Source of the DNA: Patescibacteria group bacterium
GTDB taxonomy: Bacteria > Patescibacteriota > Microgenomatia > UBA12405
DNA: 64,000 nt
Direction: 5' to 3'
NCBI GenBank assembly: GCA_023380755.1
Contig: JAMCSD010000006.1
Location: forward strand, 316,735 to 380,734
A program made the translations under genes and the position numbers. Below, piece after piece: positions 1 to 64,000 of the stretch. The notes beneath the pieces are model-generated. The model was not told where the DNA came from. It saw only the letters and a program-made list of their open reading frames with translations, and did not search any database. How positions within the stretch are numbered: position 1 is the first letter of the stretch; each line of letters starts with the position of its first letter.

Positions 1-495
1 GGTCCCAAAGGTTCCAAAAAGACCACCGACTTTGGTGTCCAATTACGCGCTAAGCAAAAAGCCAAGCGCATCTATGGCATCCTCGAAAAACAATTCAAAA
101 ATTACTATCTTAAAGCCAAAACCATGAAAGGAAAAGTTGGCGACAACCTGCTCTCCCTCCTTGAAAGGCGTTTAGACAATACTGTTTACGCTTTGGGTTT
201 AGGCCTTTCCCGGTCTCATTCCCGCCAGTTAGTCCTGCATAAATCAGTTTTAGTTAATGGTAAAGTCGTCAACATCCCTTCTTATCAGGTAAAGGTTGGT
301 GATGTTATCACCTTGGGGAGCAAGGCTCAGACAGATAATAACCTTAGCCGTTTCCGTGACAAGGACTATAAGTCGCCCCTGTGGTTAGAGGTTGACAAAA
401 CCAGAATTTCTGGCAAAATTACCGCATTCCCGTCTCGGGATGACGTTACTAATGAAATTAATGAAAATTTAATAATTGAATATTATTCAAGGTAA
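1..495 (+). CDS. rpsD: 30S ribosomal protein S4 (5' end outside window)
   Basis: Frame 1 is open from base 1 (GPKGSKKTTDFGVQLRAKQKAKRIYGILEKQF...) and runs into the listed 124..495 ORF. It has the S4 motif LLERRLDNTVY and is followed by rpoA-rplQ as in the alpha operon. Confidence 0.93.
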   Translation, partial: GPKGSKKTTDFGVQLRAKQKAKRIYGILEKQFKNYYLKAKTMKGKVGDNLLSLLERRLDNTVYALGLGLSRSHSRQLVLHKSVLVNGKVVNIPSYQVKVGDVITLGSKAQTDNNLSRFRDKDYKSPLWLEVDKTRISGKITAFPSRDDVTNEINENLIIEYYSR

Positions 496-509
496 AAAAA
501 AGGAGTCAC

Positions 510-1427
510 ATGCTCGACACGAGTAAGTTTCATGTTAAAACAGTCAAGCAAACCGCTACTTACGGTAAGTTTGAGATGAGTCCCTTAGTTGGCGGATTTG
601 GCCACACCATTGGTAACAGCCTTCGTCGTACTCTTCTAATTACCATTCCAGGCGCGGCCATTACCCGGGTCAAATTTGATGGTGCCAACCACCTGTTTAC
701 TACTCTTCCGGGAATCAAAGAAGATTTAGTTGAAGTTTCTCTTAACCTTAAAAAAGTCCGTTTTACTTACAACCAAAACGAACCTATTAGCTTGGTTCTC
801 GATAAAAAAGGGCCGGGAGTCGTCACCGCCGGTGATATCCAAGATACCACTACCTGCAAAGTAGCAAATCCGGATCAGGTCATTGCTACTTTAGCCGACC
901 ACAAATCCAACCTGCACATCGATCTGACCATCGAAAGGGGAGTGGGTTATTCCATGGCTAAGGAACAAAAAACTGATGTTATCGGTGAAATCATTCTTGA
1001 TGCTACATTCACCCCGGTGACTAAAGTTAATTATCAGGTTGAGCCTACCCGTTTAGGTAAAAAAAGTAATTACGATAAATTAACCGTCGAAATTTGGACT
1101 GATGGCTCAGTGGAACCGTTAACTTCTCTTAAATTAGCTACCAAAGACTTAATTTCCTCCTTATCTCAAATCGCCGATCCTAAGGAATTTGAAGAGGAAG
1201 TTGTCGCTATATCCACCGGTCCTGTTTCTCAAGGCTCCGACATCTCTATTGAGGAAATCGAATTACCTCTCCGGGTAATCAATGCTCTCAAGAAAGCCGG
1301 CTATTACAATATCGAAACTTTGATGAAGGCTGGTCGTTTGGAAGTTAGTAAAGCCAAAAATGTCGGTGAAAAATCACTCAAAATTATAGATTCATGGTTA
1401 AAGGAACGAGGTTTTGCCTGGAAATAA
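510..1427 (+). CDS. rpoA: DNA-directed RNA polymerase alpha subunit
   Basis: 305 aa. The N-terminal domain has GHTIGNSLRRTLL and the C-terminal domain has IEEIELPLRVINALKKAG. It lies between rpsD and rplQ, with an AGGAG RBS upstream. Confidence 0.95.
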   Translation: MLDTSKFHVKTVKQTATYGKFEMSPLVGGFGHTIGNSLRRTLLITIPGAAITRVKFDGANHLFTTLPGIKEDLVEVSLNLKKVRFTYNQNEPISLVLDKKGPGVVTAGDIQDTTTCKVANPDQVIATLADHKSNLHIDLTIERGVGYSMAKEQKTDVIGEIILDATFTPVTKVNYQVEPTRLGKKSNYDKLTVEIWTDGSVEPLTSLKLATKDLISSLSQIADPKEFEEEVVAISTGPVSQGSDISIEEIELPLRVINALKKAGYYNIETLMKAGRLEVSKAKNVGEKSLKIIDSWLKERGFAWK

Positions 1428-1441
1428 GCTCGGTAATTCTT

Positions 1442-1894
1442 ATGCGTCATCGTAATTTTGGTAAAAAACTTGGTCGTAATCATAACCAGCGGCAGGCTTT
1501 ATTTAAAACTCTGGCCCGCCAACTGTTTACTTATGGGGCCCTGGAAACTACGGCGGCTAAATCGGCTGCAGTCCGTCCTTATGTCGACAAATTAGCCCAT
1601 AAAATCCTTCGCCAAGACCTAATCAGTTATCGGGATGTTGATGCCGCTTTCCAAGATCGTCAGCTTGTTAACCAATTAATGACCCAATTCTCGGCTGCTT
1701 TTGCTGGTCACCAAGGTGCTTTCCTCAAGGAAGAAAAAATTAAGCGCCGCCAGGGTGATGATGCTCTCATCGTCAAACTCTCTTTTGTTAAACCCTTCAA
1801 GTTACAGTTAGTCGAATCCAAGAAAACTCCAGAGCCGAAGAAAACTGTCGAAAAAAAACCCAAAACAGTTAAAGAAAAGGAAACTGCTAAATGA
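1442..1894 (+). CDS. rplQ: 50S ribosomal protein L17 with Lys/Glu-rich C-terminal tail
   Basis: The internal ATG at 1442 gives MRHRNFGKKLGRNHNQRQALFKTL, a canonical L17 N-terminus. The listed start at 1394 would overlap rpoA. About 30 extra K/E/P-rich residues sit at the C-terminus. Confidence 0.9.
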   Translation: MRHRNFGKKLGRNHNQRQALFKTLARQLFTYGALETTAAKSAAVRPYVDKLAHKILRQDLISYRDVDAAFQDRQLVNQLMTQFSAAFAGHQGAFLKEEKIKRRQGDDALIVKLSFVKPFKLQLVESKKTPEPKKTVEKKPKTVKEKETAK

Positions 1895-2316
1895 AACCTA
1901 CTACTTTAGTCCAATCAGGTAAAAACATTCAGCGTCAGTGGCATCTGGTTGATGCCAGCTCCGAAACCTTAGGCCGGGTGGCGACCAAAATTGCCGCTCT
2001 GTTAATTGGCAAAGATAAACCTGGTTTTTCTTACCATCTCGACCAGGGCGATTATGTCGTGGCTGTTAATACTGACGAGATCCAATCCACCGGCCGTAAA
2101 CTGCGCCAAAAAATTTATCACTTCCATTCAGCTTATGCTGGCAATATGAAGGAATTTTCCCTTCAGGAAATGCTTCAAAAAGATTCCCGCCAGGTACTCT
2201 ATCACGCTGTCTTGGGCATGATCCCCAAAAACCGTCTTCGTGATCAACGGATGGCCAGGCTGAAACTTTTTCCCACCGCCCAACATAGTTATCAAGATAA
2301 GTTAAAGAAAGAATAA
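1891..2316 (+). CDS. rplM: 50S ribosomal protein L13
   Basis: 141 aa with WHLVDASSETLGRVATKIAALLIGK, typical of L13. The start overlaps the rplQ stop (ATGA). Confidence 0.95.
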   Translation: MKPTTLVQSGKNIQRQWHLVDASSETLGRVATKIAALLIGKDKPGFSYHLDQGDYVVAVNTDEIQSTGRKLRQKIYHFHSAYAGNMKEFSLQEMLQKDSRQVLYHAVLGMIPKNRLRDQRMARLKLFPTAQHSYQDKLKKE

Positions 2317-2317
2317 C

Positions 2318-2731
2318 ATGCCAAAAACTACCGCCAAAAAAGATCATTATACTTTTGCTGTTGGCCGGCGCAAATCCGCTATCGCTACGGTCAAACTTTT
2401 CCCGGGGAAAGGGGAATCTAAAGTCAACAATCAATCGGTTGATAAATATTTTTCGGCTGTCTTTTATCACCAACAATATAACAAGCCCTTTGAGGTTACT
2501 CATACCGCCGATAAGTTCTATTATTCCGCTTCTGTTTCCGGTGGCGGTAAAAACGGCCAAATCGAAGCTTTAACAGTGGCTTTATCCCGGGCTCTAAAAG
2601 AAGCCAGTTCCGAATATACCGCTCCCTTGCGAGCCGCCTCTTTAGTGACCATCGACGCCCGCGTCCGCGAACGCCGCAAAATTGGTACTGGCGGTAAAGC
2701 TCGTCGTGCTAAGCAATCACCAAAGCGTTAA
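2318..2731 (+). CDS. rpsI: 30S ribosomal protein S9
   Basis: 137 aa containing GGGKNGQIEA and a basic C-terminus, ...RRAKQSPKR. It starts 1 nt after rplM. Confidence 0.95.
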   Translation: MPKTTAKKDHYTFAVGRRKSAIATVKLFPGKGESKVNNQSVDKYFSAVFYHQQYNKPFEVTHTADKFYYSASVSGGGKNGQIEALTVALSRALKEASSEYTAPLRAASLVTIDARVRERRKIGTGGKARRAKQSPKR

Positions 2732-2893
2732 TCAGCAATCTCCTAACCTGCGTTCTAGCCTATCTTTAATTAACCTTTGCCAGGTCCGCGAGGCTCGAGT
2801 TAGCATCCTCAGGTGTTTTCTGTCTTCTTTTAATTCTTCGTTTTGGGAGTTCAACCGCTGCAATTTTTCTTTTATGAATTCATCTATTTCCAT
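2732..2893 (-). CDS. small coiled-coil-like hypothetical protein (53 aa, not in ORF track)
   Basis: The minus-strand ATG at 2893 is preceded by AAAGGAGGAT. Translation is MEIDEFIKEKLQRLNSQNEELKEDRKHLRMLTRASRTWQRLIKDRLERRLGDC, ending in TGA at 2732-2734 directly next to the rpsI stop. The overlapping listed plus-strand ORF 2682..2933 has no RBS. Confidence 0.45.
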   Translation of the reverse strand: MEIDEFIKEKLQRLNSQNEELKEDRKHLRMLTRASRTWQRLIKDRLERRLGDC

Positions 2894-2924
2894 ATCCTCC
2901 TTTAGTATACCTCAACTCATAAAT

Positions 2925-2954
2925 TTGAAGTAGTACATATAAATTATGTATAAT
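2925..2954 (+). promoter_or_regulatory. sigma70-like promoter of ppa (leaderless configuration)
   Basis: TTGAAG (2925-2930), an 18-nt spacer, then TATAAT (2949-2954). The ppa ATG is at 2962, 7 nt after the -10 box, with no Shine-Dalgarno sequence. Confidence 0.4.
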
Positions 2955-2961
2955 TCAGCCT

Positions 2962-3492
2962 ATGTATCACGACTTGCCTATCGGGCCGAAAGCCCCCAAA
3001 TTAGTTAATGCGGTAATCGAGATCTCTAAAGGATCTCATAATAAATATGAATTCGATCAAAAATATGGCGTTATCCGTCTCGACCGGGTCCTCCATTCCC
3101 CATTCTTTTATCCCGTTGATTACGGCTATATTCCCGAAACTCACGCCGCTGACGGTGACCACCTGGATATTATGATTTACAACGAATCAGTGCTTATCCC
3201 CGGCTGTCTCGTGACTGCCCGGCCGGTCGGCGTTCTCTTAATGGAAGATGAGAATGGAGAAGATGAAAAAATCTTGGCTGTGGCTCAAAAAAATCCCCTA
3301 CAGCACCATATTCATAACCTCAAAGATATCCCGCCGCATTTCCTAAAAGAAGTTTCTCATTTTTTTACTGAATATAAACGCCTCGAAATCGGCAAGCATG
3401 TTAAGGTCAAATCCTGGAAAGATGTGGAAACTGCTTATAAAGTCATTTCCCGGTCTTACGAGCAGTATAAAAGTAATGATAAGATTACCTAA
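2962..3492 (+). CDS. ppa: inorganic pyrophosphatase (family I)
   Basis: 176 aa. It has KYEFDQKYGVIRLDRVL, YPVDYGYIP and DGDHLDIM, the soluble PPase signature region. Confidence 0.92.
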   Translation: MYHDLPIGPKAPKLVNAVIEISKGSHNKYEFDQKYGVIRLDRVLHSPFFYPVDYGYIPETHAADGDHLDIMIYNESVLIPGCLVTARPVGVLLMEDENGEDEKILAVAQKNPLQHHIHNLKDIPPHFLKEVSHFFTEYKRLEIGKHVKVKSWKDVETAYKVISRSYEQYKSNDKIT

Positions 3493-3503
3493 GGAGGTAA
3501 TTT

Positions 3504-3755
3504 ATGGCCAAAACTAAAGTTGGAGTGGTCACTCACTACTTTGACAAGATTGGCGTTGCTGTTCTAAAAGTCACTCAAGGGACAGTCAGGGTCGGCGATA
3601 CGATTCAAATTGGTGAAGATGAACAGGGCTTTTCCCAAGTCGTCGACTCCATGCAGGTTGATCATGCCAGTGTTTCCACTGCTAAAAAAGGCGACGAGGT
3701 CGGCCTGAAGGTCAGCCAGCCCGCCAAACATCACGAAAACGTCTATAAAGCATAG
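3504..3755 (+). CDS. small beta-barrel protein resembling EF-Tu domain II (elongation-factor-like protein), copy 1
   Basis: 83 aa with a GGAGG RBS. The layout GVAVLKV..G.VRVGDTIQI ... KKGDEVGLKV resembles a translation-factor domain-2 barrel. Confidence 0.6.
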   Translation: MAKTKVGVVTHYFDKIGVAVLKVTQGTVRVGDTIQIGEDEQGFSQVVDSMQVDHASVSTAKKGDEVGLKVSQPAKHHENVYKA

Positions 3756-3806
3756 AACTTTAACTCCTACTAAAATACTGAGATAATTAGTAAGGGAGGT
3801 GATGTG

Positions 3807-4052
3807 ATGGCTGCTAAATTGATCGGCCACATTGTCCGTTACTTAAATCAATACAGTGTTGGACTGGTGGATATTACCGAGGACGAGATTTTAAGTTTAG
3901 GGGATACAGTCGAGATCGGTAATGGTTACACTCAAAAAGTGTCCTATTTAGAGGTTAACCGCCGGGCGGTTAACCAGGCGCGTCGGGGGGATGTGGCTGC
4001 TCTGAAAGTCGACCGCCAAGTCTCCGAAGGTGACATGGTTTATAAACTGTAA
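3807..4052 (+). CDS. small beta-barrel protein resembling EF-Tu domain II, copy 2 (paralog of 3504..3755)
   Basis: 81 aa. A GGGAGGTGA RBS lies 5 nt upstream of the ATG at 3807 (the listed GTG at 3804 is also possible). It shares the layout of copy 1: GDTVEIG ... RRGDVAALKV. Confidence 0.6.
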   Translation: MAAKLIGHIVRYLNQYSVGLVDITEDEILSLGDTVEIGNGYTQKVSYLEVNRRAVNQARRGDVAALKVDRQVSEGDMVYKL

Positions 4053-4061
4053 TCTTATTTG

Positions 4062-4135
4062 TCGGGGATACTGGATTCGAACCAGCAACCTCACGCACCC
4101 CATACGTGCGCGCTAGCCAATTGCGCCAATCCCCG
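4062..4135 (-). tRNA. tRNA-Pro (anticodon GGG)
   Basis: The reverse complement folds as a 74-nt cloverleaf: CGGGGAT/ATCCCCG acceptor, GCGC D-stem, CACGT-ATGGGGT-GCGTG anticodon arm (GGG at 34-36), GCTGG-TTCGAAT-CCAGT T-arm and discriminator A. No CCA is encoded. Confidence 0.9.
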
Positions 4136-4240
4136 AATAAAAAAGGGTGTTTTTAAACACTCGTATTGTACCAATCCGGCCATTCATTTACCAGTTTAAA
4201 TAAAAAATAAATATCTTCGGCTTTTCTTCGGTTTTCCCCC

Positions 4241-4269
4241 TTGACGTAATGGTAGGGAATTGCTTTAAT
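4241..4269 (+). promoter_or_regulatory. sigma70-like promoter upstream of recA
   Basis: TTGACG (4241-4246), a 17-nt spacer, then TTTAAT (4264-4269), about 45 nt upstream of the recA ATG. Confidence 0.4.
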
Positions 4270-4315
4270 AATGTGCACCTCGATTATTTTATTTAAGTGT
4301 GTAAAGGAGTTCTCT

Positions 4316-5431
4316 ATGGGTCGTCCACCGAAAATAGTTACCAATAGTCCTGTCGTTAATCAAAACAATAGTTCCGTTACTTCAAAAAAATTAGAAGCTG
4401 TCAAAATTGCCATGCAGCAAATCACCAAAGCTTATGGTGAAGGCTCCATTATGCGCATGGGCCAGGTCGATCAAACTAAAGGTATCGATGTGGTGGCCAC
4501 TGGCTGTTTACCCCTTGATCTCGCCCTCGGCGTTGGCGGTATTCCCCGCGGCCGAATTACCGAGATCTTTGGGCCGGAAGCCTCAGGGAAAACTACCGTT
4601 TGCTTGCATACCGTTGCCGAAGCCCAAAAAGCCGGCGGCACCGCCGCTTTTATTGACGCGGAGCACGCTCTGGACCCTCAACGGGCGGCTACTATCGGCG
4701 TTAATTTAGATGATTTGCTCATTTCCCAGCCGGATAGCGGTGAACAAGCATTGCAAATCGTGGAAACGTTAGTCCGTTCTAATGCCGTCGACGTCATCGT
4801 CATCGATTCTGTCGCCGCCTTGGTTCCCAAAGCGGAAATCGAAGGCGAAATGGGGGATGCCATGGTTGGTGTCCAGGCCCGGTTAATGTCCCAGGCCTTA
4901 CGTAAATTAACGGGCGCTATCTCCAAATCTAATTGTGCTGTCATCTTTACTAACCAGCTACGCCAAAAGATCGGCATTATGTTTGGCAATCCCGAGACCA
5001 CTCCCGGTGGACTCGCTATGAAATTCTACGCTTCTGTCCGGATCGATGTTCGTAAAATTGCCAATATTAAGACCAGTGCGGGTGATATTATTGGTTCCCA
5101 GCACCGGGCCCGAATCGTCAAAAATAAAATTGCGCCGCCTTTTAAAGAAGCCGAGTTTGACATTATGAATACCGAAGGTATCTCGATTACTGGAGGTTTG
5201 GTCGACTTGGGTGTCCAATACGGGGTTATCTCTAAGTCTGGTTCTTTCTTTAAATATAAAGACGAACCCATTGGCCAAGGCCGGGAAACTGCCAAAGCCT
5301 ACCTTAAAGACCACCCAGTGCTGATGAAGGAAGTTCGGGAAAAAATTTGGGCCAATGCTCACAATCCTGAATTAATCAAAACCCTCCAAGCCGCTGGAGA
5401 TATGGGCAATGCCAACAATAGCGAAGCTTAA
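4316..5431 (+). CDS. recA: recombinase RecA
   Basis: The ATG at 4316 is preceded by AAAGGAG. It has Walker [10 protein letters not shown], plus [11 protein letters not shown] and [10 protein letters not shown]. About 25 N-terminal residues precede the conserved core. Confidence 0.95.
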
Positions 5432-6053
5432 ATCCCTCCCCTCGGGCCATTCCTGTTGGGTGGAGTTTTCCAATCAGAAACTATTGCGGCTTCCCTTGGA
5501 CCTGGTGGTTAAAGAACATTTAACCACCGGTCTCCAACTCTCTTTACCCCGTTACCGCCGCTTACTCCGTAAAAGTATCCGTTATCGTTTAAAAGAATAT
5601 GCCCTCAATCAAATTGCCTTATCCCCCAAAACCGAATTCCTCCTCCGGCAAAAGCTCAAACTGTTTTGCCTCAAACACCATCTTCAAGCTTCCCGAACCA
5701 TTGAGTTTGTGGTTAAGATAGTCAAAGGCCATGGTTTTTTGGATAATGAAAAATTTGTCAATCATTATCTGGCTAAATTTCCACGAAAATCATTAGCTAT
5801 GCTCAAGTTTGAACTGGCTGCCAAAGGCGTTCCCCGGCCGGTAATTGATTCCTTGGTTCGGGTGGATCCGGCATCTTCGCGACAAGCTATTTTTGCCATT
5901 TTACGCCGTCGTCACGCCACCTCTCAAAGTCTTGGTGATCTTCGAGAAAAAAACCGTATCCTAAGCGCTATTTTACGAAAAGGTTTTACCCTAGATGAGG
6001 CCAAATCTGCCATTGACGAATACCTTAATTCTGCATATAATAAACTACCCTAA
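5409..6053 (+). CDS. recX: RecX-like regulatory protein
   Basis: 214 aa, overlapping the recA 3' end as is typical for recA-recX. It is a helical-repeat, basic protein. The call rests on position and general similarity only. Confidence 0.6.
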
Positions 6054-6173
6054 TTTAACGTTTACTTTATTAATTACATTCTTAAACCCAACGCCAACTA
6101 TGTCACCTACCTTGTCAATTTTCCCGTGTTTTCGAGTTGATTAAGGGCGTCTGGTCAAGAATGAGGAGGTTTT

Positions 6174-7748
6174 ATGTTCAATTTTCTTACTTCAGTTAAG
6201 AGTTTATTTGGCACGTCTCCTGTATCTCTACCTAAAGAGACTAATAATGCTAAAGAATCCGACAATGAATCTGATTCGGTTAAAAATCGGGCTGTTTTTG
6301 TCTCTACTAAAACCAAACCTACGGCTAAAAGCAAACCAGCGGCTCCTGCTATCAAAGCTCCCGTAGTTGATCAGGCGGTCGTCGATCGGGTTCTGGAAAA
6401 CGCTAAAAGAATCGAATCCGAAGCCAAAATTAAAGAAAAAGAAATTTTTCAGCGGTTATCGTCGCTCGATGAAAAAGAACGCTACCTCATCCAAAAAGAA
6501 AAAACTGTTGACCAGATCACAACTGATCTTAAATCAAAGCAAGAATCCATTGAAGAGCTTTATCGCAAGCAATTAGAAAAGCTCGAGCAAATTTCCGGTT
6601 TAGATGTGGAAAAAGCCAAGCAGCTTATTCTCTCCAGCACCGAAAAAAAAATGGCTTCTTGGATCGCCAAAAAGGTGGCTGAAGCCAAAGACTCAATCAA
6701 GCAGCAGGAAGACGAAATTTCCAAGGAAGTTCTCGTGGATGCTATCCGCCATGCCGTGACTGATTATGTGGCTGAATATACCGTCTCTACCATCAGCCTA
6801 GCCGATGAAAAGGTTAAAGGCAAAATTATCGGAAAGGAAGGCCGTAATATCCGTGCCTTCGAAAAGGCTACCGGAGTTGAGCTGGAACTTGACGAAAGTA
6901 ATGATATCCGCATTTCCTCATTTGATTCAGTGCGGCGGGAAGTTGCTCGTATTGCCCTGGAAAAACTGATCAAAGATGGCCGTATCCAACCGATGCGCAT
7001 TGAACAATTAGTGGCCCAAACTAAAAACGAGATGGATAAGATCCTGCTAACCGAAGGTAAACGGATTTGCCAAGAAGTCGGTGTCTTTAATCTGCCAATT
7101 GATCTGATTAAATTTATCGGGAAATACAAATACCGCTTCTCCTATGGCCAAAATTTGGCTCTCCATACTATCGAGGCTACCAAAATTGCCACTAACATCG
7201 CCTACGAATTACGTGCTGATGTTAACACCGTTAAGTTGGGAGCCCTACTTCATGACATCGGCAAAGTGATTACCGATCAAGAGGGAACCCATATTGATTT
7301 AGGAGTTGACCTCTTGCGCCAATACAAAATTTCCGAAAAGGTTATTGCCTGTGTTGCCGAACATCATGAGGGCCAGGAATTCTCTAGTCCCGAGTCAGTT
7401 ATCGTCTACATTGGCGATGCTGCCTCTGGTGCCCGGCCTGGCGCCCGTTACGAAGTCCATGAAGAATACCTGAAACGTATGAAAAACATTGAAGAAATTG
7501 CCAAATCGTTCCCCGGAGTTATCAGTGTCGCTGCTTACCAGGCTGGGCGTGAGGTGATGGTAATCGTGGAACCATCCATAGTAAACGACAACGAACTCAC
7601 GGTCTTAAGCCAAAACATTGCCGAGAAACTCGACGAAGAGGCCAAATGGGCTGGCCAAATAAGAGTCACTTGCGTTCGGGAGTCAAGAAGCAGTAGCATC
7701 ATATTAGGCAGTAAGATCAGTAAAAATGCGGTAAAAGGCACCGCTTAA
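6174..7748 (+). CDS. rny: ribonuclease Y
   Basis: 524 aa with a GAGGAGG RBS. It has a coiled-coil region, a KH motif (GKIIGKEGRNIRAFE) and an HD domain (LLHDIGK, AEHHE). Confidence 0.92.
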   Translation: MFNFLTSVKSLFGTSPVSLPKETNNAKESDNESDSVKNRAVFVSTKTKPTAKSKPAAPAIKAPVVDQAVVDRVLENAKRIESEAKIKEKEIFQRLSSLDEKERYLIQKEKTVDQITTDLKSKQESIEELYRKQLEKLEQISGLDVEKAKQLILSSTEKKMASWIAKKVAEAKDSIKQQEDEISKEVLVDAIRHAVTDYVAEYTVSTISLADEKVKGKIIGKEGRNIRAFEKATGVELELDESNDIRISSFDSVRREVARIALEKLIKDGRIQPMRIEQLVAQTKNEMDKILLTEGKRICQEVGVFNLPIDLIKFIGKYKYRFSYGQNLALHTIEATKIATNIAYELRADVNTVKLGALLHDIGKVITDQEGTHIDLGVDLLRQYKISEKVIACVAEHHEGQEFSSPESVIVYIGDAASGARPGARYEVHEEYLKRMKNIEEIAKSFPGVISVAAYQAGREVMVIVEPSIVNDNELTVLSQNIAEKLDEEAKWAGQIRVTCVRESRSSSIILGSKISKNAVKGTA

Positions 7749-7809
7749 TGCTTGCTAATGCCGTTTTTTCCACTAGAATAAAAAGTGAATTATAAATTTA
7801 GTCAAATGT

Positions 7810-8082
7810 ATGACCAAAAAAGATCTCATCGAAGTTGTAGCTCAAAAAGCTAAACTCAGCAAAAAAGCAGCCAAGGGTGCTGTTGAAACCTTTTTAAATG
7901 AAATCATGAAATCCCTTTCAGGTGGCGAAGTCGTGAAGCTATCCGGTTTCGGAACCTTCAAGACCAAAATGTTTAAGGGTAAGACCATCAAAGCCATCGG
8001 TTCTAAGGAAGCCAAGAAAATCGTTGCCCGCCGCATGCCCCGCTATATTCCCGGTACCAAGATCAAGAAAATGGTCAAGTAA
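7810..8082 (+). CDS. hup: HU-family DNA-binding protein
   Basis: 90 aa. It has MTKKDLIEVVAQKAKLSKKAAKGAVETFLNEI, GFGTF and an RMPRYIPG arm. Confidence 0.9.
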   Translation: MTKKDLIEVVAQKAKLSKKAAKGAVETFLNEIMKSLSGGEVVKLSGFGTFKTKMFKGKTIKAIGSKEAKKIVARRMPRYIPGTKIKKMVK

Positions 8083-8103
8083 TTCCAGTTTATTGTCTAG
8101 GTG

Positions 8104-8130
8104 AAACTCCTCCGTCTCGGAGGAGTTTTT
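8104..8130 (+). terminator. intrinsic terminator after hup
   Basis: AAACTCCTCCG / CGGAGGAGTTT form a perfect inverted repeat, followed by a T-run. Confidence 0.75.
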
Positions 8131-8223
8131 GGTTTTATATCCAGAGTGAAATATATCATAGTACATAACTTCTCTATCCCATACAATAAAGATACCTAAT
8201 TGTTCAATTCGGGAGGTGAAGAA

Positions 8224-8343
8224 GATGAGGAAAAAGCCCCTCTTAGTCAAAAAGGACAAAGACTCCGATATCCCGAAGATTGTGATTATCAGGTATAACG
8301 GTGGTAACGGTAACCACTCCGATGGCAGCGAATCTCGGGAATA
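8224..8343 (+). CDS. hypothetical micro-protein (39 aa, not in ORF track)
   Basis: A GGGAGGTGA RBS (8211-8219) lies 4 nt before the ATG. Translation is MRKKPLLVKKDKDSDIPKIVIIRYNGGNGNHSDGSESRE. The RBS context matches other strong-SD genes in this window. Confidence 0.4.
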
Positions 8344-8362
8344 GGAATGATAAAATACCTTC

Positions 8363-9433
8363 ATGTCATTATCTATCGGTATTGTTGGCCTTCCCAACGT
8401 TGGCAAATCAACGCTTTTTAATGCCATATTGGGCAAACAGGTTGCTGATGCCAGTAATTACCCGTTTTGTACTATCGACCCCAACGTGGGGGTGGTGGAG
8501 GTCCCTGATGTCAAACTTCCCGTTTTGGCCAATATCGTCAAGACTGAAAAAATCGTCCCGGCCGCTGTCCAGTTTGTCGATATCGCCGGTCTCGTTAAGG
8601 GTGCCTCCCAGGGTGAGGGGTTAGGGAATAAATTTTTAACCAATATTCGTGATTGCGATGCTATATGTCATGTCATTCGGGCTTTTTCCGACCCCAATAT
8701 TATTAAAGAAGGCTCGGTTAATCCTCAAGGCGATTTTGAAGTCATCTGCGCTGAATTAATTATCAAGGACTTAGAGACCATCGATAAATACCTCGATAGC
8801 AGCAAAAATAATCCCAAGGAAAAAACTTCCAAAAAATTCCTTTTAGCCCAACTCCTCAAAACCGAACTGGAAAAAGGGGTTTTGGCGATTAACATTAATC
8901 TCGACGATGACCAAAAAGCTCTCCTCAGGGAATTCTTTCTCCTCACTGCTAAGCCTTATTTCCTTGTGGCCAATGTTGATGAGGACACTTATACCAATAT
9001 TCGTAACTGGAAATTAAATATTAGTCACTTTGATAAAGTCGTTCCGGTCTGTGCCAAAATTGAATTTGAACTTTCTGAACTCCCCCCGGCTGACCAGAAA
9101 AAATACCTCCAGGAACTGGGCATGGAGCACTCCGGTCTGGAACGGGTGATTCAAAAAGCTTATGAGACCCTTGGTCTGCAATCCTACTATACCGCCGGAG
9201 TCAAGGAAGCCCGGGCCTGGACGATTCACCAGGGAGACCGTGCCCCTCAGGCTGCCGGTGTCATTCACACTGATTTTGAAAGGGGATTCATTATGGCCGA
9301 TATTGTCTCCTATGAGGACTTTGTCGCTTACCATGGCTGGCTTGGTGCCAAAACTGCCGGTAAGTTACGCCAGGAAGGCAAAGATTATATTATGAAGCCC
9401 GACGATATTGTTGAATTTAAATTTAATGTTTAA
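8363..9433 (+). CDS. ychF: ribosome-binding ATPase YchF
   Basis: 356 aa. It has G1 [25 protein letters not shown] and a C-terminal YchF/TGS region (HTDFERGFI). Confidence 0.93.
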
Positions 9434-9441
9434 ATTCTGTC

Positions 9442-10359
9442 ATTTCCAACAAACTTCTTATCATTTCTGGTCCCACCGCTACCGGCAAAACCGCTCTCGC
9501 CGCCGATTTTGCCCGACGTTTTAATGGTGAACTAATTTCCGCTGATTCACGCCAAATTTACTTGGGATTGAACATCGGTACCGGCAAAGATCACCCCACG
9601 GGAACGCCGATCCATCTCGTTGACCTCTTAACCCCACATCAAAGCTTTTCCGCCGCCGAATTCCGTACTCTCGCCCTCCAGCAAATCAAACGCTTATGGC
9701 GTCTCAATAAGCTTCCGATTGTCGTTGGCGGTACGGGTCAGTATGTCGATGCCATTCTCCATCCCCAAGAAACATATTCCGTCAAACCTAATCCCATTCT
9801 CCGAAAGAGTCTCAACCGTCTGCCGCTCGCCATGCTCCAAAACACTCTTCGCCTAGTTGACAGCCCCACCTATGCTGCCTTGAACAATTCTGACCTGCAC
9901 AACCCTCATCGCCTTATCCGAAAAATCGAACTCCGTCTTCACAATCTCTCTCACCCTTCCTTTCTTCCCAAAATAATTTCCCTGAAACAACCCAAATTTG
10001 ATACCCTTCATTTTGTCCTCACTGCCCCCCGGCCCTTTCTCTACCAAAGAATCGACCGGCGACTCCATCAACGGCTTGAAAGGGGATTATTAGATGAGAT
10101 TGCCGAAATCCTAAAAGATTATTCCTGGTCCGACCCGGGCCTCAATACGATCGCCTACCAGGAATTTAAGCCTTACTTTACCCACTCCGCCACATTAGAA
10201 TCTGCCCTTAAGCATTGGCAACTTGACGAGCACCACTATTGCAAGCGTCAGCTTACTTGGCTGAAACGTATAAAAAATGCAGTACTTATCGATATATCGA
10301 AGAAAGACTATAAGAAAAAGATGGGAAAGATAGCCGTAAATTGGTATAATTGTAGGTAA
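9442..10359 (+). CDS. miaA: tRNA dimethylallyltransferase; start codon uncertain
   Basis: The frame is open from 9427. The P-loop KLLIISGPTATGKT and ISADSRQIY lie upstream of the first in-frame ATG (9562). ATT at 9442 is the best candidate start, since no ATG/GTG/TTG is available. Confidence 0.8.
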   Translation: MSNKLLIISGPTATGKTALAADFARRFNGELISADSRQIYLGLNIGTGKDHPTGTPIHLVDLLTPHQSFSAAEFRTLALQQIKRLWRLNKLPIVVGGTGQYVDAILHPQETYSVKPNPILRKSLNRLPLAMLQNTLRLVDSPTYAALNNSDLHNPHRLIRKIELRLHNLSHPSFLPKIISLKQPKFDTLHFVLTAPRPFLYQRIDRRLHQRLERGLLDEIAEILKDYSWSDPGLNTIAYQEFKPYFTHSATLESALKHWQLDEHHYCKRQLTWLKRIKNAVLIDISKKDYKKKMGKIAVNWYNCR

Positions 10360-11027
10360 TGAATGAAGTTGCCCCCCCAATTTCTTTTACTAAAAAACTA
10401 CATCAATTCTTCAACCGTTATCGGTCCTATCCTTATAAAAAAGGAGAGATAATTTTACGGGCCCAAGATTCCCCTTCTGGAGTTTATTACATTGAACAAG
10501 GTTTTATCCGCGTTTATTCTTTTACCGAAGATGGTGAAGAAAACCTTCATCTTATCTATAAAGAAGGTGAGATCTTTCCTTTGGTGTGGGTTTATACTAA
10601 CAGCGATCTCCGGTTTAATTATGAGGCGATGACCGATGTTGTTTTGTGGCGGGCCAACAAGGAGGACTTTATCCGTTTTGTCGATACTACCGATTCTGTA
10701 GCGGCTGAATTGATTCGCTATATTATGCGTGGGTTCGATATTTACTCTGATCGGGTGGATAACCTTTCGCTGCGCCATTCTTATGCTCGTTTAATTTCCC
10801 GGTTGTTGTTCTTGGCCAAAAACCACGGTAAAAGTCTGGGGGATAAAATCACCTTCGAAATCCCGATTACTCAAAAAGATCTCGCTTCAGCGATTAATGC
10901 TACCCGGGAGACTGTCAACAAAAATCTTAATACCCTCAAAAAGAAGAAGCTGATCACTATCAACAAAAAATCCATAACTATCCGTCAACCAAATGAGTTA
11001 GAAAAAGAGCTGATCGAACTCTACTGA
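10359..11027 (+). CDS. Crp/Fnr-family transcriptional regulator
   Basis: 222 aa. It has an N-terminal cNMP-binding-type beta-roll (GEIILRAQD..YYIEQGFIRVY) and a C-terminal HTH (TQKDLASAINATRETVNKNLNTLKK). Confidence 0.85.
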   Translation: MNEVAPPISFTKKLHQFFNRYRSYPYKKGEIILRAQDSPSGVYYIEQGFIRVYSFTEDGEENLHLIYKEGEIFPLVWVYTNSDLRFNYEAMTDVVLWRANKEDFIRFVDTTDSVAAELIRYIMRGFDIYSDRVDNLSLRHSYARLISRLLFLAKNHGKSLGDKITFEIPITQKDLASAINATRETVNKNLNTLKKKKLITINKKSITIRQPNELEKELIELY

Positions 11028-11032
11028 ACCGT

Positions 11033-11048
11033 TGTGAAATAACTCACA
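11033..11048. promoter_or_regulatory. CRP/FNR-type operator candidate
   Basis: TGTGA-AATAAC-TCACA is a perfect TGTGA-N6-TCACA palindrome. It sits 6 nt after the Crp-family stop codon and about 95 nt upstream of the KGG micro-ORFs. Confidence 0.55.
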
Positions 11049-11142
11049 CTATTTAAGTAATAGTTTATATAGATATTCTTTTAGCTTAACGATAGACTAA
11101 TATTGCCTTATTAATTTAGAGCATGACAAGGAGGTGAAGATT

Positions 11143-11256
11143 ATGGCGACGAAAGGTAGGGGTTTTGCTTCGATGGACGAAGACAAACTCAGAGAAATTT
11201 CCCGTAAGGGTGGCAAGGCCAGCCATAGTGGCCGGGGTAGAAGTTCCCATCGGTAA
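11143..11256 (+). CDS. KGG-motif stress-protein-like micro-protein (37 aa, not in ORF track)
   Basis: The RBS is AGGAGGTGAAGATT-ATG. Translation is MATKGRGFASMDEDKLREISRKGGKASHSGRGRSSHR. The RGFASM...EISRKGG pattern recalls KGG-repeat general stress proteins. Confidence 0.6.
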   Translation: MATKGRGFASMDEDKLREISRKGGKASHSGRGRSSHR

Positions 11257-11302
11257 CGATATTCTACCCGGTTAATAGTTTAGAGGTGAGGAGGTGAAAT
11301 TT

Positions 11303-11428
11303 ATGGCTACTAGTTCCCGTGGATTTGCTTCAATGGACAAGGCTCGGCAAAGAGAAATATCCCGCAAGGGAGGGTTGAATAGTCACAAGAATGACCGCAA
11401 CCGTGCCATGGACGAAGATAACGAATAA
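11303..11428 (+). CDS. KGG-motif stress-protein-like micro-protein, paralog (41 aa, not in ORF track)
   Basis: The RBS is GAGGAGGTGAAATTT-ATG. Translation is MATSSRGFASMDKARQREISRKGGLNSHKNDRNRAMDEDNE. It shares the RGFASMD..REISRKGG core with 11143..11256. Confidence 0.6.
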   Translation: MATSSRGFASMDKARQREISRKGGLNSHKNDRNRAMDEDNE

Positions 11429-11443
11429 TTAATTCTTAGAAAC

Positions 11444-11481
11444 GCCCCCGGTATCCGCCAACTGGCGGAGGGGGCTTTTTT
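11444..11481 (+). terminator. intrinsic terminator after the KGG pair
   Basis: GCCCCC...GGGGGC stem enclosing CCGCCA/TGGCGG, followed by TTTTTT. Confidence 0.75.
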
Positions 11482-11491
11482 AAAGCAAAAA

Positions 11492-11520
11492 TTAAGGAAA
11501 GCTCCCTAATTTGATACAAT
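11492..11520 (+). promoter_or_regulatory. extended -10 promoter, leaderless configuration
   Basis: TTAAGG, a 17-nt spacer including TGa, then TACAAT (11515-11520). The in-frame ATG at 11526 lies 5 nt downstream, with no SD. Confidence 0.4.
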
Positions 11521-11525
11521 ATGCC

Positions 11526-12512
11526 ATGAGACCGGTTCGAGTGGAGATTTCTTGGAAAACAATCATCTTTACCACCTGTTTTTTTATTGGCTTGGCTCTT
11601 TTATGGCAGTTGCGCTCTCTTATCCTCACCGTCTTTGTTTGTTTTGTCTTTATGGAAGCGCTTAATCCCACCATCGTCAAGCTGGAGAGGCTGCGCTTGC
11701 CGCGGCCTTTAGCCATCTTCCTAATCTATGCCATGGTCATTATCCTCATTTCTTTTGCCGTTGCCGGTATTGTTCCTATTATCATCGAACAAACCACCTC
11801 ATTAATCACCACTTTACCCAATACCCTTAATTCCATCAATTTTTACGGCATTAAAGCCTCTGACCTTTATTCTCAATTTCGTATCTTAGACACTTTGCCG
11901 GGGGAAATAGCCAAAACCACCGTTTCCATCTTTTCCAACTTTCTTTCAGCTATCGTTCTGTTGGTGGTTACCTTTTATCTCCTTTTGGAGCGGAAAAACT
12001 TCCCGAAATACGGCCGTAAGTTGTTAGGGGAAGACCGGAACGCTATTTTTGTCTATATTATCGAACAGCTCGAAGACCGACTCGGCAGGTGGGTCAGTGC
12101 CGAAATCATTTTAATGAGCATTATTGGTCTGCTTTCTTATTTTGGATATGTGCTGCTTAACTTACGTTATGCCCTCATTTTAGCCTTATTAGCCGGTCTT
12201 TTGGAAATTATTCCTAACATTGGTCCGGTTATTACGGCTGTTCTGACCGCCATGGTCGCTCTTACTATTTCTCCGGTTACCGCCCTCTTGACTATCGGCT
12301 GGGGAATCCTTGTCCACCAACTGGAAAACAACTTTATAACCCCTAAAATCATGAAAGAAACCACCGGCATCAATCCTCTGATTACCATCCTCGCAATTAC
12401 TGCTGGTGCTCAGCTTAGCGGGATTATCGGTGCTATCTTAGCCGTCCCCGTATTCATTACTATCGAAGTCATTTTTAAGACATTAATGGAAACAAGACAG
12501 AGAGGTCGATAA
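11526..12512 (+). CDS. AI-2E family transporter (PerM/UPF0118-like permease)
   Basis: About 328 aa and polytopic. The C-terminal conserved region is GLLEIIPNIGPVI ... QLENNFITPKIM. The listed TTG start at 11511 lies inside the -10 box, so ATG 11526 is preferred. Confidence 0.75.
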   Translation: MRPVRVEISWKTIIFTTCFFIGLALLWQLRSLILTVFVCFVFMEALNPTIVKLERLRLPRPLAIFLIYAMVIILISFAVAGIVPIIIEQTTSLITTLPNTLNSINFYGIKASDLYSQFRILDTLPGEIAKTTVSIFSNFLSAIVLLVVTFYLLLERKNFPKYGRKLLGEDRNAIFVYIIEQLEDRLGRWVSAEIILMSIIGLLSYFGYVLLNLRYALILALLAGLLEIIPNIGPVITAVLTAMVALTISPVTALLTIGWGILVHQLENNFITPKIMKETTGINPLITILAITAGAQLSGIIGAILAVPVFITIEVIFKTLMETRQRGR

Positions 12513-12783
12513 GCTGGATTCTGTTTATGGGCCATCTATCTTTTCTCCTTACCTGGAGCTGCCAAAAGCTAGGTCATAACGCTCCATCTTAGGATTTCCA
12601 CGGGAAGGTTGCTCGTTTCACCCTCAGCTTGCCGTAGCTCCTTGCGGAGGCAGCTCGCTTACTCGTCTCTGTAGCAGAGCCTTAAGCTCACGCCTAACCG
12701 TACCTGTTTCGGTTCCCTGCTTTTTGTGGTCCAGACTTTCCTGTCCGAAAAATTTCGGACTAGGCCCTTCGGCCTCTCTGTTC
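12496..12783 (-). ncRNA. rnpB: RNase P RNA (bacterial, size-reduced)
   Basis: The reverse complement contains CAGGAAAGTCTGGAC (P4 5' strand), AGGGTGAAA and ACAGAATCCAGCTTA (P4 3' strand). P1 pairs CAGAGAGG (12773-12780) with CCTCTCTG (12498-12505), and the P3 hairpin is GTCCGAAATTTTTCGGAC. Ends are approximate within a few nt. Confidence 0.85.
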
Positions 12784-12787
12784 AATT

Positions 12788-12964
12788 TTACCCTAAAAGT
12801 GCCGCATCAGAAGCGGATAAGATCTTGAACATTTTGGTACCGGTTTCTGGATCGACTGCTTGAGCTGCTACCCGACCATTCTTGAGAGTGACTTTCTGGA
12901 CTTTGGAAACGTCGACTTCGACAGCCTTGCGGGCTTTGACGGAATAAAATTTAATCGTTGCCAT
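12788..12964 (-). CDS. small basic protein (58 aa, not in ORF track), resembles a zinc-ribbon mini-protein (DUF5679-like) lacking the cysteines
   Basis: The RBS is GGGGGTGAG, 6 nt upstream of the ATG. Translation is MATIKFYSVKARKAVEVDVSKVQKVTLKNGRVAAQAVDPETGTKMFKILSASDAALLG. The stop lies 5 nt from the predicted rnpB 5' end. The family call is from memory and is low confidence. Confidence 0.55.
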   Translation of the reverse strand: MATIKFYSVKARKAVEVDVSKVQKVTLKNGRVAAQAVDPETGTKMFKILSASDAALLG

Positions 12965-13191
12965 GAAATTCTCACCCCCTTGTGTGAAATAAAGAAATAA
13001 AAGTTGGATTCAAGAGGGCATAAATTACCACAATGGCAATCAGTGCCGTGAAACTTAAAAGTAGACTCTTTATTAGGTCTTGTTTTATCCATTCCACCTC
13101 ATTTACTTGCGTACTTTCCAATAGTTTTGTTTTATCAATCATAAGCTTCTCAAAGGCAGTATAGCATAATCTCTGTTACAATAAAGCTATC

Positions 13192-13542
13192 ATGAACCTG
13201 GCTGTCCTGTTATTGTTGCTTGTCAATCTTTTTTGGACACTTTATTTAACTTATCTCTTTGTCCGGAAGAAAGGTAATACCGCTAGCGTAAGCACCTCGG
13301 AAACCGCTGCCAATTTTACTAAAATTCACCTCGTCCGCTTTAACCCCTTTGAAGAACTGGGTGGCGATCAAAGTTTTATCCTGGTATTATTGGATAGCCA
13401 CTTAAGCGGAGTTATCATTACTTCACTCCACGCTAAGGAAGCGACCCGTGTCTATGCCAAACCGGTCAAAAATGGTCAGGCACAGGATGTTGTCTTATCA
13501 AAAGAGGAAAAAGTCGCCCTCGCTAAAGCCATTAAAAATTAA
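13192..13542 (+). CDS. DUF4446-like membrane protein
   Basis: 116 aa with an N-terminal TM. VRFNPFEELGGDQSFILVLLD..GVIITSLH..ATRVYAKPV matches my recollection of DUF4446. TGtTACAAT lies 9 nt upstream of the ATG. Confidence 0.6.
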   Translation: MNLAVLLLLLVNLFWTLYLTYLFVRKKGNTASVSTSETAANFTKIHLVRFNPFEELGGDQSFILVLLDSHLSGVIITSLHAKEATRVYAKPVKNGQAQDVVLSKEEKVALAKAIKN

Positions 13543-13548
13543 AGACTT

Positions 13549-14793
13549 ATGAACCTTAAATCGAAAACAATATTTATTTATTTAGGAGTTTTCCTCCTTC
13601 TTTTTGGTGCTTCTTACGCTGTCTTTTCGTTTATTTCTCCAGTTGTCAGTGAAATTGCTAATCCTAATCCCAACAATAATTCCCAAAACGCTACCCCGAC
13701 CGCTGCCGCCAAGACTGGTATTCTCACCTTTGAAGGTCCCAAGGTCGCTGCTTGTCCACTAAACGGCGAGCTGTATACCAAAGACGAGCAGAACATCTGG
13801 CAAACCCGGCGCCCACTGGTAGTCATGATTGAAAACCACAAAGATGCCCGGCCCCAATCCGGCCTTTCCAATGCCGACGTTGTTTATGAAGCCGTGGCCG
13901 AAGGCGGTATTACCCGGTTTATGGGTGTTTTCTATTGCGGGGCTGTTAAGGGCTCGACTCAAAAATACGATGTCGGCCCAGTCCGTTCTGCTCGGACTTA
14001 CTTTCTCGATTTGGCTTCCGAATATGCTGATGTACCTTTATACACCCATGTCGGCGGTGCCAACTGTAGTGCTGCCACTCCTGGCGGTCCCTGTACCACC
14101 AACAAAAAAGCTTTAGCCTTGGAGCAGATTGATCAGTATGGCTGGACTAAGAAGGGGGCTTGGGGTGATATGAACGAATTCTCCCTTTCCTACAGCATTT
14201 GCCGCCGGGAATATGAACGCACCGGCACTGTTAAAGACACTGAACATACCATGTATTGTTCCACTCCCCAGTTGTGGAATATGGCGGCTAACCGCGGCTT
14301 GACAAACATTACCACAGCCACTAATACTCCCTGGAACAAAAACTTCCGCTCTTGGGCTTTTAATGCCACTGACCAAACTGTGGCTGGCGGTCCGAGCACT
14401 ATTAGCTTTGACTTCTGGCCAGGGTACAAAGATTACTCAGTATCCTGGAAATATGATGCCGCTTCTAACTCTTATGTCCGCTCCAATGGCGGTCAGCCTC
14501 ATATTGATTTCGATACCGGCAAGCCCTTAACGACTAAGAATTTGGTTATCGAATATGCCAAGGAAACCCGTAATATCGATGAGCATATGCACAACCTTTA
14601 CGATGTGGTGGGTACCGGCAAGGGTGTCCTTTTACAAAATGGTGCTCCCGCTCAAGAGATCACCTGGTCCAAGCCCAACCGCACTGCCCGGACAATTTTC
14701 CGTGATAAAAACAACAAAGAGGTTAATTTCGTTCCTGGCCCGATTTGGATTGAAATCCTCCCCCTGGGGAATCCGGTTAATTATGAAAGCTAG
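13549..14793 (+). CDS. DUF3048-domain secreted/anchored protein (YerB-like)
   Basis: 414 aa with an N-terminal TM or signal. The core is RPLVVMIENHKDARPQSGLSNADVVYEAVAEGGITRFMGVFY. Confidence 0.7.
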   Translation: MNLKSKTIFIYLGVFLLLFGASYAVFSFISPVVSEIANPNPNNNSQNATPTAAAKTGILTFEGPKVAACPLNGELYTKDEQNIWQTRRPLVVMIENHKDARPQSGLSNADVVYEAVAEGGITRFMGVFYCGAVKGSTQKYDVGPVRSARTYFLDLASEYADVPLYTHVGGANCSAATPGGPCTTNKKALALEQIDQYGWTKKGAWGDMNEFSLSYSICRREYERTGTVKDTEHTMYCSTPQLWNMAANRGLTNITTATNTPWNKNFRSWAFNATDQTVAGGPSTISFDFWPGYKDYSVSWKYDAASNSYVRSNGGQPHIDFDTGKPLTTKNLVIEYAKETRNIDEHMHNLYDVVGTGKGVLLQNGAPAQEITWSKPNRTARTIFRDKNNKEVNFVPGPIWIEILPLGNPVNYES

Positions 14794-15379
14794 CAGCAGC
14801 TTGCGGTCCCTGATTGTTTCCGGGACACGGCTCAAAATAATTCACCAGTTGTTTTATTTTCCGAACGAAATTCGTTATGTTCGGGAATTGGTCCGTGGTA
14901 CCGGTGAGGAAATTAATTCTGTCCGCCGGGAACTTTCCAATCTCAAAGAAAGTAATGTTGTCGAATCCGAAGTCCGGGGTAACCGTCTATATTACTGGGC
15001 TAACCCCAGCAGCTCTCTTTACGATGACCTTCTCCTCTTAACCCACAAAAGCTCCGGACTGGGAGCCAAATTGGCCAATAATAAGGTTCGTTTGGGTAAG
15101 CTCAAGTATGTTCTTTACAGCCGTGACTTCATTTGTAATAACCAAAAGAAAACGGGTACCGTCGACATTATTTTTGTCGGCAATCCTACCCTTAAAGTGA
15201 TTGAAAGCCTAATCAAAGCCGAGGAAGAACGCCGTGGGCGGGAAATCAATTACATGGTCATGGACAAGCAGGAACTTATTTTACGTAAGACCCGCCGTGA
15301 TCCTTTTATTATCGACTTTTTCCTTTCCTATCCGGCTGTTATAATTGGCTCGAGCTCTAGTTTGTCGAATATTGAATAA
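14783..15379 (+). CDS. winged-helix transcriptional regulator-like protein
   Basis: The ATG at 14783 overlaps the upstream stop by 11 nt. The N-terminus RLKIIHQLFYFPNEIRYVRELVRGTGEEINSVRRELSNLKESNVV is an ArsR-like wHTH. The listed start at 14555 lies inside the previous gene. Confidence 0.6.
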   Translation: MKASSSLRSLIVSGTRLKIIHQLFYFPNEIRYVRELVRGTGEEINSVRRELSNLKESNVVESEVRGNRLYYWANPSSSLYDDLLLLTHKSSGLGAKLANNKVRLGKLKYVLYSRDFICNNQKKTGTVDIIFVGNPTLKVIESLIKAEEERRGREINYMVMDKQELILRKTRRDPFIIDFFLSYPAVIIGSSSSLSNIE

Positions 15380-15573
15380 TGTTCAAACGAAAAATTATTA
15401 AAACGGGCAACAGCTTGTGTGTCACTATCCCTTTTCGGGTAGCCTCCGATTTAGATATCAAAGAAGGGGATATCGCCTTACTCAGGGTCAATAAATCCCA
15501 CTCCCGGGTGACCTATCTTTTTCCCGGGCATCCCAAACAGTTATCACTGATCGAATCTGATAAAAAACATTAA
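15379..15573 (+). CDS. AbrB/MazE/SpoVT-family DNA-binding protein
   Basis: 64 aa. KIIKTGNSLCVTIPFRVASDLDIKEGD is a swapped-hairpin barrel motif. It overlaps the upstream gene by 1 nt (TAATG). Confidence 0.7.
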   Translation: MFKRKIIKTGNSLCVTIPFRVASDLDIKEGDIALLRVNKSHSRVTYLFPGHPKQLSLIESDKKH

Positions 15574-15576
15574 CTT

Positions 15577-16947
15577 ATGAAGCTCAGCCGTACTAAAAAA
15601 CTTTTCTGGCTCATTTTGGGCATTACCCTCTTAACCGCGGTTATCGATATGCCCAAAGTCTTACCGCTTAAATTCCGCCTCGGACCGCTTAAAATCGATC
15701 ATACTCTTTACCGGCCTGATTTTGCCATTAACTTAGGCAGTACCCAAATCAAAAAAAGTTTAGACCTCAAATATGGCTTGGATCTAGCCGGCGGCGCTCA
15801 GTTGGTTTTTGAAGCCGACACTTCCAAGCTCAAGCCCGGCGATATTCCTGATGCCTTAAATTCCCTCAAAGATAATATCGAACGCCGGGTTAATCTCTTT
15901 GGTGTGAGCGAGGCCAGTGTCCAGCTTTCCCACGAAAACAATTCCAACCGTTTAATTGTGGAGCTTCCGGGCGTAGCCAATGTCAACGATGCCATTGCTC
16001 TCATCGGCCAAACCGCCAAACTGGATTTCAAAGGTGAAGTTAATCTTCCCAAAGAGGCCACGGCATCGGCCACTATCTACGATCTTTTTGCTAAAGACTA
16101 TGGCTTAACTGGGGGTAACCTCGTCAAAGCCGCCGTCACCTATGATCCCAACACCTCCCAGCCGGAAGTTTCTTTGGAATTCAATGCTGATGGTGCCAAG
16201 AAATTCGCTACCGCCACCAAAGATATGTTAGGGAAAAGGATTGCTATTTTCTTGGACGACCAGCTTATTTCCTATCCCACGGTCAATTCCGAAATCCCCG
16301 ACGGCAAAGCCGTCATTCAGGGTAACTTTGATGTCAAGACTGCCAAAGCTTTAGCCGCCCAGTTGAACGCTGGCGCTCTCCCGGTGCCGATTAAAATGAT
16401 TCAGCAGACTCAAGTTGGTGCTACGCTGGGCAAGGATTCCATTACCAAAGGAGTTACCGCTGGCCTAGTTGGCCTGACTATAGTTGCCGTTTTTATGGTT
16501 GCTAATTACGGGATTTTAGGCCTTATTGCCGATCTTGGTTTATTAATTTATGGACTTATCACCCTGGCGCTTTATAAACTTATCCCGGTAACCCTTACCT
16601 TTCCCGGCATCGTTGGCTTTATCCTTTCTATCGGTATGGCCGTTGACGGCAATATTCTGATTTTTGAACGCTTTAAAGAAGAAATTCACCGCGGCCGGCC
16701 TTGGATTCAGGCTATGGAGCTGGGCTTTACCCGTGCCTGGAATTCCATTCGTGATGCTAACGGTTGCACCATCATCACTGGTCTTATTCTCTTTAATCCC
16801 TTTAACTGGTCGTTTTTAAATTCTTCGGGTCTAGTCCGCGGTTTTGCCATCACCCTTATTTTGGGCATTCTCATTGGTCTATTTACTTCGATAGTCGTCA
16901 CCCGCACCTTCCTGCGCTTATTTATTGCTAATCGGAAAGCCCAATAA
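15577..16947 (+). CDS. secD: protein translocase subunit SecD
   Basis: 456 aa. It has GLDLAGG, a periplasmic-type domain (LNAGALPVPI) and a six-TM C-terminal half. Confidence 0.92.
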   Translation: MKLSRTKKLFWLILGITLLTAVIDMPKVLPLKFRLGPLKIDHTLYRPDFAINLGSTQIKKSLDLKYGLDLAGGAQLVFEADTSKLKPGDIPDALNSLKDNIERRVNLFGVSEASVQLSHENNSNRLIVELPGVANVNDAIALIGQTAKLDFKGEVNLPKEATASATIYDLFAKDYGLTGGNLVKAAVTYDPNTSQPEVSLEFNADGAKKFATATKDMLGKRIAIFLDDQLISYPTVNSEIPDGKAVIQGNFDVKTAKALAAQLNAGALPVPIKMIQQTQVGATLGKDSITKGVTAGLVGLTIVAVFMVANYGILGLIADLGLLIYGLITLALYKLIPVTLTFPGIVGFILSIGMAVDGNILIFERFKEEIHRGRPWIQAMELGFTRAWNSIRDANGCTIITGLILFNPFNWSFLNSSGLVRGFAITLILGILIGLFTSIVVTRTFLRLFIANRKAQ

Positions 16948-16951
16948 TTGT

Positions 16952-17911
16952 ATGAACTACCTCAATATCATGAAATTCCGCCCGCTCTTTTATGCTCTTT
17001 CCGGCTTCCTGATTGCCTTGTCACTTTTTTCCATTGCCAAATGGGGTTTCCGGCCTTCAATTGATTTTAAAGGTGGGACCATTTATCAAATTAAACTGCC
17101 CCATATTTCTGACCAGTCAAAAGTGGTTTCGGTCTTTAGAAGCAACAATATTCCTATAAGCTCCATTTCTAGTGCCGGGGAGAATGCTTATCTTGTCAAA
17201 TTCATTAATATCAGCCAACCTCAAAAACTTAAGCTCGATGAAAGTTTAAAAAAACTCGATAAGGACTTCCAATCCCTCCAGTTTGAAACCCTGGGCCCGA
17301 GTTTAGGCAAGGAATTATTGCAGAAAACTCTTTTTGCCGTCCTGCTTTCCGCCATCGCCCTCCTCGTTTTTATTGGTACCCGCTTCAGCGACTTTACTTT
17401 TGGCACCGGTGCCATTGTGGCTATGTTTCATGACGCCATCATCTTGATTGGTAGCTTTTCGCTGTTGGGCCACTTTTTGGGTGCCGAGTTGGATGCTCTT
17501 TTCGTCACGGCGCTGTTAACTACCCTATCAGCATCAGTTCACGATACCGTAGTCACCTTTGACCGCATTCGCGAACTGAAACGCCAAAAGTACCAAATTG
17601 AATGGGTCGAATTAGTTAACCAGGCAGTTACGGAAACCATTGTTCGTTCTTTTAACACTTCGATGACGGTGGTGATCATGCTTTTCGCCTTAGTGGTTTT
17701 GGGTGGTTCCACCACCCGCTGGTTTGCCCTCGCCCTTTTGATCGGTGTCGTCTGCGGCACCTATTCTTCTACCGGTGTGGCAATTCCGGTGGTTTTAGCT
17801 CTCAAAAAGTGGCAAGCTGGCCGTCACTCCAAAACCAAAAACCCTGCTCCTAAAGTAACTTCCAAATCTCCACCAGCCCGCGCCGCTGTTTCCCACCGTA
17901 GTAACCTATAA
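16952..17911 (+). CDS. secF: protein translocase subunit SecF
   Basis: The ATG at 16952 follows the secD stop. It has IDFKGGT and SecF TM helices, plus a basic or Pro-rich C-terminal tail. The listed TTG at 16925 overlaps secD. Confidence 0.9.
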   Translation: MNYLNIMKFRPLFYALSGFLIALSLFSIAKWGFRPSIDFKGGTIYQIKLPHISDQSKVVSVFRSNNIPISSISSAGENAYLVKFINISQPQKLKLDESLKKLDKDFQSLQFETLGPSLGKELLQKTLFAVLLSAIALLVFIGTRFSDFTFGTGAIVAMFHDAIILIGSFSLLGHFLGAELDALFVTALLTTLSASVHDTVVTFDRIRELKRQKYQIEWVELVNQAVTETIVRSFNTSMTVVIMLFALVVLGGSTTRWFALALLIGVVCGTYSSTGVAIPVVLALKKWQAGRHSKTKNPAPKVTSKSPPARAAVSHRSNL

Positions 17912-17919
17912 AGGCAAAA

Positions 17920-17945
17920 AAATCCGCCAGGGACAAAATTTCTTT
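17920..17945. repeat. 26-nt direct repeat, copy 1 (left arm and loop of a degenerate hairpin)
   Basis: AAATCCGCCAGGGACAAAATTTCTTT is identical to 18900-18925. TCCGCCAGG here pairs imperfectly with CCTGACGGA (17951-17959). Confidence 0.9.
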
Positions 17946-17965
17946 CGTATCCTGACGGACTATCA

Positions 17966-17983
17966 CTTAACTAAACTGCGGAT
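17966..17983. repeat. inverted-repeat arm (left) flanking the two-gene unit 17971..18770
   Basis: CTTAACTAAACTGCGGAT matches the reverse complement of 18800-18816 (CTTAACAAACTGCGGAT) at 17 positions with one extra T. It overlaps the last codons and stop of 17971..18354. Confidence 0.6.
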
Positions 17984-18354
17984 CTCTCCATCCACCACTC
18001 CGGCTTCGGCTCGGGCAACGTCTCGAGTCCCACAGCCTCAGCCAACTGTTCCAGCCACAACTGTGAACCAACATAGGGTGCCGTCGGAGGGTAATGCCGC
18101 TCCTGTTGATATTGATCCCGCCAGCTCGGTAGAATCGGAATTCCGCCCAGTTGCAAGATGTGGTTGAGCTCATCTTTTTGAGCGTCGTATTTGAGTTGTT
18201 CGGCTCGAAGCGCTTTGTGTACCTCGCAACACTCCCAGGTCAAATAGAGTAGGTTACATCCTGGTAACGGTTGTCGTATCGGTCGTGTCCGTTCCAGGAA
18301 CTCAAAATACTCCTTAATAAATGTCTCGACTCTCAGTTTCAGGTCACCGCTCAT
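17971..18354 (-). CDS. hypothetical protein, C-x8-CC-x2-H family paralog C
   Basis: 127 aa from the ATG at 18354. The RBS AAGGAG lies within the end of the upstream gene, 2 nt after its stop. It has the motif GCNLLYLTWECCEVHKAL. The listed start at 18390 would overlap paralog B. Confidence 0.75.
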   Translation of the reverse strand: MSGDLKLRVETFIKEYFEFLERTRPIRQPLPGCNLLYLTWECCEVHKALRAEQLKYDAQKDELNHILQLGGIPILPSWRDQYQQERHYPPTAPYVGSQLWLEQLAEAVGLETLPEPKPEWWMERSAV

Positions 18355-18356
18355 TT

Positions 18357-18770
18357 TTAATGCTCCTTTTCTTGGGCTTCTAATAGCCATTCGGGCTTAC
18401 CGAGCGGGTCAATGCCGCTCACTTCCATCAGCTTCAGATACCAGCCGATACTCATCACATTCGTTTTGTCCTCCGAATAGGGGTTTGGACCGGTCTCTTC
18501 GCCAGCCATAAACCGTCGTGCATAGTCCAGTTGGACCGCGTAGCGGACACCGTTAATGCCCAGCAGCGCGTTCAGGCCGTCCGCTCGGGCGCACAGTATC
18601 ATCCAATCCCGGGCCAGCGCCTTATGTTTGTCACAACACTTCATTTCATACCACAACTCTCTGTCACAATTCGGTCCTGGGACATTCTCGGTTACCAATC
18701 GGTCATAATGGGTGAACAGATCAGCGAAAAACTTGCGAACCAACTCCTGTTCTTGTGTATCTATAGTCAT
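18357..18770 (-). CDS. hypothetical protein, C-x9-CC-x2-H family paralog B
   Basis: 137 aa. It has the motif NCDRELWYEMKCCDKHKALARDW and the C-terminal region GIDPLGKPEWLLE, compared with GLETLPEPKPEWWME in paralog C. Confidence 0.75.
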   Translation of the reverse strand: MTIDTQEQELVRKFFADLFTHYDRLVTENVPGPNCDRELWYEMKCCDKHKALARDWMILCARADGLNALLGINGVRYAVQLDYARRFMAGEETGPNPYSEDKTNVMSIGWYLKLMEVSGIDPLGKPEWLLEAQEKEH

Positions 18771-18799
18771 TTCTTTGCTCCTGATAATTTTTCATTTCA

Positions 18800-18816
18800 A
18801 TCCGCAGTTTGTTAAG
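18800..18816. repeat. inverted-repeat arm (right), in the 5' UTR of 18357..18770
   Basis: ATCCGCAGTTTGTTAAG is the complement of the arm at 17966-17983. Confidence 0.6.
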
Positions 18817-18899
18817 GTCCAAAAAGTCCCAATAACGCCTTTTAGCCGCTAAGGCTTAAATTGTTATTTCTGGGGAATTATACACCAATTACAAACAAT

Positions 18900-18943
18900 A
18901 AATCCGCCAGGGACAAAATTTCTTTTCCTCCTCTGGCGGATTT
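18900..18943. repeat. 26-nt direct repeat copy 2 within a perfect 11-bp hairpin (probable terminator of 18974..19354)
   Basis: AAATCCGCCAGGGACAAAATTTCTTT occupies 18900-18925. The stem AAATCCGCCAG / CTGGCGGATTT (18933-18943) lies 31 nt downstream of the minus-strand stop. Confidence 0.85.
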
Positions 18944-18973
18944 AGGTTCTTCAAAAGACTTGGGACATTGTGT

Positions 18974-19354
18974 TTATTTTATTTCTATTTCTGCCAAAGA
19001 TACTCCGCTAGCCTCTGCCAGACGCACAATCCATGACGAAGTCATGACGAAATCAGCTAGGGAATCGCCGTCATACACTGGTGGGTCGACACCTTTTTCC
19101 ACTGCCTGGCGATAAGCATTCGAAAAAGCCATGGGTATCGCCCCCAACTTTAAGCAGTCATTGAGAACATCAGCCCGCACTGTCAGCTCCGTATAGGTTC
19201 TGGCCAAATTCCGGTGCCGTTCACAGCAATTCCAGTTCTGGAACAAAGCCCGGTCGCAATCCCGCCAGGGAAAATTTATTTTGTCCCTGACGCCGATAAA
19301 AGCGAAATAGTCGACCAAAAATTGCCTCGCTGTCTCTTGTACTCCTCTGTTCAT
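18974..19354 (-). CDS. hypothetical protein, C-x9-CC-x2-H family paralog A
   Basis: 126 aa. It has the motif DCDRALFQNWNCCERHRNLARTY followed by RADVLNDCLKLGAIP, compared with RADGLNALLGINGV in B and QKDELNHILQLGGIP in C. Confidence 0.75.
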   Translation of the reverse strand: MNRGVQETARQFLVDYFAFIGVRDKINFPWRDCDRALFQNWNCCERHRNLARTYTELTVRADVLNDCLKLGAIPMAFSNAYRQAVEKGVDPPVYDGDSLADFVMTSSWIVRLAEASGVSLAEIEIK

Positions 19355-19476
19355 TAAGCTCCTTGTGGTTGTTGAAACTTTCGGCCGCTGTCCATCCCTA
19401 GTCTGTCAAAGAACCTTTCGCTCCTTACAGTCTTCAGCCGCAATGGCTGATTCTGTCGCCATATTATAATTATACT

Positions 19477-19728
19477 TCAAGAACTTTCTCTGATTTCAAT
19501 TTCACTTCCTTGTAGTAGCGCTTCACAAATTAATTCTCCCGCTTTTTCCCCACCCACAAAAGGCTGATACATTCTGGCATTCTCATTCGTCTGCCCCGCA
19601 AACCGAGTCATGATTACCCCTGTCGGCCGGTGATAAAGCGGCCCATGGGCATAAAACACCCCGACGATTTCCTTGCTCCCGTCATGATCCAACGGTATCG
19701 CCGGCTTAAAAATAAACTCCCCGAACAT
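19477..19728 (-). CDS. hypothetical protein (83 aa)
   Basis: This is a complete ORF. TGtTATAAT (complement of 19737-19745) lies 8 nt upstream of the ATG. I recognised no family. Confidence 0.55.
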   Translation of the reverse strand: MFGEFIFKPAIPLDHDGSKEIVGVFYAHGPLYHRPTGVIMTRFAGQTNENARMYQPFVGGEKAGELICEALLQGSEIEIRESS

Positions 19729-19880
19729 AGGCCCAGATTATAACAGTTTCCATTGCATCTGGGAATGCTTCAGCGTATACTTCCTGCTAATCAGGAGTAA
19801 GAGTATCGATAGCCATACGTCTTTACGCCTATTTATTGTCTTTTTCGCTCTTTGACAGAAGGAAAGAATTAAGGAGTTTT

Positions 19881-20555
19881 ATGTTAACCCCCGACAATTT
19901 CAACGGTATTTTTTACTCGCCTCAAACCGGATCCGACAACATCTTTAGTTACCAAGAAGCCTTTGTCGACGAAATCTCCGATCGCGAGGATGGTCTGTTT
20001 TTGTCTCTTGGCGCCTATGTCGATTTGGTCATCAACGGCTATGCCGAGTTAGCTAATAAGATTTTCTACAAAACCAAAGAGGTTTGGCCGGACATCGACT
20101 GGACCAGGGTCGAGAAGGTCTTACAAGATGTCCACGAATTGTCCTTTCGGCAGCCCGATAACTGGCGGCACGAAGTATACGAAATGGTCTCTTACAGCTT
20201 CTTAGGGGCTAAACATCAAGTCCCGGAAACTTATCGCAGTTTCTACTTTGATCCCGAAACAGTCAAGGTAATCTTTGCCCTTCGCGGTCAAATTGTGACG
20301 ATTAACCATGAGCATTTCCCTGATTCCTATACCATGCCAATACGGGTACTAGTTGATTGTGACCTTAACCACGAAACCGAACTGGCTACTGAAATCTCTG
20401 ACATGCTCTCTTTTTACCAACCCGATGCCGATTGGCTTTTCATCGCCCATTTTCGTCAAATCGCCCAGAGTATGGCCGAATTATCCTTATCCCGTCAAGT
20501 TAAACCACTCTTTATTTTTAAGATGGATGACGTAGTGAGCGTAGTGTCATTGTGA
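19881..20555 (+). CDS. hypothetical protein (224 aa)
   Basis: The ATG at 19881 is preceded by AAGGAG (19871-19876). The listed TTG at 19836 has no RBS. I recognised no family. Confidence 0.6.
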   Translation: MLTPDNFNGIFYSPQTGSDNIFSYQEAFVDEISDREDGLFLSLGAYVDLVINGYAELANKIFYKTKEVWPDIDWTRVEKVLQDVHELSFRQPDNWRHEVYEMVSYSFLGAKHQVPETYRSFYFDPETVKVIFALRGQIVTINHEHFPDSYTMPIRVLVDCDLNHETELATEISDMLSFYQPDADWLFIAHFRQIAQSMAELSLSRQVKPLFIFKMDDVVSVVSL

Positions 20556-20621
20556 GTCTGCCTTTGGCCCGGGGAGTCAATCTTTATTTCAAACTTCCCG
20601 GGCATTCTTTCCTTCTGTTAT

Positions 20622-20957
20622 TTATTTTCTTTTTATCCGGCAGAGCAATTCTGTATCTTCCACTGTTACCCCGCAGCCCCGATAAAGTTGCAATTCGGTA
20701 ATTCCCCATTCATCCGTGTGCGTAAAAACAACGCCTTCGGTATCCATATTAGTCCCTAAGACGTTAAAGCGGACAGTTAGGGGATTAAGCACCCATTCTT
20801 CGTTAACCATTTCATGAGTTATTCCCATAAATCTTTGGCCTAATATCGGTAAAATTTCTCTTAACCTATCCTGTGGGTAATAACCATCATCTTTGGCATC
20901 AATGGTTAAGTCACTCAATGTTCCTTTCCGGTTTTCGACATGAATTTCTAGGCTCAT
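20622..20957 (-). CDS. hypothetical protein (111 aa)
   Basis: This is a complete ORF. TGcTAAAAT (complement of 20964-20972) lies 6 nt upstream of the ATG, the same box and spacing as gltX. I recognised no family. Confidence 0.55.
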   Translation of the reverse strand: MSLEIHVENRKGTLSDLTIDAKDDGYYPQDRLREILPILGQRFMGITHEMVNEEWVLNPLTVRFNVLGTNMDTEGVVFTHTDEWGITELQLYRGCGVTVEDTELLCRIKRK

Positions 20958-21039
20958 AATATAATTTTAGCACCCCTAAGTCCTCGTCCGGATCTGTATT
21001 CCTTTATCTTGGGCTCGTTAACCGTTAATAAGTTCTCGC

Positions 21040-22377
21040 TTAAATATTCCTGCTTTCTAGTTTTTGTAACAGCACCTCTCGCTCGTTTAAGCTGGGATCC
21101 CTTTCCACTTCAGCAAAAATGTCATTCAAAATTTGGCCGACTTTTGGTCCCGGTTTAATCCCCAACACCCTCATCACATCGTGGCCGTCAATTTTTAGGT
21201 CCTTAACACTGAATGGCTGCTTTTGTACTTCCACTACCCGGTTTTTGAAATCCTCCAATCGCCAGCTGCTTTCTTTGGCGCCACTTCCTAACCGGTCCGC
21301 TCGCCGCAGCGACAGCATCTCATTCACCAATTCTGGCGTTACGTGGCGAATAAACCGCCGCACCGCGCTGTCCGTTTGGCTCTCGGCAGTACTAAACATG
21401 TGCCATCTCACCAGACGGAACAATTGGTCCATCTCTTTGTTTGATAATCTTAGCCTTTTGCCGACCGCCGCTGCCATTCTGGCCCCGACGACTTCGTGGT
21501 TATGAAATGTCCGGGCTTCCCCTTCGCCCTTCATCACTCTTGGCTTGGCCACATCGTGCAGCAGCACTGCCAATCTGGTCACCGGGTCATGGCTGTCGGT
21601 ATTCTGCAGGGCATTGATACTGTGGGTCCAGACATCGTAAATATGGTGGCCTTTTTGCGACACGCCATATCCTTCTAATAGTTCGGGCAAAATCATTTGT
21701 AAGACTCCGGTGTTCTTCATCAGGGTCAAAGCAATCGCTGGTTGGTCGCCGGCTAATAGCTTAAACAGCTCATCCCGCACTCGTTCCGCCGAAATGTTTT
21801 CGAGCAAAGGAGCCTTCTTTTCCGCTGCCAATAAAGTTTTCTCTTCGATCATGAATCCCAACTGGGCTGCCATCCGGAAAGCCTTCAAAATCCGCAGCGC
21901 ATCCTCTTGGAACCGTTCCTCCGGATCCCGCACTGCCCGGACCAGTTTGTTCTTGATATCCTCTTGGCCGCCAAACACGTCGACTAAATCCGGTTTCCCC
22001 TGAGCCTGCCGCCAGGCCATGGCATTAACTGTAAAGTCCCGCCGGCTCAAGTCCTCCTCAATTGTTTTACCCCACTGAATTTCTGACGGGTGCCGGAAGT
22101 CGCCGTAGCCTTTTTCTGAGCGGTAAGTGGTAATTTCAAAAATTTCTTTATCTTTACTCACCACCCTAAACGTTCCGAATTCGTTATTATAAAAGCCGCT
22201 TTTCGGGAAGGCCTTTTGCATCTCCTCGGGTGTCAAATTGGTGGCAAAATCCCAATCATAAATTTCCCGGCCGATTATCAGATCCCGCACCGCTCCGCCG
22301 ACTATATAAATTTCTCCTCCCGCTTTCTCCACTTTTTCCATTAAGTCGGTCACTTTCTTGGGAATTTTGAAATCCAT
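21040..22377 (-). CDS. cca: CCA-adding enzyme / tRNA nucleotidyltransferase with HD domain
   Basis: It has GGAVRD, RRDFTVNA and an HD region (LLHDVAKP). The start was moved to the ATG at 22377 (MDFKIPKK...), which lies 5 nt after TGtTACAAT (complement of 22383-22391). The listed TTG at 22392 overlaps that box. Confidence 0.88.
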   Translation of the reverse strand: MDFKIPKKVTDLMEKVEKAGGEIYIVGGAVRDLIIGREIYDWDFATNLTPEEMQKAFPKSGFYNNEFGTFRVVSKDKEIFEITTYRSEKGYGDFRHPSEIQWGKTIEEDLSRRDFTVNAMAWRQAQGKPDLVDVFGGQEDIKNKLVRAVRDPEERFQEDALRILKAFRMAAQLGFMIEEKTLLAAEKKAPLLENISAERVRDELFKLLAGDQPAIALTLMKNTGVLQMILPELLEGYGVSQKGHHIYDVWTHSINALQNTDSHDPVTRLAVLLHDVAKPRVMKGEGEARTFHNHEVVGARMAAAVGKRLRLSNKEMDQLFRLVRWHMFSTAESQTDSAVRRFIRHVTPELVNEMLSLRRADRLGSGAKESSWRLEDFKNRVVEVQKQPFSVKDLKIDGHDVMRVLGIKPGPKVGQILNDIFAEVERDPSLNEREVLLQKLESRNI

Positions 22378-22431
22378 ACCTGATTGTAACAAAAAATCTT
22401 CATCTTTCTCCCTGTTTCATTAATCCCCAAA

Positions 22432-23394
22432 TTACATCTTTACCGGTTTGTCTTCCCAAGTGAACAGCGCGCCCACCGATTGGTTTTTGGCAATCCGCCG
22501 GATCACCTTGGCCAAGAGCGGTCCCAACGAGATCACGGTCATTTTATGATTTAATTTTTCTGCCGGAATATCAATCGAATTAGTCAGGAGCAGCCGGTCC
22601 ACGTGCCCGTTGCCTACCTTTTCTTTGCTGTCACCCGATAGCGCTCCATGGGTAATGCAAACAATCACTTCTTTCGCCCCAAATTTTTTAAGTGTTTCGG
22701 CGGCAGCGCAAATTGACCCGCCGGTACTGATTACATCGTCAAGCAGAATAACTCGCTTGCCCTCGACTTCGCCCACCACGTGGGCTACCTCCGACTGGTC
22801 ATGGGCCCGACGGACCTTATCAATAATTGCCAATTTTAGCCCCAACATATCCGCCATCTTATTAGCCCGTTTCACTCCGCCCATATCCGGGGAGACGATC
22901 ACCGCGTCAGATAGCAGTTTATGGCTCTTTAAGTATTTAGCAAATAGGGGATAAGCCAAAAAATGGTCCACCGGGATATCATAAAATCCCTGGATCTGAT
23001 CGGCATGCAGGTCAAATGTCAATAATCGGTCCGCCCCGGCTTTGGTGATTAAATTAGCCACCAGCTTCGAGCTAATCGCTTCCCGGGAACTTACCTTCCG
23101 GTCTTGTCGGCTATAGCACAAGTAAGGGCAGACCAAATTAATCCGTCCCACCGACGCCCGCCGCAGGGCATCGATCATAATTAAAGTTTCCATTAGGTGG
23201 TCATTAGCCGGGGCATTCAGGCTCTGGATGACATAAACATCATCCCCACGCACCTTTTCTTTAATCCGGACATAAATTTCCCCGTCCGAAAAATGTCTAA
23301 TATCTACGGGAGTTAAGGGAGCCTTTAACAATTGGCTGATTTCCTGGGCGAGTTGAGGGTGGGAACTACCGGCAATAAGTTGCACACCTTTCAT
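22432..23394 (-). CDS. prs: ribose-phosphate pyrophosphokinase
   Basis: 320 aa. It has DLHADQIQGFYDIPVD, VSPDMGGVKRA and the PRPP loop ILLDDVISTGGS. Its promoter is TTTACA-16-TATAAT, with the -10 box 8 nt from the ATG. Confidence 0.93.
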   Translation of the reverse strand: MKGVQLIAGSSHPQLAQEISQLLKAPLTPVDIRHFSDGEIYVRIKEKVRGDDVYVIQSLNAPANDHLMETLIMIDALRRASVGRINLVCPYLCYSRQDRKVSSREAISSKLVANLITKAGADRLLTFDLHADQIQGFYDIPVDHFLAYPLFAKYLKSHKLLSDAVIVSPDMGGVKRANKMADMLGLKLAIIDKVRRAHDQSEVAHVVGEVEGKRVILLDDVISTGGSICAAAETLKKFGAKEVIVCITHGALSGDSKEKVGNGHVDRLLLTNSIDIPAEKLNHKMTVISLGPLLAKVIRRIAKNQSVGALFTWEDKPVKM

Positions 23395-23566
23395 CCACGA
23401 AAATTATACCCATCCTTCTTACTTTGTAAACCGGTCATTTTTAATATTTGACACTTTTACCCAATCCTGCTACTATTTCCTTTCAAAAGGATAAAGACAT
23501 TTGCGTCCTTATCTTGGTCGTCTGTCGTACGTTGACAATCAGCGGAAAAATTATAAGGAGATTGAG

Positions 23567-23893
23567 ATGACTAAAGAGAAAGTAAGACCGAACGTTTTTG
23601 AGCTACCGCGGATCATCGGCTATATCCTCGCTATTCTTGGCGGTATTGTCGCCATCGGTTTGGCTTTAACCGTCACCCATAATGCCAGTCCTCTTTGGGC
23701 TATCATCCTGGTGATCTGGGGTCTGGAACGAGTCGCCATAGTTAGTGTCCGCCGTCCCTGGATGCCGGCTCTTCGCGGTTTAGTCCTGGGTGTTGGCTAC
23801 GCCTTACTTGGCGTCGTGGCTGTCTATTTACAAAACGCTTACGTCCTTTGGGGCATGATCCTGGTGAACTGGTTAGCCGAAGCTTTGGTTTAA
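23567..23893 (+). CDS. small membrane protein (108 aa, about 4 TM)
   Basis: The ATG at 23567 is preceded by AAGGAG. The sequence is hydrophobic throughout. The listed start at 23501 has no RBS. Confidence 0.6.
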   Translation: MTKEKVRPNVFELPRIIGYILAILGGIVAIGLALTVTHNASPLWAIILVIWGLERVAIVSVRRPWMPALRGLVLGVGYALLGVVAVYLQNAYVLWGMILVNWLAEALV

Positions 23894-23903
23894 GGAGTTT
23901 TTA

Positions 23904-24104
23904 ATGAAAATCACTCTCTTTATGGTCGGTTCGATTATGTGTGTTCTCGCCGCAGTTGGAATTTTTGTCTACGGCCTCCTCGACTTGCCAAAGTTGTTTT
24001 TGGTAGTCCCGATGGCTTTGGCTGTTGTCGGTTTTGTTATGCAGTTGATTAACCTTATTCAGGTTCGTCCTAGCAAAACCCTGCCGCCGCGCTGGCCGTA
24101 CTAA
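23904..24104 (+). CDS. small membrane protein (66 aa, 2 TM)
   Basis: An AAGGAG RBS lies 7 nt upstream, with two hydrophobic helices. The antisense ORF 23901..24125 is rejected. Confidence 0.55.
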   Translation: MKITLFMVGSIMCVLAAVGIFVYGLLDLPKLFLVVPMALAVVGFVMQLINLIQVRPSKTLPPRWPY

Positions 24105-24130
24105 TTTAACCTTCCGCTGTTCCACGTTTT

Positions 24131-24181
24131 AGCCCCGGGGCTTCAGGCATTTTGCCTTTTCCTGAAGTTCACGGGGCTTTT
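24131..24181. terminator. bidirectional nested hairpin between convergent genes
   Basis: The outer stem is AGCCCCG/CGGGGCT and the inner stem is CTTCAGG/CCTGAAG. T-runs flank it on both strands. Confidence 0.65.
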
Positions 24182-24186
24182 AATTT

Positions 24187-24519
24187 CTAAGCCTGTTTGG
24201 CGTCTTCCTCCCGCATCCGGTCTATCCAGTCCTTTATCACCATCCCGGTTCGCCGCGGTCCAGTCATGGCGGGTATCTCCAAAATCCGAGCTTTAGGCAA
24301 AAACTGATTTATAATTGGGTCCAAATCTTCTCGCTTTTCGCTGTAGGCAATATAATAGCTGTTCGGATCCACCCGTAATATTATCTTATCCCGGTAAGGC
24401 AGTGGCAGCGCCCCTGCGGGGATATCTTCCAGTAGTGTCTGGTAATCATGAGCCCGGACAAAACGGTCACGTTTAGCTAATTCAGCTTGGATATCATCTC
24501 TACTTGGTATTTCTCCCAT
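24187..24519 (-). CDS. hypothetical protein (110 aa)
   Basis: This is a complete ORF. TATAAT (complement of 24525-24530) lies 5 nt upstream of the ATG. I recognised no family. Confidence 0.55.
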   Translation of the reverse strand: MGEIPSRDDIQAELAKRDRFVRAHDYQTLLEDIPAGALPLPYRDKIILRVDPNSYYIAYSEKREDLDPIINQFLPKARILEIPAMTGPRRTGMVIKDWIDRMREEDAKQA

Positions 24520-24601
24520 ATATAATTATACTAAAATAGTAGGAGATTATATCTGTGGTAACGATTTGACAACAACAACCACAAAATTTTAAAATATATC
24601 C

Positions 24602-25006
24602 ATGCTCAAAGGATTTCGGGATTTTATCTTTCGCGGCAATGTCGTCGATCTGGCGGTAGCTGTCGTTATTGGGGCGGCCTTCAGCAATATTGTTAATTCT
24701 CTGGTAAAGGATTTAATCACCCCGCTAATTGCGGCTATCGGAGGTAACCGGGATTTTTCCAATATTTATTTCACCATCCACAATAGCCGTTTTATGGTTG
24801 GCGATTTTCTCAATTCCCTCATTTCCTTTTTGATCGTTTCCTCGGTCATCTACTTCTTTATCGTCATGCCCATGAACAAGTTTGTTAACTTAATCCGTCA
24901 AGGTCAAAATGTCGATCCCGCTGAAAAAACTTGCCCCGAGTGTTTATCCCAAATTCCCGCTAAGGCCAAGCGTTGTAAATTTTGTACTGCTCCCCAAAAG
25001 AAATAA
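24602..25006 (+). CDS. mscL: large-conductance mechanosensitive channel with C-terminal CxxC..CxxC tail
   Basis: 134 aa. The canonical N-terminus is [27 protein letters not shown]. The C-terminus reads [25 protein letters not shown]. Confidence 0.9.
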
Positions 25007-25016
25007 GCCTATAATT

Positions 25017-25045
25017 TTGACTTCGAATCAATAATTCGGTACAAT
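25017..25045 (+). promoter_or_regulatory. sigma70-like promoter for 25099..25697
   Basis: TTGACT (25017-25022), a 17-nt spacer, then TACAAT (25040-25045). Confidence 0.45.
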
Positions 25046-25098
25046 AATCCCGTTAATTTCGCACATTCATATTTGAAGGTAAATAAGGAGAATAAGCT

Positions 25099-25341
25099 AT
25101 GGTCGACCTTACCATTAAAGTCGATCCCTATGGGGTAGTCGCCAAAATGGATCCCGTCGAACGTCGCCGCTTATTGATTCATCTTCTGGGCGAATTTGTT
25201 GGGTCGGAGACTTTAGATTCAACCGAACTGCAAACGGTTCGCCGGGCTGTTCGCCTCATCAACGCCCACGCTCAATACCGTTTTTCGACAACCAATATCG
25301 GCCTGTCAGACGAGATCTTAAGGAAACTTAATTGGGACTAA
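25099..25341 (+). CDS. hypothetical protein (80 aa)
   Basis: An AAGGAG RBS lies upstream. I recognised no family. Confidence 0.55.
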   Translation: MVDLTIKVDPYGVVAKMDPVERRRLLIHLLGEFVGSETLDSTELQTVRRAVRLINAHAQYRFSTTNIGLSDEILRKLNWD

Positions 25342-25364
25342 AATGTCCAAGTTTAGGAGGAATC

Positions 25365-25697
25365 ATGCCCCGCAAACAGAAGATCGTTGGTCCGATAAGT
25401 CCGGAACAAGTTGCTGAACTCAAAGCCGGTTCGGTACCTCAAGAGGTTTTCGACGCGTTCAACGATTTGATCCTCGAGAAAATTAACGAAGGTCATGCCT
25501 CTTTTACTCTCAAAGAGGTCGTCGCTCGGATGACTTCTAAAGGATTAGATGAAAAGGACATCTTCAACAAAGGTTGGCTGAATATTGAGCCGGCCTATCG
25601 CAAAAAGGGTTGGAAAGTTGGCTTCGAAAGGCCAGCTCCCGATGAAACGTATGACAGTTATTTTACCTTTGACCTACCTAAGAAGGCCGATTCTTAG
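25365..25697 (+). CDS. hypothetical protein (110 aa)
   Basis: The ATG at 25365 is preceded by AGGAGGAATC. The listed start at 25332 overlaps the previous gene and lacks an RBS. Confidence 0.55.
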   Translation: MPRKQKIVGPISPEQVAELKAGSVPQEVFDAFNDLILEKINEGHASFTLKEVVARMTSKGLDEKDIFNKGWLNIEPAYRKKGWKVGFERPAPDETYDSYFTFDLPKKADS

Positions 25698-25834
25698 CCT
25701 TCTGCAAGCACCGTAAGGTGAATCACGTCCGAAGCTATGGCGATATCGCATCGTCCGAAAAAAGCTGCTTTGGGCAGACTCAATCACCCCAAGGTGCTTT
25801 TTTCGTTTCTTAGGCGTAAATAATCCCATAACAT

Positions 25835-25862
25835 TTGACTTTATTGTCCCAAAGTATATAAT
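25835..25862 (+). promoter_or_regulatory. near-consensus sigma70 promoter with about 160-nt leader
   Basis: TTGACT (25835-25840), a 16-nt spacer, then TATAAT (25857-25862). The leader contains the CTACCGCC/GGCGGTAG hairpin just before the RBS of 26024. Confidence 0.5.
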
Positions 25863-26023
25863 AGCCAGGATGTAAAAAATAGTGCCCAGTGTTGACTGTA
25901 ACACTCTGGCGCTGTTTTGTACTTTAACATTCTGGTGTGAATCTCTTTTTCCCTTTGCTACCGCCTTTATAACGACTCATCTCGTTGTCATGGCGGTAGT
26001 AAATATGGAAAGAGAGGTAATTT

Positions 26024-26680
26024 ATGAAAATCATTTTCCGCCCCGTAAAAGGTCTCGAGATTTTACCCATAGCCCTTGGCGGATTTCTGGTTGTGGTCTC
26101 ATTTTCGCTGACTCAATTATGGCCTATAGCAATTATATTATTGCTCTATGGGCTTGGCGCTTATATCGTCAACAATCTCCCTAAGCTGTCCTTTTTGGAT
26201 TCTTGGATCCCCCTAAAGGACAAAAGCCTCCAGGTTAGCTTTTCCCTAAACGAGTTAATCGTTTGGAATAAGCGCGCCAAAGAGCTTAAGGATCCGGTTC
26301 TGAGGGAGGTACTTCACAAAGCCCTTAGTTCTGTTTCCGAGATACGTTTTCAGTACCAGCATCTTGAACCACAACGCCAGCAGTTTTGGGAACGCTACTT
26401 AACTGAAGCAGACAAAGCTTTGGATCTGGTATGGAGAGCCTTAAGCCGGGCAATGGTGGTCAAAACTGCCAATGCCACTGCTTTCCAGGAGCTGCTCCAA
26501 GCTGCTTCTAGTGCGCTTTCCGAAGTTGAGTCTTTTTCCCAAAAGATGGCCGAAGCCACTACGGATATCGACCTAACCGCCATTAGCCGTGGTTTAGCAG
26601 ATTCTCAAGCAGCCAGAGAGTTGCTTGAAGATCGGATTAGTTTGCTTAAGGAAGTACAGATGTACGAAAGGAGTAAGTAG
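26024..26680 (+). CDS. 2-TM membrane protein with cytoplasmic helical/coiled-coil domain
   Basis: 218 aa with a GAGAGG RBS. Two N-terminal TM helices are followed by a long helical region. The family is unknown. Confidence 0.6.
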   Translation: MKIIFRPVKGLEILPIALGGFLVVVSFSLTQLWPIAIILLLYGLGAYIVNNLPKLSFLDSWIPLKDKSLQVSFSLNELIVWNKRAKELKDPVLREVLHKALSSVSEIRFQYQHLEPQRQQFWERYLTEADKALDLVWRALSRAMVVKTANATAFQELLQAASSALSEVESFSQKMAEATTDIDLTAISRGLADSQAARELLEDRISLLKEVQMYERSK

Positions 26681-26682
26681 TC

Positions 26683-27096
26683 ATGGACGAAAATACCAGT
26701 CTCGGTAAGGCCATCGGCCTGTGGATCGTCATCGCTTTCGTTGTGGTCATCGTCGGCGGCATCATTGCTATCGGCTTTGGCTTGCTGGAATCGCCGTTGC
26801 AGAATCTGCATTGGCAGGCCTTCCAGAAGTCCGACGTCAACATTCAAGGCCTACAGACAACCCTCTCGCAAGAGATGGCCAATTATGCCGACTTTGACAC
26901 CAAAATTGCCTTATATAAGGGCAACAAGGATGTCGTCCCCGGTCTCTGTGGTCAACAGAAAGAGCTACTACGGATGTTCTATGAGAACGTTGACAAACTG
27001 ACGGCGGCTGATTCCAACTCCGTTCCCCAATCGGTCAAGGACTTTGTCAAAGATCACCCGCGTAATTCCGTTAATCCAGCTTGTTCGGAACAATAA
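26683..27096 (+). CDS. single-TM membrane protein
   Basis: 137 aa, starting 3 nt after the previous stop. The TM helix is LWIVIAFVVVIVGGIIAIGFGLL. The coding region is GC-rich. Confidence 0.6.
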   Translation: MDENTSLGKAIGLWIVIAFVVVIVGGIIAIGFGLLESPLQNLHWQAFQKSDVNIQGLQTTLSQEMANYADFDTKIALYKGNKDVVPGLCGQQKELLRMFYENVDKLTAADSNSVPQSVKDFVKDHPRNSVNPACSEQ

Positions 27097-27122
27097 CCCA
27101 TCTGTCACTCGGAGGTATAAAC

Positions 27123-27710
27123 ATGTTCGACCTAACTCTTCGTCAGCTTATCGGCAAGTTCAAGTTTGCTTTCATCGTTCTGGCCATTCTGGTCCCCATG
27201 GCGTTTGCCGCCTGCTCCAGCAGTTCTTCGGTGGTCGAAGAGCAGCGTGCCGTCAACCAGCAGCAAGAGGCAGCCCAAGGACGGGTTCCCCAGCCGGTAA
27301 TGAAGAATTACCTGGAGCGCTACTTGATGGCCGAGCTCTACAAGGCGCGGGATAATGCCGTCGCTACTTGGAGTTATATCCAGAGCCCCTACACCGGCAA
27401 GATCCTCTGGCAGTGCGCTTCCATCGGCTTTCCGATCCCCGGCGGCACCCAGTTGACCAACCCCGAGCAGTACTACTCATCGGGTGGTGTCTTGCCGCAA
27501 GCAGAACCCAACGGCCTCTATACCCCGGCTACTTCCGCGGGAACATATGTGATGTGCGTCAACAAGGACGGCACCATTAGTCCCCAATATAAGGAGCCAG
27601 CAGTCGAGACCTCAATGTGCCCCATCGAAGAGGTCAACGGTGAGGTCCGTTGCATCGAAGGTACTAAACCCTCGCTCAAGATCGACCTCTCCAAGAACAC
27701 CGGCCAGTAA
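27123..27710 (+). CDS. putative lipoprotein
   Basis: The ATG at 27123 is preceded by GGAGGT. The signal peptide has a lipobox-like sequence, LVPMAFAAC. 195 aa with four further Cys residues. The family is unknown. Confidence 0.6.
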   Translation: MFDLTLRQLIGKFKFAFIVLAILVPMAFAACSSSSSVVEEQRAVNQQQEAAQGRVPQPVMKNYLERYLMAELYKARDNAVATWSYIQSPYTGKILWQCASIGFPIPGGTQLTNPEQYYSSGGVLPQAEPNGLYTPATSAGTYVMCVNKDGTISPQYKEPAVETSMCPIEEVNGEVRCIEGTKPSLKIDLSKNTGQ

Positions 27711-27728
27711 GTCAATCACACCAGAATT

Positions 27729-27777
27729 AAGAACGGTTGGAAGGCCCTGCCTTTCACTTTGGCCTTCCGCCGTTCTT
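27729..27777 (+). terminator. long hairpin ending the 26024-27710 cassette
   Basis: AAGAACGGTTGGAAGGCC ... GGCCTTCCGCCGTTCTT forms 16 bp with a 2x2 internal loop, followed by a T-rich tract. Confidence 0.6.
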
Positions 27778-27811
27778 ATCTATTTTTCCCTGAAGTTGTT
27801 ATACTGATTTC

Positions 27812-28330
27812 ATGAAATTACCCGATTCGTGGACCACGGTGACCCCTTTTTCCAAAGCCTTTGCTTTTACCTTGTTTATCCTTTTACCCTTTTTTGCTTT
27901 TTACCTGGGCTCACAGTATCAACAGCTTAAAGATACTCCCGCTCCGGTGATTGTTAGGATCACTCAGCTAACCACCCCCACCCCCGCCCCGGCTCGCGAC
28001 CAGTCCTTAATCTGCGGTCCAATGCCGGTCGAATTATTTACAACCGCCAAGTTTGAGCAGCTTACCGGGCCATTATGGTCGCCCGATTGCCGCCACATTG
28101 CTTGGGGTCGAAGGATAAGTACCCCGAGCCGCTTTACCGGCCCCAACCCCCGCGATGGTATTTTCGTATATACCGAGAAAACCGGCAAAACCCAACGCGT
28201 ATACCAACCCCAGGGCGCCGAGGCCGTCGAATTCACCGGTTGGCTGGATTCCCAAAATCTGCATTTCACCAAAAACAGTCAGCCCCCGGCCTATACTTTG
28301 GACCTAGCGACAGGTGCGGTTGCTCCCTGA
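27812..28330 (+). CDS. membrane-anchored protein with TolB/beta-propeller-like repeat signature
   Basis: 172 aa with an N-terminal TM. WSPDCRHIAWG resembles a WD40-like beta-propeller repeat. The assignment is weak. Confidence 0.45.
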   Translation: MKLPDSWTTVTPFSKAFAFTLFILLPFFAFYLGSQYQQLKDTPAPVIVRITQLTTPTPAPARDQSLICGPMPVELFTTAKFEQLTGPLWSPDCRHIAWGRRISTPSRFTGPNPRDGIFVYTEKTGKTQRVYQPQGAEAVEFTGWLDSQNLHFTKNSQPPAYTLDLATGAVAP

Positions 28331-28434
28331 GTTGTGCTACACTACCCCAGTTCGATAGAAGCCTTTAATTGCGAGACTTTTTATCCGATGTATTCGTACT
28401 TTAAGAAACAGGACTATAAAGAAGGAGGATCCGG

Positions 28435-29022
28435 ATGCAGTTGCTTAAACAGCCCCAAACCGAACAGGAATATTGGGAGTGCCTCTATTCCTTAGGTAGC
28501 AGCCTTTATGCCACCGAGCACGACTTATGTGATGGCCGTATTGACGATCCCGATGGTGAGGTAGCCCGCGACCAGTCTCAGGGTTACGAAATCGGTCGGC
28601 GTTTGATCAGCGAGGCTTGTGATAAGTTTGGCCTCATCCACCCTAACGATATTCCCCGTAATACCACCGGACAGTTGCCGCCCCTACCTCCGGGTAAGAA
28701 GATGTACTTTAACGACTGGCTGCAGGCCAAAAGACGGGAGTGGCTAACTCTGGAATACCACAAAACGATTTGTTCCGGTTGCATTCTTAGTGAAGGTTTG
28801 GAAGAATTCATTCTGCGTGAAGGGGGTATCTGTTGTTCACTGAGTCATAGTTTAGGGATACTGGTTCATTCCGATACCTGCGATTTGGTCGAGCCCATTT
28901 GGGATGACCATTGGAGCCGGCGGCGCTTGCTGACCAACATCCGCGCCCGTGGCGGTCAGGCCGCAGTCATTGTTTTCAGGCAAAAGGAGGCCGAACTCAA
29001 AACCGCGGCTAAAAATACCTAG
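28435..29022 (+). CDS. hypothetical Cys-rich protein (195 aa)
   Basis: The RBS is GAAGGAGGAT. There are nine Cys residues, including CSGC and a CC pair. I recognised no family. Confidence 0.55.
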   Translation: MQLLKQPQTEQEYWECLYSLGSSLYATEHDLCDGRIDDPDGEVARDQSQGYEIGRRLISEACDKFGLIHPNDIPRNTTGQLPPLPPGKKMYFNDWLQAKRREWLTLEYHKTICSGCILSEGLEEFILREGGICCSLSHSLGILVHSDTCDLVEPIWDDHWSRRRLLTNIRARGGQAAVIVFRQKEAELKTAAKNT

Positions 29023-29082
29023 TTTATAGTTTGTGAATATGTTCTCGGGCACTTAAGTCCGCACCCCGCTTAAGTGCCATTT

Positions 29083-29613
29083 TTATATCTCCCAATTAAG
29101 AAGTGGACTTAACCAACCTCGCCGGCCGATGTACACCCTTTGACGGGCTATAAAATCGATTCCAGTTAAATTCGCCACCTCCATGGCAATTGAGCGTGTC
29201 GTTCCGTCAATAAGATAAGGCAACCGACTCAACCTTCCCCGCACCATAATTAGATTCGGCAGGCTCTTTCCCTCCTCCAGCTCATCAATAAAATAACGAA
29301 TATTGTTGATGTAACGGTGTTCCGGCAGTTCTCCTTTTTTCTGAAGTTCAATAAATGTCCGGGCAATATCTTCCAAATTATCAACTCTACCATAAGCCAT
29401 CAGCAGGTGGTCCGGGTGATCCTTGGGCAGGTCGGGCGAATAGTAAGGTCGTGCCTTGGCGAGTAAATTGTTGGTTAGCGGAACTTCTTGCCAAGTATTT
29501 ACCTTATTAACTAATTCATGAAACTGCTTTGTTCCCTGCGGGCTCAGCTGATAGTAATGATCAACGACTGTTTTTTTAGCCACCCTCTTTCCTTCTTTCA
29601 TAAACAGATACAA
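29083..29613 (-). CDS. hypothetical protein (176 aa)
   Basis: This is a complete ORF. TATAAT lies only 3 nt from the first ATG, so the second Met (MKEGKR) may be the true start. I recognised no family. Confidence 0.5.
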   Translation of the reverse strand: MYLFMKEGKRVAKKTVVDHYYQLSPQGTKQFHELVNKVNTWQEVPLTNNLLAKARPYYSPDLPKDHPDHLLMAYGRVDNLEDIARTFIELQKKGELPEHRYINNIRYFIDELEEGKSLPNLIMVRGRLSRLPYLIDGTTRSIAMEVANLTGIDFIARQRVYIGRRGWLSPLLNWEI

Positions 29614-29648
29614 TTATACTATGAGTTTTGCGTATCAAATCTTGATAC

Positions 29649-29676
29649 CAAAAACCCCTCCGATTTGGAGGGGTTT
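29649..29676 (-). terminator. intrinsic terminator of the RRM gene
   Basis: CCCCTCC-GATTT-GGAGGGG hairpin, with a T-run on the minus strand (AAAAA at 29650-29654 on the plus strand). Confidence 0.7.
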
Positions 29677-29700
29677 AGTTTAAGTTTTTTAAGAAAAAAC

Positions 29701-29970
29701 TTATGCCTTATTAGAACGCTCAGGACGAGGTAGAGCTTCCTTAACAACAATGTTGCGGCCCATTTGGTCGCTGTTGTTTAGTTCGGCAATTGCTTTGGCG
29801 GCATCTTCATCAGATGAAAATTCCACAAATCCGAATCCGCGGCTGCGGCCGGTCATCTTGTCTTTGACGATGTTGGCCGAGGTTACTTGGCCGTAAGCAG
29901 AAAAAACTTGTAACAAATTGTCATCGGTCATTGCAAAAGGCAAGTTGCCGACAAAAAGATTCTTAGCCAT
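29701..29970 (-). CDS. RRM-type RNA-binding protein
   Basis: 89 aa. It has RNP2 LFVGNL and RNP1 RGFGFVEF, with an AAGGAGAC RBS. Confidence 0.9.
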   Translation of the reverse strand: MAKNLFVGNLPFAMTDDNLLQVFSAYGQVTSANIVKDKMTGRSRGFGFVEFSSDEDAAKAIAELNNSDQMGRNIVVKEALPRPERSNKA

Positions 29971-30187
29971 TAAGTCTCCTTATAAAATAAAATTAACAAG
30001 ACATCACGCTGCATTAGGGAAATAAAAAGGGGAATATAAAAAATCTCTTTAAATTTACTTTATGCTTCGTGTAATCTTTGATGCCGGCCGCTGGCTAAAG
30101 CCGCCTTTATCTGATCCCTATTATAGCAAATACCTCGGAAAAATGGTACAAGTAGCTGTTTTTGGCTGACCAGGATACAATAAGTGG

Positions 30188-31843
30188 GTGCCCAAAATTG
30201 AGAGCCGAGTCCATCAGGTGATTGACCGCGAGACTACTAAAAATGAATTACTTTCGATTCTCTTAAAGAACCGCAATGTTTCGTCGTCGGCTGCTGACAC
30301 CTTTTTCCATCCCACCCACCCTAAAGCCCTCACGCCAACGGAGTTCGGTTTAAGCGCCCCGGCCCTAGGAGCAGCCAAAGATAGCCTTAAATCTGCCTTG
30401 ACCTCCAAATCAAAAATCCTCATTTATGGCGATTATGACGTCGATGGCTTAACCTCGACGGCCATAATGTGGCAGACTCTTACCCAGCTTGGGGCCAACG
30501 TCCTGCCTTTTATCCCTCACCGGGAAAAAGATGGTTACGGTTTCCGTTATCAGTCATTACGCCGCTTCGAAGATTCTAAAAAGACCCATTTTGACATGGT
30601 AATTACCGTTGATAACGGGATTGTCGCCCACCAGGAACTCGCCAAGTTAGTTGCCGACGGTCGGCAAGTTATCGTCGTGGACCACCATTTGCCCGATGGC
30701 GAGCAGGACCCGGCCATTAATATCGTTCATTCTACCCAAGTATCCGGTAGTATTCTTTCCTGGGTTGTGGCCCACTCCCTCGACCCCAACGCCGATTTAG
30801 GTTTAGCCGCACTCGGTGCTGTTGCCGATTGTGTTCCCTTGCTGGGTGTTAACCGCAGCGTGGTGGTCTATGGCCTGCAATCACTGCGCCTTAATCCTAA
30901 TATCGGCCTTAAAAAGCTCATGGAAATTAGCCGCTGCCGTCAGGATTCGCTCTCGACTTACGATTTGGGATTTATCCTCGGGCCAAGGCTGAATGCTGTT
31001 GGCCGCCTCTCTGATCCCACTGATGCCCTCCGGCTACTGTGTAGCCCCAACCTGGCTACTGCGGCCAAATACGCCCGTGTTTTGGAGGATTTTAATCGCG
31101 ACCGCCAATTGCTCCAAGGTGAACACTTGGAAGAAGCCGAAAAAATGGTCAAAGAAAACCAAAATAAAGTCATCGTGATTGCCAGTCCTAAGTTTAGTCC
31201 GGGAATTATCGGTCTGGTCGCTGGGCGCCTCTTAGAAAAATATCATTTGCCTAGTGTGGTGATAAGTATTGAAGATAGTTTTGCCAAAGGTTCTTGCCGT
31301 TCTATCCAGGGTCTCAATATTATCGACCTTCTTCGGAGTATGGAGGATCTCTTTATGGACCTTGGCGGCCATGCCGCCGCGGCAGGGTTTACCATTGCCA
31401 CCAAAAATATTCCGGAATTGCAAAAACGACTGGCTCACGTCTTAAATAAAAAATTGTCCGCTACCGAGTTGGAACCCGTCATCGAGGTTGACGCCCGCAT
31501 GAAACTTTCGGCTGTCAATCTTAAGAATATTGACTATATTAAAACTCTGGAACCCTTCGGCGTGGGTAATCCTGAACCGTTGTTTGCCTTTGAAAAGGTC
31601 CAAATCCGTTCCAAGCGTCTGCTGGGCCAGACTGGCGATCATCTTCGTCTTAATCTCGATGATCCCGAAACTAAAACTATTGAAAACACTTCCACCACGG
31701 CCATCGCTTTTAAGAAAGGGGATATGTACGACCAATTACACGATGGCGATGTGGTCGATATTGTTGCCCGTCTCGAGGCCAATGTCTGGCAGCATCAAAG
31801 TTACCCTCAACTGGTAGTGAAAGAAATCATTAAAGGTATATAA
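30188..31843 (+). CDS. recJ: single-stranded-DNA-specific exonuclease RecJ
   Basis: 551 aa. It has DHH motifs (GDYDVDGLTS, VDNG, VVDHH) and DHHA1 (GGHAAAAG). The start is GTG, 6 nt after TACAAT. Confidence 0.9.
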   Translation: MPKIESRVHQVIDRETTKNELLSILLKNRNVSSSAADTFFHPTHPKALTPTEFGLSAPALGAAKDSLKSALTSKSKILIYGDYDVDGLTSTAIMWQTLTQLGANVLPFIPHREKDGYGFRYQSLRRFEDSKKTHFDMVITVDNGIVAHQELAKLVADGRQVIVVDHHLPDGEQDPAINIVHSTQVSGSILSWVVAHSLDPNADLGLAALGAVADCVPLLGVNRSVVVYGLQSLRLNPNIGLKKLMEISRCRQDSLSTYDLGFILGPRLNAVGRLSDPTDALRLLCSPNLATAAKYARVLEDFNRDRQLLQGEHLEEAEKMVKENQNKVIVIASPKFSPGIIGLVAGRLLEKYHLPSVVISIEDSFAKGSCRSIQGLNIIDLLRSMEDLFMDLGGHAAAAGFTIATKNIPELQKRLAHVLNKKLSATELEPVIEVDARMKLSAVNLKNIDYIKTLEPFGVGNPEPLFAFEKVQIRSKRLLGQTGDHLRLNLDDPETKTIENTSTTAIAFKKGDMYDQLHDGDVVDIVARLEANVWQHQSYPQLVVKEIIKGI

Positions 31844-32015
31844 TATCTTCCATAAAGCGTCTTAGTGGCCAACAACCACGAAGCTGCGGGAAGAAAAGCT
31901 CATCACTCATTAGAACCCGACGGAGGCAAAACCGTACCAGACTGGCTGCGTGTGTCGTTTATCGGAGCACGTTTAATTCTCCTTACGACACGTGTATTAT
32001 TAATTTATTGCCTCT

Positions 32016-33809
32016 ATGCTACCAAGAACACGTGCCCTTGAAGCTCTCCAAAAAATCGGTGAGAGTATTATTTTAAAAGGCTGGGTTGCCAATATCCGGG
32101 ACCACGGCCAAATAATCTTTATCGAGTTACGCGATTGGACCGGGATCATCCAAATTGTGGTTGATAAGTCTGTTGCCCCAGTCGCTTTTAAAATTGCCTC
32201 TAGCTTGGGCAAAGAATGGGTGGTGGCAATTGAGGGTGAAGTCAAAAAACGGGAGCCTGCTTTTGTCAATAAAAATTTAACTACTGGTGAAATTGAAGTC
32301 GCCGCTACCGAAATCCAAGTTTTAAACCAATCAAAAGTCTTGCCTTTTCCTTTGGATACCGATGGCCGGGAACTCGACGAAAACTTACGCCTAAAATACC
32401 GATTTATTGATTTACGCCGGGAACGCTTGGGGCAGATCATCCGTCTGCGCCATCGCTATACCATGGCTATCCGCAATTGGATGGACCAACACGGATTTAC
32501 CGACGTCGTCACCCCGGTGTTAACCAGCTCTTCTCCCGAAGGTGCCCGGGATTTCATTATTCCTTCCCGGATCCACAAAGGCAGGTTTTACGTTTTGCCC
32601 CAAGCCCCCCAACAATTTAAGCAGCTTTTGATGGTTGGTGGCGTTGACCGTTATTACCAAATTGCTCCTTGTTTTCGTGATGAAGATCCGCGGGCCGACC
32701 GCCATTACGGTGCTTTTTACCAAATCGATGTCGAGATTTCTTTCCCTACCATTGACGAAATCTTAGGTGTGGCCGAAAACTTGGTCAATGACACCTTTAA
32801 AACCGTTGCTCCCCAAAAGAAAATCAAACAATTTCCCTTCCCCCGGATTTCCTATCTTGAGGCGGTAGATAAGTACGGCACTGATAAGCCTGATACCCGC
32901 TTCGAGTTGTTCCTAAAAGATCTTACCGAAGTCGTCAAGGGTAACACTGAATTTGGCATCTTTAATAATGCTGAATCGGTCAAGGCAATGGTCGCTCCGG
33001 GTTGTGCCACTTGGTCCAAAACCGAGCTGGAAAGAATGGAAAAATTTGCCAAAGAAAAAGGCGCCAAAGGCCTCATCAATCTCAAGGTGACTGCCGCGGG
33101 TCTCGAGGGCAATACCGCCAAATTCTTGACCCCCGCTGTCCAACAAGACATCATCAAAGCCGCTGGAGCCAGGGCAGGGGATTTGCTCTTGATTGCCGCC
33201 GGCAAAAAGTCCGAGGTTAATAAGGTTTTGGGAGCTGTCCGCCTCCGTCTGGGCGAAATATTGAAATTGGCCGATCCCAATGAGTTAGCTTTTATCTTCG
33301 TCACTGATTTTCCTTTTTATGAAATTAACGAAGAAGGAAAATTGGACTTTGGCCACAATCCTTTCTCCATGCCCCAGGGCGGCATGAAAGCTTTTGCGGT
33401 CGATGATCCCTTAAAGATTCGGAGCTTCCAATACGACCTTGCCTGCAACGGCTACGAACTAATGTCTGGGTCCATCCGTAATCACGAGCCGGAAACCTTA
33501 GTCAAAGCCTTTGAAGTTGTAGGCTATGATCGGGCCGAAGTCTTGCGGCGTTTTGGCGGCATGTATAACGCCTTCCAGTATGGCGCCCCGCCCCATGGTG
33601 GTTTTGCCATCGGTATTGATCGCTTGTTTATGATCCTCATTGACGAGCCCAACATCCGTGATGTCTACGCCTTCCCGCTCAACAGTAACGGTGTTGATGT
33701 CCTAATGAATGCCCCGAGTCCCGTCTACCCCAAACAGCTCGAGGAATGCGGCATTATGCTTCGCCCCGACCTGGAGCCTGAAGAAGAAGAGACCAAAGAA
33801 GCGGCCTAG
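32016..33809 (+). CDS. aspS: aspartate--tRNA ligase
   Basis: 597 aa. It has an OB anticodon-binding N-terminus, class II motif 2 ([10 protein letters not shown]) and motif 3 ([10 protein letters not shown]). Confidence 0.95.
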
Positions 33810-33860
33810 TTCTGTTATCATGAAATCAGTCGATTTTATTAAAATTGGTGTGCCCCACCA

Positions 33861-34832
33861 TTGGCCATTATGCGCAAACTAACGCCTAAAATTCATTGGT
33901 CAATTGTCATCCTGGTCATCTTGTTGCTTTCCGGCCTTCTCCCCACTACTAAAATGTGGAGTTTTCCCGTTCTGGTCAACATACCCCCAGCGATTAAGGG
34001 TAATCCCTTGCTTGATAATTTTCAGCACCCCCCGGTTCCCGTGGTCAAAGCCGCTGATTTACCCGCTCTTCAGGCTAGTTCTTATATAGTCTTAGATAAA
34101 ACGACCAACGCCATTATTATCGCCAAAAATCCCCATTCCCGGATTTATCCGGCTTCCACCACCAAGTTAGCCACCGTCTTAACCGCCCTAAATACCTTTC
34201 CCCTCGACAAGGTCATTACTATCAAAGATCCCTATAAGGATGGTCAAATTATGAAACTGGAACCGGGCGAAAAAATCACCGTCCGCTCCTTGGTTTCCGC
34301 CCTTCTCATTTATTCTGCCAACGACTCTGCCCACGCCCTGGCTGACCATTTTGCCGGCGGCGAACCCGCTTTTGTCACGGCCATGAATAGTCTGATGGCT
34401 AAATATAATCTGACCGATACCCACTTCGTCGATGTCGACGGCATGCATCAGCCGGACCATTATTCTACGGTCTACGACCTGGGGCAGCTCGGGCGCTTAG
34501 CCGCCAAAAACCCTATTGTTCGGGAAACAGTCAAGATCCCCAAGCTGACCGTCACCGACTTGTCAGGCAATATTTCCCATCCCCTAACCACTACCGATGA
34601 ACTCTTAGGCGTTGTTCCCGAAATTGAAGGTTTAAAAACCGGCTGGACTCCCGAGGCTGGCGGATGTTTTATTGGCTTGGTCAACATTAATAACCACGAG
34701 TTGGTTACCGTGGTGGCTGCCTCGGCAGACCGCTTTGGGGATACTAAACTGCTGATTGATTGGCTAAAAAATAATCTTTCTTATCATGATTATTCTGGTG
34801 ATACCATTGAATCGGCGACCGCTGGCAAATAA
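33861..34832 (+). CDS. D-alanyl-D-alanine carboxypeptidase (S11, PBP5-like)
   Basis: 323 aa. It has SxxK (PASTTKL), SxN (YSANDSA) and KTG (LKTGWT), plus an N-terminal TM or signal. Confidence 0.88.
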   Translation: MAIMRKLTPKIHWSIVILVILLLSGLLPTTKMWSFPVLVNIPPAIKGNPLLDNFQHPPVPVVKAADLPALQASSYIVLDKTTNAIIIAKNPHSRIYPASTTKLATVLTALNTFPLDKVITIKDPYKDGQIMKLEPGEKITVRSLVSALLIYSANDSAHALADHFAGGEPAFVTAMNSLMAKYNLTDTHFVDVDGMHQPDHYSTVYDLGQLGRLAAKNPIVRETVKIPKLTVTDLSGNISHPLTTTDELLGVVPEIEGLKTGWTPEAGGCFIGLVNINNHELVTVVAASADRFGDTKLLIDWLKNNLSYHDYSGDTIESATAGK

Positions 34833-35833
34833 GCTACAAAATTATTATCACCCTCAAAGACGTAAATTGGTTGCATGAAATTAGTCAGTGTGGCCGGCTC
34901 AAAATAGGCCAAATATATTTTGCGTACGGTTGTGCTGGTGGTATCCCCCTGGGCCAGAAAATACATGCCGTTTTGCACATCAGCCCAGGCTTGTTGCGGT
35001 GTCACAATTGGGTAAGTTGAAAATGACTGCCGGTCAATGGGGGAGTAGCTGTAGTTCACCTGAACAATGCGTTTCGTTTCCACCGCCGAGCCGCTGATTA
35101 AAAAAGATACCGAAGCTGTTTTTGGGTCAGCAGGCATGATCGCCATCCCGTCATCAGTCGCTTTCCGGAAAATGTCCACTTTCACCAGATCAGCATCCGA
35201 CAACGAATCCGCTGCGGTTAAGCCACTAAAGCCAATTTTTAAATAACTGAATTTGTAAGTGCCGTCGTCCAGGTCAGGGGATAATTTATTGGCCCGTTGC
35301 AAAAAAGTTTTAGCGGCATTGGTGGCTTCGGCATTGGTTGGCATATGGTCGGGGTTTTGCAGCAACTGGTCTTTTTCAAAGGGGTATTTAAACAGAAAAC
35401 TGCCGTCTAGAACATTCATGGTAAAAGTCAGATTATTGCTGGCGTTAGTCCACTGGTAAACCCCCGTCTTGGTTTCTATCGCCTGGTCGGTAAACCCCAA
35501 AGATTTGGCAGTCACGTAGCCGTCGTCCAAAGCAGTTAAAGTATTCACCGGCTTATAAACCACATATACCTTGGCTTGGTCACTATATTTCGGGAAGCTG
35601 TCATTAGGTAATTCCAAACTCAATTGAACCTTCGGTGTGTCCTTGGATGGAAAAACAATTTTTGGCAGTTTTCCGTACCGGACTGTTGGCGGCACATAAG
35701 GCGGGTGGGCCTTTAAGTAAGCGGCAATCGCCGTTGATACCCCCCATTGGAGCACAATCAGTAAAATTAAGCCTACACCCCCGAATTTAATGATATTTCT
35801 AGCCCAATATCCCGTAACGGTTAAGCTCGCCAT
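34790..35833 (-). CDS. membrane-anchored extracellular hypothetical protein (347 aa)
   Basis: An N-terminal TM (GGVGLILLIVLQWGV) is followed by a large soluble domain. It overlaps the carboxypeptidase gene convergently by 43 nt. I recognised no family. Confidence 0.6.
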   Translation of the reverse strand: MASLTVTGYWARNIIKFGGVGLILLIVLQWGVSTAIAAYLKAHPPYVPPTVRYGKLPKIVFPSKDTPKVQLSLELPNDSFPKYSDQAKVYVVYKPVNTLTALDDGYVTAKSLGFTDQAIETKTGVYQWTNASNNLTFTMNVLDGSFLFKYPFEKDQLLQNPDHMPTNAEATNAAKTFLQRANKLSPDLDDGTYKFSYLKIGFSGLTAADSLSDADLVKVDIFRKATDDGMAIMPADPKTASVSFLISGSAVETKRIVQVNYSYSPIDRQSFSTYPIVTPQQAWADVQNGMYFLAQGDTTSTTVRKIYLAYFEPATLTNFMQPIYVFEGDNNFVAYLPAVADSMVSPE

Positions 35834-35875
35834 AAAGTAATTGTAAACTAAGTCCTACGTCTCTGCTTAATCAAC

Positions 35876-35903
35876 TTGAAAATAGTCCAAAACGGCCTAT
35901 AAT
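35876..35903 (+). promoter_or_regulatory. sigma70-like promoter for 35950
   Basis: TTGAAA (35876-35881), a 16-nt spacer, then TATAAT (35898-35903). Confidence 0.5.
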
Positions 35904-35949
35904 ACTCGAGTTTACTGAAATTGGCACATTTAAAAAGGAAGGTTTAGAA

Positions 35950-36435
35950 ATGAATACTCGCAACCCGCGTCATGTGGTCGTTCTCGTGGTCACCATTCTT
36001 GCCCTCGTGGCATCAACAGTCCTCGCTGCCTGCGGCGGAATACAAGGTGCTCAAGCCGTTCGTGACGGTAAGATCTTTGATTGGGTTTCCAACTGGGAAC
36101 CGCGGCCGAATGGCTATGACGTCATTTGGTTTAGGTTTGACCCGGTCGCGGGATACTGCACCAACAACCAGGATACTAAGGAATTGGCAGAATATTACGC
36201 GTTAAACAACGTCTACGTCCTCAGCCATTACGAGACAATCAACTTCGGTGCATCCGACGGTAGCTTCCTTGGTTCTGGCTGTCCCAACGACGTCCAGAAT
36301 GGAAGCGGGAACAATCCCGTCTACCGCCTTACCTGTATCGAGGTCGCTAACCCTAAGGACCCGGCCAATGCCAACATCCGCAACCCCGGTTGCGAAAAAG
36401 TCGGCGACTCCTATCGGCAAAAGATAGATAAGTAA
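35950..36435 (+). CDS. putative lipoprotein (161 aa)
   Basis: An AAGGAAGG RBS lies upstream. The signal has a lipobox, VLAAC. The coding region is GC-rich and the family is unknown. Confidence 0.6.
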   Translation: MNTRNPRHVVVLVVTILALVASTVLAACGGIQGAQAVRDGKIFDWVSNWEPRPNGYDVIWFRFDPVAGYCTNNQDTKELAEYYALNNVYVLSHYETINFGASDGSFLGSGCPNDVQNGSGNNPVYRLTCIEVANPKDPANANIRNPGCEKVGDSYRQKIDK

Positions 36436-36476
36436 AAATCGGTAAACAACCTTCCGGCAACGGCTTTTAATAATTT

Positions 36477-36501
36477 TGTCAGTTCGCTGACATTTATTGT
36501 T
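36477..36501 (+). terminator. UUCG-tetraloop hairpin terminator nested in a longer stem
   Basis: TGTCAG-TTCG-CTGACA is followed by TTTATTGTTT. It is enclosed by the 10-bp pairing CCTTCCGGCA (36450-36459) / TGCCGGAAGG (36512-36521). Confidence 0.55.
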
Positions 36502-36773
36502 TGAAGTTCGATGCCGGAAGGATTAGTTAAACTTCTCCTAAAATTAAACTACCTCTTTTTGTTATAATCGCTTTGCCACAAGAAATCGCTTGATCATTTG
36601 CTGAGCAACTCGCTTTTTTTGGCAGTTCTTTAACAGCTAATGGTTTATCTTTCTATAATCTTGGCTACTAATCATAGTATCCAAAATTTCGCCGGTTATT
36701 GGAGGCAAGATTATAAAAAAATTCCCGTGTTCGAATGTGAATAATTGGTACCAGTATTTTTGCGAGGATAACA

Positions 36774-38312
36774 ATGAAAGACAAAATGAAACGTAGGCTT
36801 CCCCTGATCGTCTCCGTCGCCGTCGTTTTCGCCCTTCTGGTGAGCATTGCCGCTTCTGGTAACTCGCTGCATGCTGCTTCACCATTAACGAGCGTCCTTG
36901 TCCGTAATGGTTTAGCTCAACCACTCACTTTAACCTACAACTATTTCGCCTATCTGCCGATTATTGGCAACCGCATGGGTTTACGCGGGCCGGTCGGCGC
37001 CGAAATGGATGGCGGATTTACCGACGGTAACGGTATGCAGTTCTTCGAGAAAAGTCACTATACTATCACCCGTTACGCCGGGGTCCAGTGGGAGCAAATC
37101 GAGGCCACCAAAGGCACCTATAATTGGGATGCCACCACTGATTCCAGTTTAATCCGTGCCCATAATGATGGCGCCGACACGCTCCTCATTATTCGAGGTG
37201 TTCCCACCTGGGCGCGTCCTGTCACCGACACCACCAAATTGTGCGGACCGATTGACGCCAGCCACTATGCCGATTTTGCCAACTTTGTTGATGCCGTAGT
37301 GGCTCGTTACTTGCCCTATACCCAATTCTTTGAGTTGGGTAACGAGCCGGATGTCGATCCCTATTACATTGGATTACCAAACGGACTGCCAAACGATGGC
37401 ACCATTGGTTGTTGGGGTAATCCCAACGATACGTCCTGGGGTGGTGCTGGCGCCTATGTCAATATGCTTAAAGTCGTCACTCCCCAGGTAAAAGCTGATC
37501 ACCCCACCGCCAAATTCCTAAATGGAGGCTTATTGTTCGGCAACAATCCGGACACCTGCACGGGCGACAATGTCGCTAAATTTGCCAAGGGTCTCATTAC
37601 ACTCGGTAGTTTGGACTATCTTGATGGCTTTTCTTATCATGGATATACCTATTGGAACTACACACCCAACGGTACGTTCTTGGAAAAACAAAAGCCAAGC
37701 GGTTGCGGTTGGAATGCCAGTCCGACTATCCCCAAGATTCAAACCATAACTTCCTGGTTAAAGGCCACTATCAATCAATACGCGCCGGCTCACAATGGCA
37801 TTCCGCTCTACTTGACGGAAAATGCCATGGTCAGTTACCAGGCCTATGTCATGCCCCCCAGCGATCAGTTACGGGTTGTCCAAAGTTACTACGCCGCCAT
37901 TTCCACCGGTTTTGCGGTCTACCACAACCTGTCGGGCATCATCTATTGGCGCATGGAACCGTCGCAGATGTACCACTTCAATACCGAGCTCTTGGATAAC
38001 TCTGGCTCAGTCCTTTATCCAAACAAGGTCTACACCGCCCTGCTTACCTCTAATGGGAACATGGTGGGTTATCCGGTTATCGGTTGGGACAGCAACCAAA
38101 GTCAAGCCGGTGTTTCCATCTTAAAGTTTGATCGTGGAACTCTGGGGCAACTCTGGTTGGTCTGGAATAGCAACGGCGACAACGCTGTCCCGTTGACGTA
38201 CACCCTATCAGTCACGCCAACCGCCATGTGGGATGTCTGGAACAATCCGCTTCCGCCCACCAAGTCGATTTACCTCAACGATCCTTATCGGGCGCTCTAT
38301 ATAAAACCATAG
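36774..38312 (+). CDS. secreted glycoside hydrolase, clan GH-A (TIM-barrel) type
   Basis: 512 aa with a signal peptide. FFELGNEPD is a candidate acid/base NEP motif and PLYLTENAM is a candidate nucleophile TEN motif. The GH family is not assigned. Confidence 0.55.
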   Translation: MKDKMKRRLPLIVSVAVVFALLVSIAASGNSLHAASPLTSVLVRNGLAQPLTLTYNYFAYLPIIGNRMGLRGPVGAEMDGGFTDGNGMQFFEKSHYTITRYAGVQWEQIEATKGTYNWDATTDSSLIRAHNDGADTLLIIRGVPTWARPVTDTTKLCGPIDASHYADFANFVDAVVARYLPYTQFFELGNEPDVDPYYIGLPNGLPNDGTIGCWGNPNDTSWGGAGAYVNMLKVVTPQVKADHPTAKFLNGGLLFGNNPDTCTGDNVAKFAKGLITLGSLDYLDGFSYHGYTYWNYTPNGTFLEKQKPSGCGWNASPTIPKIQTITSWLKATINQYAPAHNGIPLYLTENAMVSYQAYVMPPSDQLRVVQSYYAAISTGFAVYHNLSGIIYWRMEPSQMYHFNTELLDNSGSVLYPNKVYTALLTSNGNMVGYPVIGWDSNQSQAGVSILKFDRGTLGQLWLVWNSNGDNAVPLTYTLSVTPTAMWDVWNNPLPPTKSIYLNDPYRALYIKP

Positions 38313-38348
38313 GAAATACTATTGAATCGATAAACCATTAAGCCGGGG

Positions 38349-38393
38349 ACTCTCACTATGAGAAATAGTTCTAGTGAGAGTTCCTCTTGTTCT
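38349..38393 (+). terminator. intrinsic terminator after the glycoside hydrolase gene
   Basis: ACTCTCACTA / TAGTGAGAGT form a 10-bp stem, followed by a T-rich tract. Confidence 0.65.
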
Positions 38394-38410
38394 TAGTCAA
38401 TCCCGCGTAA

Positions 38411-38419
38411 TGCTAAAAT
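38411..38419 (+). promoter_or_regulatory. extended -10 box of gltX (leaderless configuration)
   Basis: TGcTAAAAT ends 6 nt before the gltX ATG (38426), with no SD. Confidence 0.45.
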
Positions 38420-38425
38420 AAGCTC

Positions 38426-39856
38426 ATGGTTGTCCGCACTCGAATGGCCCCCTCGCCGACAGGGGAGTATCACATTGGCCATCTCCGTACTCTCCTTTAT
38501 AACTTTGCTCTGGCGCGCCAAAATAGCGGTCAGTTTATTATTCGTATCGAAGATACCGACCAAAAACGTTTCGTTCCGGGCGCTACCGAAAAAATTTTAC
38601 AGGTCATCAAAGATTACGGTCTCTCCTGGGACGAAGGTCCCGATATTGGCGGTCCCTATGCCCCCTATATCCAGACCCAACGTCTCCCTCTTTACCAAAA
38701 ATATATTCAGGAACTACTTGACCGTAGTCACGCCTACTACTGCTTTTGCTCCGAAGAGCGTCTGACCAAAATGCGGGCTACCCAAACTGCACTCCACCAG
38801 ATTCCCAAATACGACCGTCTTTGTTTGAAATTAACACCACAAGAAGTCAAAGAAAAATTAGCTGCCGGTACTCCTCATGTCGTCCGTCTTCGCGTTCCCG
38901 ACAACGAAGTCATTACCTTCACCGATGCTGTCCGTGGCGAAATCAAAATTAACACCAACGAAATTGATGATCAGGTTTTGATTAAATCCGACGGCATCCC
39001 CACCTATCACTTTGCTGCGGCGGTCGATGACCATTTAATGAATATTACCCATGTCCTTCGGGGTGACGAATGGATTACCTCGACTCCCAAAGCTATTTTA
39101 ATTTACCGTTATCTTGGCTGGGAAGTGCCAACCTATGCTCATCTTACCATCTTTTTGGACCCTAGTGGCCAGGGGAAGATGAGCAAACGCCGTGGTTCTG
39201 TTTCCGCCCGCAGTTTTCTTGAAGCCGGGTATTTACCCGAAGCCATGCTTAATTTCCTCATGCTATTGGGCTGGAACCCGGGTACCGAACAGGAAATTTT
39301 CAGCCTTGATGATTTTATCAAGCAGTTTTCCTTAACCCATCTTCACAAAAAACAACCAGTCTTCGATGTCACCAAGCTCGATTATCTTAACGGGGTCTAC
39401 ATCCGTCGTAAAACCGATGAAGAGCTTGCCAAACTCTTGGCTCCTTTTGTCCCCAAAATCTCTCTTGATAAACTAATAAAAATTGTCCCGCTAATTAAAG
39501 AACGCTTGACCAAGCTTTCGGAGGCCACCGCCCTACTCACTTTTGTTACCGAGGAAGTCCGCCCTTCAGTCGAAGATCTAACCAACAACGGTAAAATCGA
39601 CAAATCGATAGCCATCAATATGTTGTCTCAATCCACCAAAGTCGTTAACGAAACCGACGTAACCAAAACGGATGAACTTAAAAATAAACTAATGGAACTA
39701 ATTAAATCCCAGGAGTGGAAAACCGGTGATTTCTTTATGGTTTTCCGGGTGGCTGTCACCGGCTCCCGTATTACGCCCCCGATTGTCGAGTCTTTGGCCT
39801 TCTTAGAGCCAGCAACGATAATCGACCGCTTACAAAAAGCCCAAGATTTATTGTAA
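38426..39856 (+). CDS. gltX: glutamate--tRNA ligase
   Basis: 476 aa. It has the HIGH motif (PTGEYHIGHLRT) and the KMSKS motif (GKMSKRRG). Confidence 0.95.
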   Translation: MVVRTRMAPSPTGEYHIGHLRTLLYNFALARQNSGQFIIRIEDTDQKRFVPGATEKILQVIKDYGLSWDEGPDIGGPYAPYIQTQRLPLYQKYIQELLDRSHAYYCFCSEERLTKMRATQTALHQIPKYDRLCLKLTPQEVKEKLAAGTPHVVRLRVPDNEVITFTDAVRGEIKINTNEIDDQVLIKSDGIPTYHFAAAVDDHLMNITHVLRGDEWITSTPKAILIYRYLGWEVPTYAHLTIFLDPSGQGKMSKRRGSVSARSFLEAGYLPEAMLNFLMLLGWNPGTEQEIFSLDDFIKQFSLTHLHKKQPVFDVTKLDYLNGVYIRRKTDEELAKLLAPFVPKISLDKLIKIVPLIKERLTKLSEATALLTFVTEEVRPSVEDLTNNGKIDKSIAINMLSQSTKVVNETDVTKTDELKNKLMELIKSQEWKTGDFFMVFRVAVTGSRITPPIVESLAFLEPATIIDRLQKAQDLL

Positions 39857-41004
39857 TGTTTTTTTTAATTTTCTTAGTATTATCACTCTTATGTAAGCCG
39901 GCTCTGGCTCAGGCTAACGATATTCATATTAATCGTTATTGGCCGAATTATCCCGGTGGCGATGCTTTAATTAATATACCTGATAATCAAAGTTACGTCG
40001 AAGTAATTAATAGCGGGTCCGACAATATTGATCTTTCATCTTATTATCTTACTGATAGCACCTCTAATAATTCCATGCACTTATACGGCTCTCTTGCTGG
40101 GGGAAATAAAGCGATATTTCATTTCCAAAATTATCTCAACCATTCTGGCGACACGGTTAATCTGAAAAACGATACTATAAGTATTAACCCTCCAGAAAGC
40201 TTGAGCTACTGTACTGGGTCTTGTTCGGGAACTGATACTACTAACATGCTTTGTGTTTATTTACCTCCTGGTAGTAGTTCTTGGCAAGGAAGCGCAAATG
40301 TTGATATTTGCTACATCGCTTCTATTTTTCCCACTCCAACTATTACTTCCTTACCAACTGCTACGCCTACCGTTGCCCCATCCGTCACTCCTCAACTAAC
40401 TACTATCCCCACCTCAGCAGCCAACAATACCCCCACCCCAACAATTCCTCTTCCTAGTAATACCCCGTTTCCGGATCCTAGCCTAACCGTCGATCCACTA
40501 CCCTTAACCCTTAAAATAGGTCAGAACTATACCGTAAATTTCCATTTAAATAATGCTATAGTTGGTCGCAATTATGTCATTAAGGGTTTTGGGGGTACCA
40601 ATAATAACGGAATTGAAAATCAAAATGGTACTACTTGGTTGTATAGCAATACCGACCTAGATTCTTACAAACAATTTAATGCAGCATCTTCATCGTTTAG
40701 TTCGTCAATAACTATAACTGTCAACCCTAGTCAGATACCTCAATCAATAAACATTGCTTTTAAACCCATTGATATGAGTGATGGTCAAAAATCTTACGCA
40801 CAAACCTCTATGCAAACGGTGACCGTCATTGCCGCCGACCCCACCGCTGCCCCCACTTCGGCAGCCACAGCTATTCCCACCCCCACTGCCGCACCCAGGC
40901 TGGTAAAGCGAACCTCGGCTGTCAGTATTTTGCCCTTTATTTTTATTTTTGTCGGCGGCATTCTCCTGTGTGTCCCCTTTGTTATTGCTAAAATAAAAAA
41001 ATGA
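39856..41004 (+). CDS. surface protein with lamin-tail-like domain, Pro/Thr-rich linkers and C-terminal TM anchor
   Basis: 382 aa with a signal peptide. YVEVINSGSDNIDLSSYYLTD...GDTVNLKN resembles an LTD. It has PT-rich tracts and a C-terminal hydrophobic helix followed by KIKK. Confidence 0.6.
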   Translation: MFFLIFLVLSLLCKPALAQANDIHINRYWPNYPGGDALINIPDNQSYVEVINSGSDNIDLSSYYLTDSTSNNSMHLYGSLAGGNKAIFHFQNYLNHSGDTVNLKNDTISINPPESLSYCTGSCSGTDTTNMLCVYLPPGSSSWQGSANVDICYIASIFPTPTITSLPTATPTVAPSVTPQLTTIPTSAANNTPTPTIPLPSNTPFPDPSLTVDPLPLTLKIGQNYTVNFHLNNAIVGRNYVIKGFGGTNNNGIENQNGTTWLYSNTDLDSYKQFNAASSSFSSSITITVNPSQIPQSINIAFKPIDMSDGQKSYAQTSMQTVTVIAADPTAAPTSAATAIPTPTAAPRLVKRTSAVSILPFIFIFVGGILLCVPFVIAKIKK

Positions 41005-41408
41005 AGTTCCTCCGTTGGCTCCCGGCTCTCATCTGGATGGCGGTCATTTTTCACTTTTCCAGTGTCCAAACCACCGGTGTCACCGGCACCCATGCCATCC
41101 GTTTCCTTTCCATCTATTGGCAGCGGTTCATCATCCTTAAGTTCTTTCATTTAGCTGAATATGGAATACTGTTTACGTTATTATTTATAGCTACCAACAG
41201 TTCCAAAAAATCATTCCTTTTCGGTTACCTTTACGCCCTGTCCGACGAATTTCACCAACGTTTTACGCCCGGTCGTACTAGCAAATTCTCCGATACCTTA
41301 ATCGATTTACTTGGCCTTACTTTAGGCTGTTTATTTTATCTTCGCTTTTTAAAACCACACATTCTTATTTACTACCGCTCCATTTTGACAAGCAGACAAA
41401 AGAATTGA
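41001..41408 (+). CDS. VanZ-like membrane protein
   Basis: 135 aa. It has HLAEYGILFTLL and SDEFHQRFTPGRTSKFSDTLIDLLG. The start has an ATGA overlap with the upstream gene. Confidence 0.75.
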   Translation: MKFLRWLPALIWMAVIFHFSSVQTTGVTGTHAIRFLSIYWQRFIILKFFHLAEYGILFTLLFIATNSSKKSFLFGYLYALSDEFHQRFTPGRTSKFSDTLIDLLGLTLGCLFYLRFLKPHILIYYRSILTSRQKN

Positions 41409-41956
41409 TCACCCTTTTTTCCGGTGACAGTCAGCAACCCCTCTTCCAAGGTCACGTTCCCTTGACCAACTATCCGCAGGCCCCGTTTGCCAAAATTAAC
41501 TTCCGCTTCCATCCCTTCGGTCAGTCCGATCGATAATCCCGAATGGATTGCCAGTGTTCCTTGCTCGGCTCGGCCTTCTATTATCCCCAGGGCCTTAATC
41601 GCTTTGTCACCCAGCTCCACATCTTCCAAACGTCCGTCGTCTCCCAGCTGCAATTTATGCCAGCTGATTTCCCCTGTTTCCGGGTTAGCCAGGCTCACCG
41701 GCATCTCGCTTTTGGCCCCTTGGCTCACTGCCAGCAGCAATTCGTTGTCGGCGTTTTGAACATTGGCGTCTCCTGAAATGGTGATATTCTTCCCTAATAT
41801 CCGGCAGGCTAGCAAGCCGTTAACTCCGAAGAAAACCTTAAAAGGGTTGGCTGCCTCCACTTGGACTGCCGGCTTATGGTTCAATTCTGTTGCTGCCGTT
41901 TTTAAAGAATTTCCTGTTTCCTTAAAATTGAGTTTTTCGCTCAGTCGATCATTCAT
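41372..41956 (-). CDS. hypothetical protein (194 aa)
   Basis: This is a complete ORF convergent with the VanZ-like gene (37-nt overlap). I recognised no family. Confidence 0.5.
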   Translation of the reverse strand: MNDRLSEKLNFKETGNSLKTAATELNHKPAVQVEAANPFKVFFGVNGLLACRILGKNITISGDANVQNADNELLLAVSQGAKSEMPVSLANPETGEISWHKLQLGDDGRLEDVELGDKAIKALGIIEGRAEQGTLAIHSGLSIGLTEGMEAEVNFGKRGLRIVGQGNVTLEEGLLTVTGKKGDQFFCLLVKMER

Positions 41957-42030
41957 ATACTAATTATAAGGGATCCGGTAAATAGGTTTTTCTCCGTTTA
42001 AGCTTTTGCAAAATACGCTATACTGGTTTT

Positions 42031-42894
42031 GTGAGTCTCAAGCACCGTTTACATCTTCTTTTTCTGCCACACGAGAAAAATAATCACCGCGCCTTTTTAT
42101 TGCAGCCCTCATTTTTGGCAATTTTAATTGCTTTCTATCTTCTCAACCAATCGATTCTGCGTTCACTGGCAACCATCAAGCCTGGAGTCTTGGGCTATTC
42201 TTCCGAAATTACCATCGCTAAGGTTTATCAGGCCACAAATGCCGAACGCCGGGCTGCCGGTCTGCCCGCTTTAAAATATAGCTCCACTTTAACCCAATCG
42301 GCAACCGCCAAAGCTGACGATATGTTTGCTCATAATTACTGGGCCCACAATTCTCCCCAAGGCAAAACCCCCTGGGATTTCTTTCGGTCAGTCGGCTACC
42401 AGTATTCCATCGCCGGGGAAAATTTGGCCAAAGACTTTTATGACACCGACTCTATGATGAAAGCCTGGATGAATTCTCCCACCCACAAGGCCAATATTTT
42501 AAACGCCAAATACCAGGAAATTGGGATCGGCGTCGTTAACGGGACTCTTAATGGTATAGAGACCACCCTTGTCGTTCAACATTTTGGCACTCCCTTAGTT
42601 GCCCCTGTGGCGACTAAAGACAATTCTTCCAAAGTCGAAATCCCCGATATTGCCGCCCCAATTCCCGAGCCAGAAGTGCTCGCCAGTGCCGCTCCGGTCA
42701 TCAACCCCACCAGCGTCTCCAAAGTCTTGGGAGCTATCATGTTTAGTATCATTTTGCTCCTGCTGATTATCGATGCCGTGGTTACTCTCAAAAATAAAAC
42801 CCACCGGGTAGCCGGTTCCAATGCTGGGCATATCTCATTTTTAATTATTATCTTTATCTTGCTACTTTTTTCTCAACAGGGGAGGATCTTCTAA
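42031..42894 (+). CDS. CAP/SCP-domain protein (YkwD-like) with C-terminal membrane anchor
   Basis: 287 aa. It has NAERRAAGLPAL, HNYWAHNSP, GENLA and WMNSPTHKANIL. The start is GTG. Confidence 0.8.
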   Translation: MSLKHRLHLLFLPHEKNNHRAFLLQPSFLAILIAFYLLNQSILRSLATIKPGVLGYSSEITIAKVYQATNAERRAAGLPALKYSSTLTQSATAKADDMFAHNYWAHNSPQGKTPWDFFRSVGYQYSIAGENLAKDFYDTDSMMKAWMNSPTHKANILNAKYQEIGIGVVNGTLNGIETTLVVQHFGTPLVAPVATKDNSSKVEIPDIAAPIPEPEVLASAAPVINPTSVSKVLGAIMFSIILLLLIIDAVVTLKNKTHRVAGSNAGHISFLIIIFILLLFSQQGRIF

Positions 42895-42897
42895 CTT

Positions 42898-43158
42898 ATG
42901 GTTTGGCATGAAATTAAACACCATCCTTTCAGTTTTACCCTCCTTTTTATCGGCTTAATTCTCTTTTTATTGCTGTTCTTTTATTTTTATTTTGACCCCC
43001 ATTTACAGCGCCGCGTCATTTATGGCGCCGGCGTCTTTTATTTTTTGTGGAGTTTGTTGCACCATTACCAAAAAGGCGATTTGCAATTTTCCCTCGTGAT
43101 TGAATATTTAGTTGTCGCCCTCTTTGGCGCTTTGCTTCTGACCGGCACCTTATTCTAA
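42898..43158 (+). CDS. small membrane protein (86 aa)
   Basis: There are three hydrophobic segments. It starts 3 nt after the previous stop. Confidence 0.5.
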   Translation: MVWHEIKHHPFSFTLLFIGLILFLLLFFYFYFDPHLQRRVIYGAGVFYFLWSLLHHYQKGDLQFSLVIEYLVVALFGALLLTGTLF

Positions 43159-43865
43159 ATCCCGCTACTCCTTTTCATCTGTTCTTTTTGCCACGCTTTA
43201 ATCTTTTGAGGATCTCCGCCCACGAGTATCTCGGGAACCTTAAGTCCCAAAAAGTCACGGGGGCGCGTGTACTGTGGATATTCAGGCACTCGCCTGATTT
43301 TGCCCTCGATCTCAACTGCGCTATAACTTTCAGACTTGTTTGACTCATCTTTGCCTAAAACTCCCGGCAGTAATCGGGTCACGCTGTCCATGACCACCAT
43401 CGCCGGCAGCTCGCCTCCGGTTAATATATAACGGCCGATGGAGATTTCTTCGTCGACCATGTAATCATGTATTCTTTGATCAAAACCTTCATAATGTCCG
43501 CAGATTAAAGTGATTTCTTCCAGCCTACTTAATTCTTCCGCTTTCTTTTGGGTAAAAACTTTTCCCCCCGCCGTTATTAAAATAATTCTTTTATTCTTCC
43601 CGGCCTTTCTTTTTTTGGGATTAGTTATTTGAAACGGGACAATAATTTCCTTTAAAGCGTTATAGACCGGTTCCGGCCGGATAAGCATTCCCACATCACC
43701 GCCAAATGGCCGGTCGTCAACCATGCCGTAACTATCTAGTGCCCAGTCGCGAAGGTTATAAAGCTGAAGGTCAATAATCTTATTTTCTCTGGCCCGTTTC
43801 ATCATACTTTCCGCAAAAGGGGAGTCAAACATCTGTGGGAAAAGAGTAATCACGTTAAACTGCAT
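43155..43865 (-). CDS. trmD: tRNA (guanine37-N1)-methyltransferase
   Basis: 236 aa. It has MQFNVITLFPQMF, GGELPAMVV and CGHYEGFDQR. Confidence 0.93.
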   Translation of the reverse strand: MQFNVITLFPQMFDSPFAESMMKRARENKIIDLQLYNLRDWALDSYGMVDDRPFGGDVGMLIRPEPVYNALKEIIVPFQITNPKKRKAGKNKRIILITAGGKVFTQKKAEELSRLEEITLICGHYEGFDQRIHDYMVDEEISIGRYILTGGELPAMVVMDSVTRLLPGVLGKDESNKSESYSAVEIEGKIRRVPEYPQYTRPRDFLGLKVPEILVGGDPQKIKAWQKEQMKRSSGI

Positions 43866-43874
43866 ATCCGTATT

Positions 43875-45647
43875 TTACCCTTTGTTCTCTATTTTTCCCA
43901 ATTTCCGGGCCAGGGTCACAGCCTCACTTAGCTCCCGCTTTACCTCCTCCACGCCCTTTTCCCAAAAAGCACTGGCCTCAATATCAATTCCGGTTTTAGC
44001 AAAAATATTCTTCGGCGACTCTGACGTTCCCGCAGCTAAAAAGGCCTTCACCTTTTTAACAAAGGCTTTATCTTGCCGTACCGAATTTTGCAGCGATTTG
44101 GAAATTAACTGGCCGCTGGCATAAGAGTAAACATAAAAGTAGCGGCGAATGTGTCCCCAATAGATCCACCAATTTTGGCTCCCCGGCGACTGTTCCACTG
44201 CCGGTCCCATGTACGCCGCCATCCGTTTTTGGAACCATTCTCCAATCTCTTTTTTTGATAAATATCCTTTTTGCCGGTAGTTTTTGTGCAGGTCTTGTTC
44301 AAATTGAAAACAGGCTACCTGACGCCAAATCGATTGAATGTCATTGTCGATTTTATTCATTAACATGGTGAGTTTAGTTTCCTCGTCTGCCCCCTGCGCG
44401 AGCCTCTGGTTAACAAAATCCTCGAAAAAAGTACTGGCCACTTCGGCCGTTGAAGTCGGTGTTCCCCAGGTTAACCCATTTTGTTCCCTTTTCATCAACT
44501 CATTATTAATTCCGTGTCCGGCCTCGTGGGCCAGCGTCGTCACATCCCGGGAGCTGTCAGTCCAATTTAGGAGAATGTATGTCGGGTACAATCTGGTAAA
44601 ACCGGCGCAAAATGCCCCATTCGCCTTACCGGGTTTGGGGTAAACGTCAACTAATCCCTGGCTAATAAAACCGTCGAATATTTGACTGAATTCCGGATCT
44701 AATCCTTGAAATGTTTGGGTTACCAACTCCACTCCTTTTTCGAAAGAATATCGTTGCTGGTTATCGCCGTAACTCAGGTTTCGCTCATGATACTGTAATT
44801 TTGGCAACTTAAATAGTTGTGCCTTTAGTTGGTAAAACTGTTGTGGAATCTCATTGTGACGGCTGACCACTGCCGTCAAACTGTCCACCACTCCCGGTTC
44901 AATATCATCCGCCAACAGTCTCATTGTTTCCGGCCGTGGCGCTTTCCGCAAATTGTCGTTGACTTTCTTATCTTCGAGAACCGAATTTAACTCAATTTCC
45001 GCTACCTCTTCGTATTTTGCCAATATTTCATTAAATAATTCTGCCGCCCGGTCGCGCTCCGGCTTCTTGTGGCTGCGCATGTCGCTTAAAAGCACCTCTA
45101 TGGTTTTGCCTTCCCGAGTTTCTTTTGACAAAAGTTCGTTGGTCATCGATACCCAGTTTTCCCTGGCCGGTTTATCTTTTAGCGTTAAAATATTTTCCTC
45201 AGCCTCACTCAAAAGATACTTACTTTCGGCAAAAAGCTGCTCTAAATAATGATGATATTTTGCCAATGGAGCCGCTGCCAAAAATATTTTCTGTTGTGCT
45301 CCCGGGATTTTGGCTAGGTTGTGGTTAAAAAATCGGAGCTTATTTAGCATTTGTTTGACCACATCATCAATCTTGGTATTCATCGCCTTGATGGCCGGAT
45401 TAGATTGATCCAGTTCCTGCTGCAACCAATAGCTGTAGCCGGTTTTGCCCCCACCCGCCCACCGGCTGGCAAAAGCTTCCCACTCATCCAGCGCCTCTCG
45501 AAGTTTGCGGGAATCTTTTAAATAACTTTTATCTTTTTTCCATTTGCTGAAAAATGCCTCACCAGCCTGCCGGTAACTAGCCAACTCTTCTTCCACCGCT
45601 ATCTTGCCTAACTGTCCCAGGTTCCATTTGGTGATTAGTTCATTCAT
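43875..45647 (-). CDS. pepF: oligoendopeptidase F-like M3 metallopeptidase
   Basis: 590 aa. It has the zinc motif TLAHEAGHG (HExxH) and an M3B-like layout. TATAAT lies 5 nt upstream of the ATG. Confidence 0.85.
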   Translation of the reverse strand: MNELITKWNLGQLGKIAVEEELASYRQAGEAFFSKWKKDKSYLKDSRKLREALDEWEAFASRWAGGGKTGYSYWLQQELDQSNPAIKAMNTKIDDVVKQMLNKLRFFNHNLAKIPGAQQKIFLAAAPLAKYHHYLEQLFAESKYLLSEAEENILTLKDKPARENWVSMTNELLSKETREGKTIEVLLSDMRSHKKPERDRAAELFNEILAKYEEVAEIELNSVLEDKKVNDNLRKAPRPETMRLLADDIEPGVVDSLTAVVSRHNEIPQQFYQLKAQLFKLPKLQYHERNLSYGDNQQRYSFEKGVELVTQTFQGLDPEFSQIFDGFISQGLVDVYPKPGKANGAFCAGFTRLYPTYILLNWTDSSRDVTTLAHEAGHGINNELMKREQNGLTWGTPTSTAEVASTFFEDFVNQRLAQGADEETKLTMLMNKIDNDIQSIWRQVACFQFEQDLHKNYRQKGYLSKKEIGEWFQKRMAAYMGPAVEQSPGSQNWWIYWGHIRRYFYVYSYASGQLISKSLQNSVRQDKAFVKKVKAFLAAGTSESPKNIFAKTGIDIEASAFWEKGVEEVKRELSEAVTLARKLGKIENKG

Positions 45648-45691
45648 AGTTAATTATAGCCGAACACTAGATTAATCCTTATAATAAGCTA

Positions 45692-46882
45692 ATGAAAAAC
45701 CAACCCCCGATCGCTGTTGTCGTAATTCCTACTTATAATGAAGCCGGAAGCATCGGCAAAATGATTGATTATCTGGAAACTAAAACATTTCCGACTATCA
45801 AAAATTGGCAACTTAAAGTCCTAGTCGTTGATGGCCACTCACCCGATGGCACTGGCAAAATTGTCAGCGAAAAAGCAAAAAAATATACTGGGGTTCACCT
45901 CTTTGAAGAAACTAGTAAGGATGGTATCGGGGCTGCCTACCTAAAAGGTTTTAAATATGCCATGCAGGAATTGAAAGCTGATGCGGTTTTTGAATTTGAT
46001 GCCGATTTTCAGCATCCTCCGGAGATGATTGTGGCAATGCTAAAAGAAATTGATAATGGTTATGATTATGTCATTGGTTCCAGAAAAATAGCTGGTGGTT
46101 CAAACCCCAAAGGTTGGGGTTTCAAGCGTGTTTTCTTTAGTGAAGCCGGTGGATTGACGGCTCGTTTCCTTTTATTCTTTCCTTTCAAAAAATTTTTTAC
46201 GGTCACTGATCCTACTACCGGCTTAAAAGTCACCCGGGTTAAAGGTTTTTTGGACCACCTCAATTTAGACTTCAAGCATCTGTATACCCGCAGTTTTGCC
46301 TATAAAATGCAGCTTCTTTTTGAAACACTCAAACTGGGAGCCAAATATAAAGAGGTGCCGCTTGAATTTCAGGTTCGGACAACTGACCAATCAAAAATCG
46401 AGCAAAATGCGATTATTGACGGTATCCGTGTCTGTGCCCTAACTCGCTGGCATGATACCACCACCCAAAAATTCATAAAGTTTGGCGTCGTCGGATTCAT
46501 CGGCTTAATCATCAATATTGTATTTGGGCATACCTTTAAATTAGCCTTAGCCTCCACTACTTTGGCTGTCAGCGTCGTTAACGGAGTGGCCAATGGTTTA
46601 GCGGCTGAACTATCAATTATTTCCAATTTTATTTGGAATAACCTGTGGACCTTTTCCCAAGAGAAAATTACCACAGCCTCTTCTCTGGTCTCCAAGTTTG
46701 TTACCTTCAATATCTCTTCGGTGATCACCGGTATTCTCATTCCTTCGACGGTTATTGCTTTGTTAACCGCTCTTTTTGGCGACCATTTCTTAATTTACCA
46801 ATTAATTGCCATCTTTTTTCTCACCATTCCGCTTAACTGGCTGGTTTATAACAAGATTATCTGGAACAAAAAAACTAAATGA
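45692..46882 (+). CDS. family-2 glycosyltransferase (polyprenol-phosphate sugar synthase-like) fused to GtrA-like membrane domain
   Basis: 396 aa. It has a GT2 N-terminus (VVIPTYNEAGSI, DGHSPDGT, FDADFQHPP). The C-terminal 4-TM region with ISNFIWNNLWTF is GtrA-like. TATAAT lies 6 nt upstream of the ATG. Confidence 0.8.
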   Translation: MKNQPPIAVVVIPTYNEAGSIGKMIDYLETKTFPTIKNWQLKVLVVDGHSPDGTGKIVSEKAKKYTGVHLFEETSKDGIGAAYLKGFKYAMQELKADAVFEFDADFQHPPEMIVAMLKEIDNGYDYVIGSRKIAGGSNPKGWGFKRVFFSEAGGLTARFLLFFPFKKFFTVTDPTTGLKVTRVKGFLDHLNLDFKHLYTRSFAYKMQLLFETLKLGAKYKEVPLEFQVRTTDQSKIEQNAIIDGIRVCALTRWHDTTTQKFIKFGVVGFIGLIINIVFGHTFKLALASTTLAVSVVNGVANGLAAELSIISNFIWNNLWTFSQEKITTASSLVSKFVTFNISSVITGILIPSTVIALLTALFGDHFLIYQLIAIFFLTIPLNWLVYNKIIWNKKTK

Positions 46883-47469
46883 TTGCCTCAATTCTTTACC
46901 TGCTCGGCCTGGGATTTATCGTCTTTGTCCTCAATTTGTTCCCCGCTTTTATGCCGCCCACCTGGATGGTCCTGGCCTTTTTTTATGTCCGTGACGATTT
47001 GACGCTCGTGCCCACCGTTCTGGTTGGGGCGGGTTGTGCTGCCCTTGGCCGCTTCACCCTGGCATGGGCCACCAACCGTTATTTTAAGCCCCTCCTGTCT
47101 CCCCAAAAACAGAAATCACTTTATCAGGTTGGTAAGCTAATTAATCAAAAACGTTCCATTACTTTACCGCTTCTGATGTTGTTTTATGCCTTTTCGCCGA
47201 TCCCTTCAAACCAGTTTTTTATTGCCGCCGGTTTAGTCGGAGCCGATTTACCTTTTATTGCCTTTTCCTTCTTTTTGGGGCGCCTTTTAAGTTATAGCTT
47301 TTGGGTGACCGTTGCCGACCACGCCGTCAGCAATCTTGATGATATCTTTATCCGCCACCTACGCAACCCCGAGACTTATTTCATGGAAATCATCAGCTTC
47401 ATCGTGCTCTATATCGTCATCCACTTCCTTATCAACCGGGCCCTTAACACCCAATCCAAAAAGGCTTAA
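46879..47469 (+). CDS. polytopic membrane protein (possibly DedA/VTT-like)
   Basis: 196 aa with an ATGA overlap with the GT2 gene. It is hydrophobic. The family call is weak. Confidence 0.45.
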   Translation: MIASILYLLGLGFIVFVLNLFPAFMPPTWMVLAFFYVRDDLTLVPTVLVGAGCAALGRFTLAWATNRYFKPLLSPQKQKSLYQVGKLINQKRSITLPLLMLFYAFSPIPSNQFFIAAGLVGADLPFIAFSFFLGRLLSYSFWVTVADHAVSNLDDIFIRHLRNPETYFMEIISFIVLYIVIHFLINRALNTQSKKA

Positions 47470-47495
47470 GTAAACACCCGAGGTATAATCAACAG

Positions 47496-48647
47496 ATGCC
47501 TTCCATCCGTTACCTCCTGGTTATTGGGCTTGCTTTAATCGGCGTCTCTCTGGCGTCGCTTGCCTATTTCAGCCTCCGCGCCTGGCAGACCATTAGTGTC
47601 ACCCCCCGCCGTTCGCCTGTGCCCCAGCCAACCTCTGTTTTACCCACCCCCACTCCCGATCCTAACCGTCCCTTTTCTATCCTTCTTTTGGGTTACGGCG
47701 GCGGTGTCCACGAAGGCGGAAAGTTAACTGACTCCATCATGTTGGTCAGGGTCGACCCGCACGCCCAAAAAACCACTCTCATTTCCATTCCCCGTGATTT
47801 ATGGGTTCCCTTACCCCTGGAAACGGGCACTACCACCTGGACCAAAATAAACGCTGCTTATCCTTATGGTTTGGATGACCGTCAGTTCCCCCGCAAACCG
47901 GTGGAATTTACCGGTCCGGCCGGCGGCGGTATGTTGGCTAAATACATTATGACCCAGGTTACCGGTATCCCCGTTGATTATTTTGTGGCCGTGGATTTTG
48001 CCGGCTTCCAAAAAGTAATCGATAATTTAGGCGGGATTACGGTCAATGTGGACAAAACCTTTGATGATCCTTTCTATCCGCTCGATACCGGCACCACCGA
48101 CTCTTGCGGCAAAACCCCCGAGGAAATCGCCGCTCTCACCGCCACCATGTCCGGACAAAAACTCGAAGAGCAATTCCCCTGCCGTTATGAAGTTCTCCAT
48201 TTTGTCAAAGGCCTTCAAACCATGGACGGGGCGACCGCTCTTAAATTTGCCCGCTCCCGTCACTCTCCGACTGATGGTGGCGATTTTAACCGGGCCCGCC
48301 GCCAACGCCTGGTTTTGGAAGCCGTCAAAGACAAGGTGGTGAATATTAACTTCATTTCCCAAATTATTCCCACCATTCAAACCTTGTCTTATCACATTCA
48401 AACTGACCTGGATTTAGCTTCTCTGGAAAAACTCCTCAGCCGCTTTTCCGAATTTAGCCAATACCAGGTTACCCAAATTGCCCTGACGGATCAAAACATT
48501 TTAGTTGATGCCAAAACTCCCGAAGGTCAATTCATCCTTGATCCTCGGGCCGGCCGGGGAGAGTGGCAGGAAATCAAAGAAGCCATCACTAATCCGGCAC
48601 TCCTAACTCCTACCCCTACGGCGACGCCATCTGCTAGAATGAAGTAA
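47496..48647 (+). CDS. LytR-CpsA-Psr (LCP) family cell-wall glycopolymer ligase
   Basis: 383 aa with an N-terminal TM. It has DSIMLVRVDP, SIPRDLWV and FARSRH. Confidence 0.85.
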   Translation: MPSIRYLLVIGLALIGVSLASLAYFSLRAWQTISVTPRRSPVPQPTSVLPTPTPDPNRPFSILLLGYGGGVHEGGKLTDSIMLVRVDPHAQKTTLISIPRDLWVPLPLETGTTTWTKINAAYPYGLDDRQFPRKPVEFTGPAGGGMLAKYIMTQVTGIPVDYFVAVDFAGFQKVIDNLGGITVNVDKTFDDPFYPLDTGTTDSCGKTPEEIAALTATMSGQKLEEQFPCRYEVLHFVKGLQTMDGATALKFARSRHSPTDGGDFNRARRQRLVLEAVKDKVVNINFISQIIPTIQTLSYHIQTDLDLASLEKLLSRFSEFSQYQVTQIALTDQNILVDAKTPEGQFILDPRAGRGEWQEIKEAITNPALLTPTPTATPSARMK

Positions 48648-51600
48648 TGGTTAAAAATGCCGTTCGCTTTTTAGGTCTATTCATCGCCCTCTTTTTAATC
48701 ATCCACCAACCTTTAGCCGAGGCCCAAAACACTGCTTCTATTGTTTTATCTGTCGATAATGGCCTTCCCAAACGGGTCGTTGAATACTCTTCTACTCAAG
48801 ATCCGCTAATTGAATATTCTGCCATCAACACCTCCGGCTCGGGGACCCTTGAAATTTATCGGGCCACTCTGGATGATTTATTAACTTACCTCACCCACGA
48901 CAGCAAGTATCAGCAGCTCCATCCTTCCGTCGATACTACCAAACTTACCCCCCTGACTTCCTTCACAGTTGACCTGAATTCTAACCGGCAAAGTAAAAGT
49001 CTGCCGCTTGATAAAAGTGGTATCTATTATTTACGCCTAAAATTGGGTGATTTAACTAGTGAAACCTTTGCCGTCCGTTCTACTTTTGGCAGTCTTGCCC
49101 GCGAAGCCAAAGATACCTTTGTCGTATGGAACCAGGATTTCACCACCCACCGGTCATTAACCTCGGGCACGGTCATGCTTTATAGTCTCAATGGCAGCGC
49201 CAATGTTGTCGGTACTGCCAGTTTCGATGGTGATGGTGTTGCCTCGCTGCCGCTGCGCGCCGATGCTGATCTGGCTGTGGTTGCCGCCAACGATTCTTTC
49301 TCGGTCATCCCTTTTAATATCAAGTCCTTGGGTAATGAGTACTTTTGGCTTTCTTACAACCAACGTGCTGCTGCCAGCCGCTATTTCCTATTTACCGACC
49401 GCCCGATTTACCGCCCCGGGGATACCGTCAAATTTAAGGCTGTTATCCGTGATGATGATGACGCCCGTTATTCCTTGCCTTCGGGACCCGTCCTGGTCAA
49501 ATTATTTAAAGATTGGAATACCGATCATCCCCTTAACTCCCAAACGCTCACTCTCGATAACTATGGTTCGGTTAACGGCACCGTCAAAATTCCGGCCGAT
49601 TATTCTTCAGGGCTTTATTCTCTCCTGCTTAGCCGATCCGGCTATGAAACCAGCGGAGATAATTATGCGGCTAATAACCAAATTTCTTTTCGCGTCGAAA
49701 ACTACCGCAAACCCGATTACACTCTCAGCGCCGTTTCCGCTACCGCCGACCTTGTTCGCGGCGATACGGCCACTGTTCAGATTAAAGGCGAATATTTTTC
49801 CGGTTATCCTCTCAAAAATGTCAAACTAACTTATAAGGTTTATGCCGCGGACTACGGTTACTTTGATGGGGAAACTTATTATCCTAACAATGGCAATTAT
49901 TATTACCATTCCTGGAGCGGCGATGTTATCAAAGAAGGCGAGGTTACTTTTAATGACCAGGGGTTAGCTACCGTCAACATTAAAACCAATGAAAATGACT
50001 CCAAAGGTCATTCTCAAAGCTTTTATATCGAATTTGATTATGCCGATGCCACCGGTAACTCTACCCTAACCGGCCTAAACGTTTTAGTTCGTGCCGGTGA
50101 ATTTGGTATATACCGCTTCGGTGACGTTTACTCCGGCAAACCCGGTGAAAAAATCAGCCTTCCCATTGTTTATAAATCTTTCCGGGACAACGTTTCTTTA
50201 GCCCATCCGCTTTCGGTCAATATTACCCGCCATTGGTGGGAAAAATATCACGATGATAATAATAAATATGACCAGTACCGGGAAAACACCGAAAATGCCG
50301 GCCAGTTTACTCTTGATGTCCCCGGCTCCGGTGAAACTCTACTCAGTTTCACTCCCTCGGCCGAAGGCAGTTACCAAGTTAAAACCTCGACTACCGACGC
50401 CCGCGGCAACTATATCGAAAAAATCTTTTATTTATGGATCAGTCAAGATGCCGCCCGTTTCGATAGCAGTTATAGTTTAGTCACTAATCTTACCATTAAC
50501 ACCGATAAAAAATCTTATCTTCCCGGCCAAACGGTTACTGCCAAAATTACCTCGGCTACTCCCGACCGCGACATTTTCTTTGCCGTTGAACGTGGTTACC
50601 AGGACCGCTATCAAATTGTTCATCTTAACGGTTCTGCCACCACTATCCAACTGCCTTTGGCCGACCACGATTTGCCCAATGTTTATTTAACTGTCCGATC
50701 TTTTGGCTCCGACCGCCTCGATGCTGACGGCCATAACGTTTCCATTTCCACTGACTCCAAAAAAGCCTTCTTCAAAATCACCACCGATAAGTCCTCTTAT
50801 GGCCCCGGCGACGAGGTCACAGCCCAGATTACTTCCACTGATCTGGCTGGAAAGCCGGTTCCGGCTACCATGGCTTTGTGGGCTGTTGACAAGGCTATCT
50901 TTGAACTCTCCGATAAGAATTACGGCAGTATTTTTGATGCCTTTTGGAGCGAGCGCTATGACGGTACCTTAGAAGACAACTCCCTAGAGGGCTTATACAA
51001 CGGCGGCGCCGAAAAAGGCGGTTGTTTCTTAGCTGGCACCAAAATCACCCTGGCTGACGGCACCTCCAAAAACATCGAAGATATTAAAATCGGTGACACA
51101 GTCCTGTCCCGGGCTGCATCGAATGGTCCCAATACTCCGCAAAAAGTTACTGCCCTGCACCACACCTCGGCTCCCGGCTACGTCATTCTCAATGGTACCC
51201 TCCGTTTAACCCCCAACCACCTATTAATGGTCAACCGCCGTTGGCAGCAGGCCGGTTCGGTGCGCGTCGGTGATCTTTTAAGCGATGTCAGCGGACAGCC
51301 GATTAAGGTTAATTCTGTCGAATGGCAAACCGGGCAGGTTCCGGTTTATAACTTTACCGTTGACGAGGCTCATACTTATTTTGCCGATTCCGTCTTGGTC
51401 CACAACGACAAAGGTGATGGTGATGCCCGGGCCCATTTTGATGATACCGCCTACTGGAACCCCACCGTGGTCACCGACAATAACGGCATTGCCACCGTCA
51501 AGTTTAAACTGCCTGACAATTTAACCACTTGGGTTATCACTACCATCGGCGCCTCCACCGACACCAAAGTCGGTGATGCCTTTACCGAAATCAAAACCTC

Positions 51601-53563
51601 CAAAGAACTGGTTATCCGGCCGGTTTTGCCTAACATCCTCCGCCTTGGTGATGAAATTCTCGTGTCGGCCTTAGTCAACAACTACACCAGCCAGGATTTA
51701 GTCGTCGATGCTTCTTTAAAGACCGACGCCGGGGAACTGGTTGAATCAAGCAATACCTCTCGGGTATCGGTCAAGGCCGGGGAATACACTGAAGTCGGTT
51801 GGAAATACAATATAAATAAAGACCAATCGACCGCCTCTTTTGACTTCATCGCCAAAGATGACGCTCATCACCAAGACGAAGTGATTACCAGTTTACCGGT
51901 CCGCCCTTTTGGCTACTGGCAGCCAACCTCGCAATTTAAAGCCGATAATCTTACTTTCCTGGTCGATAAACCCGACTCCATTGATCCCAAAAAATCTGTT
52001 TTAACCCTCGACCTCAGCTCCACCCTTTTTGGCAGTCTGCCGTCTGCCATGCGCTATTTGGTTAATTACCCTTATGGTTGTGTCGAGCAAACCACCAGCG
52101 CCTTAGTCCCCAAAATTTTAGCCCAAAAATATGCTACTCAGTTTGGGGACTCTCTACAGGATTTAACCCCCAAGCATGGTATTGACGAGGGTGTTTCCAA
52201 ACTAAAAGAATTGCAGCAGCCGGATGGCGGCTGGAGTTGGTGGCACGGCTCCTCAAATGATTTCGTCACCGCCTATGTCGTCGAAGTGCTTAATGACGCC
52301 CGGGCGGCCGGATTCACCGTGGATGATTCTTTGTTGGCTCAAGCCCAAAGCTATCTCCTCAGCGGCTACGACAGTCTTCCGGTCGAGGCCAAGGTCACCC
52401 GGGCTTACGGCTTATCTTTTTACGGCTCTGGCAGCCAAAAAATTATTGATCAGGATCTTGGTAAACTGCCCGATGACTTACTGAGTCTCGCTGTGATTAC
52501 TAACTTAAAGAATGGTCTTCAAGACTCTCAGCGCAACGGTCTTAGTCTGCTTCTTTCCCGGGCCAAAAGAACCGATACTACCCTTTACTGGTCTGCCAGT
52601 TCGGTCGACAAATTCGGTTCTGCTGATGCCTCCACTGCTTTGGCCATTCGCGCCCTGACTTTGGCCGGAAACCATGACCAGGACATCGCCTCGGCTCTTA
52701 ACTATTTGGTTCGACACCGCAGTTTTGATTATTGGTCCAACACCTTTGCCACCTCTGAAGTGCTTAAAGCAGTCTTGGGCTACCAGCGGACGCTAACACC
52801 GGCGACCAATTATACTGTCACCCTCGATGGCCGCCAGATTTCCACTGGCAGTTTTTCGGCTACCAAAACCAGTGTAACTGTTACCTTAGATCCCTCCCAA
52901 GTGAAGCCGGGTAGCCGGTTGCTCGTTAGCAAGTCTGGGACCGATCCGCTTTACGCTACATTCAACCAAAAATGGTGGGTCAACTCGCGTGAAGCAGCCA
53001 GCGTCAATCACGGTTTTGCCATCACCAAAAAATATGAAAACGCCAAAGGCGCCAATTACAACCTCTCCCCCGGCGACTTGGTTAAAGTCACTTTAACCAT
53101 TAATCCCGCCGATTCCAGTCTGGTGGATTATGGGGTCATCGAAGACCATCTCCCGTCCGGACTGGTGCCGGTTATCACCACCCTAAAAAATTCGACGCAA
53201 GACCTTCAGGCCAACACCTGGGCTAACGAATACACCGAAAACGGCGTCCAAATTCCCTTTTATCAGTCCACTACCTCTTATACCTATTACGCCCGGGTGG
53301 TCAATCCCGGTAATTTTATTGCCCCGCCCGCCTTTGTCACCCTGATGTATCATCCTGAAGTTTGGGGCCGGTCCGCCTTTGTTCCGGTAACTGTCGATAC
53401 CAACATCCACCTCTCACCCTTAAGCTCCTTAGGGCCCATCACCCGCCAACTTAATTATCAGCAACTTTTAATTACTGTTGCGGTCCTGCTGGCCGCGCTA
53501 CTCTTAATCAGTGTTATCCTCATTGGCCGCCATCGGGCTCCGCCTCTACCTCCTACTGCTTAG
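48647..53563 (+). CDS. alpha-2-macroglobulin-family thioester protein with inserted Hint domain, signal peptide and C-terminal TM anchor
   Basis: 1638 aa with a 1-nt overlap with the LCP stop (TAATG). It has MG-type repeats, AVDKAIFEL...FW (pre-bait), FDDTAYWNP...LPDNLTTW (post-bait), the thioester motif YPYGCVEQTTS and a C-terminal helix VAVLLAALLLISVILIG. Confidence 0.88.
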   Translation: MVKNAVRFLGLFIALFLIIHQPLAEAQNTASIVLSVDNGLPKRVVEYSSTQDPLIEYSAINTSGSGTLEIYRATLDDLLTYLTHDSKYQQLHPSVDTTKLTPLTSFTVDLNSNRQSKSLPLDKSGIYYLRLKLGDLTSETFAVRSTFGSLAREAKDTFVVWNQDFTTHRSLTSGTVMLYSLNGSANVVGTASFDGDGVASLPLRADADLAVVAANDSFSVIPFNIKSLGNEYFWLSYNQRAAASRYFLFTDRPIYRPGDTVKFKAVIRDDDDARYSLPSGPVLVKLFKDWNTDHPLNSQTLTLDNYGSVNGTVKIPADYSSGLYSLLLSRSGYETSGDNYAANNQISFRVENYRKPDYTLSAVSATADLVRGDTATVQIKGEYFSGYPLKNVKLTYKVYAADYGYFDGETYYPNNGNYYYHSWSGDVIKEGEVTFNDQGLATVNIKTNENDSKGHSQSFYIEFDYADATGNSTLTGLNVLVRAGEFGIYRFGDVYSGKPGEKISLPIVYKSFRDNVSLAHPLSVNITRHWWEKYHDDNNKYDQYRENTENAGQFTLDVPGSGETLLSFTPSAEGSYQVKTSTTDARGNYIEKIFYLWISQDAARFDSSYSLVTNLTINTDKKSYLPGQTVTAKITSATPDRDIFFAVERGYQDRYQIVHLNGSATTIQLPLADHDLPNVYLTVRSFGSDRLDADGHNVSISTDSKKAFFKITTDKSSYGPGDEVTAQITSTDLAGKPVPATMALWAVDKAIFELSDKNYGSIFDAFWSERYDGTLEDNSLEGLYNGGAEKGGCFLAGTKITLADGTSKNIEDIKIGDTVLSRAASNGPNTPQKVTALHHTSAPGYVILNGTLRLTPNHLLMVNRRWQQAGSVRVGDLLSDVSGQPIKVNSVEWQTGQVPVYNFTVDEAHTYFADSVLVHNDKGDGDARAHFDDTAYWNPTVVTDNNGIATVKFKLPDNLTTWVITTIGASTDTKVGDAFTEIKTSKELVIRPVLPNILRLGDEILVSALVNNYTSQDLVVDASLKTDAGELVESSNTSRVSVKAGEYTEVGWKYNINKDQSTASFDFIAKDDAHHQDEVITSLPVRPFGYWQPTSQFKADNLTFLVDKPDSIDPKKSVLTLDLSSTLFGSLPSAMRYLVNYPYGCVEQTTSALVPKILAQKYATQFGDSLQDLTPKHGIDEGVSKLKELQQPDGGWSWWHGSSNDFVTAYVVEVLNDARAAGFTVDDSLLAQAQSYLLSGYDSLPVEAKVTRAYGLSFYGSGSQKIIDQDLGKLPDDLLSLAVITNLKNGLQDSQRNGLSLLLSRAKRTDTTLYWSASSVDKFGSADASTALAIRALTLAGNHDQDIASALNYLVRHRSFDYWSNTFATSEVLKAVLGYQRTLTPATNYTVTLDGRQISTGSFSATKTSVTVTLDPSQVKPGSRLLVSKSGTDPLYATFNQKWWVNSREAASVNHGFAITKKYENAKGANYNLSPGDLVKVTLTINPADSSLVDYGVIEDHLPSGLVPVITTLKNSTQDLQANTWANEYTENGVQIPFYQSTTSYTYYARVVNPGNFIAPPAFVTLMYHPEVWGRSAFVPVTVDTNIHLSPLSSLGPITRQLNYQQLLITVAVLLAALLLISVILIGRHRAPPLPPTA
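51023..51406 (+). other. Hint (intein-like / BIL-type) domain, residues 793-920 of the macroglobulin
   Basis: Block A is CFLAGTKITLADGTSKNIEDIKIGDTVLS, block B is LRLTPNHLLMV (TxxH), block F is VYNFTVDEAHTYFAD and block G is SVLVHN. The +1 residue is Asp. There is no endonuclease insert. Confidence 0.85.
52079..52090 (+). other. thioester-forming CxEQ motif (CVEQ)
   Basis: TGT GTC GAG CAA is in frame at residue 1145, within YPYGCVEQTTSALVP. Confidence 0.85.
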
Positions 53564-54266
53564 CTTTTTAGGTTTAAACCAAGCACTGCCTCAAACTGTT
53601 ATCCGGGGTGCCGTTATCCCTCATCATGAAGTGGCCGTTGAATTCATCAGGGATCTTGGTCGCCGCTTGGCTCCCCAATCACCGCCTCGGATTTTTATTA
53701 TTAGCCCCAATCACCAGGAAATTGGCCTTGGCCCGGTCTTAACTGACCAGCCGCTTTTTGCTGATGTCGCCCGAGTCGACCCGGCGACCATTGCCCAAGA
53801 ACATGGTTATCAGGTTCCCAAAAAAATTCTCTCGGAATTTCTTCCCCACACCCAATTCATACCCCTGGTCGTCAGTTCCCACCTTGACTCGGCGACTCAA
53901 GACCAATTAGTCCAAGAATTATCTTTAACCTTAGCTGAACGGGATGTACTGGTGACCTCCACTGATTTTTCCCATTACCGGAACCTAGCCACTGCCGATG
54001 CCAAAGACCAGGTTACCCAAAAGCTGATTCAGGACCGCAATTACGCCGAAATCCTGAAATTAAACAATGACTACCTTGATTCTCCCCGTTCCTTAGAAAT
54101 TCTTATGAAGACTATGGCAACCAAGGGAATCACTACCCCGGACTTTGTGAATCATAGCAATTCCGCCATCATATCGGCGGACCCTGGTTCGTTATCGACC
54201 ACCAGCTATTTTGAAATTTTGTACCGGGCTAATTTAGGTACTTCCGCAAAAACCCTAAGCTTTTAA
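53511..54266 (+). CDS. Memo/LigB-like (class III extradiol dioxygenase B-like fold) protein
   Basis: 251 aa. It has GAVIPHHEVA, ISPNH and TDFSHY. The GTG start overlaps the macroglobulin 3' end by 53 nt, and the N-terminus is hydrophobic. The family and start calls are moderate. Confidence 0.5.
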   Translation: MLSSLAAIGLRLYLLLLSFLGLNQALPQTVIRGAVIPHHEVAVEFIRDLGRRLAPQSPPRIFIISPNHQEIGLGPVLTDQPLFADVARVDPATIAQEHGYQVPKKILSEFLPHTQFIPLVVSSHLDSATQDQLVQELSLTLAERDVLVTSTDFSHYRNLATADAKDQVTQKLIQDRNYAEILKLNNDYLDSPRSLEILMKTMATKGITTPDFVNHSNSAIISADPGSLSTTSYFEILYRANLGTSAKTLSF

Positions 54267-54960
54267 CCCAGGCTCTTTGGGCGGCCTCGGGGTTATATGT
54301 CGCTGGATTATTTTCATTAAAAAAAGCATGACCGGTATCAGGATATACCACCGCCTCAAAATTAATATGGTACTTATTCATGGCCCCCGATAGGGCTTCT
54401 AAGCGCTTCATTAGTGCCGTATCCTCGGTCCCGTAGAAGGCCAGTACCGGGCATTTAATATTTTTTACCTGGGAAAGGGGAGTTGGGGCATATCCGTAAA
54501 ATGGCACCGCGGCTTTTAAAAGCGGTTGCTTCACCGCCAGGTTAAAACAACAACTACCGCCAAAGCAAAAGCCCATGACGCCGATCTTGTCATTTACCTC
54601 TGGCAGGGACATTAAATAGTGGAAACATTTATTTAGCTTCCGCCTGATCTTATTAGAAAAATTCACCGTGCTGCTGTATTCAATTGCCCCCCGTAGTTTT
54701 TTTTGCGCTTCACTCCGGTCGCTGGTTTCATTGAGCTCCTTCGTTACTTCCGGCCCTACCAATCTAGCCATCTTCGTTCCATAAAGCAGATCCGGAGCCA
54801 ACACCACGAAGTTTTCTCGGGCTAACCTCATGGCAGTTGCCTTTATTTGCTCGTTTAAACCCCAAATTTCATGGACCAAAATTATGCCGGGGACCTTTTT
54901 AGCGGTCTCCGGAATCTCCAATATCGCGGGCATTCCATCAACTAATACTTGGGCAGTCAT
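54229..54960 (-). CDS. dienelactone hydrolase family protein
   Basis: 243 aa. It has ILVHEIWGLNE, the nucleophile elbow GVMGFCFGG and the C-terminal DTGHAF. Confidence 0.85.
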   Translation of the reverse strand: MTAQVLVDGMPAILEIPETAKKVPGIILVHEIWGLNEQIKATAMRLARENFVVLAPDLLYGTKMARLVGPEVTKELNETSDRSEAQKKLRGAIEYSSTVNFSNKIRRKLNKCFHYLMSLPEVNDKIGVMGFCFGGSCCFNLAVKQPLLKAAVPFYGYAPTPLSQVKNIKCPVLAFYGTEDTALMKRLEALSGAMNKYHINFEAVVYPDTGHAFFNENNPATYNPEAAQRAWVKSLGFLRKYLN

Positions 54961-54993
54961 AGTTCAGTATAGCAATTTTTTGTATAATTAAAC

Positions 54994-55254
54994 ATGCCCA
55001 CAGTTTTGCTGAAAGAAAATTGGGAGGTCAAAGATGAGCGCCTAATACTCGATTCAGTCTATCCGGATTTTATGGCAGTGATCGCCGCGGTTAACCAGAT
55101 TGCCGCTATCGCCCAGGAGCTCAATCACCATCCGGACTTATTGGTTCACGATTACAAACAATTGAGGATCACTATTTACAGTCACGACTCTGACACTCTC
55201 ACGGACCGTGATTACCAGTTAGCCCAAAAGATCGAGCAGGCTCTGTTTCCTTAG
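54994..55254 (+). CDS. 4a-hydroxytetrahydrobiopterin dehydratase
   Basis: 86 aa with ELNHHPDLLVHDYKQLRITIYSHD, the PCD/DCoH signature. Confidence 0.85.
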   Translation: MPTVLLKENWEVKDERLILDSVYPDFMAVIAAVNQIAAIAQELNHHPDLLVHDYKQLRITIYSHDSDTLTDRDYQLAQKIEQALFP

Positions 55255-55583
55255 GATTTTTGGTCAACCGATTCCAAAAATATCCGCTTGGAAAACCCAC
55301 CCCGTTTCAGCCGTTTCTCCACTCTCCGGGTTTCGATATCGGCCATCGATAAGCCGTGAGCTTCGGCTGTCGCCCGGACCAGCTCGAGAATATCAGCCAA
55401 TTCATCGGCCAAAACTTCCACCGATGCCGCTTTGACTTCCTCGGCCTCTTCCACCAACTTTTGCCCCAGCTGTCTCCTAAATTCCTCCTTTTCCAAGGTT
55501 CGGATATGAGGTATTTTCCGGTCTTTGGTAATAATTTCCGGAATCCGGTCCCTCACTAGCTTGTTGTATACAATTGTTTCCAT
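55251..55583 (-). CDS. MazG-like nucleotide pyrophosphohydrolase (phosphoribosyl-ATP pyrophosphohydrolase-like)
   Basis: 110 aa. It has YNKLVRDRIPEII and an EExxE-type helix, LVEEAEEV ... ELADILEL. Confidence 0.7.
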   Translation of the reverse strand: METIVYNKLVRDRIPEIITKDRKIPHIRTLEKEEFRRQLGQKLVEEAEEVKAASVEVLADELADILELVRATAEAHGLSMADIETRRVEKRLKRGGFSKRIFLESVDQKS

Positions 55584-55680
55584 ACCAAATTATAGCCCAT
55601 AGTATCCACAAAATAAAAGTATACTATCCCCGGAAATTACCGCGACTATAGCCTTCCTGCCAATCATATGCTTACTAATT

Positions 55681-55914
55681 CTATTTCCCGCTCGTCATCT
55701 TCCACAGCGTTCCCGCTGCCGTTAGTAAACAGGCGCCGTTTAAAGCCGCCAAAATTTCCAAATGGCTGTTTAGGCCATCGATTACCAATAATATTACTCC
55801 CGTAATGTACCCCACCAAAAAAGTCTTTTCTAAGCCTTTATGCTTCGGTTTGATGCTCATAAATTGGTAAAACCAAGCCACGGCAATAATCAACAGTCCG
55901 AGTACCGACAGCAT
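55681..55914 (-). CDS. small membrane protein (77 aa)
   Basis: There are three hydrophobic helices. I recognised no family. Confidence 0.45.
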   Translation of the reverse strand: MLSVLGLLIIAVAWFYQFMSIKPKHKGLEKTFLVGYITGVILLVIDGLNSHLEILAALNGACLLTAAGTLWKMTSGK

Positions 55915-56097
55915 AATTTAATTAATGGTTAATACTTCAGTATGCTCGGTTTTCCGCCTCTTTGCAACGCTAAATTTATCCCGATTGCCTTTCTTGTGGT
56001 AAGATATCGCGTCTAAGGATTTTCAGGCAATTTGCGCCTAAATAAGCCTTTCGTACCTTAATAACTTACGACAAATTTTAAAAAAAGGAGTTTTACC

Positions 56098-57852
56098 ATG
56101 GAACCGGCTGAACAAGCCCATCTGATTGCCTCGCTCGAACTGTATTTAGGCATTGCTATCGCCGTCATCATCGTGCTCGCCTTCTTGCTTTATCGCCGTC
56201 GTCATGTCGCCTCTAATCCCTCCACTTCCTCTCAACCCTGGGACCCGGCTCCGGCTCCCGCCGAACCCGAGCCAAACATTCATTTAGGTGAGAATTTTTA
56301 CACCCATGTCGACCAGCTGATCATCAAAGAGCTGCGAGCTAATCTTCAAGTTATCGTTGAGCCCGAACGGACCGACAATGTCGCCGTGTCTATCGAAGGC
56401 CCCAAGAGTGCTGTGGAAGCTTTAAAGCTTAACCAAAACGGCGGTCAACTAACCGTTTCTTCTCCGGTACCGAATCTTCGTGATATCTCTATCCATGCAG
56501 GCATCTCCATTAGCGACCTTCGGGTTAGCATCGGCCGTGGCTATTTCACCCGGCTTCCGGATATTACTATTCGTTTGTCACCCAACGTTAAACTCTCTTT
56601 GTCCCAAACAGAAGGCACTGCCAATATCGGCGACCTTGGTAACGAAGTTAGGATTAACTGGGAGTCTGATGATCCTCTGGTCTTGGGCAATATCACTCAT
56701 CTCAAGTTGACCACTGAAAGTGATGGTTCCGTCCAGGTCGGGCAGGTTAGCTCTTTCTTCGCTCTCGAGTCCAATGGTAATGGTGATGTCACCGTCGTTT
56801 CTCTCGACACCCCCCACACTCCCGTCGAAATCACCCTCAATGATGACGGCTCGTTTAACGTCGGGCACATTGCCGCCGACTCCCTTAAGGTGACTCTCAA
56901 CAGTAACGGTAGCTGCCACACTGATTCTGTAGAGACTCCCGCGGGTGTTGTTTACGTGGCTATTAATGACGATGGTAACTGTGAGTTGGGTGATGTTCGT
57001 TGCCTGTCCTTTGGCTATAACTGTCAAGGTGATGGTAATTTAACCACTAAGTCAATAACCGGCGCCGAAGGTATCGAGTTGGTGTTGGCTGATGATGGTA
57101 ATTTCCAATCCGGTTTGATCGCTGGCGGGTATTTGACCATCGATTCTAGTGCTTACGGAGAAATCAATATTGAATCAGTTTCGGTTTCCGGTTTTATCAC
57201 TGTCTCCGTTAACGAGATCTCCTGTGATCTGGGTACTGTCGCCTGTGAATCGTTTTCCTTGGTTTCCGAGGGTGATGGTGACATCAATCTTCAGTCATTA
57301 ACTGCCAACGGCAATGTTAATATCACCCTCAAGGACGATGCCAATTGTCGCCTCGGTTCCCTGACCGCCGGCTCGGTAAAGTTCGCCTCTATTGGCGATG
57401 GCGATCTCTTCGCCACCTCCATTAGTACCCGGATTGGTGAAGTCCACATGACTTTAAGCGACGATGGTGGAGCTACTGTCGGCTCAGTCATTAGTTCGGC
57501 CTTACGCTTGATACTCACCGGTGATGGCGCCGCCAGTTTCGACTCACTAAACTGCCACGTTCTTAATTTCGAAGTCAACGACGACGGTGGAGTCAAAATT
57601 ATCAAGACCACCGCCTACACTGTCGACATCAAGATGAACGGCTATGGCGACATCGACCTTGGCTCTGGGGAGGTCGCCAACGATCTTCGGGTGGCCAATG
57701 ATGCTGATGCTAACTTTAACTTCGACGGTACTGCCCAAAATGCCCATTTAACCACTCAGAGTGGCGGCAGTATCTTTGTCCATCAGGTCACTAATACGCC
57801 TTTAATGAGACGCCGCGGTGATGGAGAAATTACGGTAGCCAATTGGTCCTAA
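56098..57852 (+). CDS. membrane-anchored beta-solenoid repeat protein (DUF2807/DUF4097-like putative adhesin)
   Basis: 584 aa with an AAGGAG RBS. An N-terminal TM and Pro-rich spacer precede about 15 degenerate 22-25-aa repeats alternating xDDGx and xGDGx turns, such as LNDDGSFNVGHI and SEGDGDINLQSL. Confidence 0.6.
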   Translation: MEPAEQAHLIASLELYLGIAIAVIIVLAFLLYRRRHVASNPSTSSQPWDPAPAPAEPEPNIHLGENFYTHVDQLIIKELRANLQVIVEPERTDNVAVSIEGPKSAVEALKLNQNGGQLTVSSPVPNLRDISIHAGISISDLRVSIGRGYFTRLPDITIRLSPNVKLSLSQTEGTANIGDLGNEVRINWESDDPLVLGNITHLKLTTESDGSVQVGQVSSFFALESNGNGDVTVVSLDTPHTPVEITLNDDGSFNVGHIAADSLKVTLNSNGSCHTDSVETPAGVVYVAINDDGNCELGDVRCLSFGYNCQGDGNLTTKSITGAEGIELVLADDGNFQSGLIAGGYLTIDSSAYGEINIESVSVSGFITVSVNEISCDLGTVACESFSLVSEGDGDINLQSLTANGNVNITLKDDANCRLGSLTAGSVKFASIGDGDLFATSISTRIGEVHMTLSDDGGATVGSVISSALRLILTGDGAASFDSLNCHVLNFEVNDDGGVKIIKTTAYTVDIKMNGYGDIDLGSGEVANDLRVANDADANFNFDGTAQNAHLTTQSGGSIFVHQVTNTPLMRRRGDGEITVANWS

Positions 57853-57877
57853 AAATTTTGTCGTTAGTTAAATACGC

Positions 57878-57922
57878 GCCCTCGCTTGACTGGATTTACC
57901 CACAAAAGCGAGGGCTTTTTTT
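57878..57922. terminator. bidirectional intrinsic terminator
   Basis: GCCCTCGCT / AGCGAGGGC stem followed by TTTTTTT, between convergent genes. Confidence 0.75.
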
Positions 57923-58520
57923 ACTTGGTTTTCAACAGAATATCACCTGGTAAGAATGGTTTGAAATTTCCCATCCGGCATCTAATAACTTTATCCCACC
58001 CGTTTACCTTCATATTTCGTAGGACCGTTTCTGGTTCCTTTTCAAGCTTCTTGACCTCCTCTGCATTCATTACTCGGCCACCATAATAAAACATAGGAGA
58101 TACATTTAATCGGTCGCTCTTTAGCCTTATACCCACAACTTCCAAAGACTTAACATCAAAGAATCGGAATGCATAGACACCTTCTGGTACCTCAACCTCG
58201 TACTCATCCCGGTTAGTTACTTCTTTGGTAGTATGTTCGTCGAAAAATACCCCAACGTAATAAAATTCCACATAAGATCGCGTCGTGCAGGGTTCATAAA
58301 GTTCATTGGCCTCCGCCAACAGTTCGACTCCTTCAGCATAACTCCTTTTACTGCCTTGCTGCGAAATTACGTCTAATTTTATATAAACGCCTGTAGTTCC
58401 CGGATCACCGACAACAGTGGCTGTCGCCTCGACGCGGTAGTCATACATGCCCGCTTTATATAGAACTCGATCGCCATTTTTAAGTTTCCTCAGTCCTTCG
58501 TACCCGACTTGGCTGTTCAC
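57921..58520 (-). CDS. hypothetical protein (199 aa)
   Basis: The GTG start is preceded by AGGAGGATCAA. I recognised no family. Confidence 0.55.
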   Translation of the reverse strand: MNSQVGYEGLRKLKNGDRVLYKAGMYDYRVEATATVVGDPGTTGVYIKLDVISQQGSKRSYAEGVELLAEANELYEPCTTRSYVEFYYVGVFFDEHTTKEVTNRDEYEVEVPEGVYAFRFFDVKSLEVVGIRLKSDRLNVSPMFYYGGRVMNAEEVKKLEKEPETVLRNMKVNGWDKVIRCRMGNFKPFLPGDILLKTK

Positions 58521-58664
58521 TTGATCCTCCTAAAAAATTAGAAAAGTTCTGTTGTTAACCTTTCAAGGTGCCCGAAATCTAGTAAGTAACAAAAAAGCGC
58601 CGCAAAAAACGCTAGTTTATTTATCCTACGGCCAAATTATACCAGAACTATATGGAAACAAGAG

Positions 58665-58735
58665 TTACCCCGCAAGGATTCGAACCTCAATTCTCGCGTT
58701 CAGAGCGCGATGTCCTACCATTAGACGACGGGGTA
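58665..58735 (-). tRNA. tRNA-Gln (anticodon CUG)
   Basis: The reverse complement folds as a 71-nt cloverleaf: TACCCCG/CGGGGTA acceptor (U1-A72), TCGCG-CTCTGAA-CGCGA anticodon arm (CTG), TTCGAAT T-loop and discriminator A. Confidence 0.88.
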
Positions 58736-58823
58736 GATTCGTCCAATTGTACCAATATGCTTCTTTATTTTCCAACTTAATCTTACTATAGTAAAAAGTG
58801 GATTGCTTGGTGGTAGTCCATTT

Positions 58824-61800
58824 ATGACGCGTCTTTTTAATATATTTAGATCCAGTAAACTACTCTTTTATCTCTTAAACTTTGTTTTTACCCTCATTAT
58901 TTTTGCTCACCCCGCTTTGGCCGACCGCACCTGGGATGGGGGAGCCGGGGTTGGGGATACCCGGTGGTCTAACCCAGTTAACTGGTCCGGCGATAGTTTA
59001 CCCGGCCCTAGTGATGTGGCTATTTTTGATTCAACTTCCGGCACCAAAAATGCCAATATCGGCACTTCTATTTCCGTCAAAGGCATCCAGTTATCGGCCG
59101 GCTACTCCGGCACCATTAACGTCTCCGCCGGAGTTTCAAATACGATTGTGCTTGGCAGTTCCGGTTATTCCCAGGCTTCGGGGGCTTTTAACGCCAACAA
59201 TGCCAATATCGGTGACAGCGCCTCTTTTAACATTTCTGGCGGCACCTTTACCCCCACTTCGGCCACGACAACCGTCACTAACAATTTTACAGTTACCAAC
59301 TCGCCGACCCTAAACGCCCATTTTGGCAACCTCACCTTTGTTGGCAACCTCTCTATCGGTGTGACCTGCGGCAATGCGATTTTTGATGCTGTTACCTTAA
59401 ATAAAAGCCCTGGTGTTGGGACTATCAACTTCAACTCCCAGTGTAATATCCCCATTTCGGGCACCAATCCCTCCTCTACGGGCCTGATTACTAACAATGG
59501 TGTTATAAGCGTCACTGGCAATTGGAATTTAATCGGCACTTACACCGGCAATGTCGGCGCCTCGTTGACCGTCACCGGTACCGGCATTTCTTTGCCCACC
59601 GGTCTCTGGCAGGGGAACATGACTTTTAATTCGGGTACTGTCTTTGTCGCCAATAGTCTGACTAATATGGTTGTCGGCGGCGCTCTCAATAATTCCGCTA
59701 ATGTTTTGCCTAATAATTTGGACCTTACTTTTTACGGCAGCCAGGATGGCTCAGTCACCTGTGGCAACGCCATCTTCCATTCCGTCGCTATTAATAAAAC
59801 TGCTACCGGCTACTACTTTACGGTCGGGGCCGGTTGCACCATTCCTCTGGCGGGCACCAATCCCGCCATTGGCGGTAGTTTAACCAATAATGGCAACGTC
59901 GGGGTGACCGGGAACCTAAGTCTTACCGGAGCTTATGCTGGTAATTCGGGAGCAATTCTAACCACCACCGGCACCGGTATTACCGTGGGTACTGACTTGA
60001 CGATCAATACCGGCACCAGCTTCCCAACGGGCTTAGATATCACCTTTAATGGCAATAGTAGCGGCACCTTAACCTGCGGTAATGCCACCTTTAATACTGT
60101 CACCATAAACAAGTCAACCACCGCGTCCCAAACCATTAGTAATGGCTGCAATATTACTATCGGCGGCACCAACCCCTCCTCCTCCACTCATGATGTTTAC
60201 AACCACGGCATCATCAATGTCAATGGTAACTGGACGGTGAGTACGGCTTATGTCGGTTATGGCGACGGGGTTCTCAACATGACCGGCGATACCTTTAATG
60301 TCGGTTGGAATATGACCCTTAATAGCGGCACCTCCTTGCCGTCCACCCTAAAAACACTTACTGTCGGTGGCGATTTAAATAATTCTGGTAATGCTCTCCC
60401 TCCGAATCTTGATGTTACTTTCAATACTGGCAATTCCGGCAGTGTCACCTGCGGTAATGCGGCTTTTAATTCAGTGGCTATTAGTAAAACTACTTCCTCC
60501 AGCATCACTTTTAATTCCGGTTGCACCATCCCCTTAGGTGGCACCAATCCTTCAACCACTGCCCATGATATCTATAACTATGGCACTATTAATGCTAATG
60601 GTAATTGGACGACCACTACATCATATACTGGTTATTCCGGCAGTTCCTTAAATCTCACTGGTTCCAATTTTGCTATCGGTTATAACTTGGTTTTTAATTC
60701 CGGTGCCGGTCTCTCCGCTCCGGCATTAACCTCAATTAACGTCGGCGGCGACTTGAATAATACTGGTAACGTTCTTCCGAATGGTCTTGATGTGGTTCTG
60801 GACCATAGCTATGGTGGTACGACTACCTGCGGTAATGCGACTTTTAATTCCGTCACTATCAACCGCAGCGGTTCCATCACCGACACCATTGGTGCCGGTT
60901 GTATCATTCCCTTAGGCGGTACCAACCCTTCCACTTCCGGCAATATTGTTAATAATGGACGAATCGATGTCACCGGCACCTGGTCGGTGGGTGGTTATTA
61001 TACTGGCAACTCCGGCAGTATCCTTAATATGACCGGTAACAGTTTAACCACCGGTTCGGATATTACCTTAAACAGCGGTTCCTCGATGCCTGCCAATCTT
61101 AATTCACTCACCGTGGGCGGAGTTTTAAATAATGCCGCCAATATTCTCTCCGATGGTATCGATCTTACCTTGAATAGTAACGGCAGCGTTAACCTAACGC
61201 CAGGCTCCGCCCGTTATAATTCTTTTACTGTTAATAAAGGCATTTCTTCTTATTCCATCACTCTTACTTCCAACTTCTCGACCGGCAATTTTACTCTTAC
61301 CCGGGGTACCATCGCTAATCCATCCTCACCTTATATTCTCAATATTGCCGGCAACTTTTCCGAAGACTCCGGAACTACCCTGGGTGGGGCGAACTTAACC
61401 TTAAATTTTAATGGCTCGGGCACTCAAACTTTAAGCAAAACTGCCGGAACTTTTGTCTCCAAACTTAATATCGGATCCTCCGGTACAGTTCAGCTCTTAA
61501 CTACCTTTGCTACTTCCGGTCAAACCTGTATAGTTCAGTCGGGTATTTTTGATCTTAACGGTCAAAACTTCACTTGCGGTTCAACTTTTACAGTTCAAAA
61601 TGGCGGTAACCTGAGGCTTATCGGTAGTGAAACCGTCACCACCCCCACCCTAAACGCCGGTTCTAATGTTTTATATGTCGGTATTAGTAACGGTTTAGTC
61701 GATAAATATACTATCAACAATTGGAGCTATTCCAACCTCACTGTTGGCATGACTGAGCCCGGCGATGAATTAACCTCCCAAAGTTTTGGAAACACTAATA

Positions 61801-64000
61801 ATCTGGAAGCCTATTGGAATCTTGATGAGGTGGGTACCACGGCAGTTAATAGTGTCTTGGGGGCCACAAATAATGGCAAAGCTATCGGTACGACTATTAT
61901 TGCCGGCCAAATTAACAATGCCCGCTCTTTTAATGGTACCTCTGACTATATTTCCGGACTTTCTTCGCCCGATAGCACTCTCACTAACTGGACCATGACT
62001 GCCTGGGTCAAACTTAACTCGACCAATCAGGCCGGCCTGATTGCTTATAATGGCAACGATAGTGGAGGATATGGCCTAGCCGTCAGTGGTACGGGCGGTG
62101 CCAATGGTAACACCTATATGGTCTTGCTGGGTGGAGTTAATTGGTATAGCAGCGGCACCACCCTCCCCTCAACTAGCCCCTGGTATTTTTTAGCGATTAC
62201 CCGGGACACCAGTACCATCCGGTTTTATGTTAACGGTTCGGCTTCTCCGAATACTTATATCAATGCTCCCAAAACAATCACCTCGAGTTTATTCTCGATT
62301 GGCGCCGAATACGATACTAATAACAATCCTTACCGTTATTTTAATGGATCCATCGATGATGTCCGTTATTATAATCGTACCCTTTCTTCATCTGAAATTA
62401 GCCAGCTCTATGCTTATGACGGCACTCCGGTGGCGGCTGTCACCGTGGGTAATAATCTAAACATTACCTCAGGTACTATGGTTTCTCCGGCTACCCTGAC
62501 AGTCAATGGTAACTTTAATAATAATGCCACTTTTAACGCTAATTCCGGTACAGTGAACTTAAACGGTGGTAATCAAACCATTACTGGAGCCAGTACCTTT
62601 TACAATTTGACTAAGACCGTCTCTTCCGGCTCCACCCTGACCTTTCCCTCATCGACAACTCAGACTATTACTAATGCCATCACCTTAACTGGTACCAATG
62701 GTAATTTACTTTCCCTGGCCTCTTCCAATCCCGGTACTCAGTGGAACATTGCCCTCCCGGCTAGCCGCACTTTGGACTATCTAGTAGTGGCTGATTCCCG
62801 CAATACCGGTGCCGTCGTTGACCAAACCGGCCTCCACTTAACCAATGGCGGAAATACTACTAATTGGGGCTTTAATAATCCCCCCAGTGCCACAGTGCCT
62901 TCAAGTATTTCCCAAGCTACCGATGGCTCCGGCTTAGTCACCTTTTCTACCCAAGTCTCTGACCCGGATAATAATTCCACTAAAATCAAGGTCGAATATT
63001 CCGATGACGGCGGTTCCACTTGGTATACACCTCACTTAATTTCTGCCACTCCCGATAGTGGCAGTGCTGACCTAAGTTCGGCCGCCTACCAAATTGGTTC
63101 CACCGATGCCATTGATACTAATGGGGGAGCCGTCACTTTATCTTTGGTTTGGGACACTCAATCTGCACTCAACGGTCATGGAGTATTAAGCGGTCTCAAT
63201 AGCACGGTTCGCCTTCGGGTGACTCCCAATGATAATTCTACCGATGGCTCACCAGCCTCGACGACTAACTTTATGGTTGACAACCAAGCACCCTCGGGAC
63301 CCTCTAACCTGGCCTCTTCCACCCATACCTCTTCTGTTTGGTCCAATAACAACCAGATTCATTTTACCTGGACCGCCGCTTCGGATGGCAGCGGCATTGG
63401 TCTTTCTGGTTATGCCTATATCATCGACACCTCACCCACTACCGACCCCACTTCTGTCCCCAATTTGGGCAGTGTTACTACTCTGACTTCGTCTACCCTG
63501 CCGAGTGCCAGTAGTTATTATCTCCACCTTAAGCCTGTCGACAATAATGGCAATTGGGGCAGCCCCGTGGCCTATGGCCCCTTCTTAATTGACACCATTT
63601 CTCCAGCCAACCCCGGTGTCCCGGTCATCGATTCTCCTACTGCATCTAACCAGCCTCCAGTCACCTGGACCGATTCCACCGACACTCTCTCGGGCTTAGC
63701 TGACCCGGCCTACACCTTAGCCTGGACCACTGATCCTGATTTTGTTCTTGGCATTCAAACCACTGGAGTTGGCCTGACCGCCTTTACTCCCACGGCCACC
63801 TTAGCCGATGGTACCTGGTATTTCAAAGTTAGGGCTGCCGACGCTGCCGGTAACACTACCCCCTACACTTCGGCCGCAAGTGTCGTAGTTGACACCACCC
63901 CGCCCACTACTCCCGGTACTCCCGGCACTACCACCCCCACCAATAGCACCACCCAAAGCTGGAACTGGAGTACCTCCACCGATGCCATTACTGCGGTAGT
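58824..64000 (+). CDS. giant secreted repeat protein (beta-helix-like modules, LamG-type lectin domain, Ig/FN3-like modules); 3' end beyond window
   Basis: I read frame 3 codon by codon from the ATG at 58824 to base 63998 without finding a stop (more than 1725 codons). The ORF track omits it because no stop lies in the window. The signal peptide is MTRLFNIFRSSKLLFYLLNFVFTLIIFAHPALA. Confidence 0.85.
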   Translation, partial: MTRLFNIFRSSKLLFYLLNFVFTLIIFAHPALADRTWDGGAGVGDTRWSNPVNWSGDSLPGPSDVAIFDSTSGTKNANIGTSISVKGIQLSAGYSGTINVSAGVSNTIVLGSSGYSQASGAFNANNANIGDSASFNISGGTFTPTSATTTVTNNFTVTNSPTLNAHFGNLTFVGNLSIGVTCGNAIFDAVTLNKSPGVGTINFNSQCNIPISGTNPSSTGLITNNGVISVTGNWNLIGTYTGNVGASLTVTGTGISLPTGLWQGNMTFNSGTVFVANSLTNMVVGGALNNSANVLPNNLDLTFYGSQDGSVTCGNAIFHSVAINKTATGYYFTVGAGCTIPLAGTNPAIGGSLTNNGNVGVTGNLSLTGAYAGNSGAILTTTGTGITVGTDLTINTGTSFPTGLDITFNGNSSGTLTCGNATFNTVTINKSTTASQTISNGCNITIGGTNPSSSTHDVYNHGIINVNGNWTVSTAYVGYGDGVLNMTGDTFNVGWNMTLNSGTSLPSTLKTLTVGGDLNNSGNALPPNLDVTFNTGNSGSVTCGNAAFNSVAISKTTSSSITFNSGCTIPLGGTNPSTTAHDIYNYGTINANGNWTTTTSYTGYSGSSLNLTGSNFAIGYNLVFNSGAGLSAPALTSINVGGDLNNTGNVLPNGLDVVLDHSYGGTTTCGNATFNSVTINRSGSITDTIGAGCIIPLGGTNPSTSGNIVNNGRIDVTGTWSVGGYYTGNSGSILNMTGNSLTTGSDITLNSGSSMPANLNSLTVGGVLNNAANILSDGIDLTLNSNGSVNLTPGSARYNSFTVNKGISSYSITLTSNFSTGNFTLTRGTIANPSSPYILNIAGNFSEDSGTTLGGANLTLNFNGSGTQTLSKTAGTFVSKLNIGSSGTVQLLTTFATSGQTCIVQSGIFDLNGQNFTCGSTFTVQNGGNLRLIGSETVTTPTLNAGSNVLYVGISNGLVDKYTINNWSYSNLTVGMTEPGDELTSQSFGNTNNLEAYWNLDEVGTTAVNSVLGATNNGKAIGTTIIAGQINNARSFNGTSDYISGLSSPDSTLTNWTMTAWVKLNSTNQAGLIAYNGNDSGGYGLAVSGTGGANGNTYMVLLGGVNWYSSGTTLPSTSPWYFLAITRDTSTIRFYVNGSASPNTYINAPKTITSSLFSIGAEYDTNNNPYRYFNGSIDDVRYYNRTLSSSEISQLYAYDGTPVAAVTVGNNLNITSGTMVSPATLTVNGNFNNNATFNANSGTVNLNGGNQTITGASTFYNLTKTVSSGSTLTFPSSTTQTITNAITLTGTNGNLLSLASSNPGTQWNIALPASRTLDYLVVADSRNTGAVVDQTGLHLTNGGNTTNWGFNNPPSATVPSSISQATDGSGLVTFSTQVSDPDNNSTKIKVEYSDDGGSTWYTPHLISATPDSGSADLSSAAYQIGSTDAIDTNGGAVTLSLVWDTQSALNGHGVLSGLNSTVRLRVTPNDNSTDGSPASTTNFMVDNQAPSGPSNLASSTHTSSVWSNNNQIHFTWTAASDGSGIGLSGYAYIIDTSPTTDPTSVPNLGSVTTLTSSTLPSASSYYLHLKPVDNNGNWGSPVAYGPFLIDTISPANPGVPVIDSPTASNQPPVTWTDSTDTLSGLADPAYTLAWTTDPDFVLGIQTTGVGLTAFTPTATLADGTWYFKVRAADAAGNTTPYTSAASVVVDTTPPTTPGTPGTTTPTNSTTQSWNWSTSTDAITAV
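59364..61260 (+). repeat. tandem coding repeats (about 105-131 aa modules) inside the giant ORF
   Basis: The anchor ACCTG(C/T)GG(C/T)AA(T/C)GC (TCGNA-F-x-V-x-I-x-K) recurs at 59364, 59757, 60072, 60447 and 60825, with a degenerate sixth unit near 61195. Each is followed by GC-x-IP-x-GGTNPS and GNW. Confidence 0.8.
61803..62420 (+). other. LamG / concanavalin-A-like lectin domain within the giant ORF
   Basis: It has LEAYWNLDE...NARSFNGTSDYI...NWTMTAWVKLNS...WYFLAITRD...RFYVNG...GSIDDVRYYNRTLSSSEISQLY, the typical Laminin_G_3 pattern. Confidence 0.75.

Follow-up and report, generated by a model that had tools for sequence, protein, structure and literature searches.

Gene and protein architecture of the locus

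The window, that is the whole stretch of 64,000 nucleotides analysed here, carries on its forward strand a gene for a thioester-type alpha-2-macroglobulin (A2M) that is interrupted by a Hint domain of the bacterial intein-like (BIL) kind, and immediately behind it a Memo-like gene. The features on which the following sections rely are listed below, with positions counted within the window and residues within the 1638-residue product.

48647..53563, + strand: thioester A2M gene with Hint insert, surface-anchored, 1638 aa (ORF list, translation, Pfam)
48647..48724, + strand: putative Sec signal peptide, residues 1-26 (...HQPLAEA/QN), read from sequence
50489..50908, + strand: A2M bait-region-domain match, residues 615-754 (PF07703, E=9.6e-16)
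50954..51022, + strand: N-side bait tether, residues 770-792 (RYDGTLEDNSLEGLYNGGAEKGG), with Gly-Gly at its end (ECAM alignment, pLDDT, conservation)
51023..51406, + strand: type A BIL/Hint domain, residues 793-920 (sequence and fold matches)
51023-51025, + strand: Hint Cys793
51209-51220, + strand: Hint block B, Thr855/His858
51350-51352, + strand: Hint block F, Asn902
51401-51406, + strand: Hint C-terminal His919-Asn920
51407..51430, + strand: C-side bait tether, residues 921-928 (DKGDGDAR), with Asp at +1 and Gly at +3
51410-51412, + strand: near-invariant Lys922 (+2) in the C-side tether
51446..51706, + strand: A2M Pfam domain, residues 934-1020, starting at Thr934 (PF00207, E=4.6e-19)
52076..52090, + strand: thioester motif GCVEQ, residues 1144-1148, with Cys1145 (TED Pfam match 1132-1239)
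53465..53527, + strand: putative C-terminal transmembrane anchor, residues 1607-1627, read from sequence
53511..54266, + strand: Memo-like gene immediately downstream of the A2M gene (PF01875, E=1e-9)

The reading frame of the 1638-residue product is uninterrupted, an NCBI entry for a protein of a Patescibacteria group bacterium has exactly the sequence of the product, and Pfam recognises in it the domains MG2, A2M_BRD, PT-HINT, A2M, TED (TED_complement) and bMG10. As read from the sequence, the putative signal peptide has a basic n-region, a hydrophobic core and an AxA-like site, while the putative transmembrane anchor is directly followed by the basic tail RHRAPPLPPTA. Only two cysteines are present in the whole protein, Cys793 of the Hint domain and Cys1145 of the thioester motif. 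An earlier, preliminary description of this DNA, made from the letters alone, had quoted A2M sequence on both sides of residues 793-920 and had placed GCVEQ about 225 residues downstream; the translation around the domain is identical to what was quoted, and the motif begins after the same interval, counted from Asn920.

Foldseek searches with the host protein returned ECAM (5A42), SaA2M (4U48), C3, C4, C5 and A2ML1 at E values of around 1e-15, ECAM and SaA2M were also matched by phmmer, and by its domains, its CxEQ motif and its fold the host is a bona fide thioester-type (type I) A2M. It has in common with ECAM/YfhM and Salmonella SaA2M the MG ring, the bait-region domain within an MG domain, the CxEQ TED, bMG10 and membrane anchoring, although its identity to ECAM in the structural alignment is only about 12%, its anchor is a putative C-terminal transmembrane helix instead of the N-terminal lipid of ECAM-type A2Ms, and its bait is broken by the 128-residue Hint. 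A further difference from ECAM-type A2Ms is the Memo-like partner gene of the main Hint clade: of 12 Hint-bearing CPR-type loci examined, 9 have a same-strand Memo-like homologue downstream, as do 2 Hint-less loci, making it a conserved partner of this A2M clade. The divergent Hint-bearing subfamily keeps an adjacent PBP1C-like gene, as do bacterial type I A2Ms.

Identity of the Hint domain

Positions 51023-51406 translate into 128 residues, CFLAGTKI...LTPNH...VYNFTVDEAHTYFADSVLVHN, followed by DKGDGD, in agreement with the earlier claim that residues 793-920 carry all four Hint/intein blocks. Profile searches were run on an excised segment of 156 residues, and the bit scores were compared with the gathering score or cut-off of each model: Pfam PT-HINT was matched at E=4e-12 with 47 bits (gathering score 27.7), Hint with 34.8 bits (29.7), Hom_end_hint with 34.8 bits (32.1) and Vint with 27.2 bits (27), and NCBIfam intein_Cterm with 25.7 bits (cut-off 15.6). 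Among PDB sequences, phmmer placed the bacterial intein-like domain 2LWY first (E=2.9e-9) and the PT-HINT structure 8W20 second. The AlphaFold model of the domain (pLDDT about 80-96) had BIL2 (6Y75) as its top Foldseek match at E=2.5e-11 and matched 2LWY with a target-normalised TM of 0.83 and an rmsd of 1.9 Å; BILs, inteins and Hedgehog were all matched with a probability of 1.00 and target-normalised TM values of at most 0.83, BIL2 (6Y75/6TMM) and 2LWY being closest, with true inteins and Hedgehog behind. This level of matching is far beyond chance, and the segment therefore scores as Hint, as had been proposed, by sequence and by fold alike.

Class 1 mini-inteins (Mtu RecA, Npu DnaB) share with the domain the HINT fold, blocks A, B, F and G, Cys1 and His-Asn, but they have an obligatory Cys, Ser or Thr at +1 and Asp at block F position 4, where Asn is found here, and the present domain, which bears no sign of mobility, is found in a loop that is not conserved, within a surface protein that is not of the housekeeping kind. 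Compared with a classical class 1 intein, the +1 nucleophile is absent (Asp921), and instead of a sporadic mobile distribution there is one fixed site in a variable loop. Pretoxin-HINT (PF07591, e.g., 8W20), which provides the best-scoring Pfam model, is likewise a self-cleaving-type module in a secreted protein, but it sits upstream of a C-terminal toxin and releases it, whereas the Hint of this protein is internal to a structural loop and has no toxin domain on its C-terminal side, where the A2M domain, TED, bMG10 and the transmembrane helix are found instead.

Type A BILs, such as that of Clostridium thermocellum (2LWY), show the same N-terminal Cys, TxxH, block F of the form VYN[FL]xV..H and final His-Asn, have neither a +1 nucleophile nor an endonuclease, measure some 130 residues and occupy a variable region within a secreted protein. 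The setting here is of that kind, with a host that has a putative signal peptide and transmembrane anchor and a site that is a length-variable Gly-rich linker. The earlier remark that no homing endonuclease is present holds for the whole 128-residue domain, into which nothing is inserted. Cys1, TxxH and the terminal His-Asn, in the absence of both a +1 nucleophile and an endonuclease, show that residues 793-920 form a type A BIL domain. It differs from the known members in its host and site, the bait loop of an A2M, in having become fixed in a large clade, where it is passed on vertically, and in the conservation of Gly-Gly at -2/-1 and of x-Lys-Gly at +1 to +3.

Position of the Hint domain in the bait loop

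The preliminary description had assigned the insert to the protease bait, and alignments to ECAM (YfhM), human A2M and C4 all show the Hint at this position. Residues R770-G773 of the query align with ECAM R923-A926, the beginning of the segment Arg923-Leu942, which is disordered once elastase has cut, and when the Hint is deleted in silico the insertion point aligns with approximately ECAM G948-D950, inside the variable Gly-rich linker. Query residues from 917 onward align with human A2M from residue 720 onward, inside the human bait (690-728), and the residue that directly follows the Hint, 921, is paired with C4 residue 768, which we take to lie about 11 residues past the C4a/C4b cleavage site. 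Further downstream, residues 933-939 form the anchor DTAYWNP, the first six residues of which (DTAYWN) are invariant among homologues.

In the AlphaFold model, pLDDT falls below 50 at residues 775-790 of the N-side tether and at residues 923-935 on the C side, giving a confidently predicted Hint (pLDDT about 82-95) held on two disordered tethers and a bait loop interrupted by a folded domain, in a model whose inter-domain geometry is unreliable (pTM 0.47). On this model a continuous mature bait would depend on splicing.

Distribution, conservation and inheritance

The survey of orthologues suggested in the preliminary description found the Hint in more than 100 sequence clusters: it occupies the same site in at least 106 representatives of 50%-identity clusters and in all but one of the 53 closest homologues. 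The Hint-bearing A2Ms belong mostly to Microgenomates-type Patescibacteria and fall into two deeply diverged A2M subfamilies. As read from an hmmalign alignment of 106 independent representatives, Cys1, Thr63, His66, His127, Asn128 and Gly-1 are present in every one (106/106), and the catalytic residues Cys1, TxxH and His-Asn are also invariant in the 53 closer homologues, so that the catalytic residues are intact at both junctions. Outside the domain, Gly-1 is found in 53/53 homologues, Gly-2 in 53/53 homologues and 100/106 representatives, and Lys+2 in 52/53 and 102/106, respectively, with Lys-Gly at +2/+3 conserved across the family. The +1 residue varies, both among the representatives (Q43, D33, E12, G11, K3, S2, N1, L1) and among the homologues (Q31, D12, E9, K1); the lack of a classical +1 nucleophile, already pointed out for the Asp of this protein, extends to its relatives, where Cys and Thr never occur and Ser is found in 2/106.

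The CxEQ thioester is present in 83 of the 88 full-length representatives, and members that have lost it (the other 5; L012 and L015) have kept the Hint, which hints at a role independent of classical trapping. In most members the Hint Cys and the thioester Cys are the sole cysteines of the mature protein. Hint-less members are rare and nested (P0046, L040), which indicates that loss of the Hint is tolerated, and at the insertion site Hint-less relatives read ...AERGGG-GGNPNR..., a sequence that resembles the predicted ligated product; the Gly-rich context of the site itself is ancestral to these relatives. The idea that the conserved junctions are a property of A2M baits only was partly rejected: GG/C...HN/KGG junctions recur in tandem BIL arrays of unrelated pilin-like surface proteins and are therefore a signature of this BIL subfamily.

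Averaged over pairs, identity amounts to 0.488 in the Hint and 0.490 in the MG domains on either side of it, against 0.409 in the host, the whole Hint domain and not just its catalytic blocks being as conserved as the MG domains, and the divergence of the Hint is correlated with that of the host (r=0.68). GC content is normal, the A2M gene lies in a context of chromosomal housekeeping genes, and the DNA flanking the Hint contains no direct repeats, for which reason gene-level excision via such repeats was rejected. The Hint is vertically inherited and under strong purifying selection. As far as can be judged from sequence, it is a domesticated and apparently catalytically competent self-processing module and not a mobile intein, and it is from the conserved catalytic residues that we infer self-processing of the bait.

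Proposed excision and alternative explanations

Our preferred reading, to which we give a probability of roughly 0.4, is that a domesticated type A BIL in the bait of this Patescibacteria A2M excises itself and that the bait is re-ligated. Sec export and folding would come first, after which an N-S acyl shift at Cys793 would turn the Gly792-Cys793 peptide bond into a Gly-thioester, His919-Asn920 would cyclise and cut the Asn920-Asp921 bond, and a cis amine would resolve the thioester, either the newly freed alpha-amine of residue 921, the route suggested for type A BILs, or, in a BIL2-like manner, the epsilon-amine of Lys922. The 13.9-kDa Hint would thereby be excised to give a continuous bait of about 30 residues, rich in Gly, Lys and acidic residues, and the processed protein would be an ordinary protease-triggered thioester trap. 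In calculated mass, the mature chain (residues 27-1638) is 177.2 kDa, the re-ligated product would be 163.3 kDa, and cutting alone would give pieces of 84.9 and 78.4 kDa. Some molecules would probably end as a nicked two-chain form, and the excision step may gate the moment at which the trap becomes competent.

Conservation of both junctions argues for complete excision and against a Hedgehog-like reaction restricted to the N junction. The chemistry has precedents, with type A BILs splicing by aminolysis without a +1 nucleophile (PMC4031507), and human A2M can work with a Gly-rich bait (PMC8267569). In the BUBL BIL2 of Tetrahymena thermophila (6Y75/6TMM), which is also preceded by Gly-Gly, a lysine amine resolves the Gly-Gly thioester into an isopeptide (PMC8616854); BIL2 is, however, eukaryotic and flanked by ubiquitin-like domains, whereas the N-extein here is half an A2M and the candidate lysine lies at +2 in cis. 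Tested in heterologous settings, BILs have for the most part been cleaved at their N and C ends and have yielded little spliced protein (PMC4031507, PMC7664689), which favours a nicked over a re-ligated bait, and retention of the Hint in more than 100 clusters in spite of tolerated deletion (P0046, L040) is hard to explain by mere removal.

It is possible, and we put it forward tentatively, that the Hint is instead a working part of the trap, acting by analogy as a protease-independent and possibly conditional self-trigger, a kind of built-in convertase that cuts the bait from inside at the position of the ANA domain, as a BIL2-like second warhead, or as both. The trigger taken by itself, a built-in device for firing or priming in which the Hint would cut one or both junctions without re-ligation and the bait would be self-severed, seems to us rather unlikely. 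Such a cut could leave a stable two-chain A2M like furin-processed C3/C4/C5; alternatively, since bait scission is what fires A2Ms, as established for ECAM and human A2M, it could set off the conformational change and expose the Cys1145 thioester with no need of a protease from outside. Such firing might be timed, or it might depend on conditions (pH, redox, metal, thiol, amine), and it might be used for covalent deposition on a nearby surface, e.g., an episymbiont's host cell. The Hint occupies the place of the ANA domain of C3/C4/C5, which is likewise a small globular domain at the bait-equivalent site of an A2M-fold protein and whose removal triggers the conformational change in these complement proteins; ANA is, however, an unrelated helical fold cut by an external convertase, whereas the Hint carries its own cleavage chemistry. 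The tendency of BIL domains to cleave and not splice would fit a trigger, as would the retention of the Hint despite tolerated loss and the conservation of the whole domain, which suggest a function beyond removal, and Zn-dependent activation has been reported for BIL2 (PMC8616854). A self-firing A2M would nevertheless waste its thioester unless tightly regulated, the protein has no other Cys for a disulfide joining two chains as in C3, and the near-invariant Lys+2 and the Gly-Gly at -2/-1 better fit aminolysis chemistry.

The second warhead is improbable. Here the Gly791-Gly792 thioester made by Cys793 would be passed in trans to a lysine or other nucleophile of a target (for example an attacking protease, a surface protein of a host cell, or the cell wall), giving two independent thioesters per protein. 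Simple transfer does not call for the His-Asn that is conserved at the C junction, external nucleophiles would face competition from the conserved Lys+2 in cis, and the N-terminal half (MG1 to MG7) is not known to serve as a tag that can be transferred. The proposal is drawn entirely from analogy, the nearest solved structure, BIL2, being able to attach a ubiquitin-like Gly-Gly C-terminus to lysines on other proteins in an ATP-independent way (PMC8616854), and it agrees with the conserved Gly-Gly/Cys junction (Gly-2 in 100/106 representatives), with the keeping of the Hint where the TED thioester is lost and with the HN/KGG/C tandem arrays that the same BIL subfamily forms in pilin-like surface proteins.

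Even less credence can be given to a non-catalytic structural insert, in which the Hint would be a permanent folded plug or recognition module, comparable to ANA, and the tethers the real protease bait. Baits do tolerate large sequence changes (PMC8267569), both tethers, which contain Lys, Glu and Asp, come out as disordered in the prediction, and the domain is conserved as a whole, but inactive Hints lose their catalytic residues, while Cys1, TxxH and His-Asn are present here in 106/106 representatives and Cys1 is kept in proteins that are otherwise almost cysteine-free. A selfish mobile intein newly invading the gene, which the preliminary description had already thought not to be the case, or an assembly or annotation artefact, has a negligible probability: the size and motif blocks are mini-intein-like and the sequences derive from metagenome assemblies, but more than 100 diverged clusters, drawn from many samples and assemblies that are independent of one another, have the insert at the same site, the Hint co-diverges with its host, base composition is normal, the reading frame is uninterrupted, and neither a homing endonuclease nor a +1 nucleophile is present.

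Significance and additional observations

Patescibacteria are ultra-small and some of them are episymbiotic. A2M, C3 and TEP proteins are thought to await an external protease that cuts the bait, and BIL domains are known self-cutters whose natural roles are largely obscure. Searches of the literature that combined macroglobulin or A2M with intein, BIL or Hint, or macroglobulin with Patescibacteria, returned incidental co-occurrences and no description of a BIL in an A2M bait, in keeping with the preliminary description, the author of which knew of no A2M with a Hint at this position. The arrangement, for which no prior description was found, suggests from its sequence a trap that may be matured or fired by its own chemistry. 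A BIL locked in the A2M bait over the whole history of a large clade brings two thioester chemistries together in one protein and makes it possible to ask, in a natural system, whether a bait can be cut autocatalytically; BIL domains, in turn, could gain one of their first well-defined functions in physiology. Attention is also drawn to a surface protein of Patescibacteria, abundant and unstudied, that may have a part in defence or host-cell attachment, and if the trigger or the warhead were real, episymbiotic Patescibacteria would own a self-arming covalent surface protein. The junction Gly-Gly/Cys...His-Asn/x-Lys-Gly could moreover serve protein engineering as a compact nucleophile-free ligation or cleavage module.

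Two minor observations concern the databases. A search of a word-indexed protein database with the Hint alone gave one fragment and was uninformative. Some Hint-bearing MAGs are titled Gammaproteobacteria, Nevskiaceae or Bathyarchaeia, and in some of these, the Bathyarchaeia one excepted, A2M-Memo synteny and identity are like those of Patescibacteria loci; we suspect that the titles result from mislabelling or mis-binning.

The macroglobulin gene and its Hint domain

The gene and its insert are located as follows.

48647–53563, + strand: open reading frame of an alpha-2-macroglobulin (A2M), 1638 aa (ORF list, translation)
51023–51406, + strand: Hint domain, residues 793–920, CFLAGTKI...LTPNH...VYNFTVDEAHTYFADSVLVHN, then DKGDGD (translation)

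The translated protein and an NCBI entry from a Patescibacteria group bacterium have the same sequence; the translation contains the Hint coordinates and flanks reported in the preliminary description, as well as the thioester motif GCVEQ (Cys1145), which lies 225 residues past the Hint. The macroglobulin nature of the host, also claimed there, is borne out by Pfam domains (MG2, A2M_BRD at 615–754, A2M at 934–1020, TED and bMG10) and by Foldseek matches to the E. coli A2M YfhM (ECAM), C3, C4, C5 and A2ML1 at E~1e-15. A signal-peptide-like N-terminus and a C-terminal hydrophobic helix with a basic tail, both read from the sequence, indicate an exported protein held at the surface by a predicted C-terminal anchor. 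The mature protein of most family members has exactly two cysteines, namely Hint Cys1 and the thioester Cys.

Residues 793–920 are a Hint domain, as first proposed: the excised 156-aa segment scored 47 bits with PT-HINT (gathering score 27.7), Hint, Hom_end_hint and Vint (Pfam) also passed or reached their cut-offs, intein_Cterm (NCBIfam) was above its own, and the fold matches agree. In the PDB the best sequence match, 2LWY (E=2.9e-9), a bacterial intein-like (BIL) domain, was followed by 8W20 (a Hint in a toxin protein) and then by Mtu RecA mini-inteins. The AlphaFold model of the junction segment (Hint pLDDT ~80–96) had BILs as its best Foldseek matches, with BUBL BIL2 of Tetrahymena (6Y75/6TMM) at E=2.5e-11 and 2LWY at TM 0.83 and rmsd 1.9 Å, while inteins and Hedgehog ranked below. 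All defining features of a type A BIL are present: Cys1, TxxH, the terminal His-Asn, absence of an endonuclease, location in a variable region of a secreted protein and, in contrast with classical inteins, which are defined by one, no nucleophile at +1.

Location in the bait

The Hint sits in the A2M bait, as had been suggested, on the strength of three independent anchors: the phmmer alignment to ECAM, the alignment of the Hint-deleted family, and the phmmer alignments to human A2M and C4. C4 from residue 768 onward aligned with the query from 921 onward (phmmer), this C4 residue lying just past the C4a anaphylatoxin domain. Human A2M from 720 onward aligned with the query from 917 onward (phmmer), its bait comprising residues 690–728 (PMC8267569). 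Query 521–773 aligned to chain positions 642–904 of the ECAM structure 4RTD (phmmer), the numbering of which is offset by +22 because the construct begins at residue 23 (Cys index 1165 is Cys1187); query R770–G773 therefore correspond to ECAM R923–A926, the start of the stretch (Arg923–Leu942) that is disordered once elastase cleaves the bait (PMC4498604). When the Hint-deleted family was aligned with Hint-less relatives and E. coli K-12 ECAM, the insertion point fell at about ECAM G948–D950, within a linker that is rich in Gly, varies in length and separates the conserved anchors FW..R and R..F.DTAYWNP. Structure prediction, likewise foreseen in the preliminary description, is in agreement: in a 529-residue model (residues 571–1099, mean pLDDT 82) a confident Hint lies between two segments with pLDDT <50 (775–790 and 923–935), its orientation relative to the MG ring being unreliable (pTM 0.47).

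Conservation and possible function

The Hint in A2M is a family trait and not a one-off, since it occupies the same site in 52 of the 53 next homologues (64% down to 27% identity) and across 50%-identity clusters, all sequences compared being metagenome-derived. A profile spanning the junctions, run against the representatives of 1.84 billion such clusters, gave 747 matches at E<=1e-30; among the best 150, ~115 matched it over its full length without a break, mostly in proteins of 1640–1820 aa, plus some shorter fragments. The closer 53 homologues give the same picture of the junctions as the representatives tabulated here.

Junction residues in 106 cluster representatives, parsed by hmmalign
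Cys1, Thr63, His66, His127, Asn128, Gly-1: 106/106 each
Gly-2: 100/106
Lys+2: 102/106
Gly+3: 95/106
+1 residue: Q43, D33, E12, G11, K3, S2, N1, L1

Type A BILs form an N-terminal thioester and are cut at the C-terminus by Asn cyclisation, after which the freed amine, attacking the thioester, can ligate the flanks (PMC4031507, PMC7664689). That every residue required at the two junctions is fully conserved speaks for a catalytically active Hint that would leave the bait loop completely. Our tentative preference, held at a probability of roughly 0.4, is for excision by cis-aminolysis as a maturation step, in which the alpha-amine of residue 921 or the epsilon-amine of Lys922 would restore a continuous Gly/Lys/acid-rich bait of ~30 residues; human A2M with a bait consisting only of Gly-Gly-Ser repeats is still native and functional (PMC8267569).

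The main rival, cleavage without ligation, would yield either a two-chain form like that of C3 or a trap that fires itself, bait scission being the trigger of A2M collapse and thioester exposure (PMC4498604, PMC8267569). It draws on the known bias of BILs, in tests of which cleavage products predominate (PMC4031507, PMC7664689), and would explain why the Hint is retained and conserved over its whole length, which is otherwise puzzling; we consider it somewhat less likely than excision. In Tetrahymena BIL2, the closest fold match, a Gly-Gly thioester is attacked by a lysine epsilon-amine, either in cis or on another protein, and so becomes an isopeptide (PMC8616854); a trans-conjugation warhead by analogy with it is improbable here, and an inert structural plug, set against the invariant catalytic residues, slightly more so. 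A mobile intein or an artefact can be dismissed almost entirely: as first judged, the domain does not look recently invading, given its divergence with the host (Pearson r=0.68), a GC content within one standard deviation of the gene remainder and the missing endonuclease; pairs of sequences share on average 0.488 identity in the Hint, against 0.490 in the adjacent MG domains and 0.409 in the host, and no direct repeats flanking the Hint were found in the gene.

The same profile search retrieved proteins outside A2M (P0122, P0127, P0129, P0241 and ~19 other representatives) in which a close relative of this BIL is repeated 2–11 times in tandem, directly joined as ...VHN|KGG|CF..., so that Gly-Gly|Cys ... 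His-Asn|(x)Lys-Gly is a signature of this BIL subfamily. Were every tandem copy processed, only Lys-Gly-Gly units would be left between copies, so pilin-like surface proteins might conceivably use lysine-isopeptide chemistry; P0129 and P0241 have prepilin-type N-terminal sequences.

Full-text literature on inteins, BILs or Hints with macroglobulins, on Patescibacteria macroglobulins and on BUBL gave no description of this architecture, consistent with the earlier remark that none was known. Precomputed Pfam annotations already show the combination, which thus exists in databases, yet seems undiscussed. We rate as new the conserved, mechanistically suggestive combination of a BIL with a bacterial A2M, both parts being of known kinds.

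Gene neighbourhood and distribution

The surroundings of the A2M gene are ordinary chromosome (tRNA synthetases, RecJ, SecDF, RNase Y) and include the following genes.

39856–41004, + strand: putative surface protein, lamin-tail domain
43875–45647, - strand: M3 oligopeptidase
47496–48647, + strand: LytR-CpsA-Psr family gene, its last base being the first of the A2M start codon
53511–54266, + strand: Memo-like gene (PF01875), directly downstream, overlapping the A2M 3' end
56098–57852, + strand: putative surface protein, DUF2807 adhesin-head-like domain

The 1-nt overlap suggests translational coupling of the LytR-CpsA-Psr gene with A2M; no homologue of it was found beside A2M in the other loci examined. 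The Memo-like gene, which in the window matches only profile positions 91–258 of 269, also lies immediately downstream on the same strand in loci L002, L005–L009, L011, L014, L015, L026 and L040, and is kept in most main-clade loci, Hint-bearing and Hint-less alike, A2M-Memo replacing the classical A2M-PbpC pairing in this clade. A second, deeply diverged A2M subfamily (2093–2285 aa, ~26% identity, N-terminal Big_5 domain; loci L003/L004, L018, L019, L021) also carries the Hint in this position, its junctions being GGSGGG|CF...VHN|QKG; a PBP1C-like gene (Transgly, Transpeptidase, BiPBP_C) immediately precedes its A2M gene, the arrangement known from yfhM-pbpC of E. coli.

Hint-bearing loci in species-representative genomes are labelled Microgenomates, Daviesbacteria, Roizmanbacteria, WWE3, Moranbacteria or Patescibacteria, with a few odd labels. 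The odd titles ('uncultured Gammaproteobacteria' for L005, L006, L016–L018 and L021, 'Nevskiaceae' for L008, 'Bathyarchaeia' for L019, 'Methanoperedens' for protein P0021) conflict with the Patescibacteria affiliation from sequence similarity and, for L005, L006 and L008, from A2M-Memo synteny, and probably reflect MAG mislabelling or mis-binning. In Peregrinibacteria/Peribacteria, Chloroflexota and other A2Ms only the downstream anchor matched, and tblastn found no Hint.

The CxEQ thioester is lost while the Hint and its Cys1 are kept in L012, L015 and 5 of 88 full-length representatives, the Hint cysteine being the sole cysteine of the 1704-aa L015 protein. Conversely, two nested members are Hint-less, so that loss of the domain is possible and tolerated: P0046 (locus L002), with ...GGAERGGG-GGNPNR... 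at the site and 56% identity to the Hint-bearing P0018, and L040, with ...GGPEMGGGGGSTR... there. L040 and L041 belong to one Patescibacteria genome (isolate SBF912LR0HQ0104), and their contigs share an identical Hint-less A2M 5' half as far as ...GGPEMG, after which L041 shifts frame and ends near the contig end, so that the bait site appears to be precisely where the assembly breaks or duplicates.
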